DNA of 64,000 nt from a candidate division FCPU426 bacterium (GTDB taxonomy: Bacteria; Oederibacteriota; PGYV01; Palsa-1178). The DNA is taken from NCBI GenBank assembly GCA_963840035.1, contig CAWIXE010000001.1, positions 480,001-544,000 of the forward strand, in the 5' to 3' direction. Below are positions 1-64,000 of this stretch, piece after piece. Position numbers and translations under genes: made by a program. The stretch's first letter is position 1; every line of letters begins with the position of its first letter. The notes beneath the pieces were generated by a model. The model did no database searches. It was not told the DNA's origin and was given only the letters and a program-made list of their open reading frames with translations.

Positions 1-1
1 C

Positions 2-55
2 ACGGCAATTCCGGAGACGTTCTACCTTAAAGGCGCGATAATTAAGAAAATATAA
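2..55 (+). CDS. 3' end of a gene entering from upstream, probably an RlmI/RlmK-like class I SAM rRNA methyltransferase
   Basis: Translates TAIPETFYLKGAIIKKI*, resembling the PETxYLK C-terminal motif of RlmI-family proteins; only 17 codons are visible. Confidence 0.45.
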   Translation, partial: TAIPETFYLKGAIIKKI

Positions 56-63
56 ATACAGAC

Positions 64-137
64 AGTGGGTGGTTGGTGGTGAGTAGTGGGTAGGCTGCCA
101 GGGCTGGCTACTGAGACTTCTGAGATCACTGAGACTG
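64..137. repeat. Composite short tandem repeat: 4 x 7-mer (RGTKRGT) followed by 3 x 9-mer (CTGAGAYYN)
   Basis: agtgggt ggttggt ggtgagt agtgggt at 64-91; ctgagactt ctgagatca ctgagactg at 111-137; the same pairing recurs at 11946-12040. Confidence 0.75.
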
Positions 138-153
138 TTTTAGGAAAGGCATA

Positions 154-1551
154 ATGAAAAATCCAAAACTAAACAACATCCTCCTCATCAGGCCTGCGCC
201 GGCGCAAGAGCAGTTTGGCGACGAGTCATTCATGCCGCTGGGGCTGGCATACATAGCCGCGGCCCTGGAAAAAGAGGGGTATAATGTCAAAGTATTGGAC
301 CTTCTGATAGATAAAATGGATGAGCCTTCCTTATATAAAACCATTAATGAATTCAAACCTGACGCCGCGGGTTTTACAGCCGTGACCCCTGTTGTAAAAG
401 GGGCTTTTAAGATTGCCGGGAAGCTAAAAAAAATAAATTCAAACATAATAACTATCATCGGCGGGCCCCATGCCACTGCCATGGCTGACGAATGCCTTGA
501 GAATTCAATGGATTTTGTGGTGTCAGGCGAAGGCGAGGAAACAATAACAGACCTTCTATATAATATAGACTCGCCTGAAAATGTCCTTTCAATAGTTTTT
601 AAGAAAAACAAAAGCATAATAAGGACAAAAGAACGGCCTTTTATACAAAATCTTGACACACTTCCATTTCCCGCGAGGCACTTATTCCCTGCCATTTCAA
701 AATACAAAGGCCAGGAAGCCCTTGGTTCCCTTAACCCCGTAGGCTCCATCATGACTTCGCGCGGCTGCCCGTACGCATGCAAATTCTGTTTTAAGGCTGT
801 CTTCGGCAATAAGTTCAGGGCCAGGTCAGCGGCAAACGTGCTCTCCGAGTGGACGCACCTTGTGGACCAGTACAAAGTCAAAGAGATAGCCATAGTTGAC
901 GACAGTTTTACAACGGACATAAAGCGCGTGCATGAAATATGCGACGGCATCATAAAATCTGGAAAAAAAATACGCTGGAGCTGTCCGAACGGCATCAGGG
1001 TCGACCTTGGCGGATATGAGATGCTGAAAAAAATGAAGGACGCCGGATGTTACCGCGTGGCTTTAGGCATAGAGTCAGGGTCGCAGAAGGTGCTGGATTC
1101 CATAGGAAAAAAGATAACGCTGGCCCAGATAGAGGAGACCGTCAGGAACTGCCGCAGGGCAGGGATAAAGACAATGGGTTTCTACATGCTGGGAAACCTC
1201 GGGGAAACACAGGAAACAATGGAAGAGACAATTAAGTTCGCGAAAAAGGTGAATACCGACTACGCGCAGTTTTTAATTGCCATACCATACCCGGGGACCG
1301 CCCTGTATGACGAGATAAAAAAGAACGGAAAACTTTACATAACCGACTGGGACCAGTACGGACAGTATGAATCCAGCGCTTGTTTTGAATATGGCAGTTT
1401 AAATCCGGATCTTCTTTCCATGATGAGCAAAAAAGCGGAGAGGGAATATTACCTGAACCCGGCTTATATTATAAAGCAGTTATTTAACTCTGAGACGTAC
1501 AAATTTCTGCCCAGGAGGCTGAAAGCGGCTTTCAGGGTGGTATTTAAATAG
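154..1551 (+). CDS. B12-binding domain radical SAM protein (class B methyltransferase-like)
   Basis: N-terminal PLGLAYIAA..GGPHAT cobalamin-binding domain; SRGCPYACKFC CxxxCxxC motif; GIESG. Confidence 0.93.
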   Translation: MKNPKLNNILLIRPAPAQEQFGDESFMPLGLAYIAAALEKEGYNVKVLDLLIDKMDEPSLYKTINEFKPDAAGFTAVTPVVKGAFKIAGKLKKINSNIITIIGGPHATAMADECLENSMDFVVSGEGEETITDLLYNIDSPENVLSIVFKKNKSIIRTKERPFIQNLDTLPFPARHLFPAISKYKGQEALGSLNPVGSIMTSRGCPYACKFCFKAVFGNKFRARSAANVLSEWTHLVDQYKVKEIAIVDDSFTTDIKRVHEICDGIIKSGKKIRWSCPNGIRVDLGGYEMLKKMKDAGCYRVALGIESGSQKVLDSIGKKITLAQIEETVRNCRRAGIKTMGFYMLGNLGETQETMEETIKFAKKVNTDYAQFLIAIPYPGTALYDEIKKNGKLYITDWDQYGQYESSACFEYGSLNPDLLSMMSKKAEREYYLNPAYIIKQLFNSETYKFLPRRLKAAFRVVFK

Positions 1552-1578
1552 AATTGTAATTATATTTATTATTAATCA

Positions 1579-1765
1579 GTCATTGCGAGGAGGCGATTTG
1601 GCATTATGCCGACGAAGTCCTTCGACTTCGTTCAGGACCATGAGCCTGTCGAATGGCAATCTGGTAGTTTTTGTCAGAAACGAGATTGTGGTTCGATGAA
1701 CTCACCATCGTGAGCCTGTCGAACGACTTCGTCGCCATAAAACGAGAGCGGCTCCTCGCAATGAC
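1579..1765. mobile_element. Palindromic MITE/RPE-like element (GTCATTGCGAG...CTCGCAATGAC) carrying two nested 38-39 bp inserts
   Basis: Terminal inverted repeats gtcattgcgaggag / ctcctcgcaatgac; inserts at 1618-1656 and 1689-1726; related copy at 18773-18923. Confidence 0.85.
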
Positions 1766-1825
1766 AACAAAAAGACAAAGCCGGTTTCTGACGGTATCAT
1801 TAAAAAAGCACATAAGGAGGGCTCT

Positions 1826-2380
1826 ATGCCGGAAAAAATCAAGGCAGTGGCTTTAAGGATAAAAACTTTGAGGGAAATATCCGGGGAAAGCATCAGGGAT
1901 GTTTCTATGAAAATGAACGTGCCGGAGGAAGCCTATGCCGGGTTTGAAAGCGGGAAAACAGACATACCCATGAGTTTCCTGTATGAAGTGGCGAATTATT
2001 TCAAGGTGGAACTGACCGCCCTTTTAACCGGGGGAGAACCGCACATGCACACCTACAGCCTGGTGCGCGCAGGGTCCGGCCCCGTTGTGGAGCGCAGGAA
2101 AGAATATAAATATGCGGATATGGCCTATAATTTCCAGCATAAAAAAATGGAAGTCTTTGAGGTAACCGTGGAACCGGAGAAAGGCGGAAAAAAAGCGCGC
2201 TTAAATTCCCATCCCGGTCAGGAGTATAACTACTGCCTGGAAGGTTCGTTAAAGGTCACGCTCGGAAAAAATGAGGTAATAATGAACAAGGGAGACTCGC
2301 TTTACTTTGATTCAGCCATCATGCACTCAATGGAAGCCATGGATAACAAACCGGCCAGATTCCTGGCCATATTATTATAG
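1826..2380 (+). CDS. XRE-family HTH + cupin transcriptional regulator
   Basis: N-terminal HTH ([18 protein letters not shown]), C-terminal cupin ([21 protein letters not shown]); typical partner of the downstream AMP-binding enzyme. Confidence 0.92.
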
Positions 2381-2390
2381 GAGCCAAAAC

Positions 2391-4067
2391 ATGACGACAA
2401 ATAACGGCAAAGACGCATCGCTGCTCGACATTTACGCTCCGGGCGAATTCAGCTCATATGAGGATTTTTCAAAGAACTTTAAAATAAGGGTGCCGGATGA
2501 TTTTAATTTCGGGTTTGACGTGGTGGATGAAATGGCAAAGAGGTCGCCTTCACAGAAGGCCCTCGTGTGGTGCGACGATGCCGGTCATGAGGCGGTTTTT
2601 ACTTTCGCGGAAATGAAAAAGCACAGCAACAGGGCGGCAAACGCGCTTTCCTCTCTGGGCATAGTAAAAGGCGACGTGGTCATGCTCGTATTAAAAAGGC
2701 GCTATGAATTCTGGTTTCTGTCCGTGGCGCTGCATAAACTCGGCGCGGTCTGCATACCTGCCACGCATCTGCTCACGGTCAAGGATGTTTCATACAGGGT
2801 CAAAGCCGCAAAAATTAAAATGATAATAACGGTCAATGAGGCGCCTGTAATGGAATGTGTGGACGCGGCGCATAAGGATTCGCCTTCACTGATGATAAAG
2901 GCTGTAATTGGAACGGACAGGCCGGGCTGGGTAAATATAACGGAAGCTATGGAAAAAGCAGCGGATGATTTTAAAAGGCCCTCAGGGGACAAGGCAACAA
3001 AAAATGATGATATATTCCTTATTTATTTCACATCGGGCACGACAGGCCTGCCCAAGATGGTGCGCCACAGTTTTACATACCCGCTGGGGCATATCTTAAC
3101 TGCCAGATACTGGCAGAATGTTACGCCGGGAGGGATACATTTAACCGTGGCTGACACCGGATGGGCAAAAGCTGCCTGGGGAAAAATATACGGCCAGTGG
3201 ATATGCGGCTCCGCCGTAATGGTTTATGATTACGACAGGTTCGTGCCGAAAAACATGCTGGATGTCATTGTAAAGCACAGGGTCACGACATTTTGCGCGC
3301 CTCCGACCATATTCAGGTACCTGATAAAGGAGGATTTAAGCGGATATGATTTTTCCGCCCTTAAATACTGCGCCACCGCGGGCGAGCCTTTAAACCCCGA
3401 GGTTTACAGCCAGTTCCTGAAGATGACCGGCCACAGGCTCATGGAAGGCTTCGGGCAGACAGAGACTGTGGTCGCGGTAGCGACATACCCGTGGCTTGAA
3501 CCCAAGCCTGGGTCCATGGGAAAACCTTCGCCGGGTTATGATATGGACATAGTCAACGACAGAGGCCTCTCATGCGAAGCCGGCGAGGAAGGCCAGATAA
3601 TAATAAGGACGGCTAAAGGAAAACCCGTGGGCATGTTTGACGGGTATTATATGTCCGATGAGATTACGAAAAAGGCATGGCATGACAGCATGTATTATAC
3701 GGGCGACGTGGGTTTCCGCGACGAGGACGGGTATTACTGGTTTGTGGGAAGGGCGGATGACTGTTTTAAAAGTTCGGGCTACCGCATAGGCCCGTTTGAA
3801 ATAGAAAGCGCGCTGCTTGAGCACCCGGCAGTGCTGGAATGCGCCATTACAGGCGAGCCTGACCCTGAAAGGGGGCTGGTCGTGAAGGCCACAATAGTGC
3901 TTACAAAAAGTTATACAGGCTCGGATGAACTTGTAAAGTTACTTCAGGAACACGTTAAAAAGGTCACGGCGCCGTATAAGTACCCGCGCATAATAGAATT
4001 CGTAAAAGAACTTCCCAAGACCATAAGCGGCAAGATAAGGCGCGTGGAAATAAGAAAGTCCAAATAG
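2391..4067 (+). CDS. AMP-forming acyl-CoA synthetase (acetyl/medium-chain type)
   Basis: [35 protein letters not shown] motifs; start placed at ATG 2391 after a GGAG RBS. Confidence 0.92.
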
Positions 4068-4071
4068 GGTT

Positions 4072-4100
4072 TTGACAAGGTTTTTGATTTGTAATAAAAT
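4072..4100 (+). promoter_or_regulatory. sigma70-type promoter of the glycosylation operon
   Basis: TTGACA-17 bp-TAAAAT. Confidence 0.65.
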
Positions 4101-4137
4101 ACTGCGGCAGGGTTAATATTATGAACAGGGAGAAAAA

Positions 4138-5073
4138 ATGAAAAAAACCATTTTAGTGGCCGGAGGCGCCGGATTCTTAGGCTCACACCTCTGCGAGAAA
4201 CTTGTCAGCGAAGGTTATAAAGTCATATGCCTTGATAATCTGGGCACAGGGCGCAGGGAAAACCTCAAAGGAATAATCAAAAATCCGCGGTTTAAGTTTA
4301 TAAAGGCCGATATCAGGAAAAAGATAAACATAAAAGGGCCGGTGCATTATGTATTTCACCTTGCCTCATATGCCTCACCGCCGTATTACCAGACAAAATC
4401 TATAGAAACGCTCCTTACAAATTCAGTGGGGACTTATAACGTCCTTGAGTTCTGCAGGCAGAAAAAAGCCCGCTACCTGATCACTTCCACGTCGGAAACA
4501 TACGGGGATCCGCTTGAGCACCCTCAGAAGGAAACATACTGGGGAAATGTAAATCCCGTCGGGATCAGGAGCTGCTATGACGAGGCAAAGAGGTTCGCTG
4601 AAGCTTTGACCATGGAGTTTGTGAGGAAACATAAAACAGACGCGAGGATAATAAGGATATTTAATACCTACGGCCCGCGCCTTCAGAAGGACGACGGAAG
4701 GGTGATATCAAATTTCATTAACCAGGCATTAAACGGCGAAGACCTCACCATTTACGGGAGCGGAGAACAGACACGGAGCTTTTGTTTCGTTTCCGACCAG
4801 GTAGCCGGCCTTTTCGCGGCCATGATGAAACCCGGGATAGCCGGCGAAGTCATTAATATCGGAAACCCTGATGAGTTTACGGTAAAAGAAGCGGCGCATA
4901 TAATTAAGGAAATGACAGGCTCAAAGTCAAAGATCGTGTATAAACCGCTGCCAAAGGACGACCCGACAAGGCGCAAACCGGACATATCAAAAGCAAAAAG
5001 CCTGCTCGGCTGGGAGCCCAAGATAAGGTTAAAGGAAGGGCTGAAGAAAACAATTGACTGGTTCAAGGGATGA
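4138..5073 (+). CDS. UDP-glucuronate decarboxylase (UDP-xylose synthase) family SDR
   Basis: GGAGFLG; STSETYGDP; YWGNVNPVGIRSCYDEAKR; DDGRVISNF; DDPTRRKPD. Confidence 0.93.
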   Translation: MKKTILVAGGAGFLGSHLCEKLVSEGYKVICLDNLGTGRRENLKGIIKNPRFKFIKADIRKKINIKGPVHYVFHLASYASPPYYQTKSIETLLTNSVGTYNVLEFCRQKKARYLITSTSETYGDPLEHPQKETYWGNVNPVGIRSCYDEAKRFAEALTMEFVRKHKTDARIIRIFNTYGPRLQKDDGRVISNFINQALNGEDLTIYGSGEQTRSFCFVSDQVAGLFAAMMKPGIAGEVINIGNPDEFTVKEAAHIIKEMTGSKSKIVYKPLPKDDPTRRKPDISKAKSLLGWEPKIRLKEGLKKTIDWFKG

Positions 5074-7376
5074 AAAAAAGGGTAATACTGTTTTTTATAG
5101 TATTATTCATATTTGTCCCGCTATTTTTTTTCCGCGGCGGTTTTGAAAAAGGGAAAGTCTTCAACTCATACGACCTATACACCCTTGACGCGGCTTTCAG
5201 GACCTTCGCACAGGACCAGATGCTTCATCACGGGAGTTTTCCTTTATGGATGCCGTATATTTTTGCCGGCATGCCGGCGATCGATTCGGCCAGCGTTCCG
5301 TTCTTATATCCTTCAAACCTGATAACCACACTGCTGGGGATACCTGCGGCTATGACCTTCAATTACGACATGATATTTCATATGCTGCTGGCGGCAGCCG
5401 GAATGTTTTTATTTTTAAGGAAAGCAGTTTCTGAAAAATACGGCGCTGTTTTCGGGGCGCTTGTGTTCATGTGCAGCGGAATCATGGTGTCGTACGTTTC
5501 CGCAGGGCACTTCTGCAATATAGAGGCCGCAACGTATTTTCCGTGGATATTTTATTTTCTTTACAGGGGTACCACGGAAAAAAAGCTCCTCTGGTTCGCG
5601 GGCGCGGGTTTGTGCATAGGCATGCAGGTCGCCGTCATGGGAATGCAGGTGATGACATATAATATGATGGCCGCGGCTGCCTATACGGCATGGCTGGCAT
5701 TGAGGGAAAAAGGAGGGGTAAAAGGGATTTTGTTCCCGGCGGGCGGGCTTGTTTTTGCGCTCCTGGCATGCTTTATTTTTTCTTCGCCGCAGTTGGTGCC
5801 CCTGATGCAGTACGTAAAGGAAACGTGGAGGTGGGGCAGGGGGTATGAATACTTCATATCCTGGTCATTCCCGCCGGCGGAAACAATTACATTCATCCTG
5901 CCGCAGTTCTTCGGGCTGACAGGCGACACTTACTGGGGAACCAGCGGATTCAACGCGAATACGTTCTATATGGGCATAATACCTCTCCTGCTTTTACCGG
6001 CCGCTTTTGCCGCTAAAAGCAGGAGAGGGCCGGCCCTTTTTTTTATCGTTACAGCCGCAGTATTTTTACTGCTTAGCTACGGCGGTTTTACGCCGCTTGC
6101 AAAATTGACGTACAAAATACCGATAATAAACGGTTTCAGGACTGCAAACAGGTACCTGTACGTATTTACCCTGTGCATAACGGCCGTCGCGGCCATTGGG
6201 TTGTCCAATATTTTTAATATGGAAAAAAAAGAGGAAAAAGCCCTGTTAAAAACGGTAAAAATTTCAGCTTCGTGTTTTTTATCAGCCGCCGTTATAATCC
6301 TGATAATGTCACATACATCTTTTATGTTAAACGCGGTGAGCGGCATTTTCAGGCAAATAAAGGGATTTGAATTGGGCAGACCCGGGCTGGACTACATCAT
6401 GTCCATGATAAAACAGGACGCGGCCGCGTTCCTCGCTATCGCGGCTGTTTTTTACGGCGCAATCATGTTTTACCTGCGCAGGGGAGAAAAATACGCGGCG
6501 GCCATCCTGGCGGTAATTTGCGTTGTGCATGCGGCGGACATATACAGGATAGAAAAACAGTACATAACTTACGTAGATGAAAAACAGATAACGGCAAAAA
6601 TGGAAAAGGCATTTGAGTATTTGCGCGGGGACAAAGACATATTCAGGGTCATGGAACCTGGAGGGTCATTCTTCCGTAACATCAATATATTTTACGGGAT
6701 AGAGTTTTTGACCGGATATCACGCCTTTACGCAGGGCAAAGTACTCAAGATGATTGAAGCCGGGGATTTTAACAAACCGTCTGTGGCCCGGGCCTTGAAT
6801 GTGAAATATTATATACTGGCGAAAGGCCCTGCAGTGCAGTCGTCAGGCGGCGGTTACTCTGACGGCGATTTTACCATACAGAGGGACCCTTTATGCAAGC
6901 CCAGGTTTTATGTGGCAGATGAGGTCATAAAATTATCCGGCGACGCAGAGGCATATTCTTACTTTACCTCGCAGGCCTTTAATCCCGGGCAGGCAGTGGT
7001 AACTGCCGCGGACGCGCCTTTATTTGCCCCTCAAAAAGCCTCATACAGGGTGCGGGTATCCGAATACACCCCGTCGCGCATAAAACTTACGGTTGATTCG
7101 GAAAATGACGGCATGCTTGTGATATCAAATTATTTTTACCACAGGTGGAAAGCATTTATTGATAAAAACCCGGTAAAAATTTATAATGTAAATTATCTGG
7201 TAAGCGGGGTGGCTGTAAAGAAAGGCAAAAATGAGGTGCTTTTGTATTACGATGGAAGTTACCTGTGGCCATGGGTCCTGCTGGCGGCAGCGGCTTTTGC
7301 CGGGTTAACAGCCTGGATTATTTATGAACTAAGGAGGAAAAGTGGCACAAAAGGAAAAGGAAAAAAAGGGAAATAG
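5070..7376 (+). CDS. YfhO-family GT-C membrane glycosyltransferase
   Basis: PLWMPYIFAGMP, many TM helices, C-terminal W-K-A-x-I-D..VN..G..V..G soluble domain. Confidence 0.85.
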   Translation: MKKRVILFFIVLFIFVPLFFFRGGFEKGKVFNSYDLYTLDAAFRTFAQDQMLHHGSFPLWMPYIFAGMPAIDSASVPFLYPSNLITTLLGIPAAMTFNYDMIFHMLLAAAGMFLFLRKAVSEKYGAVFGALVFMCSGIMVSYVSAGHFCNIEAATYFPWIFYFLYRGTTEKKLLWFAGAGLCIGMQVAVMGMQVMTYNMMAAAAYTAWLALREKGGVKGILFPAGGLVFALLACFIFSSPQLVPLMQYVKETWRWGRGYEYFISWSFPPAETITFILPQFFGLTGDTYWGTSGFNANTFYMGIIPLLLLPAAFAAKSRRGPALFFIVTAAVFLLLSYGGFTPLAKLTYKIPIINGFRTANRYLYVFTLCITAVAAIGLSNIFNMEKKEEKALLKTVKISASCFLSAAVIILIMSHTSFMLNAVSGIFRQIKGFELGRPGLDYIMSMIKQDAAAFLAIAAVFYGAIMFYLRRGEKYAAAILAVICVVHAADIYRIEKQYITYVDEKQITAKMEKAFEYLRGDKDIFRVMEPGGSFFRNINIFYGIEFLTGYHAFTQGKVLKMIEAGDFNKPSVARALNVKYYILAKGPAVQSSGGGYSDGDFTIQRDPLCKPRFYVADEVIKLSGDAEAYSYFTSQAFNPGQAVVTAADAPLFAPQKASYRVRVSEYTPSRIKLTVDSENDGMLVISNYFYHRWKAFIDKNPVKIYNVNYLVSGVAVKKGKNEVLLYYDGSYLWPWVLLAAAAFAGLTAWIIYELRRKSGTKGKGKKGK

Positions 7377-9663
7377 ACTGTTTATTATCGTAACTGGGGC
7401 ATCGCTCTTCGGGGTTTTGCTGGCGCTTTTTTACGGAGCGTTTACTCCAGGAACTTTCCTTTTTGGGCATGACACGGTAAACATATACATGCCTTTTAAA
7501 ATTTTCGCGCAGCAGGCAGCCGCGAAATTTCACGACATTCCGCTGTGGATGCCGGGCCTGTTTTTAGGCATTCCGCTTATAGCCTCGTCGAGCCTTCTGT
7601 ATTATTATCCCACGGATATTTTTTCAATACTGTTAAACTTAAACGCCCCGTCTTTTTATACCGCCGACATGATTATTCACCTGTTAATAGGTTTTTTCGG
7701 GATGTACCTGTTTTTAAGGCAGCTGAAAATCAGGAGGGAAAGCGCGTTCTTCGGCGGATTGGCCTTTATGCTGTCCGGGTTCATAGTCACTTACGTAAAC
7801 GCGGGGCACTGGAATAATATAAAGGCAGGGGCGCTTATTCCATTCATATTTTATTTTACTGAAAAGGCGATGGCGGAGAAAAAACTGCTGCACCTGCTTA
7901 ACGCTTCCATATTCCTGGCGCTGCAGATACTTTCAACAGGGATGCAGATTATGGCGTATACCTACATGGCGCTGCTTATTTACGCGGGATTCAGGGCGTT
8001 TACAGGGGAATATACCGCCAAAGAAAAAGTGAGGATGCTTGTCTGGATCGGAATCGGTGCTGTTTTTATAGCGCTTTTTTCCGCGCTTCAGCTGCTGCCG
8101 TCCATGGGATACACGAAATACTCCTGGAGGGGCGATTTTACTTACAAAAATTTCATTTCCTGGTCGCTCCCGCCGGCTGAGACAATCACGCTGCTGCTGC
8201 CGCAGTTTTTCGGGATAAAAGAAAATTACTGCGGCTTCATGCTTTTTAACCTCACATCGTATTACGCGGGCGTCATGCCTTATCTGCTGCTGCCGTTTGC
8301 CTTCATGGACGCTAAAAAAAGAAAGATGGCCGCGTTTTTTTCCATGGGAGCAGTCCTTATGCTGCTGCTTTCATACGGCGGAAATACACCGCTTTACCCG
8401 TTATTTTATTATGTGCCGGTCTTTAACCAGTTCAGGAACCCGGCAAGGTTCATGTATATTTTCACCTTCTTTATCCTTGTGCTTGCCGGCATGGGGTTAA
8501 ACAATATTTTTAATATGTCTGAAAATGAGGAAAAAACCCAGCTGCCCAGAAAATTCCTGAAATATACGGCGCTTGCGGCGGCAATTACAGCGGCGGGGCT
8601 GTTCATCATGGCGCTTGATTCAAACCTGTATGGAATGATAGGGGCTTTCTACAAACAGGCGAAATCCACAACCATTGACGCGAACATGGCCGGAAAAATA
8701 GGGGAAGGCATAAGGCAGGATGTGCTTGCGTTTGCGTGCGTATCAGCCATGTTTTTAGCGATGGCGTGGCTGGTGATAAACAAAAAGATGAAAAACACGC
8801 TCTTAGCCGCGGTGATACTGGCGGCAGTCCATTCCGCGGATGTTTTAAGGATTGACAGCAAGTTTATCAGTTACCAGCAGTTTGGAAGCTATGTGCCGGT
8901 ATCAGACGCGTTCTCAAAGGTATTAAAGGAGGACGATTCAATATTCAGGGTATATGATTTCGGCTATTTCTGGCGCGAGATCAGGATGCCCAACATCCAC
9001 CTGTACTATGGAGTGGAAGGGGTTAACGGAATGCACGGCCTGATGCCTTCCAAATTCATAAAAATGTACGATTCGGGTATTTTCGGCATGCCCGCGGTAT
9101 CCGCGTACATGAACATCAAATATCTCATACTTGAGAGCGACGTAAACATTCCCGGGCTGACAAAAGTCGCGGACCAGGGGGCAAAACTTTACAGGAATGA
9201 AAATGTAAGGCCGCGCTTTGAGTTTACCGACAGGTTATACAGGTACGCGGCAGATGACATGATACTGGAGGATATGAAGAAACCGGGATTTGACTTCGGC
9301 GGCGCGGCAACAACGCAGGAGATAACCCTCGCCCCAGGCAAAGAGGCGCTGAAATCCGCCGTCGCGGTTGATTATTACTCGCCCAACCTGATAAAGCTTA
9401 ATGTGGAAACCAATAAAGAGGCGGTTCTGGTCATTAAAAACGCCTATTATCCCCAGTGGAAAGTAAAAGTTGATAATAAAGATGAAAGACTCTATAATGT
9501 CAATTACGCTTTCATGGGTGTAAAAACAGCCCCCGGCAGACACAGCGTGGAAATAAGGTACTCAAAGGACGGTTTTTATCTTGCGCTGTTGCTGACGCTT
9601 TTAGGGGCGATTGCTTACGCGGCCATATTTTATTATACCGCGCGGAAAAGAGAGGAAAAATGA
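7342..9663 (+). CDS. YfhO-family GT-C membrane glycosyltransferase (paralogue of the upstream gene)
   Basis: PLWMPGLFLGIP; shared FISWSxPPAETIT..LPQFFG block; YYPQWKVKVD..VNYAFMG; GTG start after AGGAGG. Confidence 0.85.
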   Translation: MAQKEKEKKGNRLFIIVTGASLFGVLLALFYGAFTPGTFLFGHDTVNIYMPFKIFAQQAAAKFHDIPLWMPGLFLGIPLIASSSLLYYYPTDIFSILLNLNAPSFYTADMIIHLLIGFFGMYLFLRQLKIRRESAFFGGLAFMLSGFIVTYVNAGHWNNIKAGALIPFIFYFTEKAMAEKKLLHLLNASIFLALQILSTGMQIMAYTYMALLIYAGFRAFTGEYTAKEKVRMLVWIGIGAVFIALFSALQLLPSMGYTKYSWRGDFTYKNFISWSLPPAETITLLLPQFFGIKENYCGFMLFNLTSYYAGVMPYLLLPFAFMDAKKRKMAAFFSMGAVLMLLLSYGGNTPLYPLFYYVPVFNQFRNPARFMYIFTFFILVLAGMGLNNIFNMSENEEKTQLPRKFLKYTALAAAITAAGLFIMALDSNLYGMIGAFYKQAKSTTIDANMAGKIGEGIRQDVLAFACVSAMFLAMAWLVINKKMKNTLLAAVILAAVHSADVLRIDSKFISYQQFGSYVPVSDAFSKVLKEDDSIFRVYDFGYFWREIRMPNIHLYYGVEGVNGMHGLMPSKFIKMYDSGIFGMPAVSAYMNIKYLILESDVNIPGLTKVADQGAKLYRNENVRPRFEFTDRLYRYAADDMILEDMKKPGFDFGGAATTQEITLAPGKEALKSAVAVDYYSPNLIKLNVETNKEAVLVIKNAYYPQWKVKVDNKDERLYNVNYAFMGVKTAPGRHSVEIRYSKDGFYLALLLTLLGAIAYAAIFYYTARKREEK

Positions 9664-10364
9664 AAACCCTTATAGTCATACCTACTTACAACGAAAAGGA
9701 AAACATTAGCAAGATCATACCCGCTATTAAGAAGTCATTTAAGCAGGCGCATATACTCGTAGTCGACGACGCCTCGCCTGACGGCACCGGCGCTGCTGTA
9801 AAAGCCATGGCAAAAAAAGACAGTTCCATTAAGCTTATCGAACGCGACGGCAAATACGGGCTGGGTACGGCATATGTGGATGGATTTAAATACGCAGTTA
9901 AAAACAAATACGACTATATATTTGAGATGGACGCGGACTATTCCCACGACCCGAAATACCTGCCGGATTTTATGAACGCCATAAAAGGCGCTGACCTTGT
10001 GGTGGGTTCCAGGTATGTCAACGGCGTCTCAGTAATTAACTGGCCTTTGCGCAGGCTCATGCTGTCAAAATTCGCCAATTTTTACGCCAGGACCATTACC
10101 GGATTGCCCATGACAGACTGCACAAGCGGATTTAAATGTTATAAAAGGAAGGTCCTGGAGGCCATAGACCTAAACTCTATTCATTCCGACGGTTATGCAT
10201 TTCAGATAGAGATGCATTATAAGGCGTGGAAAAAGGGCTTTAAGATAAAAGAAACCCCCATTATATTTGTGGACAGGATAAACGGCACATCAAAGATGTC
10301 AAGGCGGGTCATAGCCGAGGCCGCGTGGATAGTATGGAAGTTAAAGATGGGGATGATAAAATAA
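9660..10364 (+). CDS. Polyprenol monophosphomannose synthase-like GT2 (Dpm1/Ppm1 family)
   Basis: IPTYNEKENI, VVDDASPDGT, GLGTAY, MDADYSHDP, DCTSGFKC, GYAFQIE. Confidence 0.92.
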   Translation: MKTLIVIPTYNEKENISKIIPAIKKSFKQAHILVVDDASPDGTGAAVKAMAKKDSSIKLIERDGKYGLGTAYVDGFKYAVKNKYDYIFEMDADYSHDPKYLPDFMNAIKGADLVVGSRYVNGVSVINWPLRRLMLSKFANFYARTITGLPMTDCTSGFKCYKRKVLEAIDLNSIHSDGYAFQIEMHYKAWKKGFKIKETPIIFVDRINGTSKMSRRVIAEAAWIVWKLKMGMIK

Positions 10365-10434
10365 GCCAAAAGCTCAAAGCCCATAGCCCAAGGGTAATAA
10401 GCCACCTTGAGCTTTGGGCTCTGGGCTATGGATT
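10364..10434. repeat. Inverted heptamer array (AGCYCAA)x4 - loop - (TTGGGCT)x4
   Basis: agccaaa agctcaa agcccat agcccaa ... ttgagct ttgggct ctgggct atggatt; same family at 12752-12822. Confidence 0.85.
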
Positions 10435-10449
10435 AATCAGGAGGTTTTT

Positions 10450-11415
10450 ATGTCAAAAACAGTTCTAGTAACCGGCGGGGCCGGGTTTATCGGGTCTAAC
10501 TTAAGCGATGAGCTGATAAAGCGCGGGTATAAGGTCATCATAATTGACAGCCTTGTGACAGGGGAAAAGAAATATATAAATAAAGAGGCGAAATTTTATA
10601 AGGGCGATGTGCGCAAAACAAAGGACCTGGATAAGGTATTCAAAAATAAGATAGACGCCATATTCCACATAGCCGGCTGCGCTTCCACCATCAAATCGTT
10701 TGACGACCCTGCCGCTGACCTTTACACAAACGTGCTCGGGACTATAAATATTATAAATTACGCGGTTAAACATAAAGTACCCCGCCTTTTATACGCCTCT
10801 TCCATGACTTCATACGGCGTGCCTGACTCCATACCTGTTAAGGAAACCATGGGCACCAGGCCGATTGCATACTACGGCATTACAAAATACGCGGGGGAGC
10901 GCTATGTGCTTGCCACGGGACTGCGGGAAGACATGGGATTTAAGCTTAACACCACGGCCTTCCGCATGTTTAACGTATACGGCAGGAGGCAGTCGCTTAC
11001 CAACCCTTACCAGGGAGTGGTATCCATATTCATAGGAAACGTGCTCCGCGGCGAGACAGTTAATATTTTCGGGGACGGCGAGCAGTCGCGCGATTATGTG
11101 CACATAAGCGACGTGGCAGAAGCCTGGATATCCGCCATAGACAACCCGAAGGCTTTCGGGGAGGTATTCAACCTGGGTTCAGGCATACGCGTATCAGTCA
11201 ATAAGCTCGTGCATACCATACTCCGGAGTTTTGGAAAATCGCATACCGGGTATGAAATATTACATCATAACGCCAGGCCCGGCGACCAGCGCCACATGCA
11301 GGCAGACATATCAAAAGCCGGGAAGCTGCTCAAGTGGAAGCCGAAGGTTAAATTCGCGGACGGCCTGCTGGACGTCATAAACTGGGCAAGGGAAACAGGA
11401 AAAAAAGGAAGGTAA
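10450..11415 (+). CDS. NAD-dependent nucleotide-sugar epimerase/dehydratase (GalE/WbpP-like)
   Basis: TGGAGFIG; YGITK; FNVYG; GDGEQSRDYV; ATG 10450 after AGGAGG. Confidence 0.9.
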   Translation: MSKTVLVTGGAGFIGSNLSDELIKRGYKVIIIDSLVTGEKKYINKEAKFYKGDVRKTKDLDKVFKNKIDAIFHIAGCASTIKSFDDPAADLYTNVLGTINIINYAVKHKVPRLLYASSMTSYGVPDSIPVKETMGTRPIAYYGITKYAGERYVLATGLREDMGFKLNTTAFRMFNVYGRRQSLTNPYQGVVSIFIGNVLRGETVNIFGDGEQSRDYVHISDVAEAWISAIDNPKAFGEVFNLGSGIRVSVNKLVHTILRSFGKSHTGYEILHHNARPGDQRHMQADISKAGKLLKWKPKVKFADGLLDVINWARETGKKGR

Positions 11416-11420
11416 TTAAT

Positions 11421-11954
11421 GTGATCAGGGCTTTCATAGGAATACCGCTCGAAGACAGCGTAAAAAAGCGCCTGGCCAGCATACTGCCCGATTTTGGAAG
11501 GGTTAAACTTGTTGAAAAGGAAAACCTGCACATCACCCTGAAGTACTTAGGCGACATAGACGAAGCAAACCTTGATAATATCAAAAAGTGCATCGATGAA
11601 GCCGCGGCGGAAACGGAAAAGATCAGCATTACCATAAACTCCATAGAGGCTTTCCCGTCAGTTCCGCGGGCAAAGGTAATGTGGGCAGGCATAGACATAG
11701 GGGCCTATGAGATAGGGCTGGTATTTAAAAACCTGGAAGAGTCCTTAACGGGCATTGGTTTTAAGAAGGAAGAAAGGGATTTTACCGCGCACGTGACAGT
11801 GGCGCGCACAAAAGACTGGATAGACATAAGCTTTACGCAGAATATGAATTTCATAATACCCGGCACAGCAGGGTCATTAGTGCTGTATAAAAGCAAACTC
11901 ACGGCAAACGGTCCGGTGTATGAGGAGCTTTATGTAAGGGAAATGGGTGGGTAG
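11421..11954 (+). CDS. thpR: RNA 2',3'-cyclic phosphodiesterase (2H phosphoesterase)
   Basis: RAFIGI; two HxT motifs (LHITLKYLG, AHVTVAR); LYKSKL..GPVY. Confidence 0.92.
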   Translation: MIRAFIGIPLEDSVKKRLASILPDFGRVKLVEKENLHITLKYLGDIDEANLDNIKKCIDEAAAETEKISITINSIEAFPSVPRAKVMWAGIDIGAYEIGLVFKNLEESLTGIGFKKEERDFTAHVTVARTKDWIDISFTQNMNFIIPGTAGSLVLYKSKLTANGPVYEELYVREMGG

Positions 11955-12040
11955 TGAGTGGTGGGTAGTGTGTGGCAGGCAGCAAGTAAAAACACATACG
12001 ACTGATGAGATCATTGAGACTATTGAGATTTCTGAGACCA
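11946..12040. repeat. Composite tandem repeat: 6 x 7-mer (RGTGRGT-like) followed by 4 x 9-mer (NTGAGAYYN)
   Basis: ggtgggt agtgagt ggtgggt agtgtgt ggcaggc agcaagt; atgagatca ttgagacta ttgagattt ctgagacca; the first units overlap the thpR stop. Confidence 0.75.
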
Positions 12041-12075
12041 AAGCAAAAATAACTTTTTTATAAGGAAGGCAGCAT

Positions 12076-12753
12076 ATGGTAGTCGAACGCGACACGGTAT
12101 CAAACTACGAGAGATGGTTCTTAACCCCGGCGGGGATGTATACAGACGATAAGGAGAAAGAACTGCTTATTAATTCCATGAGGTTTAAGCGCGGCGAACG
12201 CGTGCTTGAGATAGGCTGCGGCACGGGCAGGACGCTGGAATACCTCACAGACCTCGGAATGGATGCCGTGGGAGTGGAACCTGTGGATGACCTCATAAAA
12301 AAGGCGCGGTTAAAATCCACCATAAAGCAGGACCAGGTGATAAAATCCGCGTATGAAAAAATACCTGTGGCTGACGGGTCGTTCGAGAACGTGATATTCA
12401 TGTCGACCTTTGCCTTTGCCAATGACAGGCAGGCGGCCCTTAAGGAAGCGTACAGGATAGCATCCAAAAAAGTAGGCATAGGGTTTTTAAATAAAAACTC
12501 ACTGACAAACCTCTTCAAGGCAAAAGAAAGAAGGATGGTATATCAGGACGCGGCGCCTCTTTCAGGCGAAGAGATGACGGCAATTGCGAGGGAAGCGTTA
12601 AAGGGAAGGGAAAAGGAATATGAAATACAGATAAGGTATACCCTGTATATGCCTGTAAAGGTCGGGTATATGTTCTCTTTTGTTGATGACATGCTGGAAA
12701 AGATGAACCTGCCTCTCGGGGATTTCGGGATGGCGGTTATTAAGAAAAAATAG
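12076..12753 (+). CDS. Class I SAM-dependent methyltransferase (Methyltransf_11-like)
   Basis: VLEIGCGTG motif I; IPVADGSF; ALKEAYR. Confidence 0.85.
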   Translation: MVVERDTVSNYERWFLTPAGMYTDDKEKELLINSMRFKRGERVLEIGCGTGRTLEYLTDLGMDAVGVEPVDDLIKKARLKSTIKQDQVIKSAYEKIPVADGSFENVIFMSTFAFANDRQAALKEAYRIASKKVGIGFLNKNSLTNLFKAKERRMVYQDAAPLSGEEMTAIAREALKGREKEYEIQIRYTLYMPVKVGYMFSFVDDMLEKMNLPLGDFGMAVIKKK

Positions 12754-12822
12754 ACCAAAGCCCATAGCTCAAAGCCCAAGGGGTAATACCTTCCCTGGGC
12801 TTTGGGATTTGGGCTCTTGGAT
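12752..12822. repeat. Inverted heptamer array (AGCYCAA)x4 - loop - (TTGGGCT)x4
   Basis: agaccaa agcccat agctcaa agcccaa gg(gtaata)... ctgggct ttgggat ttgggct cttggat. Confidence 0.85.
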
Positions 12823-12839
12823 TCTGCGTGGAGGCTCCA

Positions 12840-13772
12840 TTGGCGGTTATCGGTTTCATGTTCACAGCGGCCGGGTATCAGTATGTGAACCTCGGCAAGA
12901 AGGCATACGACTCCTCCTGGTCAATGAGGCAGTATTATGACAGGGTGGAGAAAAAATACCCTGACTACAAGATAAACAAGCTTTCGTTCATCGGGCCGGA
13001 AGAGGAGCTCATGCGCGAGGATAACGGCATTATCATAAACGCGGTTTATCAGCGGGGCATAGTGGATATTCTGAAGGATTATAAGACATTTCCGGAGCAG
13101 CTCTTCGGATACAAGTCCGGGGAAATAATGGCGCTTGTATGCGCGGAGGCCATATCTTTTGACGACGCTATGGCGTTCCTTTTCAAAAAAAGGGAAATAG
13201 TGGCGCAGGACGTGGGAAGGGATTTTTTCAGCCACATACTTGTAAATACTGTGGCAGTGGCATCAGTGGAAAAGATAATTTATGAATTAAGGGCGTCCAT
13301 AAAGGCCGATGTGGTTTCATATAACGGCAAGGACTCGACGGTTATAGTATGCGAAACAAAGTCAAAGGATAAACTGGTGGATGTATTTAAAAAGCTCGGC
13401 GGCTCGATAATCGACGTGTCGCACGAGGAGTTCGCGTGCTTCCCGATGCTAAAACCCGTGGCTGAGAAATTAAAGGAAGAGTTCCTGAAAATCCCCATGG
13501 ACAAACCCATCAAAAGGGTGATATGCCAGACAACAGGAGAGTTTTATGAGAATGTGCAGGAGATAAAGGACAGGTTCCTCGATTATATCTGGAAACCCTC
13601 CCGGCTGGACCTTGCGCTGGAGACCATGATAAAAAACGGGGTAAATACTTTCGTGGAAATAGGCGCGGGCACGTTCCTCTCAAGGATGTCCAGAAAACGC
13701 GACAGCGGAAAAAGAAGTTTAAACACAAACGACCTGGGAGAACTAAGTAAGACAGTAAAACTAGCGAATTAG
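12840..13772 (+). CDS. FabD/malonyl-CoA:ACP transacylase-fold protein with degenerate active site
   Basis: N-terminus FMFTAAGYQYVNLGK (cf. FPGQGSQYxGMG) and C-terminus GVNTFVEIGAGTFL; GHSxG is replaced by GYKSG; TTG start after GGAGG. Confidence 0.8.
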   Translation: MAVIGFMFTAAGYQYVNLGKKAYDSSWSMRQYYDRVEKKYPDYKINKLSFIGPEEELMREDNGIIINAVYQRGIVDILKDYKTFPEQLFGYKSGEIMALVCAEAISFDDAMAFLFKKREIVAQDVGRDFFSHILVNTVAVASVEKIIYELRASIKADVVSYNGKDSTVIVCETKSKDKLVDVFKKLGGSIIDVSHEEFACFPMLKPVAEKLKEEFLKIPMDKPIKRVICQTTGEFYENVQEIKDRFLDYIWKPSRLDLALETMIKNGVNTFVEIGAGTFLSRMSRKRDSGKRSLNTNDLGELSKTVKLAN

Positions 13773-13798
13773 TGTATTTAGTATTGGTTTTAGTTTTC

Positions 13799-13825
13799 GT
13801 AGGGGCGAGCCGGTGGCTCGCCCGG
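13799..13825. repeat. GTAG-type REP palindrome
   Basis: gtaggggcgagccggtggctcgcccgg; a second copy with an insert at 54473-54520. Confidence 0.75.
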
Positions 13826-13827
13826 CT

Positions 13828-14409
13828 TTAAAGTACTAGTTTTTCCGTAAACTCCAAAAGACCCGCATAATCCCCATTATCCGCTTCCTTCAAACAATGG
13901 ATATACCTCTTCCGTATATCCGTGGTCTCAACCATATCCTTATCCGGCCAAAGCGGCAGCTTTTTCCCGCGCCCCGACAGGAAAATATCAGCTATCATTC
14001 GGGCGTGCCTGCCATTGCCGTTTAAGAACGGGTGAATGCGCACAAGTCTGTGGTGTATGCGGACGCTTTGTTCTAAAATATTTACATTTTTAGATTTTTC
14101 CCAGAAGGCAATATCGTCGCATAATTTTTTAATCTCAACCGGGATTGCAAACCATTCAACGCCAAGGTTCAGGTTTTCTTTCCTGAAACTTCCGGCCCAT
14201 TTCCATGTAAGGCCGAACATTTCTTTATGGACCGCGGTTATCAGGCCGGGAGAAATAGCCCTTTTGCGCGATGTCTTTAAGTACCTGTTGTAAGCTTTAA
14301 GGATATTTTCAGCTTCCCATTCATCCAGCGCGGATTTTACCGTGATGCCTGAAGGTATCAAACCTGACAGGTCGTTTATGGGCGTGGAATCCTCCGGTGT
14401 TTTTAACAA
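13828..14409 (-). CDS. Mobile mystery protein B (Fic-domain protein)
   Basis: HPFLNGNGRHAR Fic motif; HKEMFG.TWKWAGSFRK; HHRLVRIHPF; immediately downstream of an HTH partner. Confidence 0.9.
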   Translation of the reverse strand: MLKTPEDSTPINDLSGLIPSGITVKSALDEWEAENILKAYNRYLKTSRKRAISPGLITAVHKEMFGLTWKWAGSFRKENLNLGVEWFAIPVEIKKLCDDIAFWEKSKNVNILEQSVRIHHRLVRIHPFLNGNGRHARMIADIFLSGRGKKLPLWPDKDMVETTDIRKRYIHCLKEADNGDYAGLLEFTEKLVL

Positions 14410-14410
14410 T

Positions 14411-14863
14411 CTAGTCCTCCCACAGGAATGAACCGGGATGCAAAGCGTATTCTTCGGTCAATTCTTTTAAACGGTCGTCATAATTTTTTCCGGATGGAGC
14501 CTGTTTTTCAAGGGCCATGGTTCCGTAAACCCTGTCTAATGCCTGTTTTGCCTTAAGTGCGGCCCTGGACCTTACGGTTTTTTCAAGGGGCTCAGATACC
14601 GATAAGCTAAACATAAGGTTTAGGTTAAGCGCAGCCAGGACATGAGTAATGGTTTTAATACTTGATGATTCAATGTGTTTTTCTATCTTATTTAATGTCG
14701 GAGCCGACACTTTAAGGTGCTTTGCCATCTGCCTCTGTGTCATACCAAGCGCGTCACGCACTTGTTTTATATACACGCCAAGCCCTGAAGGGGATATAAG
14801 AGCCCCTTTTTGTAATGAATCTGAAAGCTGTTTAAGCCTTTGTTTATTCATTTGTCTGTTCAT
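14411..14863 (-). CDS. Mobile mystery protein A (XRE HTH)
   Basis: IKQVRDALGMTQRQMAKHL; TMALEKQ; C-terminal LWED; 1 bp from the Fic gene. Confidence 0.88.
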   Translation of the reverse strand: MNRQMNKQRLKQLSDSLQKGALISPSGLGVYIKQVRDALGMTQRQMAKHLKVSAPTLNKIEKHIESSSIKTITHVLAALNLNLMFSLSVSEPLEKTVRSRAALKAKQALDRVYGTMALEKQAPSGKNYDDRLKELTEEYALHPGSFLWED

Positions 14864-14879
14864 ATTACCTCCAAATAAG

Positions 14880-14928
14880 TTAGCATATAAACTAATAAAT
14901 GTAATAAAAATATTAGCTTTTAAGCTAA
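14880..14928. promoter_or_regulatory. Two palindromic operator-like sites upstream of mobile mystery protein A
   Basis: TTAGCAT-AT-AAACTAA (14880-14895) and TTAGCTT-TT-AAGCTAA (14913-14928). Confidence 0.55.
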
Positions 14929-15034
14929 CATAATTATAGCCTATAATACTTGATAAATCAAATTATATTTAAAGTTTTCATTCCCCTTTCCGATATATTT
15001 AGTGAAGCGGTTAAGCAAAATCAGGAGAAAAGAC

Positions 15035-15229
15035 ATGACACAGGACAGGGCCACAATCAGGCACTTTTTAGAGACTGCGAACGTTAAAGACCTTAAAAAG
15101 GTTAAGGATTACCTTAATCATAAACCCATGGCGTCTGTCATGGAGGTCATGGAAAAGACCGGGGTTTCCTCCACGTCTATAAAGTATTACCTGGAAACAG
15201 GGGTATTAAAGATAAAGAACGTGTCATAA
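15035..15229 (+). CDS. Small HTH protein resembling the C-terminal part of YvyF/TIGR03826-type proteins
   Basis: KKVKDYLNHKPMASVMEVMEKTGVSSTSIKYYLETGVL; AGGAG RBS; downstream terminator. Confidence 0.65.
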   Translation: MTQDRATIRHFLETANVKDLKKVKDYLNHKPMASVMEVMEKTGVSSTSIKYYLETGVLKIKNVS

Positions 15230-15270
15230 CATCAACCCGGTATAAGGACCGGTAAAATATATTAAGGTAG

Positions 15271-15300
15271 AAGCGGGGCGAAATGCCCCGCTTTTTGTTT
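15271..15300 (+). terminator. Rho-independent terminator
   Basis: aagcggggc-gaaat-gccccgctt followed by a T-run. Confidence 0.85.
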
Positions 15301-15352
15301 AATAGAGAGCAGTTGATTTTGTGGTTGTGTGCTGATAGGTTTGTCTCTTTAT

Positions 15353-15466
15353 CCCTCTCCCCTTGGCTCTTTATAGTCCCCCCTTGAGGGGGAGAGAGGG
15401 TAGGGTGAGGGGAATAAGGCAATTAGTTTCACCTCACCCCAGCCCCTCTCCTAAGAGGAGAGGGGA
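15353..15466. repeat. C/G-rich palindromic repeat pair (CCCTCTCCC..GGGAGAGGG..GGGTGAGGGG / CCTCACCCC..CCCTCTCC..GGAGAGGGG)
   Basis: Inverted arms visible; related half-element at 54616-54666. Confidence 0.7.
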
Positions 15467-15604
15467 GGAAAAAGAAAGAATAAACCAAAATCTTTATAAT
15501 AAAAAAGTAAATTTTAAATAATCTGCAAAAAGTGTGCGGCTTGCAAAGGCTGATAATATGGTAGAATAGATAGCAACAGGGGATAAAATAAATGATAAAA
15601 GGGA

Positions 15605-16405
15605 GTGAAGAACATTAACAGTAAAAGAGTAATTATTTTTCTTGGCTTCCTTGCTTTTTCTTCACCCTGTTTTGCGCATGATTTTGAAAGAAAAGGCGAC
15701 ATGTATACTTACAGCGTAAATTCGCTGACAGATACTGCCGCGGCCTGCGGCATGGCGGGGGAAGCCCTTGATAATTACAGGCAGGCGGTTTTAGAGAGCG
15801 CCTCGGAAAACCTCCTTGTCAAATACGTGGACGCGATGAATTTCAGATACTCGACGCTGGAGTGCGGCAAAGATAAGGCTTCGGAAGCCAACAAAGAGTG
15901 TTTTGCCGCTGTTGATAAATACTGCGCTGATAACGCGGCGGCTACGGTTACAGCCGCAATAAACTACTGTTATCTTATTCTTTGGGGAAGGTTCGCGGAA
16001 ATGGCAAACCCGCTGGAAGCCATAAACAGCGGCGTGGCGGATAAGATAAAGGCCTACGGGGAAAAATTATACGGCTTTGATAAAACCTACGGAAAGCACA
16101 CTGCAGGGCTCATACTCGGCAGGATGCATTACAAAGCGCCAAATATCCCGTTTATAATCCCGTGGCCGGATAAGGATAAAGCCAGGGCATACCTCGAGGA
16201 ATGCGTCAAACTCTCGCCTAAAAACCTGACAGCCGCGTTTTTCCTCGCGGACGCGCTCTGGGATGCCGGGGATGAGGGAAGAAAAAGGGCAATAAAGCTC
16301 TTTGATGAAGTCAGCTCGGCAAAACCGGATAAGAATTATTATTTCAATGATTTATCAACCATCAGGCAATGCAAAGACAGGATGAAAGAACTGGGTTTAA
16401 ATTAA
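15605..16405 (+). CDS. Exported TPR-like all-alpha protein
   Basis: Signal-like N-terminus (CFA/HD); LGRMHYKAP..DKDKARAYLEECVKLSP..FFLADAL TPR-like helices. Confidence 0.65.
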   Translation: MKNINSKRVIIFLGFLAFSSPCFAHDFERKGDMYTYSVNSLTDTAAACGMAGEALDNYRQAVLESASENLLVKYVDAMNFRYSTLECGKDKASEANKECFAAVDKYCADNAAATVTAAINYCYLILWGRFAEMANPLEAINSGVADKIKAYGEKLYGFDKTYGKHTAGLILGRMHYKAPNIPFIIPWPDKDKARAYLEECVKLSPKNLTAAFFLADALWDAGDEGRKRAIKLFDEVSSAKPDKNYYFNDLSTIRQCKDRMKELGLN

Positions 16406-16421
16406 TATACCGAATCCTTCC

Positions 16422-16449
16422 TTGACAAAAACTCTTTCCATTATATAAT
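16422..16449 (+). promoter_or_regulatory. sigma70-type promoter of pcrA
   Basis: TTGACA-16 bp-TATAAT. Confidence 0.7.
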
Positions 16450-16497
16450 CTTTAGGAATTGCATGACCATTCACGAAAAAAATATGGAGCCAAAGCA

Positions 16498-18732
16498 TTG
16501 ACACATTCAAATATTGACGAACTCATGAATAAGGAACAGCTTGAGGCTGTAAAGCACAAGGACGGGCCCATACTTATCTTAGCCGGCGCCGGAAGCGGGA
16601 AGACGAGGGTCATTACCTACAGGATAGCCCACCTGATAGCGGAATACAAAATATCACCTGAAAATATACTTGCCGTAACCTTTACCAATAAAGCGGCTGA
16701 AGAGATGAAAAACCGTATTAAAAAGGTCGTTGGCAAGAACGCAAACCTTATAACCATGTCCACTTTCCACTCCCTGGGGTGCAGGATGCTCCGGGCGCAC
16801 GCTGAAAAACTCGGGTATACCAAAAGTTTTTCCATATACGACGAGGACGATAGGGAAAGGCTTATAAAGGAAAGCATGCACGAGGCCAAGGTTTCAGACA
16901 AGGAAATGAGGCCTTACGACATCATAAAGCGCATATCAAACATTAAAAATGAGCTTATAACGCCCCAGGAATTTGAGGACAAATACGCGAATGATTACGA
17001 GTCAAAAGCCATATCCAGGGTTTACTCCATAAGCGAGGCAAAGCTTAACAAGAACAACGCCGTTGATTTTGACGACCTTATATCAAAACCCATAGAGCTT
17101 TTAAGGAAACATAAGGATGTTCTTGAAGCTTACAGGGAAAAATACAAATACATCCTCATAGACGAGTACCAGGACATTAACAACTCGCAGTACACCCTCA
17201 TATCCATGCTCGCGGAAAAGTATAAGAATATCTGTGTGGTGGGCGACGATGACCAGTCCATATACCGTTTCAGGGGCGCGGACATCACAAACATCCTCGA
17301 GTTTGAGGAGGATTACAAGAACGCTAAGGTAATAAGGCTCGAGCAGAACTACCGCTCCACAAAAACCATACTGAAGGCCGCCCACAGCGTCATTAAGAAT
17401 AACGAAGGCAGGAAGGGCAAGGAGTTATGGACTAATAATGACGAAGGCGAGAAAATAACTTTTTATTACACTGACGACGAGATAATGGAGTCAGAGGCTG
17501 TTGTCAATGAAGTCTTCAAACTTTTAAACGCCAGCGGCGTGCACTTAAAGGACATGGCTGTTTTTTACAGGACCAATGCCCAGTCGCGCGTGGTCGAGGA
17601 CAGGTTCCGCAGGGCGGGAGTGCGTTACAAATTAGTCGGGGGCATATCCTTCTATTCCAGGCTGGAAATAAAGGACATGCTGGCTTATTTGCGCGTTATT
17701 TCAAACCCGCGGGATGTCATGAGCTTTAAGCGCATCATAAACGTGCCGCCCAGGGGCATTACAGACACTACCGTTGACAAGATGGAGGCTTTTGCCTTCG
17801 CCAATAACCTGCCGTTCCTGGACGCCATGGAAAAATCATACGAGATGACAGACATAAAAGACGCGGCAAAACAGTCGCTGAAGGCCTTTCATGATTTTAT
17901 AAAATATTTAAGCGAGAACAAGGATTCACTGACCATGAAGGATTTATCCGCGAGGATTTTAACCGGGACAGGTTACATAGATTACTGGCAGAGCGACCCG
18001 TCGCCAAAGGCAAAGGAAAGGGTTGAGAATGTAAAGGAATTTGTCTCGGCCATGGACGAATATGAGGAGGACAGTTTAAAGTCTGGTAAAAAAGCCAGCC
18101 TTGATGAATATTTAAACCAGGTGGCGCTCATGTCGTCTGTGGATAAACTCGATGAAAGCCAGGAAGCTGTCACATTAATGACCATACACAGCGCTAAGGG
18201 GTTGGAGTTTGATGTAGTATTCCTTACAGGCATGAACGAGGGTTTCTTTCCACACAAAAACTGTATTGATGAGCCAGGTGGAATAGAAGAAGAAAGAAGA
18301 CTTGCATATGTGGCTATCACGCGTGCAAGGAAGAAACTATTTATAATGAGTGCTGCGGTACGCAGGCAAGCTGGCATGAAAAATGCCGGAAAAATATCAA
18401 GATTTATAAACGAAATACCCGAGGAACTACTAATTCATAAAGGACGGTTACCCCAAAAACAGACACAAGAAAAATTTTACGGAAACGGCCCTGACGCGGA
18501 CCCGACGGCAGCTGCGGAAGCATGCCCGACGCCGGGGAGCGATGTTGTATATAATGACGAGCCTGAAGAGGTCCAGTATAAGCCCGGACAGAAGGTAAAG
18601 CATAAAAAGATGGGGCAGGGGACAATAGTAAAATCAGAGCCTTACGGAGATGATTTAAGGCTGACAGTGGTCTTTAAGACATCGGGAAAGAAAACCCTGT
18701 CGGCAAAATACGCGGGGTTAGAGATTATTTAA
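16498..18732 (+). CDS. pcrA: ATP-dependent DNA helicase PcrA/UvrD
   Basis: AGAGSGKT, TFTNKAA, DEYQD, VGDDDQSIYRFRGA, NYRS, TIHSAKGLEF, EERRLAYVAITRA, C-terminal Tudor-like domain; TTG start after GGAG. Confidence 0.96.
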   Translation: MTHSNIDELMNKEQLEAVKHKDGPILILAGAGSGKTRVITYRIAHLIAEYKISPENILAVTFTNKAAEEMKNRIKKVVGKNANLITMSTFHSLGCRMLRAHAEKLGYTKSFSIYDEDDRERLIKESMHEAKVSDKEMRPYDIIKRISNIKNELITPQEFEDKYANDYESKAISRVYSISEAKLNKNNAVDFDDLISKPIELLRKHKDVLEAYREKYKYILIDEYQDINNSQYTLISMLAEKYKNICVVGDDDQSIYRFRGADITNILEFEEDYKNAKVIRLEQNYRSTKTILKAAHSVIKNNEGRKGKELWTNNDEGEKITFYYTDDEIMESEAVVNEVFKLLNASGVHLKDMAVFYRTNAQSRVVEDRFRRAGVRYKLVGGISFYSRLEIKDMLAYLRVISNPRDVMSFKRIINVPPRGITDTTVDKMEAFAFANNLPFLDAMEKSYEMTDIKDAAKQSLKAFHDFIKYLSENKDSLTMKDLSARILTGTGYIDYWQSDPSPKAKERVENVKEFVSAMDEYEEDSLKSGKKASLDEYLNQVALMSSVDKLDESQEAVTLMTIHSAKGLEFDVVFLTGMNEGFFPHKNCIDEPGGIEEERRLAYVAITRARKKLFIMSAAVRRQAGMKNAGKISRFINEIPEELLIHKGRLPQKQTQEKFYGNGPDADPTAAAEACPTPGSDVVYNDEPEEVQYKPGQKVKHKKMGQGTIVKSEPYGDDLRLTVVFKTSGKKTLSAKYAGLEII

Positions 18733-18772
18733 ATTTGCAATTGTTTATACTGTTTGTAAGGTGCTGCAATCT

Positions 18773-18923
18773 GTCATTGCGAGGAGCCGCACTTGTTTTT
18801 CGGCGACGAAGTCGTACGACAGGCTCACGATGGTGAGTTCATCGAACCACAATCTCGTTTCAAGCTAACAAGACAGCAAGATTGCTTCGTCGGCAAGAAA
18901 CTAAAACGCCTCCTCGCAATGAC
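18773..18923. mobile_element. Palindromic MITE/RPE-like element (inverted relative to 1579-1765) with one nested 38-bp insert
   Basis: gtcattgcgaggag...ctcctcgcaatgac; the insert at 18812-18849 is the reverse complement of 1689-1726 with one mismatch; the other arm is empty (agattgcttcgtc). Confidence 0.85.
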
Positions 18924-19042
18924 ACCTTAAAACAATAAACATAACCGACAATCGCAAATCAAACCCACAACTTCAAAGAATTAAAATCGTATTTTTATGC
19001 TATAATTAAAATCATTTCAATTACGGGATAATAAGGAGAAAC

Positions 19043-21460
19043 ATGAACAAAAAATTCATACCAGCGTTATTGCTGCTTGTAATGACTCTTATATATTTTA
19101 CTCCCGAACTTTTTTTGGGCAAATCATTTACCGGCGGCGATTCGGCTTACCTGGGGCTTCCGATGTCCAAGTTTTATTCCGAGACCATAAGCAAGGGTGA
19201 AGTGCCGCTTTGGATCCCGCATATGCTCAACGGATTCCCGGCATTGGGGACCTTTTACTACCCATTCAACCTGCTGCTTACAAACATACCCGCGCATAAA
19301 TCCCTGACCATAAACCTGGCGATACATTTCCTGCTTGGCGGGATATTTATGCTTATGTTCGCCTCTTTATTCGCTGAAAGCGCGTCAGCCTTTTTTATAG
19401 CGGCTGTTATGTGGTCGTTTTCCGGGCTTTTTTCCTACAGGGCCGAGCAGCTCGGGGTGCTGCAGGGGCTGGCCTGGACGCCCTTCTTTTTTTACTGCGC
19501 TGAAAAATATGTCAGGAAAAGCGACATACTCTGGCTTTTCGCCATAAGTTTTGCCGTGACCCTGAATGTTTTTGCCGGCCACGGGCAGAGTACATTTAAT
19601 CTTCTGCTGGGCGTCCCCGTATATTACGGGGTAAGGATGCTCATGGAAAAGAAAAACATTTTTTCAAAAAACACCCTGATGCTGCTGTTCTTTATGGCAT
19701 TTGGCATCATCATGTCCGCGGCTTATGTACTGCCCCTGTTCGAGGCCATATCCTTTTCCATGAGGAGCAAAGGCATGAGCACGGCAGGGATACTGAGCTC
19801 TGAAACCACCCACTGGCTGAACCTGCTGAACATATTCTTCCCGTTCCTGTACGGGTCCATGAGCAACAATACTTATATAGGGACTTACATTTTCAAGTCT
19901 TTCTATATTTCATATATTGCCCTTTACACAGGCTTTGTGGCGGCTGCCGCGTATTACCTTGCGGCAGCCAGGTACATAAAGGAAAATATCATAAAACTTT
20001 TTCTTGGGTTCATAATATTTTCATTCTTTTTCTCCCTGGGCGGGAATTTTTTCCTGAATACATACCTGGCAAAGATACCCGTGCTGAACCTTTTCAGGAA
20101 TCCGGACATGATGCTGCAGTTCTTTGTCTTTTTTACGGCTGCGACGGCAGCCTATGTGCTGGACAGGGTGAAAAAGGAAGACATAAACGGCGGTGTAATA
20201 AAAATACTTGCAGCGCTGTCGTCCGTTTTTGTTTTTATATCCGGCGCAGTTTGTATATTTAAGAAAGATATTCTCACCGCGGCCGGACCGGCAATCGCAG
20301 CCTTCATAAATTCAAAAGTGATAAATACAAAGTTCCATCATTTTGATTTTGAATATTACATGAGTAAGTTTGTCAATTCATTTGATTTTATTTCGGCCCA
20401 TGTATTTTTTCAGTCCATATTTATCACAATCATAATCTTACTCTTCGCGTATTTCGCGCATGGAAAGATTGCAAAAGGCAAATTCATAATGGCGCTGGCA
20501 GCGGTGACATGCCTGGAGCTTTTATTTAATATGCAGGGCTACCAGCCGGTTCAGCCGGATAAGTTCTATGATAACATTCCGCAGAGCGCTAAATTCCTCT
20601 CAAAGGACCCGTACTCAAGGGTGCTGCAGTGGCGCTATTTTGAGGCCGATAAATTATACTTTAAGGAAGGCGCATACCGGGGAGAGCTGGAGGAGCACCT
20701 GGCAAAGCAGGAACTCATGCCGCCGAACCAGAATGTTTCCTACGGAGTCATGTCTTTCTGGGGATACCACCCGCTTGCGTATAAGAAATACCTTAAATAT
20801 TATGATTCATTTGACAGGGCAGTGTTAAAAGGCGGGGAAGAGTCGGACTTATGCCTTATAACAGGAGCCACATTGCTTGACGCCTCGGCTGTTAAGTACA
20901 TATTGACACCGTTTGAGCTTAAAATTCCCGGGCTAAAAAAATCAGGGACCTTCGGTAATGTATCTATTTATGAAAGAATCGGCTCACCCGGCCTCATATC
21001 TTTCGCTACAAAGGCCGAGTTCATGAAGGACGAGGACCTTATTCTGAAGGATTTAAGCGACGGAAAATTCAGCATCAAAGGAAAGGTACTTATAATGTCT
21101 GCCGATAACCGCACAGAGGATTTCGGGAAAGGCGCGGCTAAAATTGACATCACACAATGGGACAACCGCGGCATAAAAGCCAAAATAAAGGCCGAGACAG
21201 CCGGTTACGCGGTAATAGCAAGCTCCAATTACCCGGGATGGAAAGCATATGTGGATGGAACCCCGGCAGCCATACAAAGGGCAAATTACCTCTTTTCTGC
21301 CGTTAAAATAGAAAAAGGAGACCACGAGTTCTCAATGACCTATTCCCCGGAATCAGTTAAAAGAGGCGTTTTAATATCAATACTGTCCTTCATGGCGTTT
21401 GCTGTGGGGCTTATTTTTGCTTTATTTTTAAGGAGTAAAAGCAGCCGTTCCCGGATGTAA
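19043..21460 (+). CDS. YfhO-family GT-C membrane glycosyltransferase
   Basis: PLWIPHMLNGFP..YYPFN; multi-TM; NYPGWKAYVDG..RANYLF..G.H..Y.P. Confidence 0.85.
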   Translation: MNKKFIPALLLLVMTLIYFTPELFLGKSFTGGDSAYLGLPMSKFYSETISKGEVPLWIPHMLNGFPALGTFYYPFNLLLTNIPAHKSLTINLAIHFLLGGIFMLMFASLFAESASAFFIAAVMWSFSGLFSYRAEQLGVLQGLAWTPFFFYCAEKYVRKSDILWLFAISFAVTLNVFAGHGQSTFNLLLGVPVYYGVRMLMEKKNIFSKNTLMLLFFMAFGIIMSAAYVLPLFEAISFSMRSKGMSTAGILSSETTHWLNLLNIFFPFLYGSMSNNTYIGTYIFKSFYISYIALYTGFVAAAAYYLAAARYIKENIIKLFLGFIIFSFFFSLGGNFFLNTYLAKIPVLNLFRNPDMMLQFFVFFTAATAAYVLDRVKKEDINGGVIKILAALSSVFVFISGAVCIFKKDILTAAGPAIAAFINSKVINTKFHHFDFEYYMSKFVNSFDFISAHVFFQSIFITIIILLFAYFAHGKIAKGKFIMALAAVTCLELLFNMQGYQPVQPDKFYDNIPQSAKFLSKDPYSRVLQWRYFEADKLYFKEGAYRGELEEHLAKQELMPPNQNVSYGVMSFWGYHPLAYKKYLKYYDSFDRAVLKGGEESDLCLITGATLLDASAVKYILTPFELKIPGLKKSGTFGNVSIYERIGSPGLISFATKAEFMKDEDLILKDLSDGKFSIKGKVLIMSADNRTEDFGKGAAKIDITQWDNRGIKAKIKAETAGYAVIASSNYPGWKAYVDGTPAAIQRANYLFSAVKIEKGDHEFSMTYSPESVKRGVLISILSFMAFAVGLIFALFLRSKSSRSRM

Positions 21461-21565
21461 ATAATACTGCACAACAGGTTGATTTTATTATATAATGATT
21501 ATAGCGGGTTTATATCATAACTTTATTTATTTTATTATTAGCTGGGCTAAAATCCGGAGGATAAA

Positions 21566-22549
21566 GTGCTGGATGACGACGATTTTAAGATAAGCATGGA
21601 CGACATTAAGGACATGGTCTCCGAGCTTTTCGGCGAAAAGGTCGATAAGGTCGAAGCTGAAGCCGCGAAAAAGATCCTTAAGCAGGAAATGCTTGAGTTT
21701 TTTGAAAGCGGCTTAGACAGCGTGTCCGACACCCGGCTTAACGCGGATGAAGAAAAACTCCTGAAGGAATACGAATCAAACCAGGCAGAGGAAACTGCCG
21801 CGCCTGCGCCGGTCATACCGCCTGTCCCTGAGCAAAAACCCAATCCCGGGGGTCTGCCGGAAATTGATGAAGCTGCTTTCCATAAAAATCTTGAAGAGCG
21901 GAAAACTGAAGACGGCATGAGGGAAAAGATAAAAAAGGAGCTCGAAGAGGAACAGGCAAGGAAAAAGGAAGCTACATTAAAGAAAATTGAGGAATCAAAA
22001 AGGCAAAGCGCGGCGTACCAGGCCGAGCTGACAAGGCCCGCGGCAAATCCCGGGGCATCAGGCGCGCTTTCGCTTAATTACACGGAAATCATAAATATCC
22101 TCAATATGTTTGACCAGACGCAAAAAGTGTTCGCCACCATATTAAGCAAGCTTATAAAAAGAAAACCTGTTGAGACCATGTTTTTGCGGACCCTGGAAAA
22201 AACCATGGAAAAGCACACTGAAGTGCTGAAAAAAGCCGACTTAAACCAGGGAGGCAAAGTCAGGGACGACGGGTCAATCGAGACCATGAGGGTCGCGGCA
22301 AACTTAAACGGCATGCACCTGCCCGAGGAGAAGCGCGCAAAAAGATTCCTTCTGGCGCTTCATGACGTATTTGAGGAAAGGCTCATCGCCACTGAACTGG
22401 CCACCAGCCTGGAGACCAAGGATGACGTTACATCGGCTATAATAATGCAGACGGAAAAGATATTTGAGGTAAAAGCATACACTACAAAACTCCAGGATAT
22501 ATTTATGGAACATGTCATACCAAACACCACCATGAAAGCAGGGGATTAA
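21566..22549 (+). CDS. Hypothetical protein: acidic/charged helical N-terminus plus a conserved C-terminal domain shared with the next gene
   Basis: GGAGG RBS with GTG start; C-terminal region aligns by eye with 22554-23816. Confidence 0.8.
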   Translation: MLDDDDFKISMDDIKDMVSELFGEKVDKVEAEAAKKILKQEMLEFFESGLDSVSDTRLNADEEKLLKEYESNQAEETAAPAPVIPPVPEQKPNPGGLPEIDEAAFHKNLEERKTEDGMREKIKKELEEEQARKKEATLKKIEESKRQSAAYQAELTRPAANPGASGALSLNYTEIINILNMFDQTQKVFATILSKLIKRKPVETMFLRTLEKTMEKHTEVLKKADLNQGGKVRDDGSIETMRVAANLNGMHLPEEKRAKRFLLALHDVFEERLIATELATSLETKDDVTSAIIMQTEKIFEVKAYTTKLQDIFMEHVIPNTTMKAGD

Positions 22550-22553
22550 ACCG

Positions 22554-23816
22554 ATGGCTGATGATATAAACCCAAAGTTATCAGATGAGGAAGAGCAGCT
22601 CCTGCGCGAGTTTGAGCAGGAACGCTCGCGCTTAAGGACAGAAATGGAAGCCGAAGTCAGGCAGGAGGTTAAGCAGGAGCTTGCCGACGAGGTCAAATCC
22701 GTCATGGAAAAGGAAGTGGAAGGGGCCATGACAGCCGAGGTAAATAAAGCTGTCGAGGAAGAAGTGGAAGCCCAGGTAAAGCAGGAAGTCGAGATAGGCA
22801 TCATGGACGGCAAAAGCGGAGCTTTGGACGAAGCCGCCATGCGCAAATCCATGGAAACCGAACTGCGCGGCAAGATAGAGGGAGAACTCAGAAAGCAGCT
22901 CGAGGAAGAAGCAAGGAAAAGGATCGACGAGACCAGGGCAGAACTCGAGATAAAGATAAGGCGCGAGATGGAAGAAAAGGAAAAACTGAAAAAAGCCGAA
23001 GTCATAAAAAAGCTCCAGGCTTTAAAGCAGATAGAGGATGAAAACAACAAATCACATGAAGAGGAACTTAAAGTAAAGATAGCGGAAGAAATGCGCCGCG
23101 AGCAGCAGGAAAAGGAAAAGAAAAGGAAAGAAGAGATTTTAAAGAGCCTGCAGAAGATCGAAAAGGTGGAAACCGAGGCGAAGAAGCTGCAGGATGAGGA
23201 TATCAAAAGCAAAATGAAGGAAGAAATAAAGCTTGAGATGGAAGAGGAACGAAGGAAAAAGAAGCAGGAGATACTCAGCAAGCTCGAGTCGGTAAAAGTG
23301 CAGAACGCGGAATTCCAGCAGAAGATGTCGCAGATTACCCTTAACTACAGCGAACAGACCGCCATGCTGCAGTTCTTTGAGGAAACACAGAAGATATTTT
23401 TTACCTACTTATCGGCCAGGAAGGATAAGAAGGACACGGAGTCCATATTTTTCAAGGGAGTCATGAATGCCGAAAGGAAATGCCCGGACATACTGCGCAG
23501 GTGCATCACTGACAGGGACGGGAACCTAAAAAAAGACGGAGTCCTTGAGGCTGCCAGGGTGATCGCGAACACGAACGCGCTTTCACTGCCGGAATCTGAC
23601 AAGGCAAAAAAATTCCTCGCGGGTTTAAGGGAAATATTTGAGGAAAGGCTCATAGGGGCGGAGACAGCCACCAATCTTGACATAAAGGAAAGGGTCATAA
23701 CCGACACCTTAGGCCAGATAAGAAAGCTCATAGGAACGGGAAAATACCCGAAAAAAATAACTGACACATTCATGGAGCACGTGGTGCCTAATACCACGCT
23801 CCAGCAGGGAGATTAA
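22554..23816 (+). CDS. Hypothetical long coiled-coil/single-alpha-helix protein with a paralogous C-terminal domain
   Basis: E/K/R-rich region of roughly 260 aa; ends FMEHVVPNTTLQQGD like the upstream paralogue (FMEHVIPNTTMKAGD). Confidence 0.8.
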   Translation: MADDINPKLSDEEEQLLREFEQERSRLRTEMEAEVRQEVKQELADEVKSVMEKEVEGAMTAEVNKAVEEEVEAQVKQEVEIGIMDGKSGALDEAAMRKSMETELRGKIEGELRKQLEEEARKRIDETRAELEIKIRREMEEKEKLKKAEVIKKLQALKQIEDENNKSHEEELKVKIAEEMRREQQEKEKKRKEEILKSLQKIEKVETEAKKLQDEDIKSKMKEEIKLEMEEERRKKKQEILSKLESVKVQNAEFQQKMSQITLNYSEQTAMLQFFEETQKIFFTYLSARKDKKDTESIFFKGVMNAERKCPDILRRCITDRDGNLKKDGVLEAARVIANTNALSLPESDKAKKFLAGLREIFEERLIGAETATNLDIKERVITDTLGQIRKLIGTGKYPKKITDTFMEHVVPNTTLQQGD

Positions 23817-25016
23817 GTGGCTGAAAATTATATTTTAACACGCGAAAAGCTGGAAAAACTTGAAAGGGAGATCCTTGCGCCATACGCGATGAAAAGCAGC
23901 GAGACGCGCGGCAGGAAATACAGGGAACCGGAGCACCCATTCCGCTCAGTATACCAGAGGGATCGCGACAGGATTATTCATTCCACGGCCTTCAGAAGGC
24001 TCGAATATAAGACGCAGGTATTCGTCAACCTTGAGGGCGATTACTACAGAACCAGGCTCACGCATACAAATGAAGTGGCGCAGATCGCCCGCTCAGTGGC
24101 AAAAGCCCTGCGGTTAAACGAAGAACTGACAGAGTCAATCGCCTTAGCGCATGACATAGGGCACACGCCGTTCGGCCATTCAGGCGAGACAGTACTCGAC
24201 AGGCTGATGAAAGACGAGGGCGGGTTTGAGCATAACGCGCAGAGCCTCCGCGTACTCGATGAACTCGAGCAGAAGTATCCGGATTTTGACGGCGTTAACC
24301 TCACATGGGAAACAAAGGAAGGCATCATAAAACACACCACCGACTATGACAACCCGGCATGCAAGGAATACGACCCCAAGCTCTCGCCCACCATGGAGGC
24401 GCAGATAGTAAACCTGGCTGATGAGATAGCCTATAATTCCCACGACCTTGACGACGGCATAACATCGGGAATACTCAATATCGGGATGCTCAAGTCGACC
24501 ATTATCTGGGAAAAAATAGAAAAATCCCTGGATAAGGTAAAGTTTGATTCCCTTCCGCTGGACATGCAGAAATATAACCTCTGCAGGGCGCTTATAAACC
24601 TGCAGATTACCAACCTTATTGAAAACACGGTTGTCAATATCAGCGAATACGGGATTGACTCCGTGGAAAAAGTCAGAAAACATAAAAAACTCTTAATAGA
24701 GTTTGACGACGACATGAAAAAAATGCATAAGGACTTCAAAAGCTTCCTCTATAAGAATTTTTACAAGCACTATAAAGTCATACGCATGGAATACAAGGCC
24801 GAAAAAATAATTGACGACCTTTTTAAGATATATGAAAAGCGCGGCGACGTGACGGACAAACGGAACGTGACTTCATCCATACTGCCCCCGGACGCGAGGA
24901 AAAGGCTGGGTAAGGATTCTTTAAAAAGGGTGATCTGTGATTACATAGCGGGCATGACCGACAGGTTCATACTCGAGGAATATAAGAAACTGTTTGACCC
25001 GTACGAGAACGTGTAA
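23817..25016 (+). CDS. dgt: Deoxyguanosinetriphosphate triphosphohydrolase (HD-domain dGTPase)
   Basis: QRDRDRIIHSTAFRRLEYKTQVF, RTRLTHT, HDIGHTPFGHSGE, ADEIAY..HDLDD, DYIAGMTD. Confidence 0.95.
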   Translation: MAENYILTREKLEKLEREILAPYAMKSSETRGRKYREPEHPFRSVYQRDRDRIIHSTAFRRLEYKTQVFVNLEGDYYRTRLTHTNEVAQIARSVAKALRLNEELTESIALAHDIGHTPFGHSGETVLDRLMKDEGGFEHNAQSLRVLDELEQKYPDFDGVNLTWETKEGIIKHTTDYDNPACKEYDPKLSPTMEAQIVNLADEIAYNSHDLDDGITSGILNIGMLKSTIIWEKIEKSLDKVKFDSLPLDMQKYNLCRALINLQITNLIENTVVNISEYGIDSVEKVRKHKKLLIEFDDDMKKMHKDFKSFLYKNFYKHYKVIRMEYKAEKIIDDLFKIYEKRGDVTDKRNVTSSILPPDARKRLGKDSLKRVICDYIAGMTDRFILEEYKKLFDPYENV

Positions 25017-25020
25017 GCAC

Positions 25021-25103
25021 AAGTCAAAACTCAAAAGTCAAAAGTCAAAAGTGAAGCGGCATTTTAGTTCCACTTTTGAATTTTGAGTTTTGACTTTTGA
25101 CTT
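25021..25103. repeat. Inverted heptamer array (AAGTCAA)x4 - loop - (TTGACTT)x4
   Basis: aagtcaa aactcaa aagtcaa aagtcaa aagtg ... cactt ttgaatt ttgagtt ttgactt ttgactt. Confidence 0.88.
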
Positions 25104-25154
25104 TGTTTGGTTGAAGGAAGAAACTAAAATTTTGCGCGTTTTGGAGGATGTATT

Positions 25155-26675
25155 GTGAACCTTATTGATATTTTACAGCAGGCAGCCGATTCAGCCGGCG
25201 GTAAAGTATTTATGCAGGACGGCAGGGTTAAGAAAACCTTCCGCGGGGCATATGACGACATGCGCCAGTTTGCCGCCGGCCTTAAGAACCTGGGCGTTAA
25301 AAAGGGCGACAGGGTCGCCATACTGCTTAATAACAGCATGGAATTTGTAACAGCCTATTTCGCCACCATATATCTGGGCGCGGAGATAGTGCCGCTGAAT
25401 ACTTTTTTAAGGGTTTCAGAAGTCGTATACATACTAAACGACTGCAGCGCAAAAATACTGGTATCATCATATGATTTTGCCGGGATTATATCGGAAATAA
25501 AACGGGGGGAAGTGCCGTCGCTTGAAAAGATCATTGCCACGGACAACCTGCCCGGCAAGCATCTGAAATTCAGCGATGTTTACCTGAAAGACACATTTGA
25601 TAAAAGTTACATCAATACGGATGATACGGCTGTTATTATATATACGTCCGGGACCACGGGCCATCCAAAAGGCGCCATGCTCACTCACAGGAACCTTCTG
25701 GCCAATGTCCAGTCCGCGACAAAAGCCATACAGGTAAATGTTAATGACAGGTTCATACTTTTTCTTCCCATGTTCCACGCTTTTTCATTTACCGTGTGCG
25801 TTTTAATACCCATATACAGGACAAATTACCTGCGGATAATGAAATCAGTCCAGCCTTTTTCAAACATAGTAAAATCACTTGTCTTTGACAGGATAACAAT
25901 ATTTGTCGCCATACCGCAGGTATTTAACGTTCTTTCAATGAGGAAAATACCCAGGATCGCGTTATGGCTTATAAAAATCAGGATCTGTATTTCAGGGGCC
26001 GCGCCCCTTGCGGGCGAAGTATTGAAACGCTTTGAGGAAAAATTCGGCATCCCGCTTCTGGAAGGGTACGGGCTTTCTGAAGCCTCTCCTGTCGTATCTG
26101 TAAACCCCATAGACGGTGCCAGAAAAGCCGGTTCTGTAGGGCCTGCCATACCCGGGGTAAAAGTAACTATCATAGATGAGAACGGGGCTGAGTTAAAAGC
26201 CGGCGAGATAGGGGAGATAGCCGTAAAGGGCGAAAATGTGATGAAAGGCTATTTTAACAAGCCGGTTGAGACAGCTGAAGTCATAAAAAACGGTTTGCTT
26301 TTGACAGGAGACATCGGAAAAATGGACGAAGACGGATACATATACATAATGGACAGAAAAAAAGACCTGATAATAGTCAACGGAATGAACCTTTACCCGA
26401 GGGAAGTGGAAGAGGTGCTTTACCGCCACCCGATGGTGGAGGAGGCTTCCGTAGTCGGCAAAAAGGACGCAACGCACGGCGAAGTTCCGGTTGGGGTAAT
26501 AAAATTAAAGGAAGGCGCGGCAATAACGGACAAGGAACTAAGGAAGTACTGCAGGGAGGCCCTTGCCACTTTTAAAGTGCCGCACCGTTTTGAATTCTGG
26601 GATGAGCTTCCCAAGACAGGGACCGGTAAAGTATTAAAGAGGGAAATAAAAAGGATAATCAATGAAAAAAAATAA
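25155..26675 (+). CDS. Long-chain-fatty-acid--CoA ligase (FadD/LcfA-like)
   Basis: YTSGTTGHPKG, LPMFH, EGYGLSE, TGDIG, DRKKD, PKTGTGK. Confidence 0.92.
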   Translation: MNLIDILQQAADSAGGKVFMQDGRVKKTFRGAYDDMRQFAAGLKNLGVKKGDRVAILLNNSMEFVTAYFATIYLGAEIVPLNTFLRVSEVVYILNDCSAKILVSSYDFAGIISEIKRGEVPSLEKIIATDNLPGKHLKFSDVYLKDTFDKSYINTDDTAVIIYTSGTTGHPKGAMLTHRNLLANVQSATKAIQVNVNDRFILFLPMFHAFSFTVCVLIPIYRTNYLRIMKSVQPFSNIVKSLVFDRITIFVAIPQVFNVLSMRKIPRIALWLIKIRICISGAAPLAGEVLKRFEEKFGIPLLEGYGLSEASPVVSVNPIDGARKAGSVGPAIPGVKVTIIDENGAELKAGEIGEIAVKGENVMKGYFNKPVETAEVIKNGLLLTGDIGKMDEDGYIYIMDRKKDLIIVNGMNLYPREVEEVLYRHPMVEEASVVGKKDATHGEVPVGVIKLKEGAAITDKELRKYCREALATFKVPHRFEFWDELPKTGTGKVLKREIKRIINEKK

Positions 26676-28284
26676 TAAGTCAGTCAGGTTTTTCCTCGCG
26701 CAGGTTGACACCACGGTGGGGGACATAAAGGGCAATACGGCCGTTATAATAGACAAGATAGGCGCGGCCAGGGCCGCCGGCGCCGACATTGTAATTTTTC
26801 CAGAACTTACCATCACAGGCTACCCGCCGGAGGACCTTGTCCATAAAAAAAGATTTGTGGCCAATAACCTGCTCGCGCTGAAGGAAATAACAGAGGCAAC
26901 ATCAGGCATAACAGCCGTAGTCGGATTTGTGCGGTCAAAGAAAAATGATATTTATAACTCAGCCGCGATCATAAGCGATAAAAAGGTTACAGGGACATAT
27001 GATAAAATAAACCTGCCGAATTACGGCGTCTTTGACGAAAAAAGGTATTTCACGCCGGGCAACAAACCGCATATTTTCAAGGTTAATGGCTTTAAGATCG
27101 GGCTTTCCATATGTGAGGACCTATGGGTAGACTGCGCAGTTTTGAAAAAGACAGCGGGTAAAATGGATTTTTTGATTAACATAAGCGCGTCGCCTTACCA
27201 CATGTCAAAGTGGAAGGAAAGGGCTTCGCTTTTTAAGTCCAGGGCAATTGAATATAAGGCACACCTGCTGTACTGCAACTTAATCGGGGGACAGGATGAA
27301 CTTGTATTTGACGGGCACAGCCTGGTGATGGACGACAAAGGCGGAATACTTGCCCACGGAAAACAGTTTGAAGAGCATGACGTAATATTTGAAACGAATT
27401 TAAGGTCAAAAGCCAAAAAAATAAAAATGGAGCCCATGCTGCCGGAAGAAGAAGTTTATTCCGCGCTTGTACTGGGCACGCGGGATTATGTAAAAAAGAA
27501 CGGGTTTAAAAAAGTGGTGCTTGGCTTAAGCGGAGGGGTGGATTCCGCGCTTGTGGCCGCGATTGCCGTTGACGCGCTCGGCAGGGAAAACGTTAACCTT
27601 ATCTTCATGCCTTCAAAGTTTTCCTCGAAGGAATCCCTCGATGACGCGCGGAAGATAGCGGACAACCTCGGTATAAAAATGAAAAACATAGGGATACAGG
27701 ATATGGTCGACATATTCCTTGAAAAACTCGCCCCGGAATTTGCCGGCACAAAGCCGGATACCACGGAAGAGAACCTGCAGGCGCGCCTGCGCGGAAACAT
27801 TAACATGGCTTTTTCAAACAAGTTTAACTGGCTTGTGCTTACCACAGGCAATAAAAGCGAAATGTCCACGGGTTATGCCACGCTTTACGGCGACATGGCA
27901 GGAGGGTTTGCCGTGATAAAGGACGTGCCAAAAACGCTTGTCTACAGGCTTGTGGAAATGAGGAATAAGAAAGCCGGTTTTGACATGATACCGAAGAACA
28001 TTATCATAAAAGCGCCGACAGCCGAGTTAAGGTTCAACCAGAAAGACTCGGACTCGCTCCCTGAATATGCCCTCTTAGACAGGATAATTGAGGATTACAT
28101 TGAAAACGACAAGACCTACCTGGACTTAAAAGGCAAGTATGACGACGCGGTATTAAAAAAGGTAATAAGGATGATTGACATAAACGAATATAAAAGAAGG
28201 CAGGCCCCTCCCGGGATAAAGATAACGCCGAAATCATTCGGCAGGGACAGAAGGATGCCTATAACTAATAAGTACAGGGAGTAA
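26662..28284 (+). CDS. nadE: Glutamine-dependent NAD+ synthetase
   Basis: Nitrilase-type domain (FPEL..GYPPED, ICEDLW) plus SGGVDS, ENLQARLRG, TGNKSE, PTAEL, EYKRRQ. Confidence 0.96.
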   Translation: MKKNNKSVRFFLAQVDTTVGDIKGNTAVIIDKIGAARAAGADIVIFPELTITGYPPEDLVHKKRFVANNLLALKEITEATSGITAVVGFVRSKKNDIYNSAAIISDKKVTGTYDKINLPNYGVFDEKRYFTPGNKPHIFKVNGFKIGLSICEDLWVDCAVLKKTAGKMDFLINISASPYHMSKWKERASLFKSRAIEYKAHLLYCNLIGGQDELVFDGHSLVMDDKGGILAHGKQFEEHDVIFETNLRSKAKKIKMEPMLPEEEVYSALVLGTRDYVKKNGFKKVVLGLSGGVDSALVAAIAVDALGRENVNLIFMPSKFSSKESLDDARKIADNLGIKMKNIGIQDMVDIFLEKLAPEFAGTKPDTTEENLQARLRGNINMAFSNKFNWLVLTTGNKSEMSTGYATLYGDMAGGFAVIKDVPKTLVYRLVEMRNKKAGFDMIPKNIIIKAPTAELRFNQKDSDSLPEYALLDRIIEDYIENDKTYLDLKGKYDDAVLKKVIRMIDINEYKRRQAPPGIKITPKSFGRDRRMPITNKYRE

Positions 28285-28342
28285 TCACAAATCCCAAAGG
28301 AAAGCAATTTTTGGGATTTGTGATTTGAGATTTGTGATTTGG
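28283..28342. repeat. Inverted heptamer array (AATCMCA)x2 - loop - (TTGKGAT)x4
   Basis: aatcaca aatccca aa ... ttgggat ttgtgat ttgagat ttgtgat. Confidence 0.8.
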
Positions 28343-28349
28343 AGGGACT

Positions 28350-28814
28350 ATGATCCTTGTTTCTGCGTGCTTAGCCGGCGTTAAAACGCGGCATGACGGC
28401 ACTGACAGGTTAAACAGTGCGATAAGGGAATTGGTGGGCTCGAATAAAGCCATACCGCTTTGCCCGGAAGTAATGGGCGGAAGGGCCATACCGCGCGAGC
28501 CTGTGGAAATAACCGGCGGAGAAGGTCTGCGGGTGCTCGCAGGCGGCGCGAAAGTCGTTGACGCGAAAGGCATGGACCACACCAAAGAGATAATAGACGG
28601 GGTAAAAGCATTCATGAAAGCCGTGAAAAGGATGGATGTAAAGGCGGTTATATTAAAAACAAAAAGCCCGACATGCGGCTACGGCAAAATATACGACGGG
28701 ACCTTCAAGGGAAACCTTATTGAAGGAAACGGAGTCCTCGCCGCGGAGCTTGAAAAAGAGGGCATAAAGATATATACTGAAGAGAACTGCGGGGAGTTTA
28801 TAAGGACTTTATAG
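28350..28814 (+). CDS. DUF523 family protein (2-thiouracil desulfurase-like)
   Basis: ILVSACL, CPEVMGG..PREP, LKTKSPTCG, GNGV. Confidence 0.92.
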   Translation: MILVSACLAGVKTRHDGTDRLNSAIRELVGSNKAIPLCPEVMGGRAIPREPVEITGGEGLRVLAGGAKVVDAKGMDHTKEIIDGVKAFMKAVKRMDVKAVILKTKSPTCGYGKIYDGTFKGNLIEGNGVLAAELEKEGIKIYTEENCGEFIRTL

Positions 28815-28839
28815 CGAGAAAAGATTCCGGCGCATTATT

Positions 28840-28887
28840 TGAGACGCCTTATCTGAGACGAACCACCTGAGACGATTCATCTGGGTC
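28840..28887. repeat. 14-bp-period direct repeats (TGAGACG-N7)x3
   Basis: tgagacgccttatc tgagacgaaccacc tgagacgattcatc tgggtc. Confidence 0.7.
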
Positions 28888-28917
28888 AAAAGGCGGATTT
28901 TAAAAGGAGGTTTTATC

Positions 28918-29382
28918 ATGGCTGACATGTACTTTCTGGCTGATTACCCGATATACAGGGATTTTGACGCTGAAGACATAGAAATACTCGGCAAGATATG
29001 CGAGGAAAAAAAGTACGCCAACGGCCAGGCTGTTTTTAAGGAAAACGAAACAGGCGACGGTCTGTATATAATCAGGAAAGGCGTCGTAAAGATATTAAAA
29101 GAAAATAAAACAAGAAAAAAACTCATTGCCACCCTTGCCGAAGGGGAGTTTTTCGGCGAGATGTCATTGATAGACGGCTCGCCGCGCTCAGCGTCAGTGG
29201 AAGCCTCCGGCGAGGTGGAGCTTGTAAAGCTTACAAAGGACGGCTTTGAAAAATTAAAGACAGAGTATTCCCGCACGGGATTCAAGTTCGTGGGGGTGCT
29301 GCTGAAATTCATGAGTTACAGGATAAGAAGGACTACAAAGAAGGCGGCCAAGCTGATGAAGGGGAGAAAGAAGAAAAAGTAA
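28918..29382 (+). CDS. Stand-alone cyclic-nucleotide-binding domain protein
   Basis: VFKENETGDGLYIIRKG, GEFFGEMSLIDGSPRSASV; no HTH; basic tail. Confidence 0.88.
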   Translation: MADMYFLADYPIYRDFDAEDIEILGKICEEKKYANGQAVFKENETGDGLYIIRKGVVKILKENKTRKKLIATLAEGEFFGEMSLIDGSPRSASVEASGEVELVKLTKDGFEKLKTEYSRTGFKFVGVLLKFMSYRIRRTTKKAAKLMKGRKKKK

Positions 29383-29412
29383 TTTACAATTTTCAATTTA
29401 CGATTTACAATT
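29381..29412. repeat. Heptamer array (AATTTAC)x4
   Basis: aatttac aattttc aatttac gatttac aatt. Confidence 0.6.
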
Positions 29413-29479
29413 AAAGAGGTAAACTAAAGCAGGGAAAAATGTGTCAAAATAATATATGAATTTATAAACGGAGGTAATT

Positions 29480-30895
29480 ATGAAAAAAATATTTGCAATA
29501 CTGGCGTTTTTTGGCTTTGCGGCAGGTCTTTTTGCCGCCCCGAACCTTTACGTGGGTTATGATAAGGCAAAAAAAATAACAGTCATAGACTCGGCTGTAA
29601 ATGAGGCAACCGGAGACATAGTCCTGAAAACCGCCGTCTCCGACATGAAACTTGACCCGGATGACAGGTATCTATATTATACCAGCAGGGAAGCAAACGC
29701 GCTTTACAGGATAAAAACAAAGAACCTGACTGTTGACGCTGATTTTACAAGCACGGGCTACGCGCCGGTCGGGATAGCCATAAAAAATGACAACAAGGCA
29801 ATATATGTAATAAACTCCAAATCAAACAACATTTCCGTAATAGACCCGCAGACCATGGAATCAATCGGAGACCCCATCACGCTGCCGGCGAGCCCCAGGG
29901 CGATAGTAATAACCGATGACGACAGGAAAGCGTACATAGCCCTCTCGGATACCAACGGAGTGGCTCTTTTGGATATCGCGACCGGCAAGATCACCGGAGT
30001 CATACCCACCGGCGCGGACCCTTACGCGCTTACCACTTATAATAACAAACTGCTTTTTGTCACGAACGAAGGCATGGCTAGCGTCTCTGTTATAGACATG
30101 AAAAAGAACGCGGTTATAAATGAAATAGTCACCACTGACATGCCCAGGGGCATGGCTGTGTATGGCAACCTGCTTTATGTATCCGTAATGAACGGTATTG
30201 ATATTTTTGAGCTTAAAGGCTTTACCAAGCCGTCATCAGTGGGGCTTGATTATACGCCGTTTGACTGCGAATTCGGCAAAACTCCGTCAGGCCCGAGGAT
30301 ATTCTCGGCGGGTTACGCGGACGGAGCCACATCGGGTAAAGTCACCGTATTTAACCCGGCCGAAGGCGACATAATAACGGAGATAGAACTTGAAGGCGCG
30401 CCAAAGTACCTTGAGATAAGGAAAATAAAACCCACACCGGTACCGACAGCCACTTTAGTCCCGACAAAAGTGCCGACCGCCGTCCCGACGGAAGTGCCAA
30501 CAAAAGTTCCGACCATAGCCCCGACAAAGGTTCCGACAAAAATCCCGACAAAGGCGCCTACGCCGAAACCTACACCAATTCCGAAAAAGAAAAAGAAACC
30601 GACTCCGGTGCCGACAGTAGACATGATGCTCAAGGCTGACTTAAAGGGAAGGCTGTTTTTTGAGAACAGGCCGGTTGCCGCAGGCATCAAGGTAAAGGCG
30701 CTTTCAAAGCACAGCGATAAGGTTTATACGGTATTAACAGACGATAGCGGCAGGTTCATATTTGAAAAACTGCCCATAGGCGCGTATGTCGTGTCCGTGG
30801 ACGCCACTTATATAAAGGAAAAAGCAGTCCCGGTTACGGTAAACAGGGGATCAAACCCGGTTCTTGAGATCAATACCGTGAAGAGGACACAATGA
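29480..30895 (+). CDS. Exported YncE/YVTN beta-propeller + PT-repeat linker + carboxypeptidase-regulatory-like beta-sandwich
   Basis: Signal peptide; YVINSKSNNISVID and FVTNEGMASVSVID repeats; (VPTK/VPTA)n; TDDSGRFIFEKLPIGAY. Confidence 0.85.
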   Translation: MKKIFAILAFFGFAAGLFAAPNLYVGYDKAKKITVIDSAVNEATGDIVLKTAVSDMKLDPDDRYLYYTSREANALYRIKTKNLTVDADFTSTGYAPVGIAIKNDNKAIYVINSKSNNISVIDPQTMESIGDPITLPASPRAIVITDDDRKAYIALSDTNGVALLDIATGKITGVIPTGADPYALTTYNNKLLFVTNEGMASVSVIDMKKNAVINEIVTTDMPRGMAVYGNLLYVSVMNGIDIFELKGFTKPSSVGLDYTPFDCEFGKTPSGPRIFSAGYADGATSGKVTVFNPAEGDIITEIELEGAPKYLEIRKIKPTPVPTATLVPTKVPTAVPTEVPTKVPTIAPTKVPTKIPTKAPTPKPTPIPKKKKKPTPVPTVDMMLKADLKGRLFFENRPVAAGIKVKALSKHSDKVYTVLTDDSGRFIFEKLPIGAYVVSVDATYIKEKAVPVTVNRGSNPVLEINTVKRTQ

Positions 30896-31791
30896 AGAAA
30901 CATCACGCAAAAGCAAAGGACGCTGACGCGATAAAGAAGGAAAAGGAAGGGGTCATTATCCTTTCCGTGGCGTCCAACGCGGTGCTTGTCATATTCAAGC
31001 TTATAATAGGCTTTATGACAGGATTGGTAAGCGTTATAGCAGAGGCGCTGCATTCAGCAAATGACCTGCTGGCATCAGTCATAGCCTACTTCGGGGTTAA
31101 GGGGTCTTTAAGGCCGCCTGACAAGGAACATCCTTACGGACACGGCAAGGTGGAGATAATAACCGGATGGATAGAAAATTTTCTCATCCTGATAATAGGG
31201 ATAGGGATTATTTATGAGGGATATAAAAAGTTCACGGAAAGGTCTGAGCCAAAGCTTATTATCGTAGGTATAGCCATAATGATACTTTCCGGCATAGTCA
31301 ACTGGTTTGTCTCGGTATACCTGATTAAAAAAGGCAAGGAACTCCGGTCAGTTGGCATAGAAGTTGACGGGGAACACCTGCGCGCCGATGTCATCACTTC
31401 TTTCGGAATTGCCGCGGCGCTTATAGTCATGCAGTTAAGCGGAATATGGTGGCTTGACCCGCTTGGAGCGGTTTTCGTGGGGGTATGGGTACTCGGCATA
31501 TTTGTGAGGCTTTCATACAAGCTCACGCACCAGATTATTGACATGGGGCTTTCTGACGAAGAGACAGCAAGGATCGAAGAAGTCCTGAGAAACACAAAGG
31601 GAATTAAGGAATACCATAAGTTAAGGACCCGCCAGAGCGGATCAACAGTATTTATAGACATGCACGTTTTAGTTGACGGCAAAATGACCGTGAAGGCGTC
31701 CCATGACATGACTGAAAAGATACAGAAACAATTAAGGCATATGTTCGGGGATGTTAATTCAATGATACATGTGGAACCATATAACAAATAA
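30892..31791 (+). CDS. Cation diffusion facilitator family transporter (FieF-like)
   Basis: AEALHSAND, PPDKEHPYGHGKVE, HLRADV, LRTRQSG, IHVEP. Confidence 0.93.
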   Translation: MKKHHAKAKDADAIKKEKEGVIILSVASNAVLVIFKLIIGFMTGLVSVIAEALHSANDLLASVIAYFGVKGSLRPPDKEHPYGHGKVEIITGWIENFLILIIGIGIIYEGYKKFTERSEPKLIIVGIAIMILSGIVNWFVSVYLIKKGKELRSVGIEVDGEHLRADVITSFGIAAALIVMQLSGIWWLDPLGAVFVGVWVLGIFVRLSYKLTHQIIDMGLSDEETARIEEVLRNTKGIKEYHKLRTRQSGSTVFIDMHVLVDGKMTVKASHDMTEKIQKQLRHMFGDVNSMIHVEPYNK

Positions 31792-31825
31792 TTTTATATT
31801 TTCAATTTTAGATTTGAAATTTGAA
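31791..31825. repeat. Heptamer array (ATTTWNN)x5 between convergent genes
   Basis: attttat attttca attttag atttgaa atttgaa. Confidence 0.5.
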
Positions 31826-31835
31826 AAACGGAAGG

Positions 31836-32774
31836 TCAGAAGCTTTTTACTTCAACACACTTCAGATACTTTAACACGTTTTTCCTGTCAATAAAACACG
31901 ACCCCAGCCTTTCCAGGTTCGCGGCCGCAGCGGCCACAGCCCATTTGCATGACTTCTCCATGTCCATGCCTTTTGAGAGCCCGTATACAAGCCCTGCTGA
32001 GAACGCGTCCCCGGAACCTACAGGGGAAACAAGATATTTTACCTTAAGCGCGGGGTAAAAAAGGAAAGAGCCGCGGTCAAACAGCACGGCGCCTTTTTCA
32101 TTAAGCGTTACTATGATGACGGGCACGCCGTATTTTGAGGAGATTTTTACGATGAATTTTTTAAGCGCCGCCTTCCCTTCAAGTTTCACATTAAAAGCTG
32201 ATTCGAGTTCGTGTATGTTCTGCTTTAATATTTGGGGCCTGCCTTTTATGCCGTGCATGAGGTATTTGGAGGAAGTGTCCAGCAGCACCGCTGCGTTGTC
32301 GCGGGTTGTTTCAACCGCTGTCCTGTAAAAGTCAGCTGGCAGGGAAACCGGAAGGCTGCCCGAGAGGACCACGTGCGAGGACTTCTTTGAAAGAACCCCG
32401 AGTTTTTTTAAAAGAAGGCTTATTTCCTTTTTTGTTATATCAATGTCCGATTCGCTGTTGATGACAGTCTCACAGGCGCGGACGGATGTGTCCGTAATAA
32501 GAAGGCATATCCTGTTTGAGCCGGTGCATGTGACAAAGTCCGAGTCCACATTGTGGTGGCTTAAAAAATGGGAAGTCTCGCGCGAGTCCCTGATGCCCAC
32601 AAATCCCGTGGCAAATGTATCGGCTCCGAGCGCGGATAAGGCGCGCGATACGTTGGTGCCTTTGCCCCCGGGATAGGAGTAAATTGTCTTTGTGCGGGAA
32701 ACTGAGCCGGCATTGAGCTTTTTAACGGGGGCTACAATGTCAATGGCGGGGTTTAAGGTTACGGTAAGTATCAT
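31836..32774 (-). CDS. 1-phosphofructokinase-family hexose kinase (PfkB)
   Basis: ILTVTLNPAID, GGKGTNVSRAL, LSGSLP, VGSGDAF. Confidence 0.9.
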   Translation of the reverse strand: MILTVTLNPAIDIVAPVKKLNAGSVSRTKTIYSYPGGKGTNVSRALSALGADTFATGFVGIRDSRETSHFLSHHNVDSDFVTCTGSNRICLLITDTSVRACETVINSESDIDITKKEISLLLKKLGVLSKKSSHVVLSGSLPVSLPADFYRTAVETTRDNAAVLLDTSSKYLMHGIKGRPQILKQNIHELESAFNVKLEGKAALKKFIVKISSKYGVPVIIVTLNEKGAVLFDRGSFLFYPALKVKYLVSPVGSGDAFSAGLVYGLSKGMDMEKSCKWAVAAAAANLERLGSCFIDRKNVLKYLKCVEVKSF

Positions 32775-33643
32775 TTTACAAAATAAACTATTATGATGGC
32801 GGTTATTACATAAAGGATGATGTTGATGATCATGGGCCGGTCTTTCAGGAATACTGCCTCTGGCGAGCCGCCTAAGTTCTTCTTGTGCATTAAGTACAGG
32901 TAGCGGAAAATGCCGTAAAGCACGAAAGGTATGGTCAGCATGAGAAGGTTGTGGCGCGCAGCTGTTTCCGAGGTAAAGGTGTAAAGCGAATAGGCAATGA
33001 CTGTTGAGGCGGTAACAACGGATATCATCTGGTCCAGGAGCTGCACCGAATACTCATCTAAAATTTTTCTGTGTTTATTGGCCTCGGGCAGCGAGAGCTC
33101 ATGGCGCCTTTTTGCCATGGCCACAAATAATGTGACAAGGGTGGTGCATATGATAAGCCACGGGGATATGGTAACCGAAATAACCACCGCGCCGGCGATT
33201 GCGCGCAGCACGTAGAACGCGGACAGCAGGAACACGTCAAGTATGACTATGTGTTTTAATTTAATGGTATAGAGCGTGGTTAAAACAAGGTAAACCGCTA
33301 TGACAATGCCAAAATTAAAATTCAGGGCGAAAGAGCCTGCCAGGGAAATGATCATCAGAATAAAGCTTAAAACAAACGCGAAGTTTTTATCCACCGCTCC
33401 CGATGCTATGGGGCGGTTTTTCTTTTCGGAATGGAGGCGGTCTTCCTTATAGTCGGAGATGTCGTTCATTATATAGAGCGAGCTTGCGGCGAAACACAGC
33501 AGGAAAAAAGCGACGGTTGTCTTGAAAAAATAAAGCTGGTTAAAAAGGTTGCTTGTGAATATGAGGGCGGCGTAAACGAGGAAATTCTTGGACCACTGTT
33601 TTACCCGGAGCAGATCGAGTATAACCCTGGCTTGGAGTTTCAT
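32771..33643 (-). CDS. Decaprenyl-phosphate phosphoribosyltransferase-like UbiA prenyltransferase
   Basis: LRVKQWSKN, YIMNDISD..EDRLH..KKNRPIASG, LKHIVILDV, KRRHEL, YGIFRYLY..GGSPE. Confidence 0.9.
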   Translation of the reverse strand: MKLQARVILDLLRVKQWSKNFLVYAALIFTSNLFNQLYFFKTTVAFFLLCFAASSLYIMNDISDYKEDRLHSEKKNRPIASGAVDKNFAFVLSFILMIISLAGSFALNFNFGIVIAVYLVLTTLYTIKLKHIVILDVFLLSAFYVLRAIAGAVVISVTISPWLIICTTLVTLFVAMAKRRHELSLPEANKHRKILDEYSVQLLDQMISVVTASTVIAYSLYTFTSETAARHNLLMLTIPFVLYGIFRYLYLMHKKNLGGSPEAVFLKDRPMIINIILYVITAIIIVYFVK

Positions 33644-33646
33644 TTA

Positions 33647-34267
33647 TTAGGGGTTAAGCCTGATGTAGTCTATGTAAAGCGTTATGTCTTTTGGCTGGCC
33701 CTTGGTGTCCATATAAATGGAAAATGAGGTCATGTTCGTAAGGTCAATCCTCGCGGTTTTGACGTCTTCCAGGAGTATTTCAACTTTATTCCTGCCGTTT
33801 TTCATGGGCCTCTGGGCAAGGTACTCTTTTCCTGAGGCGTCCACAAGCTTTATGAAAATGTCGGGGGAGGTCTGGTCAGCCACATATACGTCAAAGGCGA
33901 ATTTCTTATAGCCTGTCCAGTCTATGGTCCTTAAGGGTGTTAATGTCGAGATGGACATGGTCATGGAGGATATCCATGTGGTAACCCTGGCTGCCTGCGT
34001 GGTTGTCAGGAAATCAACCGGGACTGAAAATACAGCCTTGGCTGAGAACTTTCCTTTTGTGGCGTACTTTTTCATCTGTTCCAGGTTCACATAGCCGTTT
34101 GTTTCAATCTCAAAATCGCCGATTGAAATCTCGCTGGCGACGGTTTCAAAGCTGTTTATGACCTCAAGCGGCTTCTTTTTTGACTTTGCGTTGCCGCAGC
34201 CGGTCAAAAGAAGGAGAAAACTGAGTATAATAACGGTAAAAACCTTTAAAACGCGGCTATCTTTCAC
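33647..34267 (-). CDS. Lipoprotein with a galactose-binding/CBM-like domain
   Basis: Lipobox LLTGC; DWTGYKKFAFDVY..; LYIDYIRL. Confidence 0.7.
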   Translation of the reverse strand: MKDSRVLKVFTVIILSFLLLLTGCGNAKSKKKPLEVINSFETVASEISIGDFEIETNGYVNLEQMKKYATKGKFSAKAVFSVPVDFLTTTQAARVTTWISSMTMSISTLTPLRTIDWTGYKKFAFDVYVADQTSPDIFIKLVDASGKEYLAQRPMKNGRNKVEILLEDVKTARIDLTNMTSFSIYMDTKGQPKDITLYIDYIRLNP

Positions 34268-34418
34268 AATTGCCCTCCGTGAAAATAAGTTTTAGATTAC
34301 GGATATTTTAGCAATAATGTCCTCAATTGTCAATTATCAATAATGGTCAATTTTCTTTACAACGCGCCCGCTTTTTGTTATCGTATTAGCATATCATATA
34401 AAAGGAGACATCCGGAGT

Positions 34419-35750
34419 ATGGCCGAATTTACCCCCGAATTTAAGGATTTTCTTAAAAAATACAGGATAGAGTTCCTCTTAGCCGCCATCGCGGCCATAA
34501 TAATATTTGAGATATCCTTTGCCTTCGCAGGAAAGTCCATCATAGGATTTGTAAAGGAGGAGTGGGGCATAAGGGGTTACAACCTCATTGTATTCATTAT
34601 GGGGCTGGTGCTGTTATTTGCCGCCCTTATTTCATACCCCAAGATATACAAGTTCAAGATACTCTTATCCGCGTCGGCGCTGGTCTCATACATGATCATG
34701 TTCACCATGATAACGAACATATTCCCGGTCAAAATAGCGGTCATGGATTTCAGGCTGGATTTTTACGAGCCTGCCTGGCGCGACGGGATGAGGTTTTCAA
34801 ACACTTTTTTGATGACATTACTTAACTTAAACCTCCTGGGCGTGGTGCTGGTAAACTCCACGGTGAATTATAATAAGGGAAAAGCATCCGCGCTCTGGGC
34901 GTTTTTGGGAAATCTCGCGCTTTCCATGCTTGTGATATTCTTAATCGAAGGAAATTATTTCATAGACCGCACCACAAAAACAGGCTTTGTGAAATTCGCC
35001 GGGGATTTTGTGGACGCGTTTAACAAATATGTCCTGCCGCTGAATTTCCTTGTTTTCATATTCATGGCCGTGCTTTCGGTTTTTAATATTGAAGAAGAAC
35101 ACAATTACGGCTCCATAATCATGGCCATTGCCTCGCTTAATTTTTACACGCTGCTTGTGCTTTTATACCCGGACGGATACTGGAAACTGAAGCTCATGCT
35201 GCCATTCATGTCGCTCATACTCATCGTGGGGATATTCGTGCACTGGATGGCGTGCCTGCACCACAAAGCGCATTATGACCCGCTCTTAAAGATATATAAC
35301 CGCCAGCATATGGATTCGATCATAAGCGGCGTGGCGGACATAAAGCTTGGAAAGGCTTTTTCCGTTTTTATGTGCGACATAGACCACTTCAAGGCTGTAA
35401 ACGACACATACGGCCACGGCGCCGGGGACGAAGTGCTCTTCCGCGTGGCGCAGGTCATACGCGACACGGCGCTGCCTGAGGGCGTGGTGTGCAGGTACGG
35501 CGGCGAGGAAATCATAGTTTTCATCCGCGAAAAGACAGAAGAGGAAGCCGTGCTCAAGGCGGAAAAAATAAGGAAAGAAGTAAAAAAACAGACAGTGAAG
35601 GTCAAGTCAAAATCCATAAAAGTAACCATGTCCATAGGCGTGGCCTCGACTACCAAGGGCATTGAGGATATAAATAAAATGATAAAGCGCGCTGATGAGA
35701 ATGTTTATAAGGCAAAAAAACGCGGCCGCGATAAAGTGGTGTCGGAGTAA
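34419..35750 (+). CDS. Membrane-bound diguanylate cyclase (GGDEF domain)
   Basis: About 8 TM helices; DPLLKIYNR, DIDHFKAVNDTYGH, RYGGEEI, AD..VY.AKKRGRD. Confidence 0.92.
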   Translation: MAEFTPEFKDFLKKYRIEFLLAAIAAIIIFEISFAFAGKSIIGFVKEEWGIRGYNLIVFIMGLVLLFAALISYPKIYKFKILLSASALVSYMIMFTMITNIFPVKIAVMDFRLDFYEPAWRDGMRFSNTFLMTLLNLNLLGVVLVNSTVNYNKGKASALWAFLGNLALSMLVIFLIEGNYFIDRTTKTGFVKFAGDFVDAFNKYVLPLNFLVFIFMAVLSVFNIEEEHNYGSIIMAIASLNFYTLLVLLYPDGYWKLKLMLPFMSLILIVGIFVHWMACLHHKAHYDPLLKIYNRQHMDSIISGVADIKLGKAFSVFMCDIDHFKAVNDTYGHGAGDEVLFRVAQVIRDTALPEGVVCRYGGEEIIVFIREKTEEEAVLKAEKIRKEVKKQTVKVKSKSIKVTMSIGVASTTKGIEDINKMIKRADENVYKAKKRGRDKVVSE

Positions 35751-35861
35751 ACAAAATTTTCAATTTAAAACCATCGTAAAATAACAAATAATATAATGAA
35801 CTTTGAAGGCTGCCCCGCCGTCTAACATTTGAAAGGCAAAAAATTCAGGCAGGAGGGCGGC

Positions 35862-36215
35862 ATGAAAAAGATAGCTTTGTTTTTAACGGCTGTATTTATC
35901 GCGGCTCTTGCCATTTACGCGCAGGCAGACGCGGCCGTTGACTCCTCCTATAATTCACCCCTCAAATACTCAAATGCGGCAACCGGCAGCCTTAAATTTA
36001 TTTCCCATAAAAAACACAGCCACAGCGCGCCTGTAAAAGGCGGCCATAAGACATCCATAACAGGGGAAGAAAGAGAAAATGAGGAGATACAGGCAATACC
36101 TGTGGCCCTTAAACTCAATACCCGGCCAAACGTTATAGCCTCCGTAAATACTTTAATAAACAATACAACATACAAAGAGAAGACAAACTTAACCATCCTG
36201 AAAACCCGTAAATAA
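35862..36215 (+). CDS. Small exported hypothetical protein
   Basis: AGGAGG RBS; MKKIALFLTAVFIAALAIYA signal; HKKHSH patch. Confidence 0.65.
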   Translation: MKKIALFLTAVFIAALAIYAQADAAVDSSYNSPLKYSNAATGSLKFISHKKHSHSAPVKGGHKTSITGEERENEEIQAIPVALKLNTRPNVIASVNTLINNTTYKEKTNLTILKTRK

Positions 36216-36289
36216 ACTCCTTTTCATTTTTTATCTGTTTTTGACGCTATTTTTATGCCAAAAAACAAAAAAATAAAAGGAGAACTACC

Positions 36290-36508
36290 ATGAAAAAACT
36301 AATAGCCCTTATCCTCTCGCTCGCTTTTGTATCAGCCTTTGCCTTAGCCGCGGAAAAACCGGCTGTAAAAGTTCCTGTTTCAGCATCAGTTACGGCGCCG
36401 GCCGCGGTTACACCGGCCGCAAAAACGGCAAAAGTTTACAAAAAGTCAAAGAAAATTTCTGCCGTCAAGGCAGGAACAGCAGTTTCTGTTAAGCCGGCTG
36501 TGAAGTAA
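36290..36508 (+). CDS. Small exported Ala/Lys/Pro-rich peptide (Asr-like)
   Basis: AGGAG RBS; MKKLIALILSLAFVSAFALA/AE; low-complexity basic mature part. Confidence 0.8.
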   Translation: MKKLIALILSLAFVSAFALAAEKPAVKVPVSASVTAPAAVTPAAKTAKVYKKSKKISAVKAGTAVSVKPAVK

Positions 36509-36588
36509 GGATCCTACCAGGGAAGGCGCGCTGTATATGTATCGCGCAGGGCGCGCCTTCCCGACCAAAAAAAATCAGGAGGCGTTTT

Positions 36589-36765
36589 ATGAAAAAATTA
36601 ATTGTAATAGCAATGGCGGCAATGATAATGGCAGCGGCGGCTTTTGCGGCTGAAACAACAGCACCTTCAGGGATGGCGGTTGCAAAGCACGCAAAGCACG
36701 TCAAGCATGTAAAGCACCATAAAAGTACCACGGCAAAGGTTACAGCCACACCTGAAACAAAGTAA
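36589..36765 (+). CDS. Small exported Ala/Lys/His-rich peptide (Asr-like), 58 aa, absent from the ORF track
   Basis: AGGAGG RBS; MKKLIVIAMAAMIMAAAAFA/AETTAPSGMAVAKHAKHVKHVKHHKSTTAKVTATPETK*. Confidence 0.8.
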   Translation: MKKLIVIAMAAMIMAAAAFAAETTAPSGMAVAKHAKHVKHVKHHKSTTAKVTATPETK

Positions 36766-36851
36766 AAAACAGTGCGCGCCCGCTAAAAGCGCGGCAGGCG
36801 CGGACGGACATGCGCAATAAAAGCGCTAAAAAAAACAATGGAGGATTTGAA

Positions 36852-37088
36852 ATGAAAAAAATTATCGTACTGGCAACAGCAGCTTTATTCGCGGTATCAA
36901 TGGCATTCGCGGCGGAAACAAAAGCGCCGGCACCGGCAGCTACAGTGGCGGCGGCAGCAGCTTCAACAACACCGGCGGCTAAAGACGCGGTTGTTAAAAA
37001 GGGAAAAAAAGGAAAAAAGGGAAAAAAGGCGGCGGAGGCAACAGCAGCGGTTACACCGGCAGCAGCAGTAACTCCGGCCGCAAAGTAA
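36852..37088 (+). CDS. Small exported Ala/Lys-rich peptide (Asr-like)
   Basis: GGAGG RBS; MKKIIVLATAALFAVSMAFA/AETKAPAP..KKGKKGKKGKK. Confidence 0.8.
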   Translation: MKKIIVLATAALFAVSMAFAAETKAPAPAATVAAAAASTTPAAKDAVVKKGKKGKKGKKAAEATAAVTPAAAVTPAAK

Positions 37089-37115
37089 TCAGATAAAAAG
37101 AGTTCGAGTGCTATT

Positions 37116-37141
37116 GGGGCATGCCGCGCAGGGCATGCCCC
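37116..37141. terminator. GC-rich hairpin between convergent genes
   Basis: ggggcatgcc-gcgcag-ggcatgcccc. Confidence 0.6.
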
Positions 37142-37168
37142 TTGGCATTTCATGATATGAATTGCAAA

Positions 37169-39322
37169 TTACTGATATAGAGCGGACGGAGGGACAAGAG
37201 ATTTTTCCGTTTCAAAAGGGGGTATCCACCACAGAAAAAGCTTATAATATGAAGCCTGCACGGAATGTTTAAGCTTTATATGATGAAACCCCTTGCTGAG
37301 TGTTATTGTACCGCTGAAAAGCGCTGTTTTATTTATGCTTGTTTCAAGAACCGTTGTTTCGGCAACTATTTTTCCATCTATGCGCAGTGATGAATAATCC
37401 CTGGATTGTAACAGGAAGGTATAGGGGCCCGGAGCGTCAATCATGAGCCTGCCAGACCACTCAGCCGATGAAGGCGGTTTTATGGGTGACACAGTCCAAA
37501 AAAACAGAGGAAGGTATTTTTTTTCGGAGAAAACAGGTTTTCCGGACCATGAGGGGCCTTCATAATACCTGCCTGTTAACCCCCGGGTTTTTTCCGATTC
37601 AAGCCATTGTTTTATTTCTTCTTTCCTTACGGCAAGCGCGGTAAAGCAAAGTTCGTCCCCGGTTAACGGGTCTTTTCCTTGTGTCACTGCGGCCGCAGGG
37701 AATGTGTTTTTTAATGCTGCGCTTATGGGATAGTATTCCTTCGAAATAAGGAACGCGGTATCTGTTTCTTCCCCTTTTATAAAGGGGAGGATATTATTCA
37801 CGTCAAACATTTCCGGCCTGAAGGAGCCGTCTCCCGCGATGAACCTGAAAGTGCTTCCGTAATTATAGATGTTATCCGCGATTAAAACGCGCCAACCGGG
37901 CCCGAGTTTATTTACATAAGAAGCGGCCTGATATTCATCCAGGGAAAAATTTTTCCTGCATGCGGCGTCATGCGCCTGCGGGCCAAAATAGAGGCATATA
38001 TTCCAGGCCGCTGCCGCAGATAAAAGCGCGGCTATAAAAAGAGCGGCATAAAACGGTTTTTTAATGCTGCCGGCAATGACCCTTAAATAAGAAAGGGCAA
38101 AATATATTAACGCAGGGATGACGGTTATGACCCTTAAGGATTGCGGCGCTTCTATGGAGAAAAAACCCGCGCACGCGAAAACAAGAAAATATGAAATGAA
38201 GGCAAAATTTTCGAACCTGCGCGGGCCAAAAAGGATAAAACCAAAGCCGGCCGCTGCCGCAAGGCCCGTAAAAAAATCCAGAGCCGGACTTCCGGGGAGG
38301 TTATGCCTTCCGTTCATGTCCCCCCTGAAATTAAACATGCCTAAAGTTTTAATAACCGCGTCAGATATGGCCGCGGCCATGTTTTTATCCGGGCCGTAAT
38401 TCATCCTGACAACTTCCCTGTCAAAAAGCGAGACCTGGGACTGCCTTTCAAAAAAGTGGGGCATTTTTTTTATGGAATACAGGCCAAGAGGCGCGTACAG
38501 CAGCATGGCGACAAACACGGCAGCCGCCATATTTTTTAAGTTTGCCGCGAAAAATTTTCTGTCCGTAATAAAAATATACAGGAGAACCACGGCAAGCCAC
38601 GGGGCTAAAAGCCTCGAAGCCATGTATGTGTACTGGCAAAGGACGGCGGTTACCGCGGCCAGGATGAAATCACCGGTCTTTGCCTTCCTGTACGCGCGTA
38701 TGACGTAATACAATGTAAGGGCCAGCAGAGTGACCAGTAAAATGCAGTTGAAGCCTATGCGCGAAAAATTAATGTGCCACCTCATAACAGCCAGGAGAAA
38801 AGCGCCGGCAATCCCCATGGCCGGGCCGGCCAGGTACCGCATAAGGAAATATACCGCGGCGACAGCCATAACGCCGAGCAGGGCTGAACCCATCCGCATC
38901 TGAAGGGCACCCGCGCCAAATAATTTAAAAAACGCGCTTATAATAAAGAGATAGGCTCCGCCGTCGCCTGACGGAAATTCACCCATATTTCCGCCGGAGG
39001 ACGCCAGTCTGTCCGCGATTAAGGCCCCGTCCGCTTCATCCACGTAAAATCCCGCCGGGATACTATCGAGGGAAACAAGCCTTAACACGGCCGATAGAAT
39101 AATGATAAGGGAAAATATCATAGCCTCGTGTATTTTGGAAATATTAAGCGTTGTTTCAGAGACTGCATTGTACTTTAAGAGAAGCCCCGCGGACAGCAGG
39201 AAGAGCAGTATGCCCGGGATTGGAAGCTTAAAATAATAGAGAAAAACCTGGCCAAAAAGCGCGGCTGTAAATGAAAAAAGAGGCAGGCAATTGGAATGCA
39301 TGGATCTATTGGAAAGTATCAT
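37169..39322 (-). CDS. ArnT/PMT-like GT-C glycosyltransferase (GT39/GT83-like) with C-terminal PA14 domain
   Basis: P.GFYVDEA, WHINFSRIGF, YMASRL; C-terminal GLTGRYY..SAEWSG.L..PG.YTF.L.S.D..L.IDG (PA14). Confidence 0.85.
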   Translation of the reverse strand: MILSNRSMHSNCLPLFSFTAALFGQVFLYYFKLPIPGILLFLLSAGLLLKYNAVSETTLNISKIHEAMIFSLIIILSAVLRLVSLDSIPAGFYVDEADGALIADRLASSGGNMGEFPSGDGGAYLFIISAFFKLFGAGALQMRMGSALLGVMAVAAVYFLMRYLAGPAMGIAGAFLLAVMRWHINFSRIGFNCILLVTLLALTLYYVIRAYRKAKTGDFILAAVTAVLCQYTYMASRLLAPWLAVVLLYIFITDRKFFAANLKNMAAAVFVAMLLYAPLGLYSIKKMPHFFERQSQVSLFDREVVRMNYGPDKNMAAAISDAVIKTLGMFNFRGDMNGRHNLPGSPALDFFTGLAAAAGFGFILFGPRRFENFAFISYFLVFACAGFFSIEAPQSLRVITVIPALIYFALSYLRVIAGSIKKPFYAALFIAALLSAAAAWNICLYFGPQAHDAACRKNFSLDEYQAASYVNKLGPGWRVLIADNIYNYGSTFRFIAGDGSFRPEMFDVNNILPFIKGEETDTAFLISKEYYPISAALKNTFPAAAVTQGKDPLTGDELCFTALAVRKEEIKQWLESEKTRGLTGRYYEGPSWSGKPVFSEKKYLPLFFWTVSPIKPPSSAEWSGRLMIDAPGPYTFLLQSRDYSSLRIDGKIVAETTVLETSINKTALFSGTITLSKGFHHIKLKHSVQASYYKLFLWWIPPFETEKSLVPPSALYQ

Positions 39323-39498
39323 AAGGCCCCTTTGAGCATATTTTTATCATTATATTCACCCTTTTCCAAAAAGGTCAATATAAATAAGAGGTTTATGGAG
39401 GAATAATGGCTGTTTTCAAAAGAAACCGGGCCGGCGCTTGATGTTTAAAAAAACCACGAAGTGTGTTATAATAGCCGTATGATTGACAGGAGGAACAT

Positions 39499-39828
39499 TT
39501 GAAAAAAATTTGTGTTGTATACGTCACGGTTAATGAAAGGAAAGCGGCTGACAGGATAACCGGCGTACTGATTGACAAACAGCTCGCGGCAAGCGTTAAC
39601 CGCGTGACCGGAGTGGAATCCACTTACAGGTGGAAAGGCAAAGTGGAGAGGACAGGGGAACTGCTCCTTATCATAAAGACAAAGGCAAGCCTGTTAAAGG
39701 CCGTGATAAAAGAGGTTAAAAAACTGCATCCATATGAAGTGCCTGAGATCATAAGCATGAATGTAGACGGCGGAAGCCCGGAATACATTAAATGGGTAAA
39801 TGACGTGACTATACAGGGAAAAGCATAA
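39499..39828 (+). CDS. cutA: Divalent-cation tolerance protein CutA
   Basis: LAASVN, STYRWKGKV, IKT, HPYEVPEII, YIKW. Confidence 0.93.
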   Translation: MKKICVVYVTVNERKAADRITGVLIDKQLAASVNRVTGVESTYRWKGKVERTGELLLIIKTKASLLKAVIKEVKKLHPYEVPEIISMNVDGGSPEYIKWVNDVTIQGKA

Positions 39829-39847
39829 TAAGGGAAGAACAGCAGCC

Positions 39848-41242
39848 ATGAAAAAAACAAAAATAACAGCCACACTGGGCCCGGCGACAAAAGACTACGG
39901 CAAAATAAGGGAGCTTATTTCCGCCGGGGTCAATGTCTTCAGGATGAATTTTTCCCACGGAGACTACGGATTTTTCAGCGCGCTTTTAAGCAATATCAAA
40001 AGGGCGAGGCTTGCCGAGGGCCAACCCGTGGCCATATTACAGGATTTGCAGGGGCCAAAGATAAGGGTAAAGCAAATGAGCGCGTCCGTAATTGTTAAAA
40101 GAGGGGAAGCGCTCATCATAGAGGGTTCGAGCAAGGAGACAAGAGACAAAAGTATATCCATAGATTTCAAGGGGCTGTATAAATATGTAAAAACGGGCAG
40201 CCGCATTCTCATAAACGACGGGATGGTATCGCTCAGGGTTGAAAAAATAAAATCAGGCGACATATACTGTACTGTCATAAACGGAGGGGAAATCGCGGGC
40301 AGGAAGGGAGTTAACCTCCCTGGCGTTAAGCTGCCTCTCTCGTCCATGACAAAAAAAGACAAAGAAAACCTGAAGTTCGGCCTTAAAAAAGGCGTGGAAA
40401 TTGTTTCCCTTTCATTTGTGCGCACCGCTGACGATGTCATTGCCCTGAAAAAAGAGATCGCAAAACAGAAAAAATGCCGCCCCATCATTATAGCCAAGAT
40501 AGAAAAACCCGAAGCCGTAAAAAATATCAAAGCCATACTTCATGAAGCCGACGGCATTATGGTGGCAAGGGGAGACCTCGCTGTGGAGGCCGGTTATAAA
40601 AAAATACCCGGAATACAGAAAAAAATAGTAACGCTGGCCAATGAAGAGGGCAAGATTGTCATAGTGGCCACGCAGATGCTCGAGTCCATGACCAACAACC
40701 CGTACCCGGAGAGGGCGGAGATAACGGACGTTTATAACGCCGTACTAGACGGCGCTGACGCGCTCATGCTCTCGGGAGAAACATCCGTGGGAAAATATCC
40801 GGTAAAAACAGTCAGGGTAATGTCAGACATCATAAAAAAAGCCGAGGCAGAATCGCTTAAGACCTGCCGCGAGAAGACAGCCATAAAGACCGAAAACAAT
40901 TATGAAAACACCCTTTCATACGCGGCCGCCGCAGCCCAGGAAATGCTTCCGGGTTCTGAAGTGGCTGTTAATGCCAATACAATCGAAGACGTATCATATA
41001 TTTCGGATTACAGGCCTAAAAAATCAGTAATTTGCGTGACGCGCGATAAGGACCTATACAATAAGATGGCGGTATATCATTCCATACAGCCGGTGCTTGT
41101 TAAGGGCAACAATCCTGAAAAATCAGCCGCGGAAATAGCGCGTAAAATCAGGAACGTTAAGAACCTGATATACGTTGAATATGGCGGGAGCAAAAAAAGA
41201 AACGGCTCCATGACCTTATTGAAGGTTAGCGATTCAAAATAA
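39848..41242 (+). CDS. pyk: Pyruvate kinase
   Basis: TKITATLGPA, RMNFSHG, DLQGPKIR, IAKIE, MVARGDL, ATQMLESM, MLSGETSVG. Confidence 0.95.
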   Translation: MKKTKITATLGPATKDYGKIRELISAGVNVFRMNFSHGDYGFFSALLSNIKRARLAEGQPVAILQDLQGPKIRVKQMSASVIVKRGEALIIEGSSKETRDKSISIDFKGLYKYVKTGSRILINDGMVSLRVEKIKSGDIYCTVINGGEIAGRKGVNLPGVKLPLSSMTKKDKENLKFGLKKGVEIVSLSFVRTADDVIALKKEIAKQKKCRPIIIAKIEKPEAVKNIKAILHEADGIMVARGDLAVEAGYKKIPGIQKKIVTLANEEGKIVIVATQMLESMTNNPYPERAEITDVYNAVLDGADALMLSGETSVGKYPVKTVRVMSDIIKKAEAESLKTCREKTAIKTENNYENTLSYAAAAAQEMLPGSEVAVNANTIEDVSYISDYRPKKSVICVTRDKDLYNKMAVYHSIQPVLVKGNNPEKSAAEIARKIRNVKNLIYVEYGGSKKRNGSMTLLKVSDSK

Positions 41243-41254
41243 GCGGAGTTTTTT

Positions 41255-41311
41255 GTAGCGGAAGGATTTTATCCTGCCGACGCAAAGGCCAGCCAGATAT
41301 GCGCCCGCTAC
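41255..41311. repeat. Degenerate GTAG-type REP pair
   Basis: gtagcggaaggattttatcctgccg...gcccgctac. Confidence 0.55.
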
Positions 41312-41382
41312 GAAGGTTTTCGGCATGTGAACAAAAACATATCGAAATACGTCAAAATGGAAATATACTACAGGAGGAAACA

Positions 41383-42390
41383 ATGAAACTTATTAAATTA
41401 GCGGCAGTGATTTCCGTATTCATGTTTACGGCGGCATGTACCCAGCAGGCAGCGGCGGCTACCAAGGCCACTCCTGTACCGACAAAAGCAAAGGCAGCGG
41501 CGGCAAAACCCGCTGCCGTAAAAACAAAGCAGGCGGCCAACGAGGATTATTCCATCGCGTATGTCAATGACTTTGACGGCGAGTGCGAGATAAAGAGAAA
41601 AGGCGAAGACATACCCGAGGCGCTGCAGGACCTTTACATACCGCTTTATGAAGGTGACACCATATCCACCGGAAGCGACGCGGCCATGGAAGTGGTCTTT
41701 GACGATTCGACCATTATTAAGATGGATTCAAGGTCAACCCTTGTGATTAGGAATTTGAACAGAAAAAAAGAATCAAAGACCATGCTTGAGCTGTTAAAAG
41801 GCAGGGTTGTGGCAATAGTAAAAAAACTGATGGAAAAGGATGAGTTCTCGGTAAAGACCAAGATGGCAATGGCCGCGGTAAAAGGGACGGAATTCATAGT
41901 GGACTCCGGGGATGAAAAAGTCGGAGTGTATGAAGGGGCCGTGGAAGTATCAGGCATGGACATGAGCGGGAACGTGCTCAATAAAGTGGTCCTGCAAAAA
42001 GACCAGGAAACGATAATAATAAAGAACCTCCGCAGGCCCGACAGGATAAGGCCCATATCGGCGAATTTTGTAAAGCGCTATAAGGAAGTAAAGGACCTGC
42101 GCGCCAAGATAGAAATGATGAGGGAACTGCGGCGCTCCGGCAAGATAAAGAAGTTCAAGGTGGAGAGAAGGCTTAAAAGGATAGAAAGCCTGAGGACCAT
42201 GATGAACGCCGACCCGGATAAGTTCAATAACCTGCCCGAAGGGCAGAAGGCGCTGGTAAAGGAAATAATGAAGGAAGAACCGGCCTTAAACGCGCAGAAG
42301 GAAGAGCTGGAAAAGGAAAAGCGCAAGGATAAGATGAACAGGTTAAAGATGATGTTAAAGAAGAAAAAAACGGATAATAACGAGGAATAA
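41383..42390 (+). CDS. FecR-domain lipoprotein with charged helical C-terminus
   Basis: Lipobox TAAC; LYEGDTISTG, F.D.T.I.M...S.L, KTKMAMAAVKGTEF, VGVYEGAVEV. Confidence 0.85.
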   Translation: MKLIKLAAVISVFMFTAACTQQAAAATKATPVPTKAKAAAAKPAAVKTKQAANEDYSIAYVNDFDGECEIKRKGEDIPEALQDLYIPLYEGDTISTGSDAAMEVVFDDSTIIKMDSRSTLVIRNLNRKKESKTMLELLKGRVVAIVKKLMEKDEFSVKTKMAMAAVKGTEFIVDSGDEKVGVYEGAVEVSGMDMSGNVLNKVVLQKDQETIIIKNLRRPDRIRPISANFVKRYKEVKDLRAKIEMMRELRRSGKIKKFKVERRLKRIESLRTMMNADPDKFNNLPEGQKALVKEIMKEEPALNAQKEELEKEKRKDKMNRLKMMLKKKKTDNNEE

Positions 42391-42410
42391 TAAAGCAGGG
42401 TATAATGCAT

Positions 42411-42441
42411 AAAAAGGCCGGCTGAAAAAGCCGGCCTTTTT
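42411..42441. terminator. Rho-independent terminator (bidirectional form)
   Basis: aaaaaggccggct-gaaaa-agccggccttttt. Confidence 0.88.
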
Positions 42442-42467
42442 ATGTTTGTTCCTGATTGTTTGGTTTT

Positions 42468-42500
42468 AATCTAAAATCGAAAATTCATAATCCAGAATCC
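42468..42500. repeat. Heptamer array (AATCYNN)x4-5
   Basis: aatctaa aatcgaa aattcat aatccag aatcc. Confidence 0.55.
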
Positions 42501-42518
42501 TGTTTTTGTAAAGAACCC

Positions 42519-42547
42519 TTGTATAACCCCGCTTTTAGTAGTATAAT
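42519..42547 (+). promoter_or_regulatory. sigma70-type promoter
   Basis: TTGTAT-17 bp-TATAAT, about 125 bp upstream of the next CDS. Confidence 0.55.
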
Positions 42548-42672
42548 TGAATCTGATCCAAAAAATCACATTTTCAAATGCATTTTGGGTTTAAAAGATG
42601 CGGCAAAAAGCTTGGACTTAAAGCCTGCCACATGCGGGAAGGCCCCTTAAGCGGCGGTTTTTCCGGCGGGAG

Positions 42673-44310
42673 ATGATTCACATGACTCAGAAAAAGGAAT
42701 TTTGCGAAAGCCTGAACTATCCGGCCAAGAACTTAAGGCCGCTGGGAAAAGAACCCATATCTGTCCCAAAAGACCCCATGATAACCGATTTCTCGCCGTT
42801 CAAAGGCAGCACTGTCACGCCAAAGCACTTCCATTACGGGCTGTATTTTACTGCCTTTGACGTGCGCGATTACGGCCCGCAGATAAAAAAATTCATGAAG
42901 ATTTTCGCTCCGCTTGACGTAAAAAAAGTTTACCTTGAGACATACCGCGACGGGTACACCGTTGATAAAGCCGTGCTTGAAGCCGCCAAGAAAGCCCTGC
43001 ATGAGGAGAAGTACCACGTCTCCGGCGGGATTACACCCACGCACTTTTCCGACAGGGAAAAGAACGAGTTCCCTACGGCCTCAGGCTGTTTTACCGACAG
43101 GGAAGCAAACAGAAAAATGAAAAAAATATTTGAGTTTACCGCCGAGATATTTGACGAAATAATCATAGACGACTGGTTTTTTACGGCGTGCGAATGCGCG
43201 GACTGTAAAAAAGCCAAAGGCAAAAAGACATGGCAGGAATTCAGGTCCAAGCTCATGTTTGACGTCTCAAAAAAATACATCATAGAACCGGCTAAAAAGA
43301 TAAACAAGAACGTCAACCTCATATTAAAGCTCCCGAACTGGTACGAACGTTTCTATGACAGGGGCTACGACCTGACAAAACTCGTGGATATTTACGACGA
43401 GATAGCGGTCGGAACCGAGACCAGGGACTATAACGAGGCGCGCTTCATGCCGGCGTACGGTTCCATGCTCTTTAAGTATATAAAGCAGATGGCGCCGGAC
43501 AAGGTTAAAAAAGCGTGGTTCGACGTGTACCAGTGCAATAAAGAAATATACACTGAGCAGGCATACCAGTCCATCTTAGGCGGCGCGCACGAGATAATAC
43601 TTTTCTGCGCCGGAATAATGCCGCAGCCGCTCATCAGGCCGGTCGTGGAAGAGCTCATAGAAAAGACAAATAAGATAGACAGGCTCTCCTCGTTCGGCAA
43701 AATGTTCTCTGTGCCGATGCTCAGGGAGGCGAACACTTACGGCGACGAGCTTTTCAACCAGTACCTGCTCATGATGGGCATACCGTGCTACATGTCGGAC
43801 AAACCCAACCATAAGGAAAAAATGATAGTCCTGACAGCACAGTCCGCGCACAGGGAGGATTACTCCTCGCTTTTTAACCACCTTTTAAAGCAGAAAAAAT
43901 ACATGTTCATCACTTCGACATTCGCAAAGGAACTCAAAAAATATTTCCACATAGAAAAACTCAAGGAAGAAGTAAAGGTGGAGTTTGTGGCGTATAAGAC
44001 CGCCGAGGCCTTCATGGATAACGACGTCTATATTACCCACGAGATAAATAACGGCAAGAGGATAGCGCTGGTAAATAACGCGTACTCATTTATCAGCGTA
44101 TTTAAGATAAAAGAATCGAACATCTGGGTTTTGAACATGCCCTATACCACGGATGAAATATCCACCCACACGGGCGCGAAAATAAGCGAGAATTTCAGGT
44201 TCCTGTTAAGGAACGAGCAGGCGCTGCGCGCCATACAGTCGGCATTTGACAGCTACGCGAACATAAAGCTTTTTGACGCGGTAAAGACTTTTTATAAGTA
44301 CAAGATTTAG
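42673..44310 (+). CDS. Hypothetical protein with a glycoside-hydrolase-like TIM barrel and a CxCxxC insert
   Basis: KVYLETYR, FDEIIIDDWFFTACECADC, LKLPNWYE, GTETRD. Confidence 0.65.
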   Translation: MIHMTQKKEFCESLNYPAKNLRPLGKEPISVPKDPMITDFSPFKGSTVTPKHFHYGLYFTAFDVRDYGPQIKKFMKIFAPLDVKKVYLETYRDGYTVDKAVLEAAKKALHEEKYHVSGGITPTHFSDREKNEFPTASGCFTDREANRKMKKIFEFTAEIFDEIIIDDWFFTACECADCKKAKGKKTWQEFRSKLMFDVSKKYIIEPAKKINKNVNLILKLPNWYERFYDRGYDLTKLVDIYDEIAVGTETRDYNEARFMPAYGSMLFKYIKQMAPDKVKKAWFDVYQCNKEIYTEQAYQSILGGAHEIILFCAGIMPQPLIRPVVEELIEKTNKIDRLSSFGKMFSVPMLREANTYGDELFNQYLLMMGIPCYMSDKPNHKEKMIVLTAQSAHREDYSSLFNHLLKQKKYMFITSTFAKELKKYFHIEKLKEEVKVEFVAYKTAEAFMDNDVYITHEINNGKRIALVNNAYSFISVFKIKESNIWVLNMPYTTDEISTHTGAKISENFRFLLRNEQALRAIQSAFDSYANIKLFDAVKTFYKYKI

Positions 44311-44340
44311 TTTTTATTGCTGTGATCTGTTACAACGTTG

Positions 44341-44397
44341 GTAGCCGCAGCCTTTAGGCTGCGTAACGGGGTACCGCAACCTGAAGGTTGCGACTAC
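44341..44397. repeat. Inverted GTAG-type REP pair (REPIN-like)
   Basis: gtagccgcagcctttaggctgcg ... cgcaacctgaaggttgcgactac. Confidence 0.8.
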
Positions 44398-44445
44398 CAA
44401 AAACACATTTCCATATTGGCAACGATTAAAAAAAAGGGGTAATAC

Positions 44446-44667
44446 ATGGCAAAATCAGAAAAACCAAAAATGAACATGATACTGCTCTGCTGCCTCGGAT
44501 TCGTGGGGCTGGCGGGAATACACCGTTTCTATTCAGGCAAGGTACTCACAGGCATACTATGGCTGATAACGGCCGGGCTGTGCGGCATAGGCACCATATA
44601 TGACCTGATTGTAATCGGCACGGACAATTTCAAGGATTCAAACGGCAATACAATAAGCGACAAGTAA
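44446..44667 (+). CDS. TM2-domain protein
   Basis: GLAGIHRFYSGK..GILWLITAGLCGIG..YDL. Confidence 0.9.
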   Translation: MAKSEKPKMNMILLCCLGFVGLAGIHRFYSGKVLTGILWLITAGLCGIGTIYDLIVIGTDNFKDSNGNTISDK

Positions 44668-44743
44668 ATACGGACTAAATTCAAACCATCAAATGGAACA
44701 AAAAAAAGTTAAATAGCCGTCATTAAAAATAAGGAGGCGTTAT

Positions 44744-45109
44744 ATGGCAGGGGTAAGTTTTATAACACATAACGGAATAAGGATCCTGTATGAAGACTAT
44801 TCAGAAAGCAAACCCGCTGAAGTATTAGGGTTTCTTGAAAAAGCAAAAACGATTATTGCCGCGGAACCTCCAAATTCGGTGCTCGCGCTTGTTAACGTAA
44901 AGGGGTCAAATTTTGACAGGACCGTCGCGAACGCCATGAAGGAATTCGTAAAAGCAAACACCCCGTACATAAAATGCTCGGCCGTTTATGGGGTCGAAGG
45001 GCTCATGGAGGTTGTATTTAAGGGCGTTATAGCTTTTTCCGGGAGGAAAAATCTCGTGCTTTTCAATGTGCTTGAAGAGGCAAAGGAGTATCTTGCAAAC
45101 CTGAAATAA
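44744..45109 (+). CDS. SpoIIAA/STAS-SEC14-like small protein (tandem copy 1)
   Basis: HNG.RILY.DYS..SVLALVNV..ANTPYIK.SAVYGVEG..EAKEYL. Confidence 0.7.
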   Translation: MAGVSFITHNGIRILYEDYSESKPAEVLGFLEKAKTIIAAEPPNSVLALVNVKGSNFDRTVANAMKEFVKANTPYIKCSAVYGVEGLMEVVFKGVIAFSGRKNLVLFNVLEEAKEYLANLK

Positions 45110-45129
45110 CAATTTTAAGGGGAGAAAAC

Positions 45130-45495
45130 ATGGCCGGAATCAGCTTTATAATGCACAACGCAAAGAGGATGCTGTACCTGGATTTTTCAAACATGAACAT
45201 GGAACAGTTTTTTGAAAGCCTGGAAAAGGCAAAAGCAATGATATCCTCAGAACCTGAAAAGTCAGTGCTCACCCTTGTTAACGTAAAAGGCGGAAAATTT
45301 GACACAAAGGTAAGCGGGGCCCTGAAGGAATTCGTAAAATCAAATACCCCTTACATAAAAGCCACTGCTGTTTACGGCGTGGAAGGACTTATGGACATTA
45401 TTTTCAAAAGCATACTCGCGGTTTCAGGCAGGAAAAACCTTGTTTCTTTTACTGACCTGGATAAGGCAAAAGACTACCTCTCCGGACAGAAGTAA
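45130..45495 (+). CDS. SpoIIAA/STAS-SEC14-like small protein (tandem copy 2)
   Basis: Same length (121 aa) and colinear similarity to 44744-45109. Confidence 0.7.
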   Translation: MAGISFIMHNAKRMLYLDFSNMNMEQFFESLEKAKAMISSEPEKSVLTLVNVKGGKFDTKVSGALKEFVKSNTPYIKATAVYGVEGLMDIIFKSILAVSGRKNLVSFTDLDKAKDYLSGQK

Positions 45496-45564
45496 AAATC
45501 ACCCGCAACCCATGGCGTTTTCATGCGTTATATAGATATGAAGCAAAACACATAAGGAGATGCC

Positions 45565-47177
45565 ATGAAAAAGACAATCATAATCCTCGCACTTGCAGCC
45601 TTATTAGCGCCTGTTTACGCGGCGGATATTTCCATAGACACATCCAAGGGCCGCTCGCCCATTTCAAAGTATATCTACGGCACGAACCAGGACCTGGCTT
45701 TAAACACAAATTACACCGCCCGCAGGCTCGGCGGCAACAGGATGACAGGTTATAACTGGGAAAATAACGCCTCAAACGCCGGCCAGGACTGGCAGCACTC
45801 AAGCGACAACTATCTGCTGGATTCCTTAAGCGAACCCGTGACCGACCAGAACGAAGCCGGAAAACTCCTTACGGCATTCCACGATAAGTCCCTAACCATG
45901 AACGCCTACTCAATTATTACACTGCCGCTTGCCGGATATGTTGCAAAAGACAAAGGCGGGCCTGTCAGCGCGAAGGAAAAAGCGCCATCGGCAAGATGGG
46001 CAAAGGTAATGTTCAGCAAAAAAGGGGAACTTTCCCTGGAACCCGATAAAAATGACGACACAGTATATCTTGATGAGGAGGTAAATTTCCTTGTCAATAA
46101 ATACGGAAAAGCAAATACCCCGACCGGAATAAAAGGGTATTCGCTGGACAACGAGCCTGACATATGGGCGTCCACACACCCGATGATACATCCTGATAAA
46201 GCAGGCGCGGAGGAGTACATACAGAAATCAATAGAAGCGTGTACTGTCATAAAAAAACTGGATCCTTACGCGGAAACTTACGGACCTGCCTCTTACGGTT
46301 TCAACGGTTTCAAAACGTTCCAGGACGCGCCGGATTACACCAAGCAGCAGTGGACCTACGGCTGGTACCTGGCTTACTACCTGGATGCCATGGCAAAAGC
46401 CTCAAAAAAATCCGGGAAAGGCTGCTTGATGTCCTTGATGTGCACTGGTACCCGGAGGCATCGGCAAACGGCAAGAGGATAGTCTTCTCGCAGGGCGCGG
46501 CTGATGAGACGGCGGAGGCGCGCGTGCAGGCGCCGCGCTCGCTGTGGGACCCGGATTATACGGAATCCAGCTGGATATGCTCCAGCGGAAACTGCCCCAT
46601 CACGCTCATACCGAAACTAAACGACATGATAAAAAAGTATAACCCCGGAACAAAACTCTCGTTTACTGAATATGAATACGGCGCGGGCTATCATATCTCG
46701 GGAGGCATTGCCGAGGCTGACGTGCTTGGAATTTTCGGAAAGTACGGAGTGTACATGGCGAATTACTGGATGGTGGAGCTCGGGGCTTATACGCTGGCGG
46801 CATTCAGGCTCTACAGGAATTACGACGGCGAGAACGGAATGTACGGAGATACGAATGTAAAAGCGGACAGCTCGGATGTGGAAAAGATAACGACTTACGC
46901 TTCGATAATAGGAAATGACGAAAGCAAGCTTCACATAATCGCTATTAACAAAGACCTGGGCAATACGCAGACGGCAAACGTAACGATAAAGTCGGATCAG
47001 ATGTTTACGGAAGGCAAGGCATACGGTTTTGACAAGGCAGGCGGCCCGGGCATTACTTTAAGGGAGACATTCAGCGGGGTTAAGGGAAACAAGTTGTCGT
47101 TTGTCATGCCGCCGCTGTCGGCGTACCACCTGGTATTGGTTTCAACAGGTGTAAAGAAGACTACAAAGAAAAAATAG
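45565..47177 (+). pseudogene. GH44 endoglucanase/xyloglucanase split by a single-base frameshift near 46404-46420
   Basis: ISKYIYGTN, RLGGNRMTGYNWENNASNAG, LDNEP (frame 1) then RLLDVLDVHWYPE, LSFTEY, HISGGIAEADVLGIFG (frame 2). Confidence 0.88.
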
Positions 47178-47200
47178 CGGTTTAGATATTAAATATTTAC

Positions 47201-47275
47201 AGCCCCTGTTACGGGCGGACACCTGCTTTCGCTGAAGCTTCAGCAGTCAAGCATAGGTCCTCCCCTACAGGGGTT
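47201..47275. repeat. REP-like palindrome with a nested hairpin insert; may double as the GH44 terminator
   Basis: agcccctgt..gggcggac[cctgctttcgctgaagcttcagcagtcaagc]ataggtcctcccctacaggggtt. Confidence 0.6.
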
Positions 47276-47318
47276 ATTTTGTTTGTTATGCATGGATAAA
47301 GTAAGCCAAAAACATAAT

Positions 47319-47347
47319 TTGACTTACTTTATTTTTATGTGTAAGAT
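47319..47347 (+). promoter_or_regulatory. Promoter of the VapBC operon
   Basis: TTGACT-17 bp-TAAGAT, overlapped by a CTTAC/GTAAG inverted pair. Confidence 0.6.
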
Positions 47348-47368
47348 ATGGATATAGGAGGTGTAGCC

Positions 47369-47620
47369 ATGTATACCATAACCGTAACGCAAAAAGGGCA
47401 GGTTGTCATACCTGCAGGCATAAGAAAGAGGCTTCATATAAAAAAGGGGACAAAACTGCTTGTCCGCGAGGATGCGCAGAATATAATAATAACCCCTGAG
47501 AGTGCGGACAAGATATCCCAAATGCGCGGCGCACTTAGGTGTGAAGGATCCATGACAGAGTTCCTTCTAAACGAGCGCTCAAGCGAGTCGGAATACATGG
47601 GGCGTAAATGGGAAAAATAG
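47369..47620 (+). CDS. AbrB/MazE/SpoVT-family antitoxin
   Basis: VTQKGQVVIPAGIRKRLHIKKG; AGGAGG RBS; overlaps the PIN gene. Confidence 0.9.
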   Translation: MYTITVTQKGQVVIPAGIRKRLHIKKGTKLLVREDAQNIIITPESADKISQMRGALRCEGSMTEFLLNERSSESEYMGRKWEK

Positions 47621-48006
47621 TATTTGATACATACGCCATAGCCGCGTTTTTTTATGATGAAAAAGGGGCTGGTGAGGTCGAAAATATATTAAAACACGCG
47701 GCCAAAAACGGCGGACGGATGATGATTTCCGCGGTAAATTATGGCGAGTTATTTTATGCTGTGCTTAAAAAGTCGGGCAAAGACGCGGCATTAAAAGCAA
47801 GGGACATGGTTGACGTGCTGGGGATTGAAGTAATCGACGCCGGCAGGGAATTATCCCTTCTGGCAGGAAGCTATAAAGCGTCAAATAAGATGTCATTTTC
47901 CGACTGTTTCTGCGCAGCGCTGGCAAAACTGCATGGGGCTGTTGTCATTACAGGCGACAAAGAATTTAAGGAAGTCGAAAGGGAGATAAAGATACACTGG
48001 ATTTAG
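47608..48006 (+). CDS. vapC: VapC-family PIN-domain toxin
   Basis: VFDTYA, NYGEL, SFSDCF, ITGDKEF acidic PIN residues. Confidence 0.9.
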   Translation: MGKIVFDTYAIAAFFYDEKGAGEVENILKHAAKNGGRMMISAVNYGELFYAVLKKSGKDAALKARDMVDVLGIEVIDAGRELSLLAGSYKASNKMSFSDCFCAALAKLHGAVVITGDKEFKEVEREIKIHWI

Positions 48007-48022
48007 AAATACATGGATTACC

Positions 48023-48106
48023 GTAGGGGCTATTCACGAATCTCTCTCCGCGTTTTCGCACATCACTGCCTTGCACAAAAGCGGGCGATTCGTGAATAGC
48101 CCCTAC
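48023..48106. repeat. Inverted GTAG-type REP pair
   Basis: gtaggggctattcacgaatc ... gattcgtgaatagcccctac. Confidence 0.85.
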
Positions 48107-48122
48107 AAAAAAAGGAGATTTT

Positions 48123-48902
48123 ATGAATACAATTATCTACTACTACACAGGCACAGGCAATTCCTTATGGACTGCGCGGCTGCTTGCGGCGGAACTTGGG
48201 GACACGTCAATTATCCCTATGGCGGGAAATCATAAACCGGAAAAAGCACAACGTGTTGGGTTTGTTTTTCCGGTGCACATGTGGGGAGTACCCGGGGCAA
48301 TAATTAAATTTCTTGAAAAACTTGAAAAAACCCCGGACACGTATTACTTCGCGGCTGCGGTAAATGCCGGGGAAGTATCCAGGACATTAATCCAGCTTCA
48401 GGAAATCTTCTCGGCAGCGGGCGTAAAACTATCAGCGGGCATTGACGTTGTCATGCCGTCGAACTACGTGCCATGGGGCGGGCCGGGGACGGATGAGCAG
48501 GTAAAAGAAATTACCGCAAAGGCAGAGAAGGCTGTTAAAGAAGCCGCGGCATATATAAAGGCCGGCAATTCCGGAAGGATAGACAAAGGGCCGCTGTGGC
48601 AGAGGATAGTATACACGTGGATATATAAAAGTTCATTCAAATGGATATTCCAGATGGATAAGGGATTCCGGGTGGATGACAAGTGCAACTCGTGCGGTAT
48701 CTGCGAAAAAGTATGCCCCGCCAAAAATATTACCATGGCCGGCGGCAAGCCCGTATGGAACCATAAGTGCGAGCAGTGCCTGGCGTGCATTCAGTGGTGC
48801 CCGGTGGCGTCCATACAGTACGGGAAGAAGACGCCGATGTATCCCAGGTATCATCAGGGGACGGTAAAAGTGGCGGATATGATAAATAGTCTTAAAGATT
48901 AG
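48123..48902 (+). CDS. EFR1-family flavodoxin-ferredoxin fusion
   Basis: YYTGTGNS, GFVFPVH, MPSNY, CNSCGICEKVCP, CEQCLACIQWCP. Confidence 0.92.
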   Translation: MNTIIYYYTGTGNSLWTARLLAAELGDTSIIPMAGNHKPEKAQRVGFVFPVHMWGVPGAIIKFLEKLEKTPDTYYFAAAVNAGEVSRTLIQLQEIFSAAGVKLSAGIDVVMPSNYVPWGGPGTDEQVKEITAKAEKAVKEAAAYIKAGNSGRIDKGPLWQRIVYTWIYKSSFKWIFQMDKGFRVDDKCNSCGICEKVCPAKNITMAGGKPVWNHKCEQCLACIQWCPVASIQYGKKTPMYPRYHQGTVKVADMINSLKD

Positions 48903-48967
48903 CGGAGGAAGATCGAGACAAGAGACTGGAGACAGGAATAAGTAAGACATAGTTCACGGAGGTTCAC

Positions 48968-49399
48968 ATGAAAATATGGGACTCATGGCAGGCGCTGGCT
49001 TTTGCATCCGCGTTATTCGCGGGGTTGACCGCCATATTTGGCAAGATTGGCGTGGCAGGGGTTAATTCAAACCTCGCTACACTCATACGCACGGTTGTAA
49101 TTATCGTAGTGCTGGCTCTTATCGTTACCTGGCGAAATGAATGGCAGCCGCTTGCGAGTATTTCAAAGCATACATGGATATTCCTTACATTATCAGCGCT
49201 TGCCACCGGCGCGTCGTGGATTTGTTATTACCGCGCGCTTCAGACAGGGCCGGCGTCGAGGGTCGCGCCGATTGATAAGATGAGCGTGGTTGTGGCCATG
49301 GTTTTGGCGGCCATTTTCCTGAAGGAAACATTCACGTGGAAGGCGATATTAGGCGGCATCATGGTCGCGGCAGGGGCGCTGCTTTTAGCAATAGCGTAG
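48968..49399 (+). CDS. EamA-family (DMT) small transporter
   Basis: FAGLTAIFGKIG..NSNLATLIRT, SWICYYRALQ.G..S.VAPIDK. Confidence 0.92.
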   Translation: MKIWDSWQALAFASALFAGLTAIFGKIGVAGVNSNLATLIRTVVIIVVLALIVTWRNEWQPLASISKHTWIFLTLSALATGASWICYYRALQTGPASRVAPIDKMSVVVAMVLAAIFLKETFTWKAILGGIMVAAGALLLAIA

Positions 49400-49522
49400 A
49401 GACGCCTGTGGGTCCAGTTACAACAAAAAATGAGCGTATTAAGATTTAGTACTTTGTAGAGACACAGCCCTTTGGCCTGTTTTGGGATCCGGCGTCTGAG
49501 ACGCAGCAAGCTGCGTCTCTAC
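49396..49522. repeat. Cluster of GTAGAGAC-type REP units
   Basis: gtagagacgcc (49396), gtagagacacag (49456), gagacgcagcaagctgcgtctctac (ends 49522); the first GTAG supplies the EamA stop. Confidence 0.7.
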
Positions 49523-49611
49523 GAAAAACAAGGACTTTGTCCACAAATAGGCGGTTTACAACCCTTTCAAAAATGTTATATAATGCATCCAAGACAAACA
49601 AGGGAGGGTCC

Positions 49612-50145
49612 ATGAACAAACTCGTCAAGGAATACGACTACAAAATAAACATGTCAAAAATGATATGGCCCGTACTTTTATTCGGGGCCGCCGCCGTGTT
49701 TTTATTCCGCGAGGCCATGACAAACGACAGGGGGCTTATTATTAACGGCATCATAACGCTTGATACGGGCGGCGCGACAATTTTCTTTTATGTGCTTGCC
49801 GGGTTGTCAGCGGGGTTTGTGCTGCTGGGGATATTAATCGGCCTGTCATCATTACTTGAAAAGGATTCCCCGAAGGTAAAGCTTTACGACGACCGCTTCG
49901 AATACCCCGCAGGAGTCCTTGCCAAAAACGACGCAACAGCGCCTACAGCCGGGAAAAAGACGGTTTATAAGCAGGTGTTATATAATACAATGGCGTCTGT
50001 GAACCTGCTGGACATATATAAGACAAGGATTATAGAAGTGACAACAACAGAAAACAAAAAACACTCTCTTGTGGACTCAAAGTTCAAAACAAGGCAGGAG
50101 CTGGAAGAGGTATTTAATTTTTTATATGAGAACAGGGTGAAATGA
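49612..50145 (+). CDS. Hypothetical membrane protein (2 TM plus a soluble domain)
   Basis: GGAGG RBS; upstream TTTACA-17-TATAAT promoter (49555-49583); NDRGLIINGII between TM helices. Confidence 0.7.
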   Translation: MNKLVKEYDYKINMSKMIWPVLLFGAAAVFLFREAMTNDRGLIINGIITLDTGGATIFFYVLAGLSAGFVLLGILIGLSSLLEKDSPKVKLYDDRFEYPAGVLAKNDATAPTAGKKTVYKQVLYNTMASVNLLDIYKTRIIEVTTTENKKHSLVDSKFKTRQELEEVFNFLYENRVK

Positions 50146-50155
50146 TTTTGGCAAT

Positions 50156-50188
50156 GTAGTCGCACCCTCTGCGTTCCATCGGGGTGCG
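50156..50188. repeat. Single GTAGTCGC-type REP unit
   Basis: gtagtcgcaccctctgcgttccatcggggtgcg; matches the inner arm of the 50767 and 52691 elements. Confidence 0.75.
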
Positions 50189-50218
50189 TACGCGGGACAA
50201 CAATAAGGAGCGAAAATA

Positions 50219-50749
50219 ATGCCGGACAAAAAAGTCGAACTAAAGGTAAGAATAACCCTCGAGGATTACAGGGACTGGAACTTAAACCTGATATTCACAA
50301 CGAGGTTGATGTTCCTGTCGTTGGTAATACTTATTTTCATGCTGCTGTCGCTTTCATTTTCGTTTTTAGCCGGCAGGAGCATTGGATACTTCATGGGAAC
50401 CTTCGCCCCTGTAATTGGCATCTTCGCCGCGTTTGTCATCCTGCTCTCAGTCATGACCTACATAAACGCGAAAAAAATGTACGACAGCGACAAGCTCATC
50501 CAGGAAGAACAGACATACGCGATAGACACCGAAGCGATAAACACTACAACAAACTATTCCTCGTCCAGAATCACATGGGACAAGATATACAGGGTAACAG
50601 CGGACAAAAAATACATATGCGTATACCTCTCAAAAATGAGGGCATTTTTGCTGCCGAAGAAGTGCTTTACGTCGGCAGCGGATATAAATACAATGATAGA
50701 GATAATAAAGGAAAAGATGGATAAGAAAAAGATAAAAATTAGTAAATGA
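50219..50749 (+). CDS. YcxB-family membrane protein
   Basis: 2 TM helices, then S.ITWDKIYRV...K.I.VY....AFLLPKKCF. Confidence 0.85.
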   Translation: MPDKKVELKVRITLEDYRDWNLNLIFTTRLMFLSLVILIFMLLSLSFSFLAGRSIGYFMGTFAPVIGIFAAFVILLSVMTYINAKKMYDSDKLIQEEQTYAIDTEAINTTTNYSSSRITWDKIYRVTADKKYICVYLSKMRAFLLPKKCFTSAADINTMIEIIKEKMDKKKIKISK

Positions 50750-50766
50750 CGCGTAACGTGATTTTC

Positions 50767-51059
50767 GTAGAGCCGCCGCTTGCTGCGGCTCAGGGCAGGC
50801 CTTGTTTGTAATGCCTTCGTAGTCGCAGGCCTTCGTTCCACCGGCCTGCGTCTAGATAAGGGATTCAACTTCTCAAACCGCCGACAGTTCACGCGAGGTT
50901 GATAGCATGGTTTAATAGCAGGCAATCCATGAATAGGCGCGCCCCGATGAAACGAAGAGGGCACGACTACAAAATACCAGCCCTGAGCCGCAGCAAGCAT
51001 ATGTCGTGAGTTCTATAATATACTCACGACATATACGTATCGAACAGCGGCGGCTCTAC
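50767..51059. mobile_element. Nested REPIN-like giant hairpin (outer GTAGAGCC pair, inner GTAGTCGC pair) with a 48-bp insert in the right outer arm
   Basis: gtagagccgccgcttgctgcggctc..gtagtcgc..cgactac..gagccgcagcaagc[50999-51046]gcggcggctctac. Confidence 0.85.
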
Positions 51060-51108
51060 AGTGGGGTTTAGAAATTTTGAAGGTCTAAAAAAAGAAAAAA
51101 GGGGTTTT

Positions 51109-52308
51109 ATGAAAAAAACAACGTTGCTCATCCTTCTCTGCCTTGCCATACCCACCTTCACTATAGCAGGCGAGCTGCGCGTATCCCAGCTGGGCTCAGG
51201 CTGGCTTGTACCGGACGAATATGTGGACGCGCTTTATAACCCGGCGAGGATAAATTATATTATTCCAAATACGTTGATTGCAAATTTAAGTGCTGAATAT
51301 TTTTATGATGCTCCAGAAACATCTTCTATAAATAATCGTCAAGGAATTATAACAAAACCAAATGGTGTATTTTTGGGAAAATTAGGGGACGTATATTATG
51401 GAATAAGCTCAGGCATCATTTATGATTATCGTTTTTATAATAATCCATCAATTGATTTGCATCAAACATTTGATGAATCAATTATGGGAATAGCCGGAAT
51501 GAGATTTAATGAAAATGTTTGTATAGGCGCTAAATTAAGTTATTTGAATGGATATCTTTCAAATTATATTTCCGTTAAGGGCGCAAGTTTAGGACTTAAT
51601 TATGAAAAAGATGGTTTGGATTTAGGCGTTAATATTTCGGGCAGCAGCGGTTTTGATGAAATTGAGCGATATGCAGCAAGCATAGATCTGATGGGAGGTT
51701 TAAAAATATCGGATAATGCAGAAATTAGATTTATTAACACTATTGAATATGGCGCAAATGAGCAAAAGATTGACAGTGAAATATTACCTGCAAATCTTAC
51801 GGGAGAGTATTTTGGAAAAAAGGTTTTATCGGATATTACAGGAGTTTCCGCTATAATAAAATCAGAAGACACAAAATATGTATTTGGAGTATCAAATGCG
51901 TGGACGATTTTTCATTATTACAGTGAATTTGACGGGATAGGACAATTTAAAGCGTTGGATATTGCAGATTATTTAAAAATAAACATAGGTATTGAAACAC
52001 CGTTAATTGTTGATTGGCTTCTATTTAGGATAAATTATAATCCGCTGACTATATTTTATATGCATGAAAAAAGGACTCACGGATTTTCTGATGATAAAGA
52101 ATCAACTGATATTTCATTTCTTAAGCCGTACACTGTTGATGTTGGATTTTGTATAATTACAAGTGCAGTTTCTAAAATTGATATTGGATTCTTTGGAAGT
52201 GGATTATATTCATATAATTACGACAATTATTATTCTGATTATGACTCTGAACACAAGCAGGCATATTATAGATTACATTTTAAAGCGGAATACACTCAAA
52301 AATTTTAG
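51109..52308 (+). CDS. Putative outer-membrane beta-barrel protein (FadL/PorV-like N-terminal NPA motif)
   Basis: Signal peptide; DALYNPARI; alternating aromatic/Gly beta-strands; C-terminal ..HFKAEYTQKF. Confidence 0.65.
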   Translation: MKKTTLLILLCLAIPTFTIAGELRVSQLGSGWLVPDEYVDALYNPARINYIIPNTLIANLSAEYFYDAPETSSINNRQGIITKPNGVFLGKLGDVYYGISSGIIYDYRFYNNPSIDLHQTFDESIMGIAGMRFNENVCIGAKLSYLNGYLSNYISVKGASLGLNYEKDGLDLGVNISGSSGFDEIERYAASIDLMGGLKISDNAEIRFINTIEYGANEQKIDSEILPANLTGEYFGKKVLSDITGVSAIIKSEDTKYVFGVSNAWTIFHYYSEFDGIGQFKALDIADYLKINIGIETPLIVDWLLFRINYNPLTIFYMHEKRTHGFSDDKESTDISFLKPYTVDVGFCIITSAVSKIDIGFFGSGLYSYNYDNYYSDYDSEHKQAYYRLHFKAEYTQKF

Positions 52309-52316
52309 GAGGTTTT

Positions 52317-52694
52317 ATGAAACCCGTTGACCCAAAAATTATTACAACCGGCATTCTCCTCATACTTTCCCTCGCCTCAGGTTTCTGGGTAACAAACTCA
52401 GGGCGTCCGCTGAATACCGTCATATTTACCATCCACAAACTTATAGCGCTGGCAGGGATTATATTCTCTATAATCATTATCAACAACCTGCGCAAGGGAG
52501 TTGCAATTGAAGGTGCGATACTGGCGGCAATTGTATGCGCCGGCGTGTTTCTGTTGATGACTTTCGTGTCAGGGGCCATATCGAGCTTTGAAAAGCCGAT
52601 ACCTGATTTGGTAAAAATAATGCATAAGGCAGGGCCGGTGCTTTTTACGGTGTCGGTTTTTACGGCTGTTGTTTTGATGTTAAGGAAATTGTAG
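52317..52694 (+). CDS. Hypothetical 4-TM membrane protein with two TM histidines
   Basis: AGGAGG RBS; SGFW..GRPLNT.IFTIHKLIAL..SGA..MHK. Confidence 0.75.
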   Translation: MKPVDPKIITTGILLILSLASGFWVTNSGRPLNTVIFTIHKLIALAGIIFSIIIINNLRKGVAIEGAILAAIVCAGVFLLMTFVSGAISSFEKPIPDLVKIMHKAGPVLFTVSVFTAVVLMLRKL

Positions 52695-52990
52695 AGCCGC
52701 CGCTTGCATATGCCGTGAGTTCTATAATATACTCACGACATATACGTATCGAACGGCTGCGGCTCAGGGCAGGATATTTGTTTTTATGAATTCGTAGTCG
52801 CAGGCCTTCGGTTCATCGGCCTGCGTCTATATAAGGCATTCAGATATGCAAACCATTGACAGTCCACTCGAGGTTATCCGAAAGGTTTGATCGCAGGCAA
52901 TACTTAATAGGCGCACCCCGATAGGACGAAGGGGTGCGACTACAAAAACCAACCTTGCATGCTTTGAGCCGCAGCAAGCGGCGGCTCTAC
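52691..52990. mobile_element. Second nested REPIN-like giant hairpin, with the 48-bp insert in the left outer arm
   Basis: gtagagccgccgcttgc[52708-52755]gctgcggctc..gtagtcgc..gcgactac..gagccgcagcaagcggcggctctac; both ends supply the TAG stops of the flanking genes. Confidence 0.85.
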
Positions 52991-54432
52991 AAAACCGAAA
53001 ACACAACCTTTACCTTCATGTTCTTGCCCACCGGCAATGACACAAACCCCTCTTTTGAATTAAAATCCTCATATGGCTTTCCGTCTATCTCAACCGACTT
53101 TATTACCACCGCCGGGTCTTCCAGCAGGTTTACGTAATGCTTTTCCCCTGCCGTGTCCGCGCTTAGGTTGAAGTACAGCGTTGCCTCTGTTTTATACACG
53201 TACAGGCTTAAGTACAGGTATGAAAAGAGTGCCTGTTCCATGGAGTGGTAGGCTGATTTATATGAATCTGCTTTTTCCAGTTTGGTCGGTTTTCCTTTTC
53301 TTGTCAGCGCCTGGTAGCACTCGCCGTTTTTTCTGTCTATAAAATATTTGTCCCAGAACTGCGCGCCCTGTTCAAAATACTTCAGGTACTCTTTTTTATG
53401 CGGGGAGAGGGTTATCATCAGGTTGTTGCCTTCCTCTTGTGTCCACCAGTCTTTCGTCTCTGTCACGTCTTCGGGGGTGTCTGACTGAAAGTGGAAGAAC
53501 CAGCCGTGGTATTTTTTGTCCCACGTGTATTTGACCTGGCCTTCGGCTATTTTTAAGGCGGCGTCCAGGTATTTTTTATCGCCTGTCAGACCATACAGCC
53601 TGGTGAGCACCCAGCCTGTTTTCAGGTTGTGTCCCACCCAGAGGTTTGGCTGCTGCGAGACCCATTCGCGCGAGTATGACTCGCCGACAAAGCCTGTCTT
53701 CGGGTCAACCATGCGGGCCACTATCACGTCGCCTACGGCAATTAAGTCCTTTAATATTGCCGGGTCCTTGGTGGCCAGGTAGTAATATATAAGGTAAGCG
53801 GTGCAGGTATCAAGGATGGAGTTAAATGATTTTGTGTAAGTCACATTCTCCCACGCGTTGCCGACAGAGGCGTAGTAGCCGCCAAATTCCTTGTCCCATG
53901 CTTTTGTCTGCATGAGCTCGTGCGTCTTTGAGACAAGGGAAAGCGCGTTCTTGTCTCCGGTGGCCATATAATAGAATATGGGGCCGAGATTGCCGTATGT
54001 TTCGTCAAAAAGATTTTTCCAGCCCGTGTCAGGTTCGTTCTCTTCATCCACGTTAGTAACCCAGCCGCCGGACTGTTTGTCCCAGCAGTATTCGGATAAA
54101 AAATCCATGGCGTGTTTGGCGAAGGGAAGGTACTTTTCATCGCCAGAGAGCATGTATGCCGCGGAAAAACCAAAGAGTATCCTCGAGTTCATGCGCGAGT
54201 ATTTATTCGCGGCCGCGCCGATGGAGCCGTCTTCATTTACATTGGTATAGAACCCGCCGTAGTCCTTATCGATTGTTTTTTCCCAGAAAGGAATGAGATC
54301 TGTTAAAGCCTGGTTTTTCCAGTATTCCGGGTTCAGGACATTTTTTACGTCAGCCGGAGGGGCAGCAATGCAGGAGGAAAAGAGCAGCAATAATATGAAG
54401 AGGGGGAGTAATTTTTTCAAGGTGTTTTTCAT
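52987..54432 (-). CDS. AGE-family (N-acylglucosamine/cellobiose 2-epimerase-like) protein with a probable lipoprotein signal
   Basis: FWEKTID.DYGGF, SRILFGFS, WD...GGW, GHNLKTGW, KDWWTQEE, YKSAYHSME; N-terminal LLFSSC. Confidence 0.85.
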   Translation of the reverse strand: MKNTLKKLLPLFILLLLFSSCIAAPPADVKNVLNPEYWKNQALTDLIPFWEKTIDKDYGGFYTNVNEDGSIGAAANKYSRMNSRILFGFSAAYMLSGDEKYLPFAKHAMDFLSEYCWDKQSGGWVTNVDEENEPDTGWKNLFDETYGNLGPIFYYMATGDKNALSLVSKTHELMQTKAWDKEFGGYYASVGNAWENVTYTKSFNSILDTCTAYLIYYYLATKDPAILKDLIAVGDVIVARMVDPKTGFVGESYSREWVSQQPNLWVGHNLKTGWVLTRLYGLTGDKKYLDAALKIAEGQVKYTWDKKYHGWFFHFQSDTPEDVTETKDWWTQEEGNNLMITLSPHKKEYLKYFEQGAQFWDKYFIDRKNGECYQALTRKGKPTKLEKADSYKSAYHSMEQALFSYLYLSLYVYKTEATLYFNLSADTAGEKHYVNLLEDPAVVIKSVEIDGKPYEDFNSKEGFVSLPVGKNMKVKVVFSVL

Positions 54433-54472
54433 GAATTCTCCTTATTTATATGGTATTTTTAGTTAAGTCTTC

Positions 54473-54520
54473 GTAGGGGCGAGCCCAGCTTCGCTGGACA
54501 TGGCCGGTGGCTTGCCCGGC
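54473..54520. repeat. GTAG-type REP palindrome with a 20-bp insert
   Basis: gtaggggcgagcc[cagcttcgctggacatggcc]ggtggcttgcccggc versus the empty copy at 13799. Confidence 0.75.
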
Positions 54521-54615
54521 CTTTAAACTACAGGCACAACATTATAACGCAAACATGAAGGAAAGGGTGCATTTAAGGCGGAGATTTCCGGCGAGCGTGG
54601 GTGCCACTAAAGCAT

Positions 54616-54666
54616 CCCCCACCCTAGCCCTCCCCCTTGAAAAGGGGGAGGGAAGCGGAAGGGGGT
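54616..54666. repeat. C/G-rich palindromic repeat (same family as 15353-15466)
   Basis: cccccaccctagccctcccccttgaaaagggggaggg. Confidence 0.65.
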
Positions 54667-54690
54667 CAATAGGGGGCGGGTAGAAATGTG

Positions 54691-54719
54691 TTGCAATTAG
54701 AGGCGTAATTTGATATTAT
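54691..54719 (+). promoter_or_regulatory. rpsB promoter
   Basis: TTGCAA-17 bp-TATTAT with an extended -10 TG. Confidence 0.65.
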
Positions 54720-54730
54720 TACACGTTTTC

Positions 54731-54822
54731 AAATACACCATGCTTCACGGATTTCGGGCTGGTCCCGCTTGTCGGGTTGCCCGGAAGATGAAGTAAGCAG
54801 AGGTTAAAACCAAACGGAGGTA
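54731..54822 (+). ncRNA. rpsB 5' leader (S2 autoregulatory / t44-like RNA)
   Basis: Lies between the promoter and rpsB; nested stems gcttca..tgaagt and ttcgggc..gcccgga; GAGG..AAACC 3' motif. Confidence 0.55.
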
Positions 54823-54830
54823 GTAGAATT

Positions 54831-55724
54831 ATGCCACAGGTATCAATGAAAGCACTTCTCGAAAGCGGCGTCCATTTCGGACACCAAACCAAACGCTGGA
54901 ACCCGAAGATGAAACCTTATATCTTTGCGGCACGTAACGGCATTTACATCATCGACCTGCAGAAGACACTCAAGTACACCAAGGACGCCATCGTGTTCGT
55001 AAAAGACATCGTCCGCAAGGGCAAGAACATCATGTTCGTCGGAACAAAAAAACAGGCCAAAGACGCCATCAAGGAAGAAGCCATACGCTGCGGCATGCCT
55101 TTCGTATGCTCCAGGTGGTTAGGCGGCACCATGACTAACTTCGAGACCATCAGGAAAAGGATGGAAAGGTTAAGGCAGCTTGAAGAAATGGACGCATCCG
55201 GCGGATTCGAACGCTATCCGATCAAGGAAAAAATGTCCATGCAGAAAGAACTCAGGAAACTTTCAGAGAACTTAGGCGGCCTTAAGGAAATGGGAACGCT
55301 CCCGGGAGCCATATTTGTCATAGACACAAAGCGCGAAGAAAACGCCGTTAAAGAAGGAAACAAACTCGGAATTCCCGTCATAGCCGTGGTTGACACGAAC
55401 TGCGACCCGGAACCTATCGACGTTTTAATCCCGGGAAATGACGACGCCATCCGCGCCGTACGCTTAATGTGCAAGATCATGGCGGACACCATCATAGAGG
55501 AAAAAGTTGCCATGGAAAAAGAGAAAGAACAGCAGATAAAGCAGGAAGCTGAAACAGCGGCTATCGCCGCTGACGCCGCAGCCGCCTCATCGCCGGAAGA
55601 AAAAGAAAAGATAGCGGCGCAGGTTGTGGACACCACGGATTACGCGGAAGTTTTCGTTGATGAACTTGACGCAGAGGGAAACGTAAAGCCGAGGAAAGCG
55701 AAGAAAAAAGAGGGCGAAGAATAG
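54831..55724 (+). CDS. rpsB: 30S ribosomal protein S2
   Basis: [53 protein letters not shown]; acidic C-terminal extension. Confidence 0.98.
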
Positions 55725-55730
55725 TAATCG

Positions 55731-55762
55731 GATTCTGAATTCTAAATTTTAGATTCTGGATT
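55731..55762. repeat. Heptamer array (RATTYTR)x4
   Basis: gattctg aattcta aatttta gattctg gatt. Confidence 0.65.
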
Positions 55763-55808
55763 GAAAGGCAAGACCTAAAACTTACATAACATCTTAAGGA
55801 GATAAGTC

Positions 55809-56411
55809 ATGGCTGAGATATCAAAGGATCTGGTAAAAGATTTACGCGAGAAATCAGGCGCCGGGATGGGCGATTGCTTAAAGGCGCTTCAGGAAACCAA
55901 CGGCGATATGACAAAGGCAATGGAAGTATTAAGGCAGAAGGGCATAGCTTCGGCTGATAAGCGCACGGCGCGCAAGGCAAAAGAAGGGCTCGTATACGCT
56001 TACATCCATGGCGGCGGAAAAGTCGGCACCATGGTGGAGATAAACTGCGAAACAGACTTTGTGGCAAGGACCAAGGAATTTGAGGACCTGTGCAAGGAAG
56101 TCGCCATGCAGGTGGCCGCAATGTCGCCGAGATGGGTAAAAAGGGAAGAAGTTCCGGCCGAGATAGTCGCGAAAGAAAAAGAAATATACGCGGCGCAGAT
56201 GGCGGACCAGAAAAAACCGCCAAATGTCATAGAGAAGATCATCGAGGGAAAACTCGAAAAATTTTACAAAGACACATGCTTAATTGAGCAGGCGTATATA
56301 AAGGATGATTCAAAGAACATAGATACGATAGTAAAAGAAGCCATAGGAAAGATCGGCGAAAATATAGTGGTAAAAAGGTTTTCAAGGTTTGTACTTGGAG
56401 AAGAAATTTAA
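55809..56411 (+). CDS. tsf: Translation elongation factor Ts (short form)
   Basis: VKDLREKSGAGM.DC, EINCETDFVA, GENIVVKRFSRF. Confidence 0.97.
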   Translation: MAEISKDLVKDLREKSGAGMGDCLKALQETNGDMTKAMEVLRQKGIASADKRTARKAKEGLVYAYIHGGGKVGTMVEINCETDFVARTKEFEDLCKEVAMQVAAMSPRWVKREEVPAEIVAKEKEIYAAQMADQKKPPNVIEKIIEGKLEKFYKDTCLIEQAYIKDDSKNIDTIVKEAIGKIGENIVVKRFSRFVLGEEI

Positions 56412-56416
56412 AAGTC

Positions 56417-56517
56417 AGTGCGGAGGGTAAAGTTCGGAGTTCGGAGTTGACATAATTAACCGAACTAATGCGGTTGTTTATGTTGAACTCCGAACTCCGA
56501 ACCCCGAACTCCGAACT
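56417..56517. repeat. Inverted heptamer array (AGTTCGG)n - loop - (GAACTCC)n
   Basis: agtgcgg agggtaa agttcgg agttcgg agtt ... gaactcc gaactcc gaacccc gaactcc gaact. Confidence 0.88.
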
Positions 56518-56547
56518 TAATTTTGTTAAACCAACTGGGGGCCGCGT

Positions 56548-57264
56548 ATGGGAAAAACAAAAAAGTACAAGAGAATCATGCTGAAAATCTCCGGCGAAGC
56601 GCTTGGCGGGGAAAAAGGCTCGGGCATCGATTATGATACTGTGTATTCCATAGCTGAAGAAATAAAAGAAGTGCACAAACAGGGGGTCCAGATAGCCCTC
56701 GTAATAGGCGGCGGGAACATCTTCCGCGGCGGCAGGGGAAAAAATTTCAAGATAGACCGCGTGGTCGGCGATTATATGGGCATGCTCGCCACCGTCATAA
56801 ACGCCATGGCATTCCAGGACGTGCTCGAGCAGATGGGCGTAAAGACCAGGGTATTATCCGCCATTGAAATGCAGAAAATAGCCGAGCCATTCATACGCCG
56901 CAGGGCGCAGAGGCACCTCGAAAAAGGGCGCGTCGTTATCTTCGCCGGAGGCACCGGAAACCCTTACTTCACCACGGATACGGCGGCAGCGCTGCGCGCC
57001 ATTGAGATAGGCTCCGAAGTCGTGCTTAAAGCCACCAAAGTCGGCGGCGTTTACACGGGCGACCCGGAAAAAGACAAAACCGCGAAAAAATACGACACCT
57101 TAAAATACATCGACGTCTTAAACCAGCACCTTCAGGTCATAGACTCGACGGCCATATCGCTTTGCATGGACAACAAGATACCGGTAATTATTTTCAACCT
57201 TAAGGAAAAAGGCAATATTCAGAAGGTGGTTAACGGAAAGAAAATAGGGACGATCATTCAATAA
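56548..57264 (+). CDS. pyrH: UMP kinase
   Basis: [41 protein letters not shown]. Confidence 0.98.
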
Positions 57265-57280
57265 TCTCCTGGAGGGAATC

Positions 57281-57835
57281 ATGGATAAAGTATTCGCCGA
57301 GCTTGAAACAAAAATGAAAAAAACAACCGAGGTTTTTCAGAAAGAACTTTCAAATATCAGGACAGGCAGGGCAAGCGCCGCGGTTTTAGACGGCGTGCGC
57401 GTAATGTACTACGGCAACCCCATGCCGATAAACCAGGTCGCGGCCATTTCAGTGGTTGAGGCAAAGACCCTCGACATCAAGCCGTGGGACAAAGGCGTGG
57501 TAAAGGACCTTGAAAAAGCCATCATGGAAGCAAACCTTGGACTCTCCATTGTCAATACGGGAGATTCGCTGAAGGTAAGGTTCCCGGATTTAACGGAAGA
57601 GACCAGGAAAGATCTCGTAAAAAAAGTTAAAAAGATGTCGGAAGAGTCAAAAGTGGACCTCCGCAACATACGCAGGGATTTTAATGAAAAGGTTAAGGAC
57701 CAGGAGAAGAACAAGGAAATATCACAGGACGAATTAAAGCTCGCCGAAACACACATACAAAAAGCCACGGATAAGCACATACTCAACATAGACAACATAG
57801 TAAAGGACAAAGAAAAAGAATTAATGACCATATAA
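57281..57835 (+). CDS. frr: Ribosome recycling factor
   Basis: IRTGRAS, YYG, P.LTEE.RK, RNIRRD, KEKELM. Confidence 0.97.
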   Translation: MDKVFAELETKMKKTTEVFQKELSNIRTGRASAAVLDGVRVMYYGNPMPINQVAAISVVEAKTLDIKPWDKGVVKDLEKAIMEANLGLSIVNTGDSLKVRFPDLTEETRKDLVKKVKKMSEESKVDLRNIRRDFNEKVKDQEKNKEISQDELKLAETHIQKATDKHILNIDNIVKDKEKELMTI

Positions 57836-57840
57836 AATAC

Positions 57841-57913
57841 ATGTCGGATATCGGATGTCGGATATCGGATATAAACTGCAAGATCCGCAAACCGCAATCT
57901 GCGATCCGCAAGC
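57841..57913. repeat. Two adjacent heptamer arrays: (ATRTCGG)x4 and (RATCCGC)x4
   Basis: atgtcgg atatcgg atgtcgg atatcgg; gatccgc aaaccgc aatctgc gatccgc. Confidence 0.85.
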
Positions 57914-57929
57914 GCATGATTGGATGATA

Positions 57930-58649
57930 ATGGATAAAAAAATGAAAGTCCCGGCCCACATTGCCATCATCATGGACGGTAACGGCAGATGGGCCAATAA
58001 AAGGAACCTTCCCAGGGTGCTAGGCCATAAGGAAGGGGCAAAATCTGTCAAGGCCATCACCGAAGCTTGCGCCGAGCTCGGGGTAAAATACCTCACTTTA
58101 TACGCTTTCTCCACCGAAAACTGGAAAAGGCCGGAAAAGGAAGTGGGATTCCTCATGGATCTTTTATCCAGCCACCTCGACAATGAAAAAAAGACAATGA
58201 TGAAAAACAACGTCCGCCTTTTAACCATCGGCGACATAGACAGGCTTCCCGCGAAAGTCACAAAAAAACTAGATTCCGTGAAAAAAGCCACATCAAAAAA
58301 TACCGGACTTAAACTCGTGCTCGCCCTGAATTACGGGTCAAAAAGGGAAATTACAAAGGCCGTGCGCGACATAGCCGCAAAGGCAAAAAAAGGCAGGATA
58401 AAAATATCAGATATAAATGAAGAGACAATATCAGGCCATCTTTACACAAAGGGGATGCCTGACCCTGACCTTCTTATCCGGACCAGCGGGGAGATGAGGA
58501 TATCAAATTTTCTGCTGTGGCAGATTGCCTATTCGGAGATATATGTGACAGATGTGCTCTGGCCCGATTTCAGAAAAAAAGAACTCCTTGCCGCGCTTGA
58601 GAATTTCAGCGCGCGCGAAAGAAGATTCGGAGGCGTTACCGCGTCATGA
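57930..58649 (+). CDS. uppS: Undecaprenyl diphosphate synthase (isoprenyl transferase)
   Basis: HIAIIMDGNGRWA, YAFSTENWKRP, NYG, DLLIRTSGEMRISNFLLWQ; start moved past the repeat-derived extension. Confidence 0.96.
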   Translation: MDKKMKVPAHIAIIMDGNGRWANKRNLPRVLGHKEGAKSVKAITEACAELGVKYLTLYAFSTENWKRPEKEVGFLMDLLSSHLDNEKKTMMKNNVRLLTIGDIDRLPAKVTKKLDSVKKATSKNTGLKLVLALNYGSKREITKAVRDIAAKAKKGRIKISDINEETISGHLYTKGMPDPDLLIRTSGEMRISNFLLWQIAYSEIYVTDVLWPDFRKKELLAALENFSARERRFGGVTAS

Positions 58650-59458
58650 AAACAAGGCTGATACTCTCCCTTATAATAGTACCCATATTTGCTTTCATTC
58701 TTTTTAACACCAACCCCTGGCCGTTAATCGGAGTAATGATAGTGGCGCTTACATGGGCCCTGACAGAAGTGTATTCGATGCTGAGGGCAAAGGAATTAAA
58801 ACCCTACGACTGGGCCGGGGTTATTTTCGGCCTTTACATTTACGCGATGACGCTGCTAAAAATGGACGCGGCCATACTATACGGCTGGGCAGTATTTATG
58901 ATACTGATATTCACCCTTGCTGTTTTATCAAGGAATGAAATGAATTTTACGCGTATCGGGGCCACATACCTGCCTTTAATTTATATTTCCTCCCTGGGTA
59001 TATTCGGGCTGAAACTGAGAATGATGGATCACGGGTATTACATGACGTTCCTGCTATTTCTTTATACACTTGTCTATGACGGCGGGGCGTATTTTGCCGG
59101 TTCGTTTTTCGGAAAGAACAAACTTATACCTGAAATTTCAAAAGGTAAAACAATAGAAGGCTGCGTCGGCGGGGTAATAGTGAGCATGATAACGGTCATC
59201 ATTGTAGGGCTAACATGGCTGCCGAAGGACCTCTTCGGGCCAAATACGATGATTCACCTTATAATACTTTCAGTCCTGCTCTCAGTTGTTGGCCAGCTCG
59301 GCGACTTAAGCGCCTCTTTATTAAAGAGGTTCTGCGGCGTAAAAAACTCATCAAACCTTCTGCCCGAGATGGGCGGGGTCCTGGATAAGATAGACTCGGC
59401 AATGTTTAACGCGCCAGTGCTGTTTTTGTATGCTGTTTTTGTGACGAAGTTGTTTTAG
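58646..59458 (+). CDS. cdsA: Phosphatidate cytidylyltransferase
   Basis: D.GAYFAG..FGKNKL.PEIS.GKT.EG, GDL.AS.LKR..GVK.S..L.P..GG.LD. Confidence 0.93.
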   Translation: MKTRLILSLIIVPIFAFILFNTNPWPLIGVMIVALTWALTEVYSMLRAKELKPYDWAGVIFGLYIYAMTLLKMDAAILYGWAVFMILIFTLAVLSRNEMNFTRIGATYLPLIYISSLGIFGLKLRMMDHGYYMTFLLFLYTLVYDGGAYFAGSFFGKNKLIPEISKGKTIEGCVGGVIVSMITVIIVGLTWLPKDLFGPNTMIHLIILSVLLSVVGQLGDLSASLLKRFCGVKNSSNLLPEMGGVLDKIDSAMFNAPVLFLYAVFVTKLF

Positions 59459-59463
59459 CAGGT

Positions 59464-59591
59464 TATATTGGATATACGATATGCGATATTAGATATAAAC
59501 TATACAATATTTGATATACGATATAGGATATTAGATATAAAACCGGCGGTTTAAGCCATATATCTAATATCCGATATCCAATATCCAATAT
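59464..59591. repeat. Long inverted heptamer array (GATATNN)x11 - loop - (ATATCYN)x4
   Basis: gatatac gatatgc gatatta gatataa ... atatcta atatccg atatcca atatcca. Confidence 0.88.
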
Positions 59592-59606
59592 TACCAAGGA
59601 TGACTT

Positions 59607-60752
59607 ATGAAAAAAGTGGTAATCATCGGTTCCACCGGGTCCATAGGAAAGTCGGCGCTTGACCTTTTTGACACCGTGCTTAAGGATTATCAGGTGCTGG
59701 CGTTATCCGCAAACGAAAACGTTGTGGAACTGGCAAAACAGGTAAAAAAATACAGGCCGAAATACGCCGTCATAACAAACCCTGAGAATAATAACATCAT
59801 AAAAAAGGCCAACAAATCCACAAAAGTCTTAAACGGCATTAACGGATTGATGGAGATAGCTTCGTTAAAAGAAGCTGACCTCATACTGCTCGGGCTTGTC
59901 GGGTCCGTCGGCATAGTCCCTTTAATGGCGGCGGCGCGCGCTGGAAAGCGCATTGCCATGGCAAACAAGGAATCCCTGGTAATGGCCGGTTCCATAGTGT
60001 TAAACGAAGTAAAAAAATACGGCGCCGAAATAATACCCGTGGACTCGGAGCACAGCGCCATATTCCAGTGCCTTCAGGGCAATGATGTTGAAAACGTAAA
60101 AAGGCTCATCATCACAGCTTCAGGCGGCCCGTTTAAAAATTTAAAGGCTTCAGGGTTAAAGCACATCACGCCTGAGCAGGCCTTAAACCATCCGACATGG
60201 AAAATGGGAAAAAAAATCACCATAGACTCATCCACACTGATGAACAAGGGGCTGGAAGTCATAGAAGCGCATTACCTCTTCGGCCTGCCCTTTGAAAAAA
60301 TAGACGTCGTCATACACCCGCAGTCCATCATTCACTCCATGGTGGAGTACATAGACGGCTCCATCATGGCGCAGATGTCGCACCCTGACATGAGGCTGCC
60401 TATACTTTACGCGCTGACATATCCGGGCAGGCGCGCCGGCGTCATAAAGCCCATGAGTTTTTCAGAAATAGCAAGGCTGGATTTTTTCAAAGTGGACTTC
60501 AAGAAGTTTCCGTGCTTTGAGCTTGCTTTATCCGCGGGAAAGACGGGCGGCACTATGCCCGCTGTCATGAACGGCGCGAACGAGGCAGCCGTGAATAATT
60601 TCCTAAATAAAAAAATTGCTTTTGATAAAATACCGTATTATGTGAGGAAGACTATGGAATCGCATAAAACCGTGAAGAAGCCGGGAATAGATGAAGTGCT
60701 GCGAGCGGACCTTCTGGCCCGCGCAAGCGTGGAGGAGATGATAAATGGTTGA
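59607..60752 (+). CDS. dxr: 1-deoxy-D-xylulose-5-phosphate reductoisomerase
   Basis: GSTGSIG, ANKESLV, PVDSEHSA, HPTWKMGKKITIDS, NKGLEVIEA, NGANE. Confidence 0.98.
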   Translation: MKKVVIIGSTGSIGKSALDLFDTVLKDYQVLALSANENVVELAKQVKKYRPKYAVITNPENNNIIKKANKSTKVLNGINGLMEIASLKEADLILLGLVGSVGIVPLMAAARAGKRIAMANKESLVMAGSIVLNEVKKYGAEIIPVDSEHSAIFQCLQGNDVENVKRLIITASGGPFKNLKASGLKHITPEQALNHPTWKMGKKITIDSSTLMNKGLEVIEAHYLFGLPFEKIDVVIHPQSIIHSMVEYIDGSIMAQMSHPDMRLPILYALTYPGRRAGVIKPMSFSEIARLDFFKVDFKKFPCFELALSAGKTGGTMPAVMNGANEAAVNNFLNKKIAFDKIPYYVRKTMESHKTVKKPGIDEVLRADLLARASVEEMING

Positions 60753-62091
60753 GATACTGTACATAATAATAACGATAGGCCTGACAATATTTGTCCATGA
60801 GCTGGGCCATTTTGTGGCCGCAAAAAGGCTCGGGGTAAAAGTCGAAAAATTCGCCATAGGTTGGGGGCCCAAGATTGCTTCTTTTAAAAAAGGCGACACA
60901 GAATACTTAATAGCCCTGTTTTTCTTCCTGGGCGGTTACGTAAAGATGGCGGGGGAAAATCCTGAGGAAGCAGAGGCCATAGGGGACCGCGCGTTCTTAA
61001 AACAGGCGCCGTGGAAAAAAATAGTTATATCGGTTTCCGGGGTAATACAAAACGCCATCTTCGCGGTATTCCTCATGTGGATAGTATTTCTTTTCGGCAC
61101 GGATTCATTAAAGCCGGTCATTGACGACGTTAAAAAAGGCTACCCCGCATATGAAGCCGGGTTAAAACGCGGGGATATCATTACAGGAATAAACAGCGAG
61201 AAGGTGCTCTACTGGAACCAGATATCGGAGTTCATATCAGCCACAAAAGGGGAACCGGTAAAAATTTCGGTGAACCGCGAAGGTAAAGCCATTGAGTTTA
61301 CCCTAAAGCCTGTTATGGAGGAGAGCGAGGATATATTAAAGGATAAGAAAATGAAACCGATCCTCGGGATTACGCCGCTGACGATACTTCCCGTGGTTGA
61401 GGAATTAAAAAAAGGCTTTCCCGCGGAAGCCGCCGGGATGAAAAAAGGCGATATAATCAAAAAAATAGACGGCAAAGAGATAAAATACTGGGAAGACTTT
61501 ACCGCCGCGATACAATCCTCAAAAGGAAAAGAAATTAAAATGACCCTGGAAAGGGCGGATAAAACGCTGAAGACAGGGACAGTGGAAGTGCGCCTCTCGC
61601 CGAAGATGGTGATTACCGAGGACGAGGAAAAGAAAAAAATAGAGACATATCAGATAGGCATATCACCGCTTGGAAACTATACCAAGGAGCATTACGGCCC
61701 GGTAAAAGCCCTGGAAAAAGGGGCAAAGCAGGCGTGGTTCTTTACAGAGATAACCGTAAAATCCATATATAAGATGATAGCGCGCAAAATAGAGCCTGAC
61801 ATAGCCGGCCCCATAGGCGTGGCTCAGATAGCCTATAAGGTGGCAAAGACAGGGCTTATAAACCTGCTGCTGTTAATCGCCATCATTAACATCAACCTAG
61901 CGCTTTTCAACCTCCTGCCGCTTATTCCTTTCGACGGCGGGCTCATAGTAATGTTCCTGGTGGAAGCAATCACGGGAAAAGCAGTGCCTTTAAAAGCGCA
62001 GGAGATAATGATGGAAATAGGCTGGGCCCTTGTCATAGTGCTGATACTGTTTGTGACGTACAGCGATATAATGAGGCTTATAAAAGGATAA
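60745..62091 (+). CDS. rseP: RIP metalloprotease RseP with two PDZ domains
   Basis: HELGH, GGYVKM, two PA..AG.K.GD PDZ repeats, GPIG, NLLPLIPFDGG. Confidence 0.95.
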   Translation: MVEILYIIITIGLTIFVHELGHFVAAKRLGVKVEKFAIGWGPKIASFKKGDTEYLIALFFFLGGYVKMAGENPEEAEAIGDRAFLKQAPWKKIVISVSGVIQNAIFAVFLMWIVFLFGTDSLKPVIDDVKKGYPAYEAGLKRGDIITGINSEKVLYWNQISEFISATKGEPVKISVNREGKAIEFTLKPVMEESEDILKDKKMKPILGITPLTILPVVEELKKGFPAEAAGMKKGDIIKKIDGKEIKYWEDFTAAIQSSKGKEIKMTLERADKTLKTGTVEVRLSPKMVITEDEEKKKIETYQIGISPLGNYTKEHYGPVKALEKGAKQAWFFTEITVKSIYKMIARKIEPDIAGPIGVAQIAYKVAKTGLINLLLLIAIININLALFNLLPLIPFDGGLIVMFLVEAITGKAVPLKAQEIMMEIGWALVIVLILFVTYSDIMRLIKG

Positions 62092-62119
62092 TGCGGATTG
62101 GCGATTGCGGAATGCGGAA
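62092..62119. repeat. Heptamer array (TGCGGAW)x4
   Basis: tgcggat tggcgat tgcggaa tgcggaa; reverse-complement family of the 57882-57909 array. Confidence 0.7.
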
Positions 62120-62145
62120 TAAATACAAAACCAGGCGGAAGATGA

Positions 62146-63210
62146 ATGACAAATAAAGTAAAGATCGGAAAAGTTACCATAGGCGGGGGGAATCCCATCG
62201 CGGTGCAGTCCATGACGAATACAAAGACTGCCAACGTGAAGGCTACTGTCGCGCAGATTCAGCGGCTAACTTCCGCCGGCTGTGAGATAGTGCGCTGCGG
62301 CATACCTGACATGGAGTCGGCGCAGGCGCTTAAAGACATTAAGAAAAAAATTAAAATACCTCTCGTGGCGGATATCCATTACGATTACAGGCTTGCCATA
62401 GAGTCCATGAAGAACGGGGCGGACAAGATAAGGATCAACCCGGGAAATATCGGCGCGGCTGAAAAAGTGCAGGCAGTCATAGAAGCGGCGCAGAAATACA
62501 AATGCGCCATAAGGGTGGGAGTGAATTCAGGATCGCTAAAGGCAGCTGAAAATTTAAAACTGAAAATTGAAAGTGGAAACAAAACCGCAAACACCATGGT
62601 TGGTTCGCTTATGGAACATATTGAGTTCTTTGAACGGTTGGAATTTTCCGACATTGTCGTATCGCTTAAAGCCTCCGACATACTCACCACGTTTGAAGCG
62701 TACAAACTTTTTTCAAAGCTGCGCGATTATCCCACACACATAGGGATTACCGAGGCGGGAACGGAACTTGGCGGCGTTATAAAATCATCAGCCGGCCTCG
62801 CGCTGCTTTTAAATGAGGGTATCGGCGATACCATGAGGGTTTCGCTTACTGCGGAGCCTGAAAAGGAAATATATGTGGCGTACAGGATACTCGACGCGCT
62901 AAATAAAAGGAAGAGGGGCGTGGATATCATCTCGTGCCCCACGTGCGCAAGGACAGAGATAGACGTGATAAAACTGGCGCATGACGTGGAGAAGATGACA
63001 ATGAACGTGGAAAAACCCCTGAAAGTGGCTGTTATGGGCTGCTCAGTCAACGGCCCCGGCGAAGCTTCCCACGCGGACATAGGAGTGGCAGGAGGCAGGG
63101 GAATAGGGCTGATATTTAAGAAAGGAAAGATAATAAAGAAAGTGAAGAAGGCTGTGCTGTTGAAGGAGTTTAGTAAAGAACTTAAGAAGAGTTTAAGAGA
63201 CAAGAGATAG
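62146..63210 (+). CDS. ispG: HMBPP synthase (flavodoxin-dependent)
   Basis: VQSMTNTKT, VADIHYD, RINPGNIG, RVGVNSGSL, GDTMRVSL, SCPTCAR, VMGCSVNGPGE. Confidence 0.98.
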   Translation: MTNKVKIGKVTIGGGNPIAVQSMTNTKTANVKATVAQIQRLTSAGCEIVRCGIPDMESAQALKDIKKKIKIPLVADIHYDYRLAIESMKNGADKIRINPGNIGAAEKVQAVIEAAQKYKCAIRVGVNSGSLKAAENLKLKIESGNKTANTMVGSLMEHIEFFERLEFSDIVVSLKASDILTTFEAYKLFSKLRDYPTHIGITEAGTELGGVIKSSAGLALLLNEGIGDTMRVSLTAEPEKEIYVAYRILDALNKRKRGVDIISCPTCARTEIDVIKLAHDVEKMTMNVEKPLKVAVMGCSVNGPGEASHADIGVAGGRGIGLIFKKGKIIKKVKKAVLLKEFSKELKKSLRDKR

Positions 63211-63293
63211 GAGCCAGGAGTAAGGAAAAACAACGGCAGCAAAAGAGTCGTTTTTCGGTTTACTTCTGTCTCCAATCTCTTGTCTCTTGTCTC
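63197..63293. repeat. Inverted heptamer array (GAGACAR)x4 - loop - (YTGTCTC)x4 overlapping the ispG stop
   Basis: gagacaa gagatag gagccag gagtaag ... ctgtctc caatctc ttgtctc ttgtctc; same unit family at 48915-48935. Confidence 0.82.
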
Positions 63294-63319
63294 AAAAATT
63301 TTATTTTAAGGAGCCTCAC

Positions 63320-64000
63320 ATGCGCTGGTCAAAAGCCCTTATTAATACCCTCCGCGAAACGCCGAAAGAAGCGGAAACCGTCGCCCACAAATATATGCTG
63401 CGCGCGGCCATGATAAAAAAACTCGGGGCGGGAGTATACGACTGGATGCCGCTCGGGTTTAAATCATTATCAAAGGTAACAGCCATCATACGCGAAGAGA
63501 TGAACCGCGCCGGCGCGCAGGAAGTGCTTTTGCCTGTGCTCTCCCCAGCCGAACTATGGAAGGAAACAAACAGATGGAACGTTTATGGCAAAGAACTTAT
63601 GAGGATCACAGACAGGCACAACAATGAATTCGCGCTCGGGCCCACGCACGAAGAGGTCATAACCGATTTAATCCGCAGGGAAGTCAATTCATACAAGCAG
63701 CTCCCGCAGAACCTCTACCAGATACAGGTTAAGTTCCGCGACGAGATAAGGCCGCGTTTCGGAGTAATGCGTTCGCGCGAATTCATGATGAAAGACGCCT
63801 ACTCCTTTGACCGCGATGAAAAAGGCGCGATGGAAAGCTATAAAACCATGTTTGAGACATATGTCAGGATATGCAAGCGCATAGGATTCAAATTCAGGCC
63901 GGTTGAGGCCGACTCGGGCGCCATAGGCGGAAATTTATCCTCGGAATTCATGGTCTTAGCCGACACCGGAGAAGACACAATAGTATACTGCGACAAATGC
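63320..64000 (+). CDS. proS: Proline--tRNA ligase (5' part, runs off the window)
   Basis: [80 protein letters not shown]. Confidence 0.97.

Follow-up and report, generated by a model that had tools for sequence, protein, structure and literature searches.

Five-anchor, heptamer-period modules in a candidate division FCPU426 genome and their association with four-helix-bundle genes

Since 2007, heptamers have been known to outnumber all other long simple repeats in bacteria, and the STRR sequences of cyanobacteria are heptamer arrays as well, kindred intergenic repeats; we know of no accepted cause for heptamer repeats. A further parallel is provided by REP sequences, which flank their cognate RAYT gene, just as the arms described below flank a four-helix-bundle gene. 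The closest described case is the GGGAATC heptamer of Xanthomonas and Nostoc, which prefers four units, forms 70-75 inverted pairs per genome and lies at most 50 nt from stop codons on the coding strand (PMC4692102). TAACTGA repeats in Beggiatoaceae, cyanobacteria and Bacteroidetes are intergenic and oriented relative to genes, some of them overlapping or lying inside open reading frames (MacGregor 2015, PMC4679880). In Coxiella, the S23p intervening sequence places a four-helix-bundle gene in a hairpin with heptamer repeats that is excised by RNase III (PMC4990558), while in REPIN/RAYT systems two inverted arms enclose a spacer, and the elements are scattered through intergenic DNA (PMC3337134).

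Here, we describe arrays with a 7-nt period in a stretch of 64,000 nucleotides (the window) and in the whole genome of a candidate division FCPU426 bacterium. They share with the Xanthomonas and Nostoc heptamers the 7-nt units, a unit-count bias, inverted pairs and proximity to stop codons; heptamer repeats, the four-unit bias and inverted pairs are already published for Xanthomonas, whereas no link to four-helix bundles appears in the part of PMC4692102 available to us. Intergenic excess, about four units and inverted pairs near stops, all features of the heptamer LSSR class, are found here, but the perfect or near-perfect copies that slippage makes are not typical of them. TAACTGA repeats have one perfect unit and are mostly direct repeats before start codons, while the present arrays are degenerate, paired and of many families. 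Unlike the Coxiella element, the sites lie in mRNA junctions and genes and are mostly gene-less. In contrast to REPINs, the arms are periodic instead of palindromic tagged hairpins and they overwrite coding DNA, and the cognate four-helix-bundle gene, unlike RAYT, has no known catalytic activity.

The window contains a run of ten genes whose names were confirmed by profiles; cdsA scores below the curated cut-off, yet its best NCBIfam match is cdsA. All six arrays reported there by the initial annotation are present, and they fill all six spacers longer than 20 nt (Table 1), leaving array-free only pyrH/frr (16 nt) and two gene overlaps. The statement that arrays begin close to or over the upstream stop codon holds in general, except that the tsf/pyrH array begins 19 nt past the stop. 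Head-to-head hairpins are strong in three spacers (tsf/pyrH, cdsA/dxr and ispG/proS), but frr/uppS combines arms of two families, and rpsB/tsf and rseP/ispG carry single arms. Although each of these gaps has its own unit, none is locus-specific, all being members of families that number 9-33 across the genome, and the RATCCGC unit of frr/uppS, read on the opposite strand, is that of rseP/ispG. A seventh arm, missing from the initial list, lies inside the ispG frame; at least 29 of its 38 nt are matched at 19 further genomic sites, the best of which shares 32. The GTTCGGA family of tsf/pyrH also flanks a four-helix-bundle gene at G000 C1:786298. The six spacers themselves contain no four-helix-bundle ORF, and an Rfam scan of the window gave no match. 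The pattern of an intrinsic terminator (a short GC-rich stem followed by a U-tract) is matched at 11 sites in the region compared with 13.2 in shuffles, and only the tsf/pyrH interior has a terminator-like score.

Table 1. Period-7 arms and associated features in the rpsB-proS gene run (window positions).
Feature	Position	Strand	Remarks
Host gene run rpsB-tsf-pyrH-frr-uppS-cdsA-dxr-rseP-ispG-proS	54831..64000	+	Context, outside element
Single 31-nt arm 3' of rpsB stop; five ATT anchors and four linkers, all different from one another	55732..55762	+	26-member family in genome
tsf/pyrH hairpin, first arm; GTTCGGA family, three exact anchors	56431..56448	+	
tsf/pyrH hairpin, locus-specific interior lengthening the stem	56449..56484	+	Spacer fold -58.9 kcal/mol, z -7.2
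tsf/pyrH hairpin, mirror arm, five anchors	56485..56517	-	
Arm 3' of frr stop; ATRTCGG, four exact anchors	57841..57872	+	
Degenerate mirror-orientation arm 5' of uppS; other family, RATCCGC (reverse complement of ATTGCGG family)	57882..57915	-	Read from sequence, below detector threshold; spacer z -1.1
Two tandem arms 3' of cdsA stop, GATATNN family	59465..59538	+	
Mirror arm 5' of dxr, five anchors	59560..59591	-	Spacer z -6.7
Single degenerate arm beginning at rseP stop, ATTGCGG family	62090..62120	+	
ACTGAAA-family arm within ispG reading frame, its five AAA anchors spanning 62549-62579	62540..62582	+	Equal-length replacement of coding DNA
Arm overlapping final ispG codons and stop, GACAGGA family	63195..63226	+	
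Mirror arm 5' of proS	63262..63293	-	Spacer z -6.5

The arrays are a genome-wide phenomenon and not specific to this operon. Period 7 was detected in 505 of 2,027 spacers, compared with 2, 28, 7 and 23 spacers for periods 5, 6, 8 and 9 and with 1-4 in five shuffles, and 695 of the 739 period-7 arrays are mostly intergenic. The proposed bias towards stop codons is likewise borne out: of 442 spacers between co-directional genes, 220 have their first array beginning no more than 5 nt from the stop, compared with 36 in one random placement. Two further proposals were not supported. Arrays are not confined to highly expressed operons, occurring in 18% of the spacers in the lowest expression-like quintile and in 34-36% in the top three, and they are not deposited solely after stop codons, because arms also occur inside 15 of 2,086 genes; the stop-codon bias therefore reflects survival at least in part. 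The 2,842 genes were called with a codon model of our own that overlooks part of the short genes; since the detector also misses degenerate arms, the counts are lower bounds.

A typical arm measures 31 nt and contains five 3-nt anchors spaced 7 nt apart. In the main family, five anchors are present in 168 of 186 arms, four in 15 and six in 3, and runs of exact triplets in intergenic arrays show the same peak (three, 111; four, 200; five, 350; six, 18; seven or more, 11). The rule concerns the anchor count and not the length of the arm: arms of a family with a 9-nt period (24 arms of about 39 nt) run for four units and break off early in a fifth, and judged by eye the same holds for 8-nt arms of an Adhaeribacter genome. 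Period-9 runs of exact triplets peak at four (36 vs 4), and a 6/7-nt family in this genome (74 arms) runs against the five-anchor ceiling with about eight anchors. The ceiling is sharp only in this genome; elsewhere, 27 of 92 period-7 arrays beside four-helix-bundle genes have at least six anchors, and three anchors is the most frequent run length in the samples taken from G010 and G045. For Xanthomonas and Nostoc, the four-unit length has been attributed to G-quadruplex formation, based on the four-unit preference and G4 spectra of Rehm et al. (PMC4692102). Here, about 20 mostly AT-rich unit families follow the same count, so that G-quadruplexes cannot be its cause; four G3 tracts are present in only 12 of 696 intergenic arrays and four G2 tracts in 59, and the sharpest length rule belongs to the AT-rich main family. 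As a general cause in this genome, G-quadruplex formation is refuted, and we assign it a negligible probability.

The units of an arm also avoid being identical. Among 168 arms, units 1 and 2 are identical in 4 and units 2 and 3 in 1, with 30.5 and 27.6 expected, and perfect-repeat arms are absent (0 of 168 vs 9.3 expected). This bears on the proposal, credited to Mrazek in PMC4679880 and PMC4692102, that heptamer arrays are ordinary simple-sequence repeats generated locally by polymerase slippage with a 7-nt bias. Slippage would yield identical neighbours, and it leaves the shared families, the inward pairs, the constant anchor number and the association with genes unexplained. In its favour, near-perfect runs of 295-666 nt have grown from a few arrays, and long arrays occur beside four-helix-bundle genes elsewhere; for the typical arm, slippage is largely refuted, and as the general explanation it is highly improbable. 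The avoidance extends to paired arms: with arms chosen singly, those at the same locus mismatch more than permuted pairs of their family (4.4 vs 3.98, p about 0.01), an excess that was not replicated in 7 ATTTTAG pairs (p 0.44), the other families being too small, while the longest perfect helix of same-locus pairs is no different from that of permuted pairs. This avoidance of identity, both between neighbouring units and between paired arms, speaks neither for slippage nor for perfect RNA stems as a target of selection, but against both.

The arms face inward, one just past the stop codon and its mirror ahead of the next ribosome-binding site. Inward pairs outnumber outward pairs by 45 to 1, and arrays no more than 100 nt apart are inverted in 139 of 162 cases (random 7.7%). 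A loose partner test on 484 spacers, which may count too many pairs in near-palindromic families, assigned both arms to 352, only the first to 80 and only the mirror to 52. This layout could reflect selected RNA signals, either RNase III-cut hairpins that split polycistronic messages or mRNA sites at which the bound four-helix-bundle protein would shield 3' ends, built and maintained by selection at each junction. The polarity is indeed fixed to the gene (230 vs 21 after stops, 104 vs 29 before starts, although these data also served to define polarity), the z score of folding is below -6 in three window spacers and the genome encodes RNase III, which in Coxiella acts on the 23S intervening sequence at a site with heptamer repeats (PMC4990558). 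However, only 1 of 114 hairpins is perfect, G-U and A-C mismatches show no bias (65 vs 54, p 0.36), same-locus arms mismatch as described above, and arms lie within essential genes in both orientations. Some interiors appear promoter-like or terminator-like by eye, so that arms are not always co-transcribed, and the rpsB-proS operon of relatives works with short spacers from which arrays are mostly absent (39 orthologous loci, with G020 left out and incomplete rows for tsf/pyrH and pyrH/frr). We therefore consider RNA signals a rather unlikely explanation.

Comparison with relatives reveals that the presence of arms is lineage-specific. Matches to the pattern of the main family number 117 in this genome and 17 and 9 in two relatives, and 35 of 41 genomes have none. 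The pyrC-carA junction is filled here and empty in five of five relatives; conversely, junctions corresponding to relatives' cassettes at L051, L056/L065 and L071 are empty here, and those corresponding to L045, L050 and L064 hold arms of another family. A metagenome scan with CdsA retrieved four loci, none of them close, and in the best of these (66%) the cdsA/dxr spacer is short and no array was detected in it. Four DNA sequencing runs were dominated by other organisms, and one low-depth contig of about 93% likeness has 14 gaps in its rseP/ispG spacer, too faint a signal to draw on. Arms have also replaced protein-coding sequence without changing its length. The arm-bearing segment of IspG comprises 19 residues and has equal length in 17 of 17 relatives, a metallo-beta-lactamase-fold protein with an arm has equal length in 13 of 14, and in IorA one 25-residue stretch of equal length carries three arm families across G000, G002 and G006, i.e. 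the unit family changes at the same site. Insertion followed by a compensating deletion could also explain equal length, and 7 of the 13 in-gene sites compared are net insertions and not replacements.

Two inverted arms around a spacer correspond to the layout of REPINs (PMC3337134), and eight matches to Y1 transposases (PF01797) are present in the genome, so that the arrays could be REPIN- or MITE-like elements that an ordinary transposase mobilizes in trans and that carry the four-helix-bundle gene along as a passenger. Within 250 nt of the eight transposases, however, there is no period-7 array. At their ends, 72 elements show no excess of 2-5 nt direct repeats that would indicate target-site duplication, only 22 of 137 interiors are related to another interior, unlike the conserved interior of MITEs, and 114 of 155 arms are distinct. 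Hairpin interiors contain no gene remnants. Equal-length replacement and same-site change of unit family are not outcomes of transposition, and we judge this origin improbable.

The initial annotation had suggested a process that deposits heptamer modules, possibly with small four-helix-bundle or GxxExxY genes as cargo. Such a process is supported, together with the link to four-helix-bundle genes, which arms flank here, in relatives and across phyla. This genome has eight such genes, seven of them full-length; all eight score above the TIGR02436 cut-off and seven above that of PF05635. Three of the seven full-length genes lie between inverted arms, compared with 110 of 2,842 genes in the background, while two of the seven have no period-7 flank, and the largest family (ATTTTCA) flanks no four-helix-bundle gene in its usual polarity. 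In loci from many phyla, arms flank four-helix-bundle (TIGR02436/S23p/Avd-like) genes in 62 of 75 (80 loci, five of which were left out for short flanks). Period-7 arrays lie beside these genes in 22 of 41 cases in relatives and 48 of 75 across phyla; the controls gave 0.02 per window and 4 of 66. GxxExxY cargo, by contrast with the four-helix-bundle genes, has no match in this genome, none of the 39 orthologous loci carries a TIGR02436 match that would mark a filled version of the six window spacers, and the single 23S gene has no period-7 array at its locus.

The TRAP ring binds spaced triplets and is a precedent for recognition of one triplet per subunit. Two solved relatives of the four-helix-bundle protein, 2GSC and 2RLD (the latter BT_0352 of Bacteroides thetaiotaomicron), have five chains each, and the predicted model of a relative's protein (L045) aligns with 2GSC at TM 0.92 and with Avd 4DWL at 0.83. 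Avd, the accessory protein of diversity-generating retroelements, is likewise a pentameric four-helix-bundle barrel, each of whose five protomers touches the RNA, with bases flipped out where subunits adjoin; its ligand is a stem-loop instead of a periodic strand (bioRxiv 10.1101/2023.10.23.563531). An Avd-like protein could thus act with a reverse transcriptase and write arms by mutagenic retrohoming, as this predicted structural kinship and the likeness of equal-length replacement to retroelement homing would suggest. At one variable position, A changes to T, G and C in 100, 43 and 8 cases, the order in which bRT misincorporations rank (PMC7826257), but A is no more often variable than the other three bases. 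No PF00078 reverse transcriptase is matched in the 98% complete genome, nor was a template repeat found, and retrohoming is accordingly very improbable. No catalytic partner or writing enzyme was identified.

We lean, with moderate confidence, towards the reading that the arms are 31-nt five-anchor modules, common to the ends of four-helix-bundle cassettes, which are probably copied at the DNA level and would be recognized by the pentamer with one anchor per subunit. A DNA-level process would copy modules to new sites, inserting them or overwriting the resident sequence, and the protein is predicted to bind the module as a single strand. Gene-less hairpins would be non-autonomous relatives of the cassettes, and copies would persist where tolerated, between stop codon and ribosome-binding site or in loose protein segments. 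Near-perfect arms may be lost by slippage or excision, or may never be made, and host repair or recombination enzymes might, as a guess, do the writing. The counts exclude G-quadruplexes, and largely slippage, as the cause in this genome and narrow the question to binding by structurally solved proteins. In the literature searched, which was mostly open-access and did not extend to Mrazek 2007 or the first structure reports on 2GSC and Avd, we found neither the five-anchor count rule, the non-identity rule and the pentamer fit nor a paper tying arm length to the pentamer.

A broader reading is possible, though less likely than not: a catalytically silent pentamer would define a novel type of mobile system, in that it would read five anchors on single-stranded nucleic acid and direct host enzymes that write the 31-nt module over or into DNA, including both arms of existing elements and protein segments, and this would generate the bacterial excess of 7-nt repeats, the period being set by the protein clade and the copy number by the five subunits. 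If such writing takes place, mutation in these genomes includes a force that remodels the junctions of operons and exchanges patches of ten residues in essential enzymes, and the process might offer a programmable route to overwrite DNA. The unit families (about 20) outnumber the four-helix-bundle genes (eight), which counts against recognition of the arms by the pentamer. On a quick, poorly resolved protein tree, array period changes 13 times compared with 20.1 when shuffled, a clustering that co-inheritance alone can produce. In one clade (support 100/99), four of six members carry period-8 arrays, with four different units.

The gene run rpsB-tsf-pyrH-frr-uppS-cdsA-dxr-rseP-ispG-proS is arranged as initially annotated, and all six of its spacers longer than 20 nt contain period-7 arrays. 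In the source genome (3.46 Mb, 47% GC, three contigs, 98% complete), Tandem Repeats Finder returned 453 period-7 rows at a score of 40 or more, versus 0, 24 and 2 rows for periods 5, 6 and 8, and a lag scan detected 739 period-7 arrays, 695 of them mostly intergenic. Such arrays occupy 505 of 2,027 spacers of at least 20 nt (1-4 after shuffling). The first array lies within 5 nt of the stop codon in 220 of 442 co-directional spacers (36 in one random placement); the last array is mostly found 10-30 nt ahead of the start codon and within 5 nt of it in only 6 cases. Both the period-7 enrichment and the positional bias, either of whose absence the initial annotation had named as refuting its proposal, are present. 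The suggested preference for highly expressed genes exists but is mild, the array-bearing share being 18, 24, 36, 36 and 34% across codon-score quintiles.

Period-7 arrays are modules of fixed size, whose lengths peak at 31 nt and 32 nt (127 arrays each). Counted as exact triplets recurring every 7 nt, the longest run has five members in 350 arrays, four in 200, three in 111 and six in 18, and exceeds six in 11 arrays. In the largest family, whose pattern is ATT-NNNN repeated four times plus a final ATT, 168 of 186 arms have exactly five anchors. Because arms of a 9-nt family of this genome (~39 nt, 24 aligned) also consist of four units and the beginning of a fifth, the rule concerns anchor count and not length, with the qualification that period-9 exact-triplet runs peak at four. 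About 20 unit families recur in the genome, those of the window with 9 to 33 members each, and every family has one polarity. Neighbouring arrays at most 100 nt apart are inverted in 139 of 162 cases (random, 7.7%), and main-family pairs point inward 45 times and outward once. Hairpin interiors are locus-specific, 22 of 137 being related to another interior, and no target-site duplication was found in the 72 elements checked.

One hairpin sub-family shares a common interior with a TATTATAAT core resembling a -10 box. Two hairpin interiors contain copies of one transposase, IS30-like in appearance, one of the copies being broken into two frames. A duplicated ATTCTCG hairpin flanks sequence that looks tRNA-like by eye and is similar to a hairpin upstream of a four-helix-bundle gene. 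Runaway expansions of near-perfect units (295, 357 and 666 nt) are rare.

The arms belong to a known repeat class. GGGAATC repeats are described as four-unit, inverted and stop-proximal, with G4 formation offered as the cause (Rehm et al., PMC4692102), some TAACTGA arrays lie within ORFs (MacGregor, PMC4679880), and the Coxiella 23S intervening sequence combines heptamers and a hairpin with an S23p gene (PMC4990558). In contrast to the G4 attribution, a three-tier G4 is possible in only 12 of 696 arrays here. Polymerase slippage would produce identical neighbouring units, but the opposite is observed: of the 168 five-anchor arms, 4 have identical units 1 and 2 (column shuffles expect 30.5), 1 has identical units 2 and 3 (27.6) and 58 have identical units 3 and 4 (64.9). 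Perfect repeats are absent (9.3 expected), and two arms are one change away from perfection (23.2 expected). The arm anatomy thus excludes both printed explanations within this genome and lends itself to a direct test. Selection for perfect stems likewise predicts the opposite of this non-identity, and also of the slight excess of mismatches between arms of the same hairpin over permuted family pairs (4.4 vs 3.98, p ~0.01, 45 pairs), which a sister family (7 pairs) did not reproduce, and of the lack of preference for G-U over A-C pairs (65 vs 54).

Arms also occur inside genes: an exact 17-mer from an intergenic arm recurs in the interior of 15 of 2,086 genes, versus 1-4 in codon-shuffled controls. 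The ispG arm matches 19 other places in the genome at no fewer than 29 of 38 nt, and the IspG segment has the same length without the arm in 17 of 17 relatives, one of which (G011) has a similar arm. Of 13 in-gene sites compared, seven are net insertions of ~4 to 37 residues, and six, in IspG and in what we take from sequence motifs to be a metallo-beta-lactamase-fold protein, a LeuRS C-terminal ORF, TrmD, PyrK and IorA, are length-neutral or at most 3 residues off the closest relatives. In the metallo-beta-lactamase-fold protein, the helix with the arm has a different five-anchor arm in G020, and PyrK carries another arm in G010. The source genome, G002 and G006 each have a different arm family in one 25-residue stretch of IorA, and G004 has no arm there, the length being equal in all four; the stretch is six residues shorter in G001 and G003. 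Two in-frame hairpins share their site in the source genome and G001 with different units. The unit at a site can thus be exchanged with no change of position or period, in line with the earlier statement that the period is conserved while the sequence is not. In-gene arms further imply that the crowding behind stop codons at least partly reflects where copies are tolerated. The LeuRS C-terminal part (locus L253) is an open frame of 284 residues (283 in G011; ~830 in most relatives), which may reflect splitting of the gene, a frameshift or the end of a contig.

At the six superoperon junctions, relatives have mostly short spacers, with period-7 arrays in 9 of 39 orthologous loci and with units and gaps that differ from those of the source genome. 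The four-helix-bundle genes expected in filled versions of these spacers occur in none of the 39 loci. The source genome has a filled pyrC-carA junction, which is empty in all 5 relatives compared; conversely, relatives' cassettes, i.e. four-helix-bundle genes with arms as their ends, occupy junctions that here are empty or carry another family's arms. The source genome has 117 matches to the main-family pattern, two genomes of its taxonomic family have 17 and 9, three more have 1-3, and 35 of 41 have none; a linker common in the two relatives of that taxonomic family is nearly absent here. Since counts and linkers differ between relatives, the unit library is lineage-specific.

The genome contains eight TIGR02436 matches and no match to GxxExxY, the other proposed cargo. 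As anticipated, four-helix-bundle genes lie between inverted arms (3 of 7 full genes; arrays on both sides in 110 of 2,842 genes overall), and one arm-flanked gene bears the tsf/pyrH unit. Among 41 relatives' genes (40 loci picked among the stronger profile matches), 22 have period-7 arrays in the 250 nt before or the 200 nt after the gene (0.02 expected per window). Across many phyla, arrays accompany 62 of 75 scorable loci (period 7 in 48, 8 in 8, 9 in 7), with period 7 in 4 of 66 control windows. Array density at the 39 orthologous operon loci correlates with four-helix-bundle gene copy number (rho 0.56, kin not being independent), and array period clusters on the protein tree, as co-inheritance alone could produce. 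In one well-supported clade the arrays have period 8 and four different units (L065, L060, L079 and L056, in G012, G022, G025 and G023); upstream of L065, its own arm is present in several direct copies.

The data show modules of fixed size and polarity that fall into unit families, accompany four-helix-bundle genes, are gained in a lineage-specific manner and replace other sequence. We infer a DNA-level copying process whose source would be cassettes and existing arms; no arm-writing enzyme was found in this genome, neither a PF00078 reverse transcriptase nor a Y1 transposase with an array beside it. The four-helix-bundle pentamer is predicted to recognise the arms, and by analogy five anchors might sit on a five-subunit ring, with TRAP as a parallel for anchors on a multi-subunit ring. 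The solved relatives 2GSC and 2RLD have five chains each, and a structural model of a relative's protein resembles 2GSC and Avd. Avd is described as a barrel-shaped pentamer in which flipped-out RNA bases are held by all five protomers, but its ligand is a stem-loop, which argues against pentamer recognition (bioRxiv 10.1101/2023.10.23.563531). Further points against it are the missing enzyme, the ~eight anchors of the 6/7-nt family, more unit families than four-helix-bundle genes, and a softer five-anchor ceiling elsewhere: 27 of 92 cassette-side arrays of other genomes have at least six anchors, and in 400-kb samples of G010, G041 and G045, with median period-7 array lengths of 29, 32 and 31.5 nt, five is the commonest run only in G041. 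The literature searched contained no interpretation of heptamer arms in terms of a pentamer or five anchors.

Locations of arms, hairpins and related repeats (C1-C3, contigs of the source genome)
Feature	Location	Remarks
Period-9 arms, TCTCAATGA family	C1:556290, C1:621845	examples, genome-wide; 24 aligned; four units and start of a fifth; inverted pairs
9-nt array	window 36682-36717	different from TCTCAATGA family
TAAGG family	C1:241052-278421, C1:369356-371128	74 arms; 6/7-nt alternating; position-specific consensus; clustered repeats in places
TATTATAAT-core hairpins	C1:775829, C1:689104, C1:780258, C3:38658, C3:39171
Transposase-containing hairpins	C2:827246, C3:228244
ATTCTCG hairpin, duplicated	C3:509141-509560, C3:492969
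Four-helix-bundle gene with similar hairpin upstream	C3:492520
Runaway expansions	C2:1613143	and two other arrays
LeuRS C-terminal part	C2:291114-291941
Arm inside ispG	window 62549-62579	within superoperon span; exact 17-mer of intergenic arm
Same-family array	window 64-93	period 7 or 14
Same-family array	window 10363-10391	period 7 or 14
Same-family array	window 11946-11975	period 7 or 14
Same-family array	window 12796-12823	period 7 or 14
Same-family array	window 25021-25104	period 7 or 14
Same-family array	window 28310-28341	period 7 or 14
Same-family array	window 28831-28883	period 7 or 14
Same-family array	window 29381-29412	period 7 or 14
Same-family array	window 31790-31826	period 7 or 14
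Same-family array	window 48915-48937	period 7 or 14
12-nt-period repeat	window 30457-30554	probably coding

The same-family arrays listed for the window lie outside the superoperon span. Repeats of period 12 and 24 are frequent in the coding DNA of this genome.
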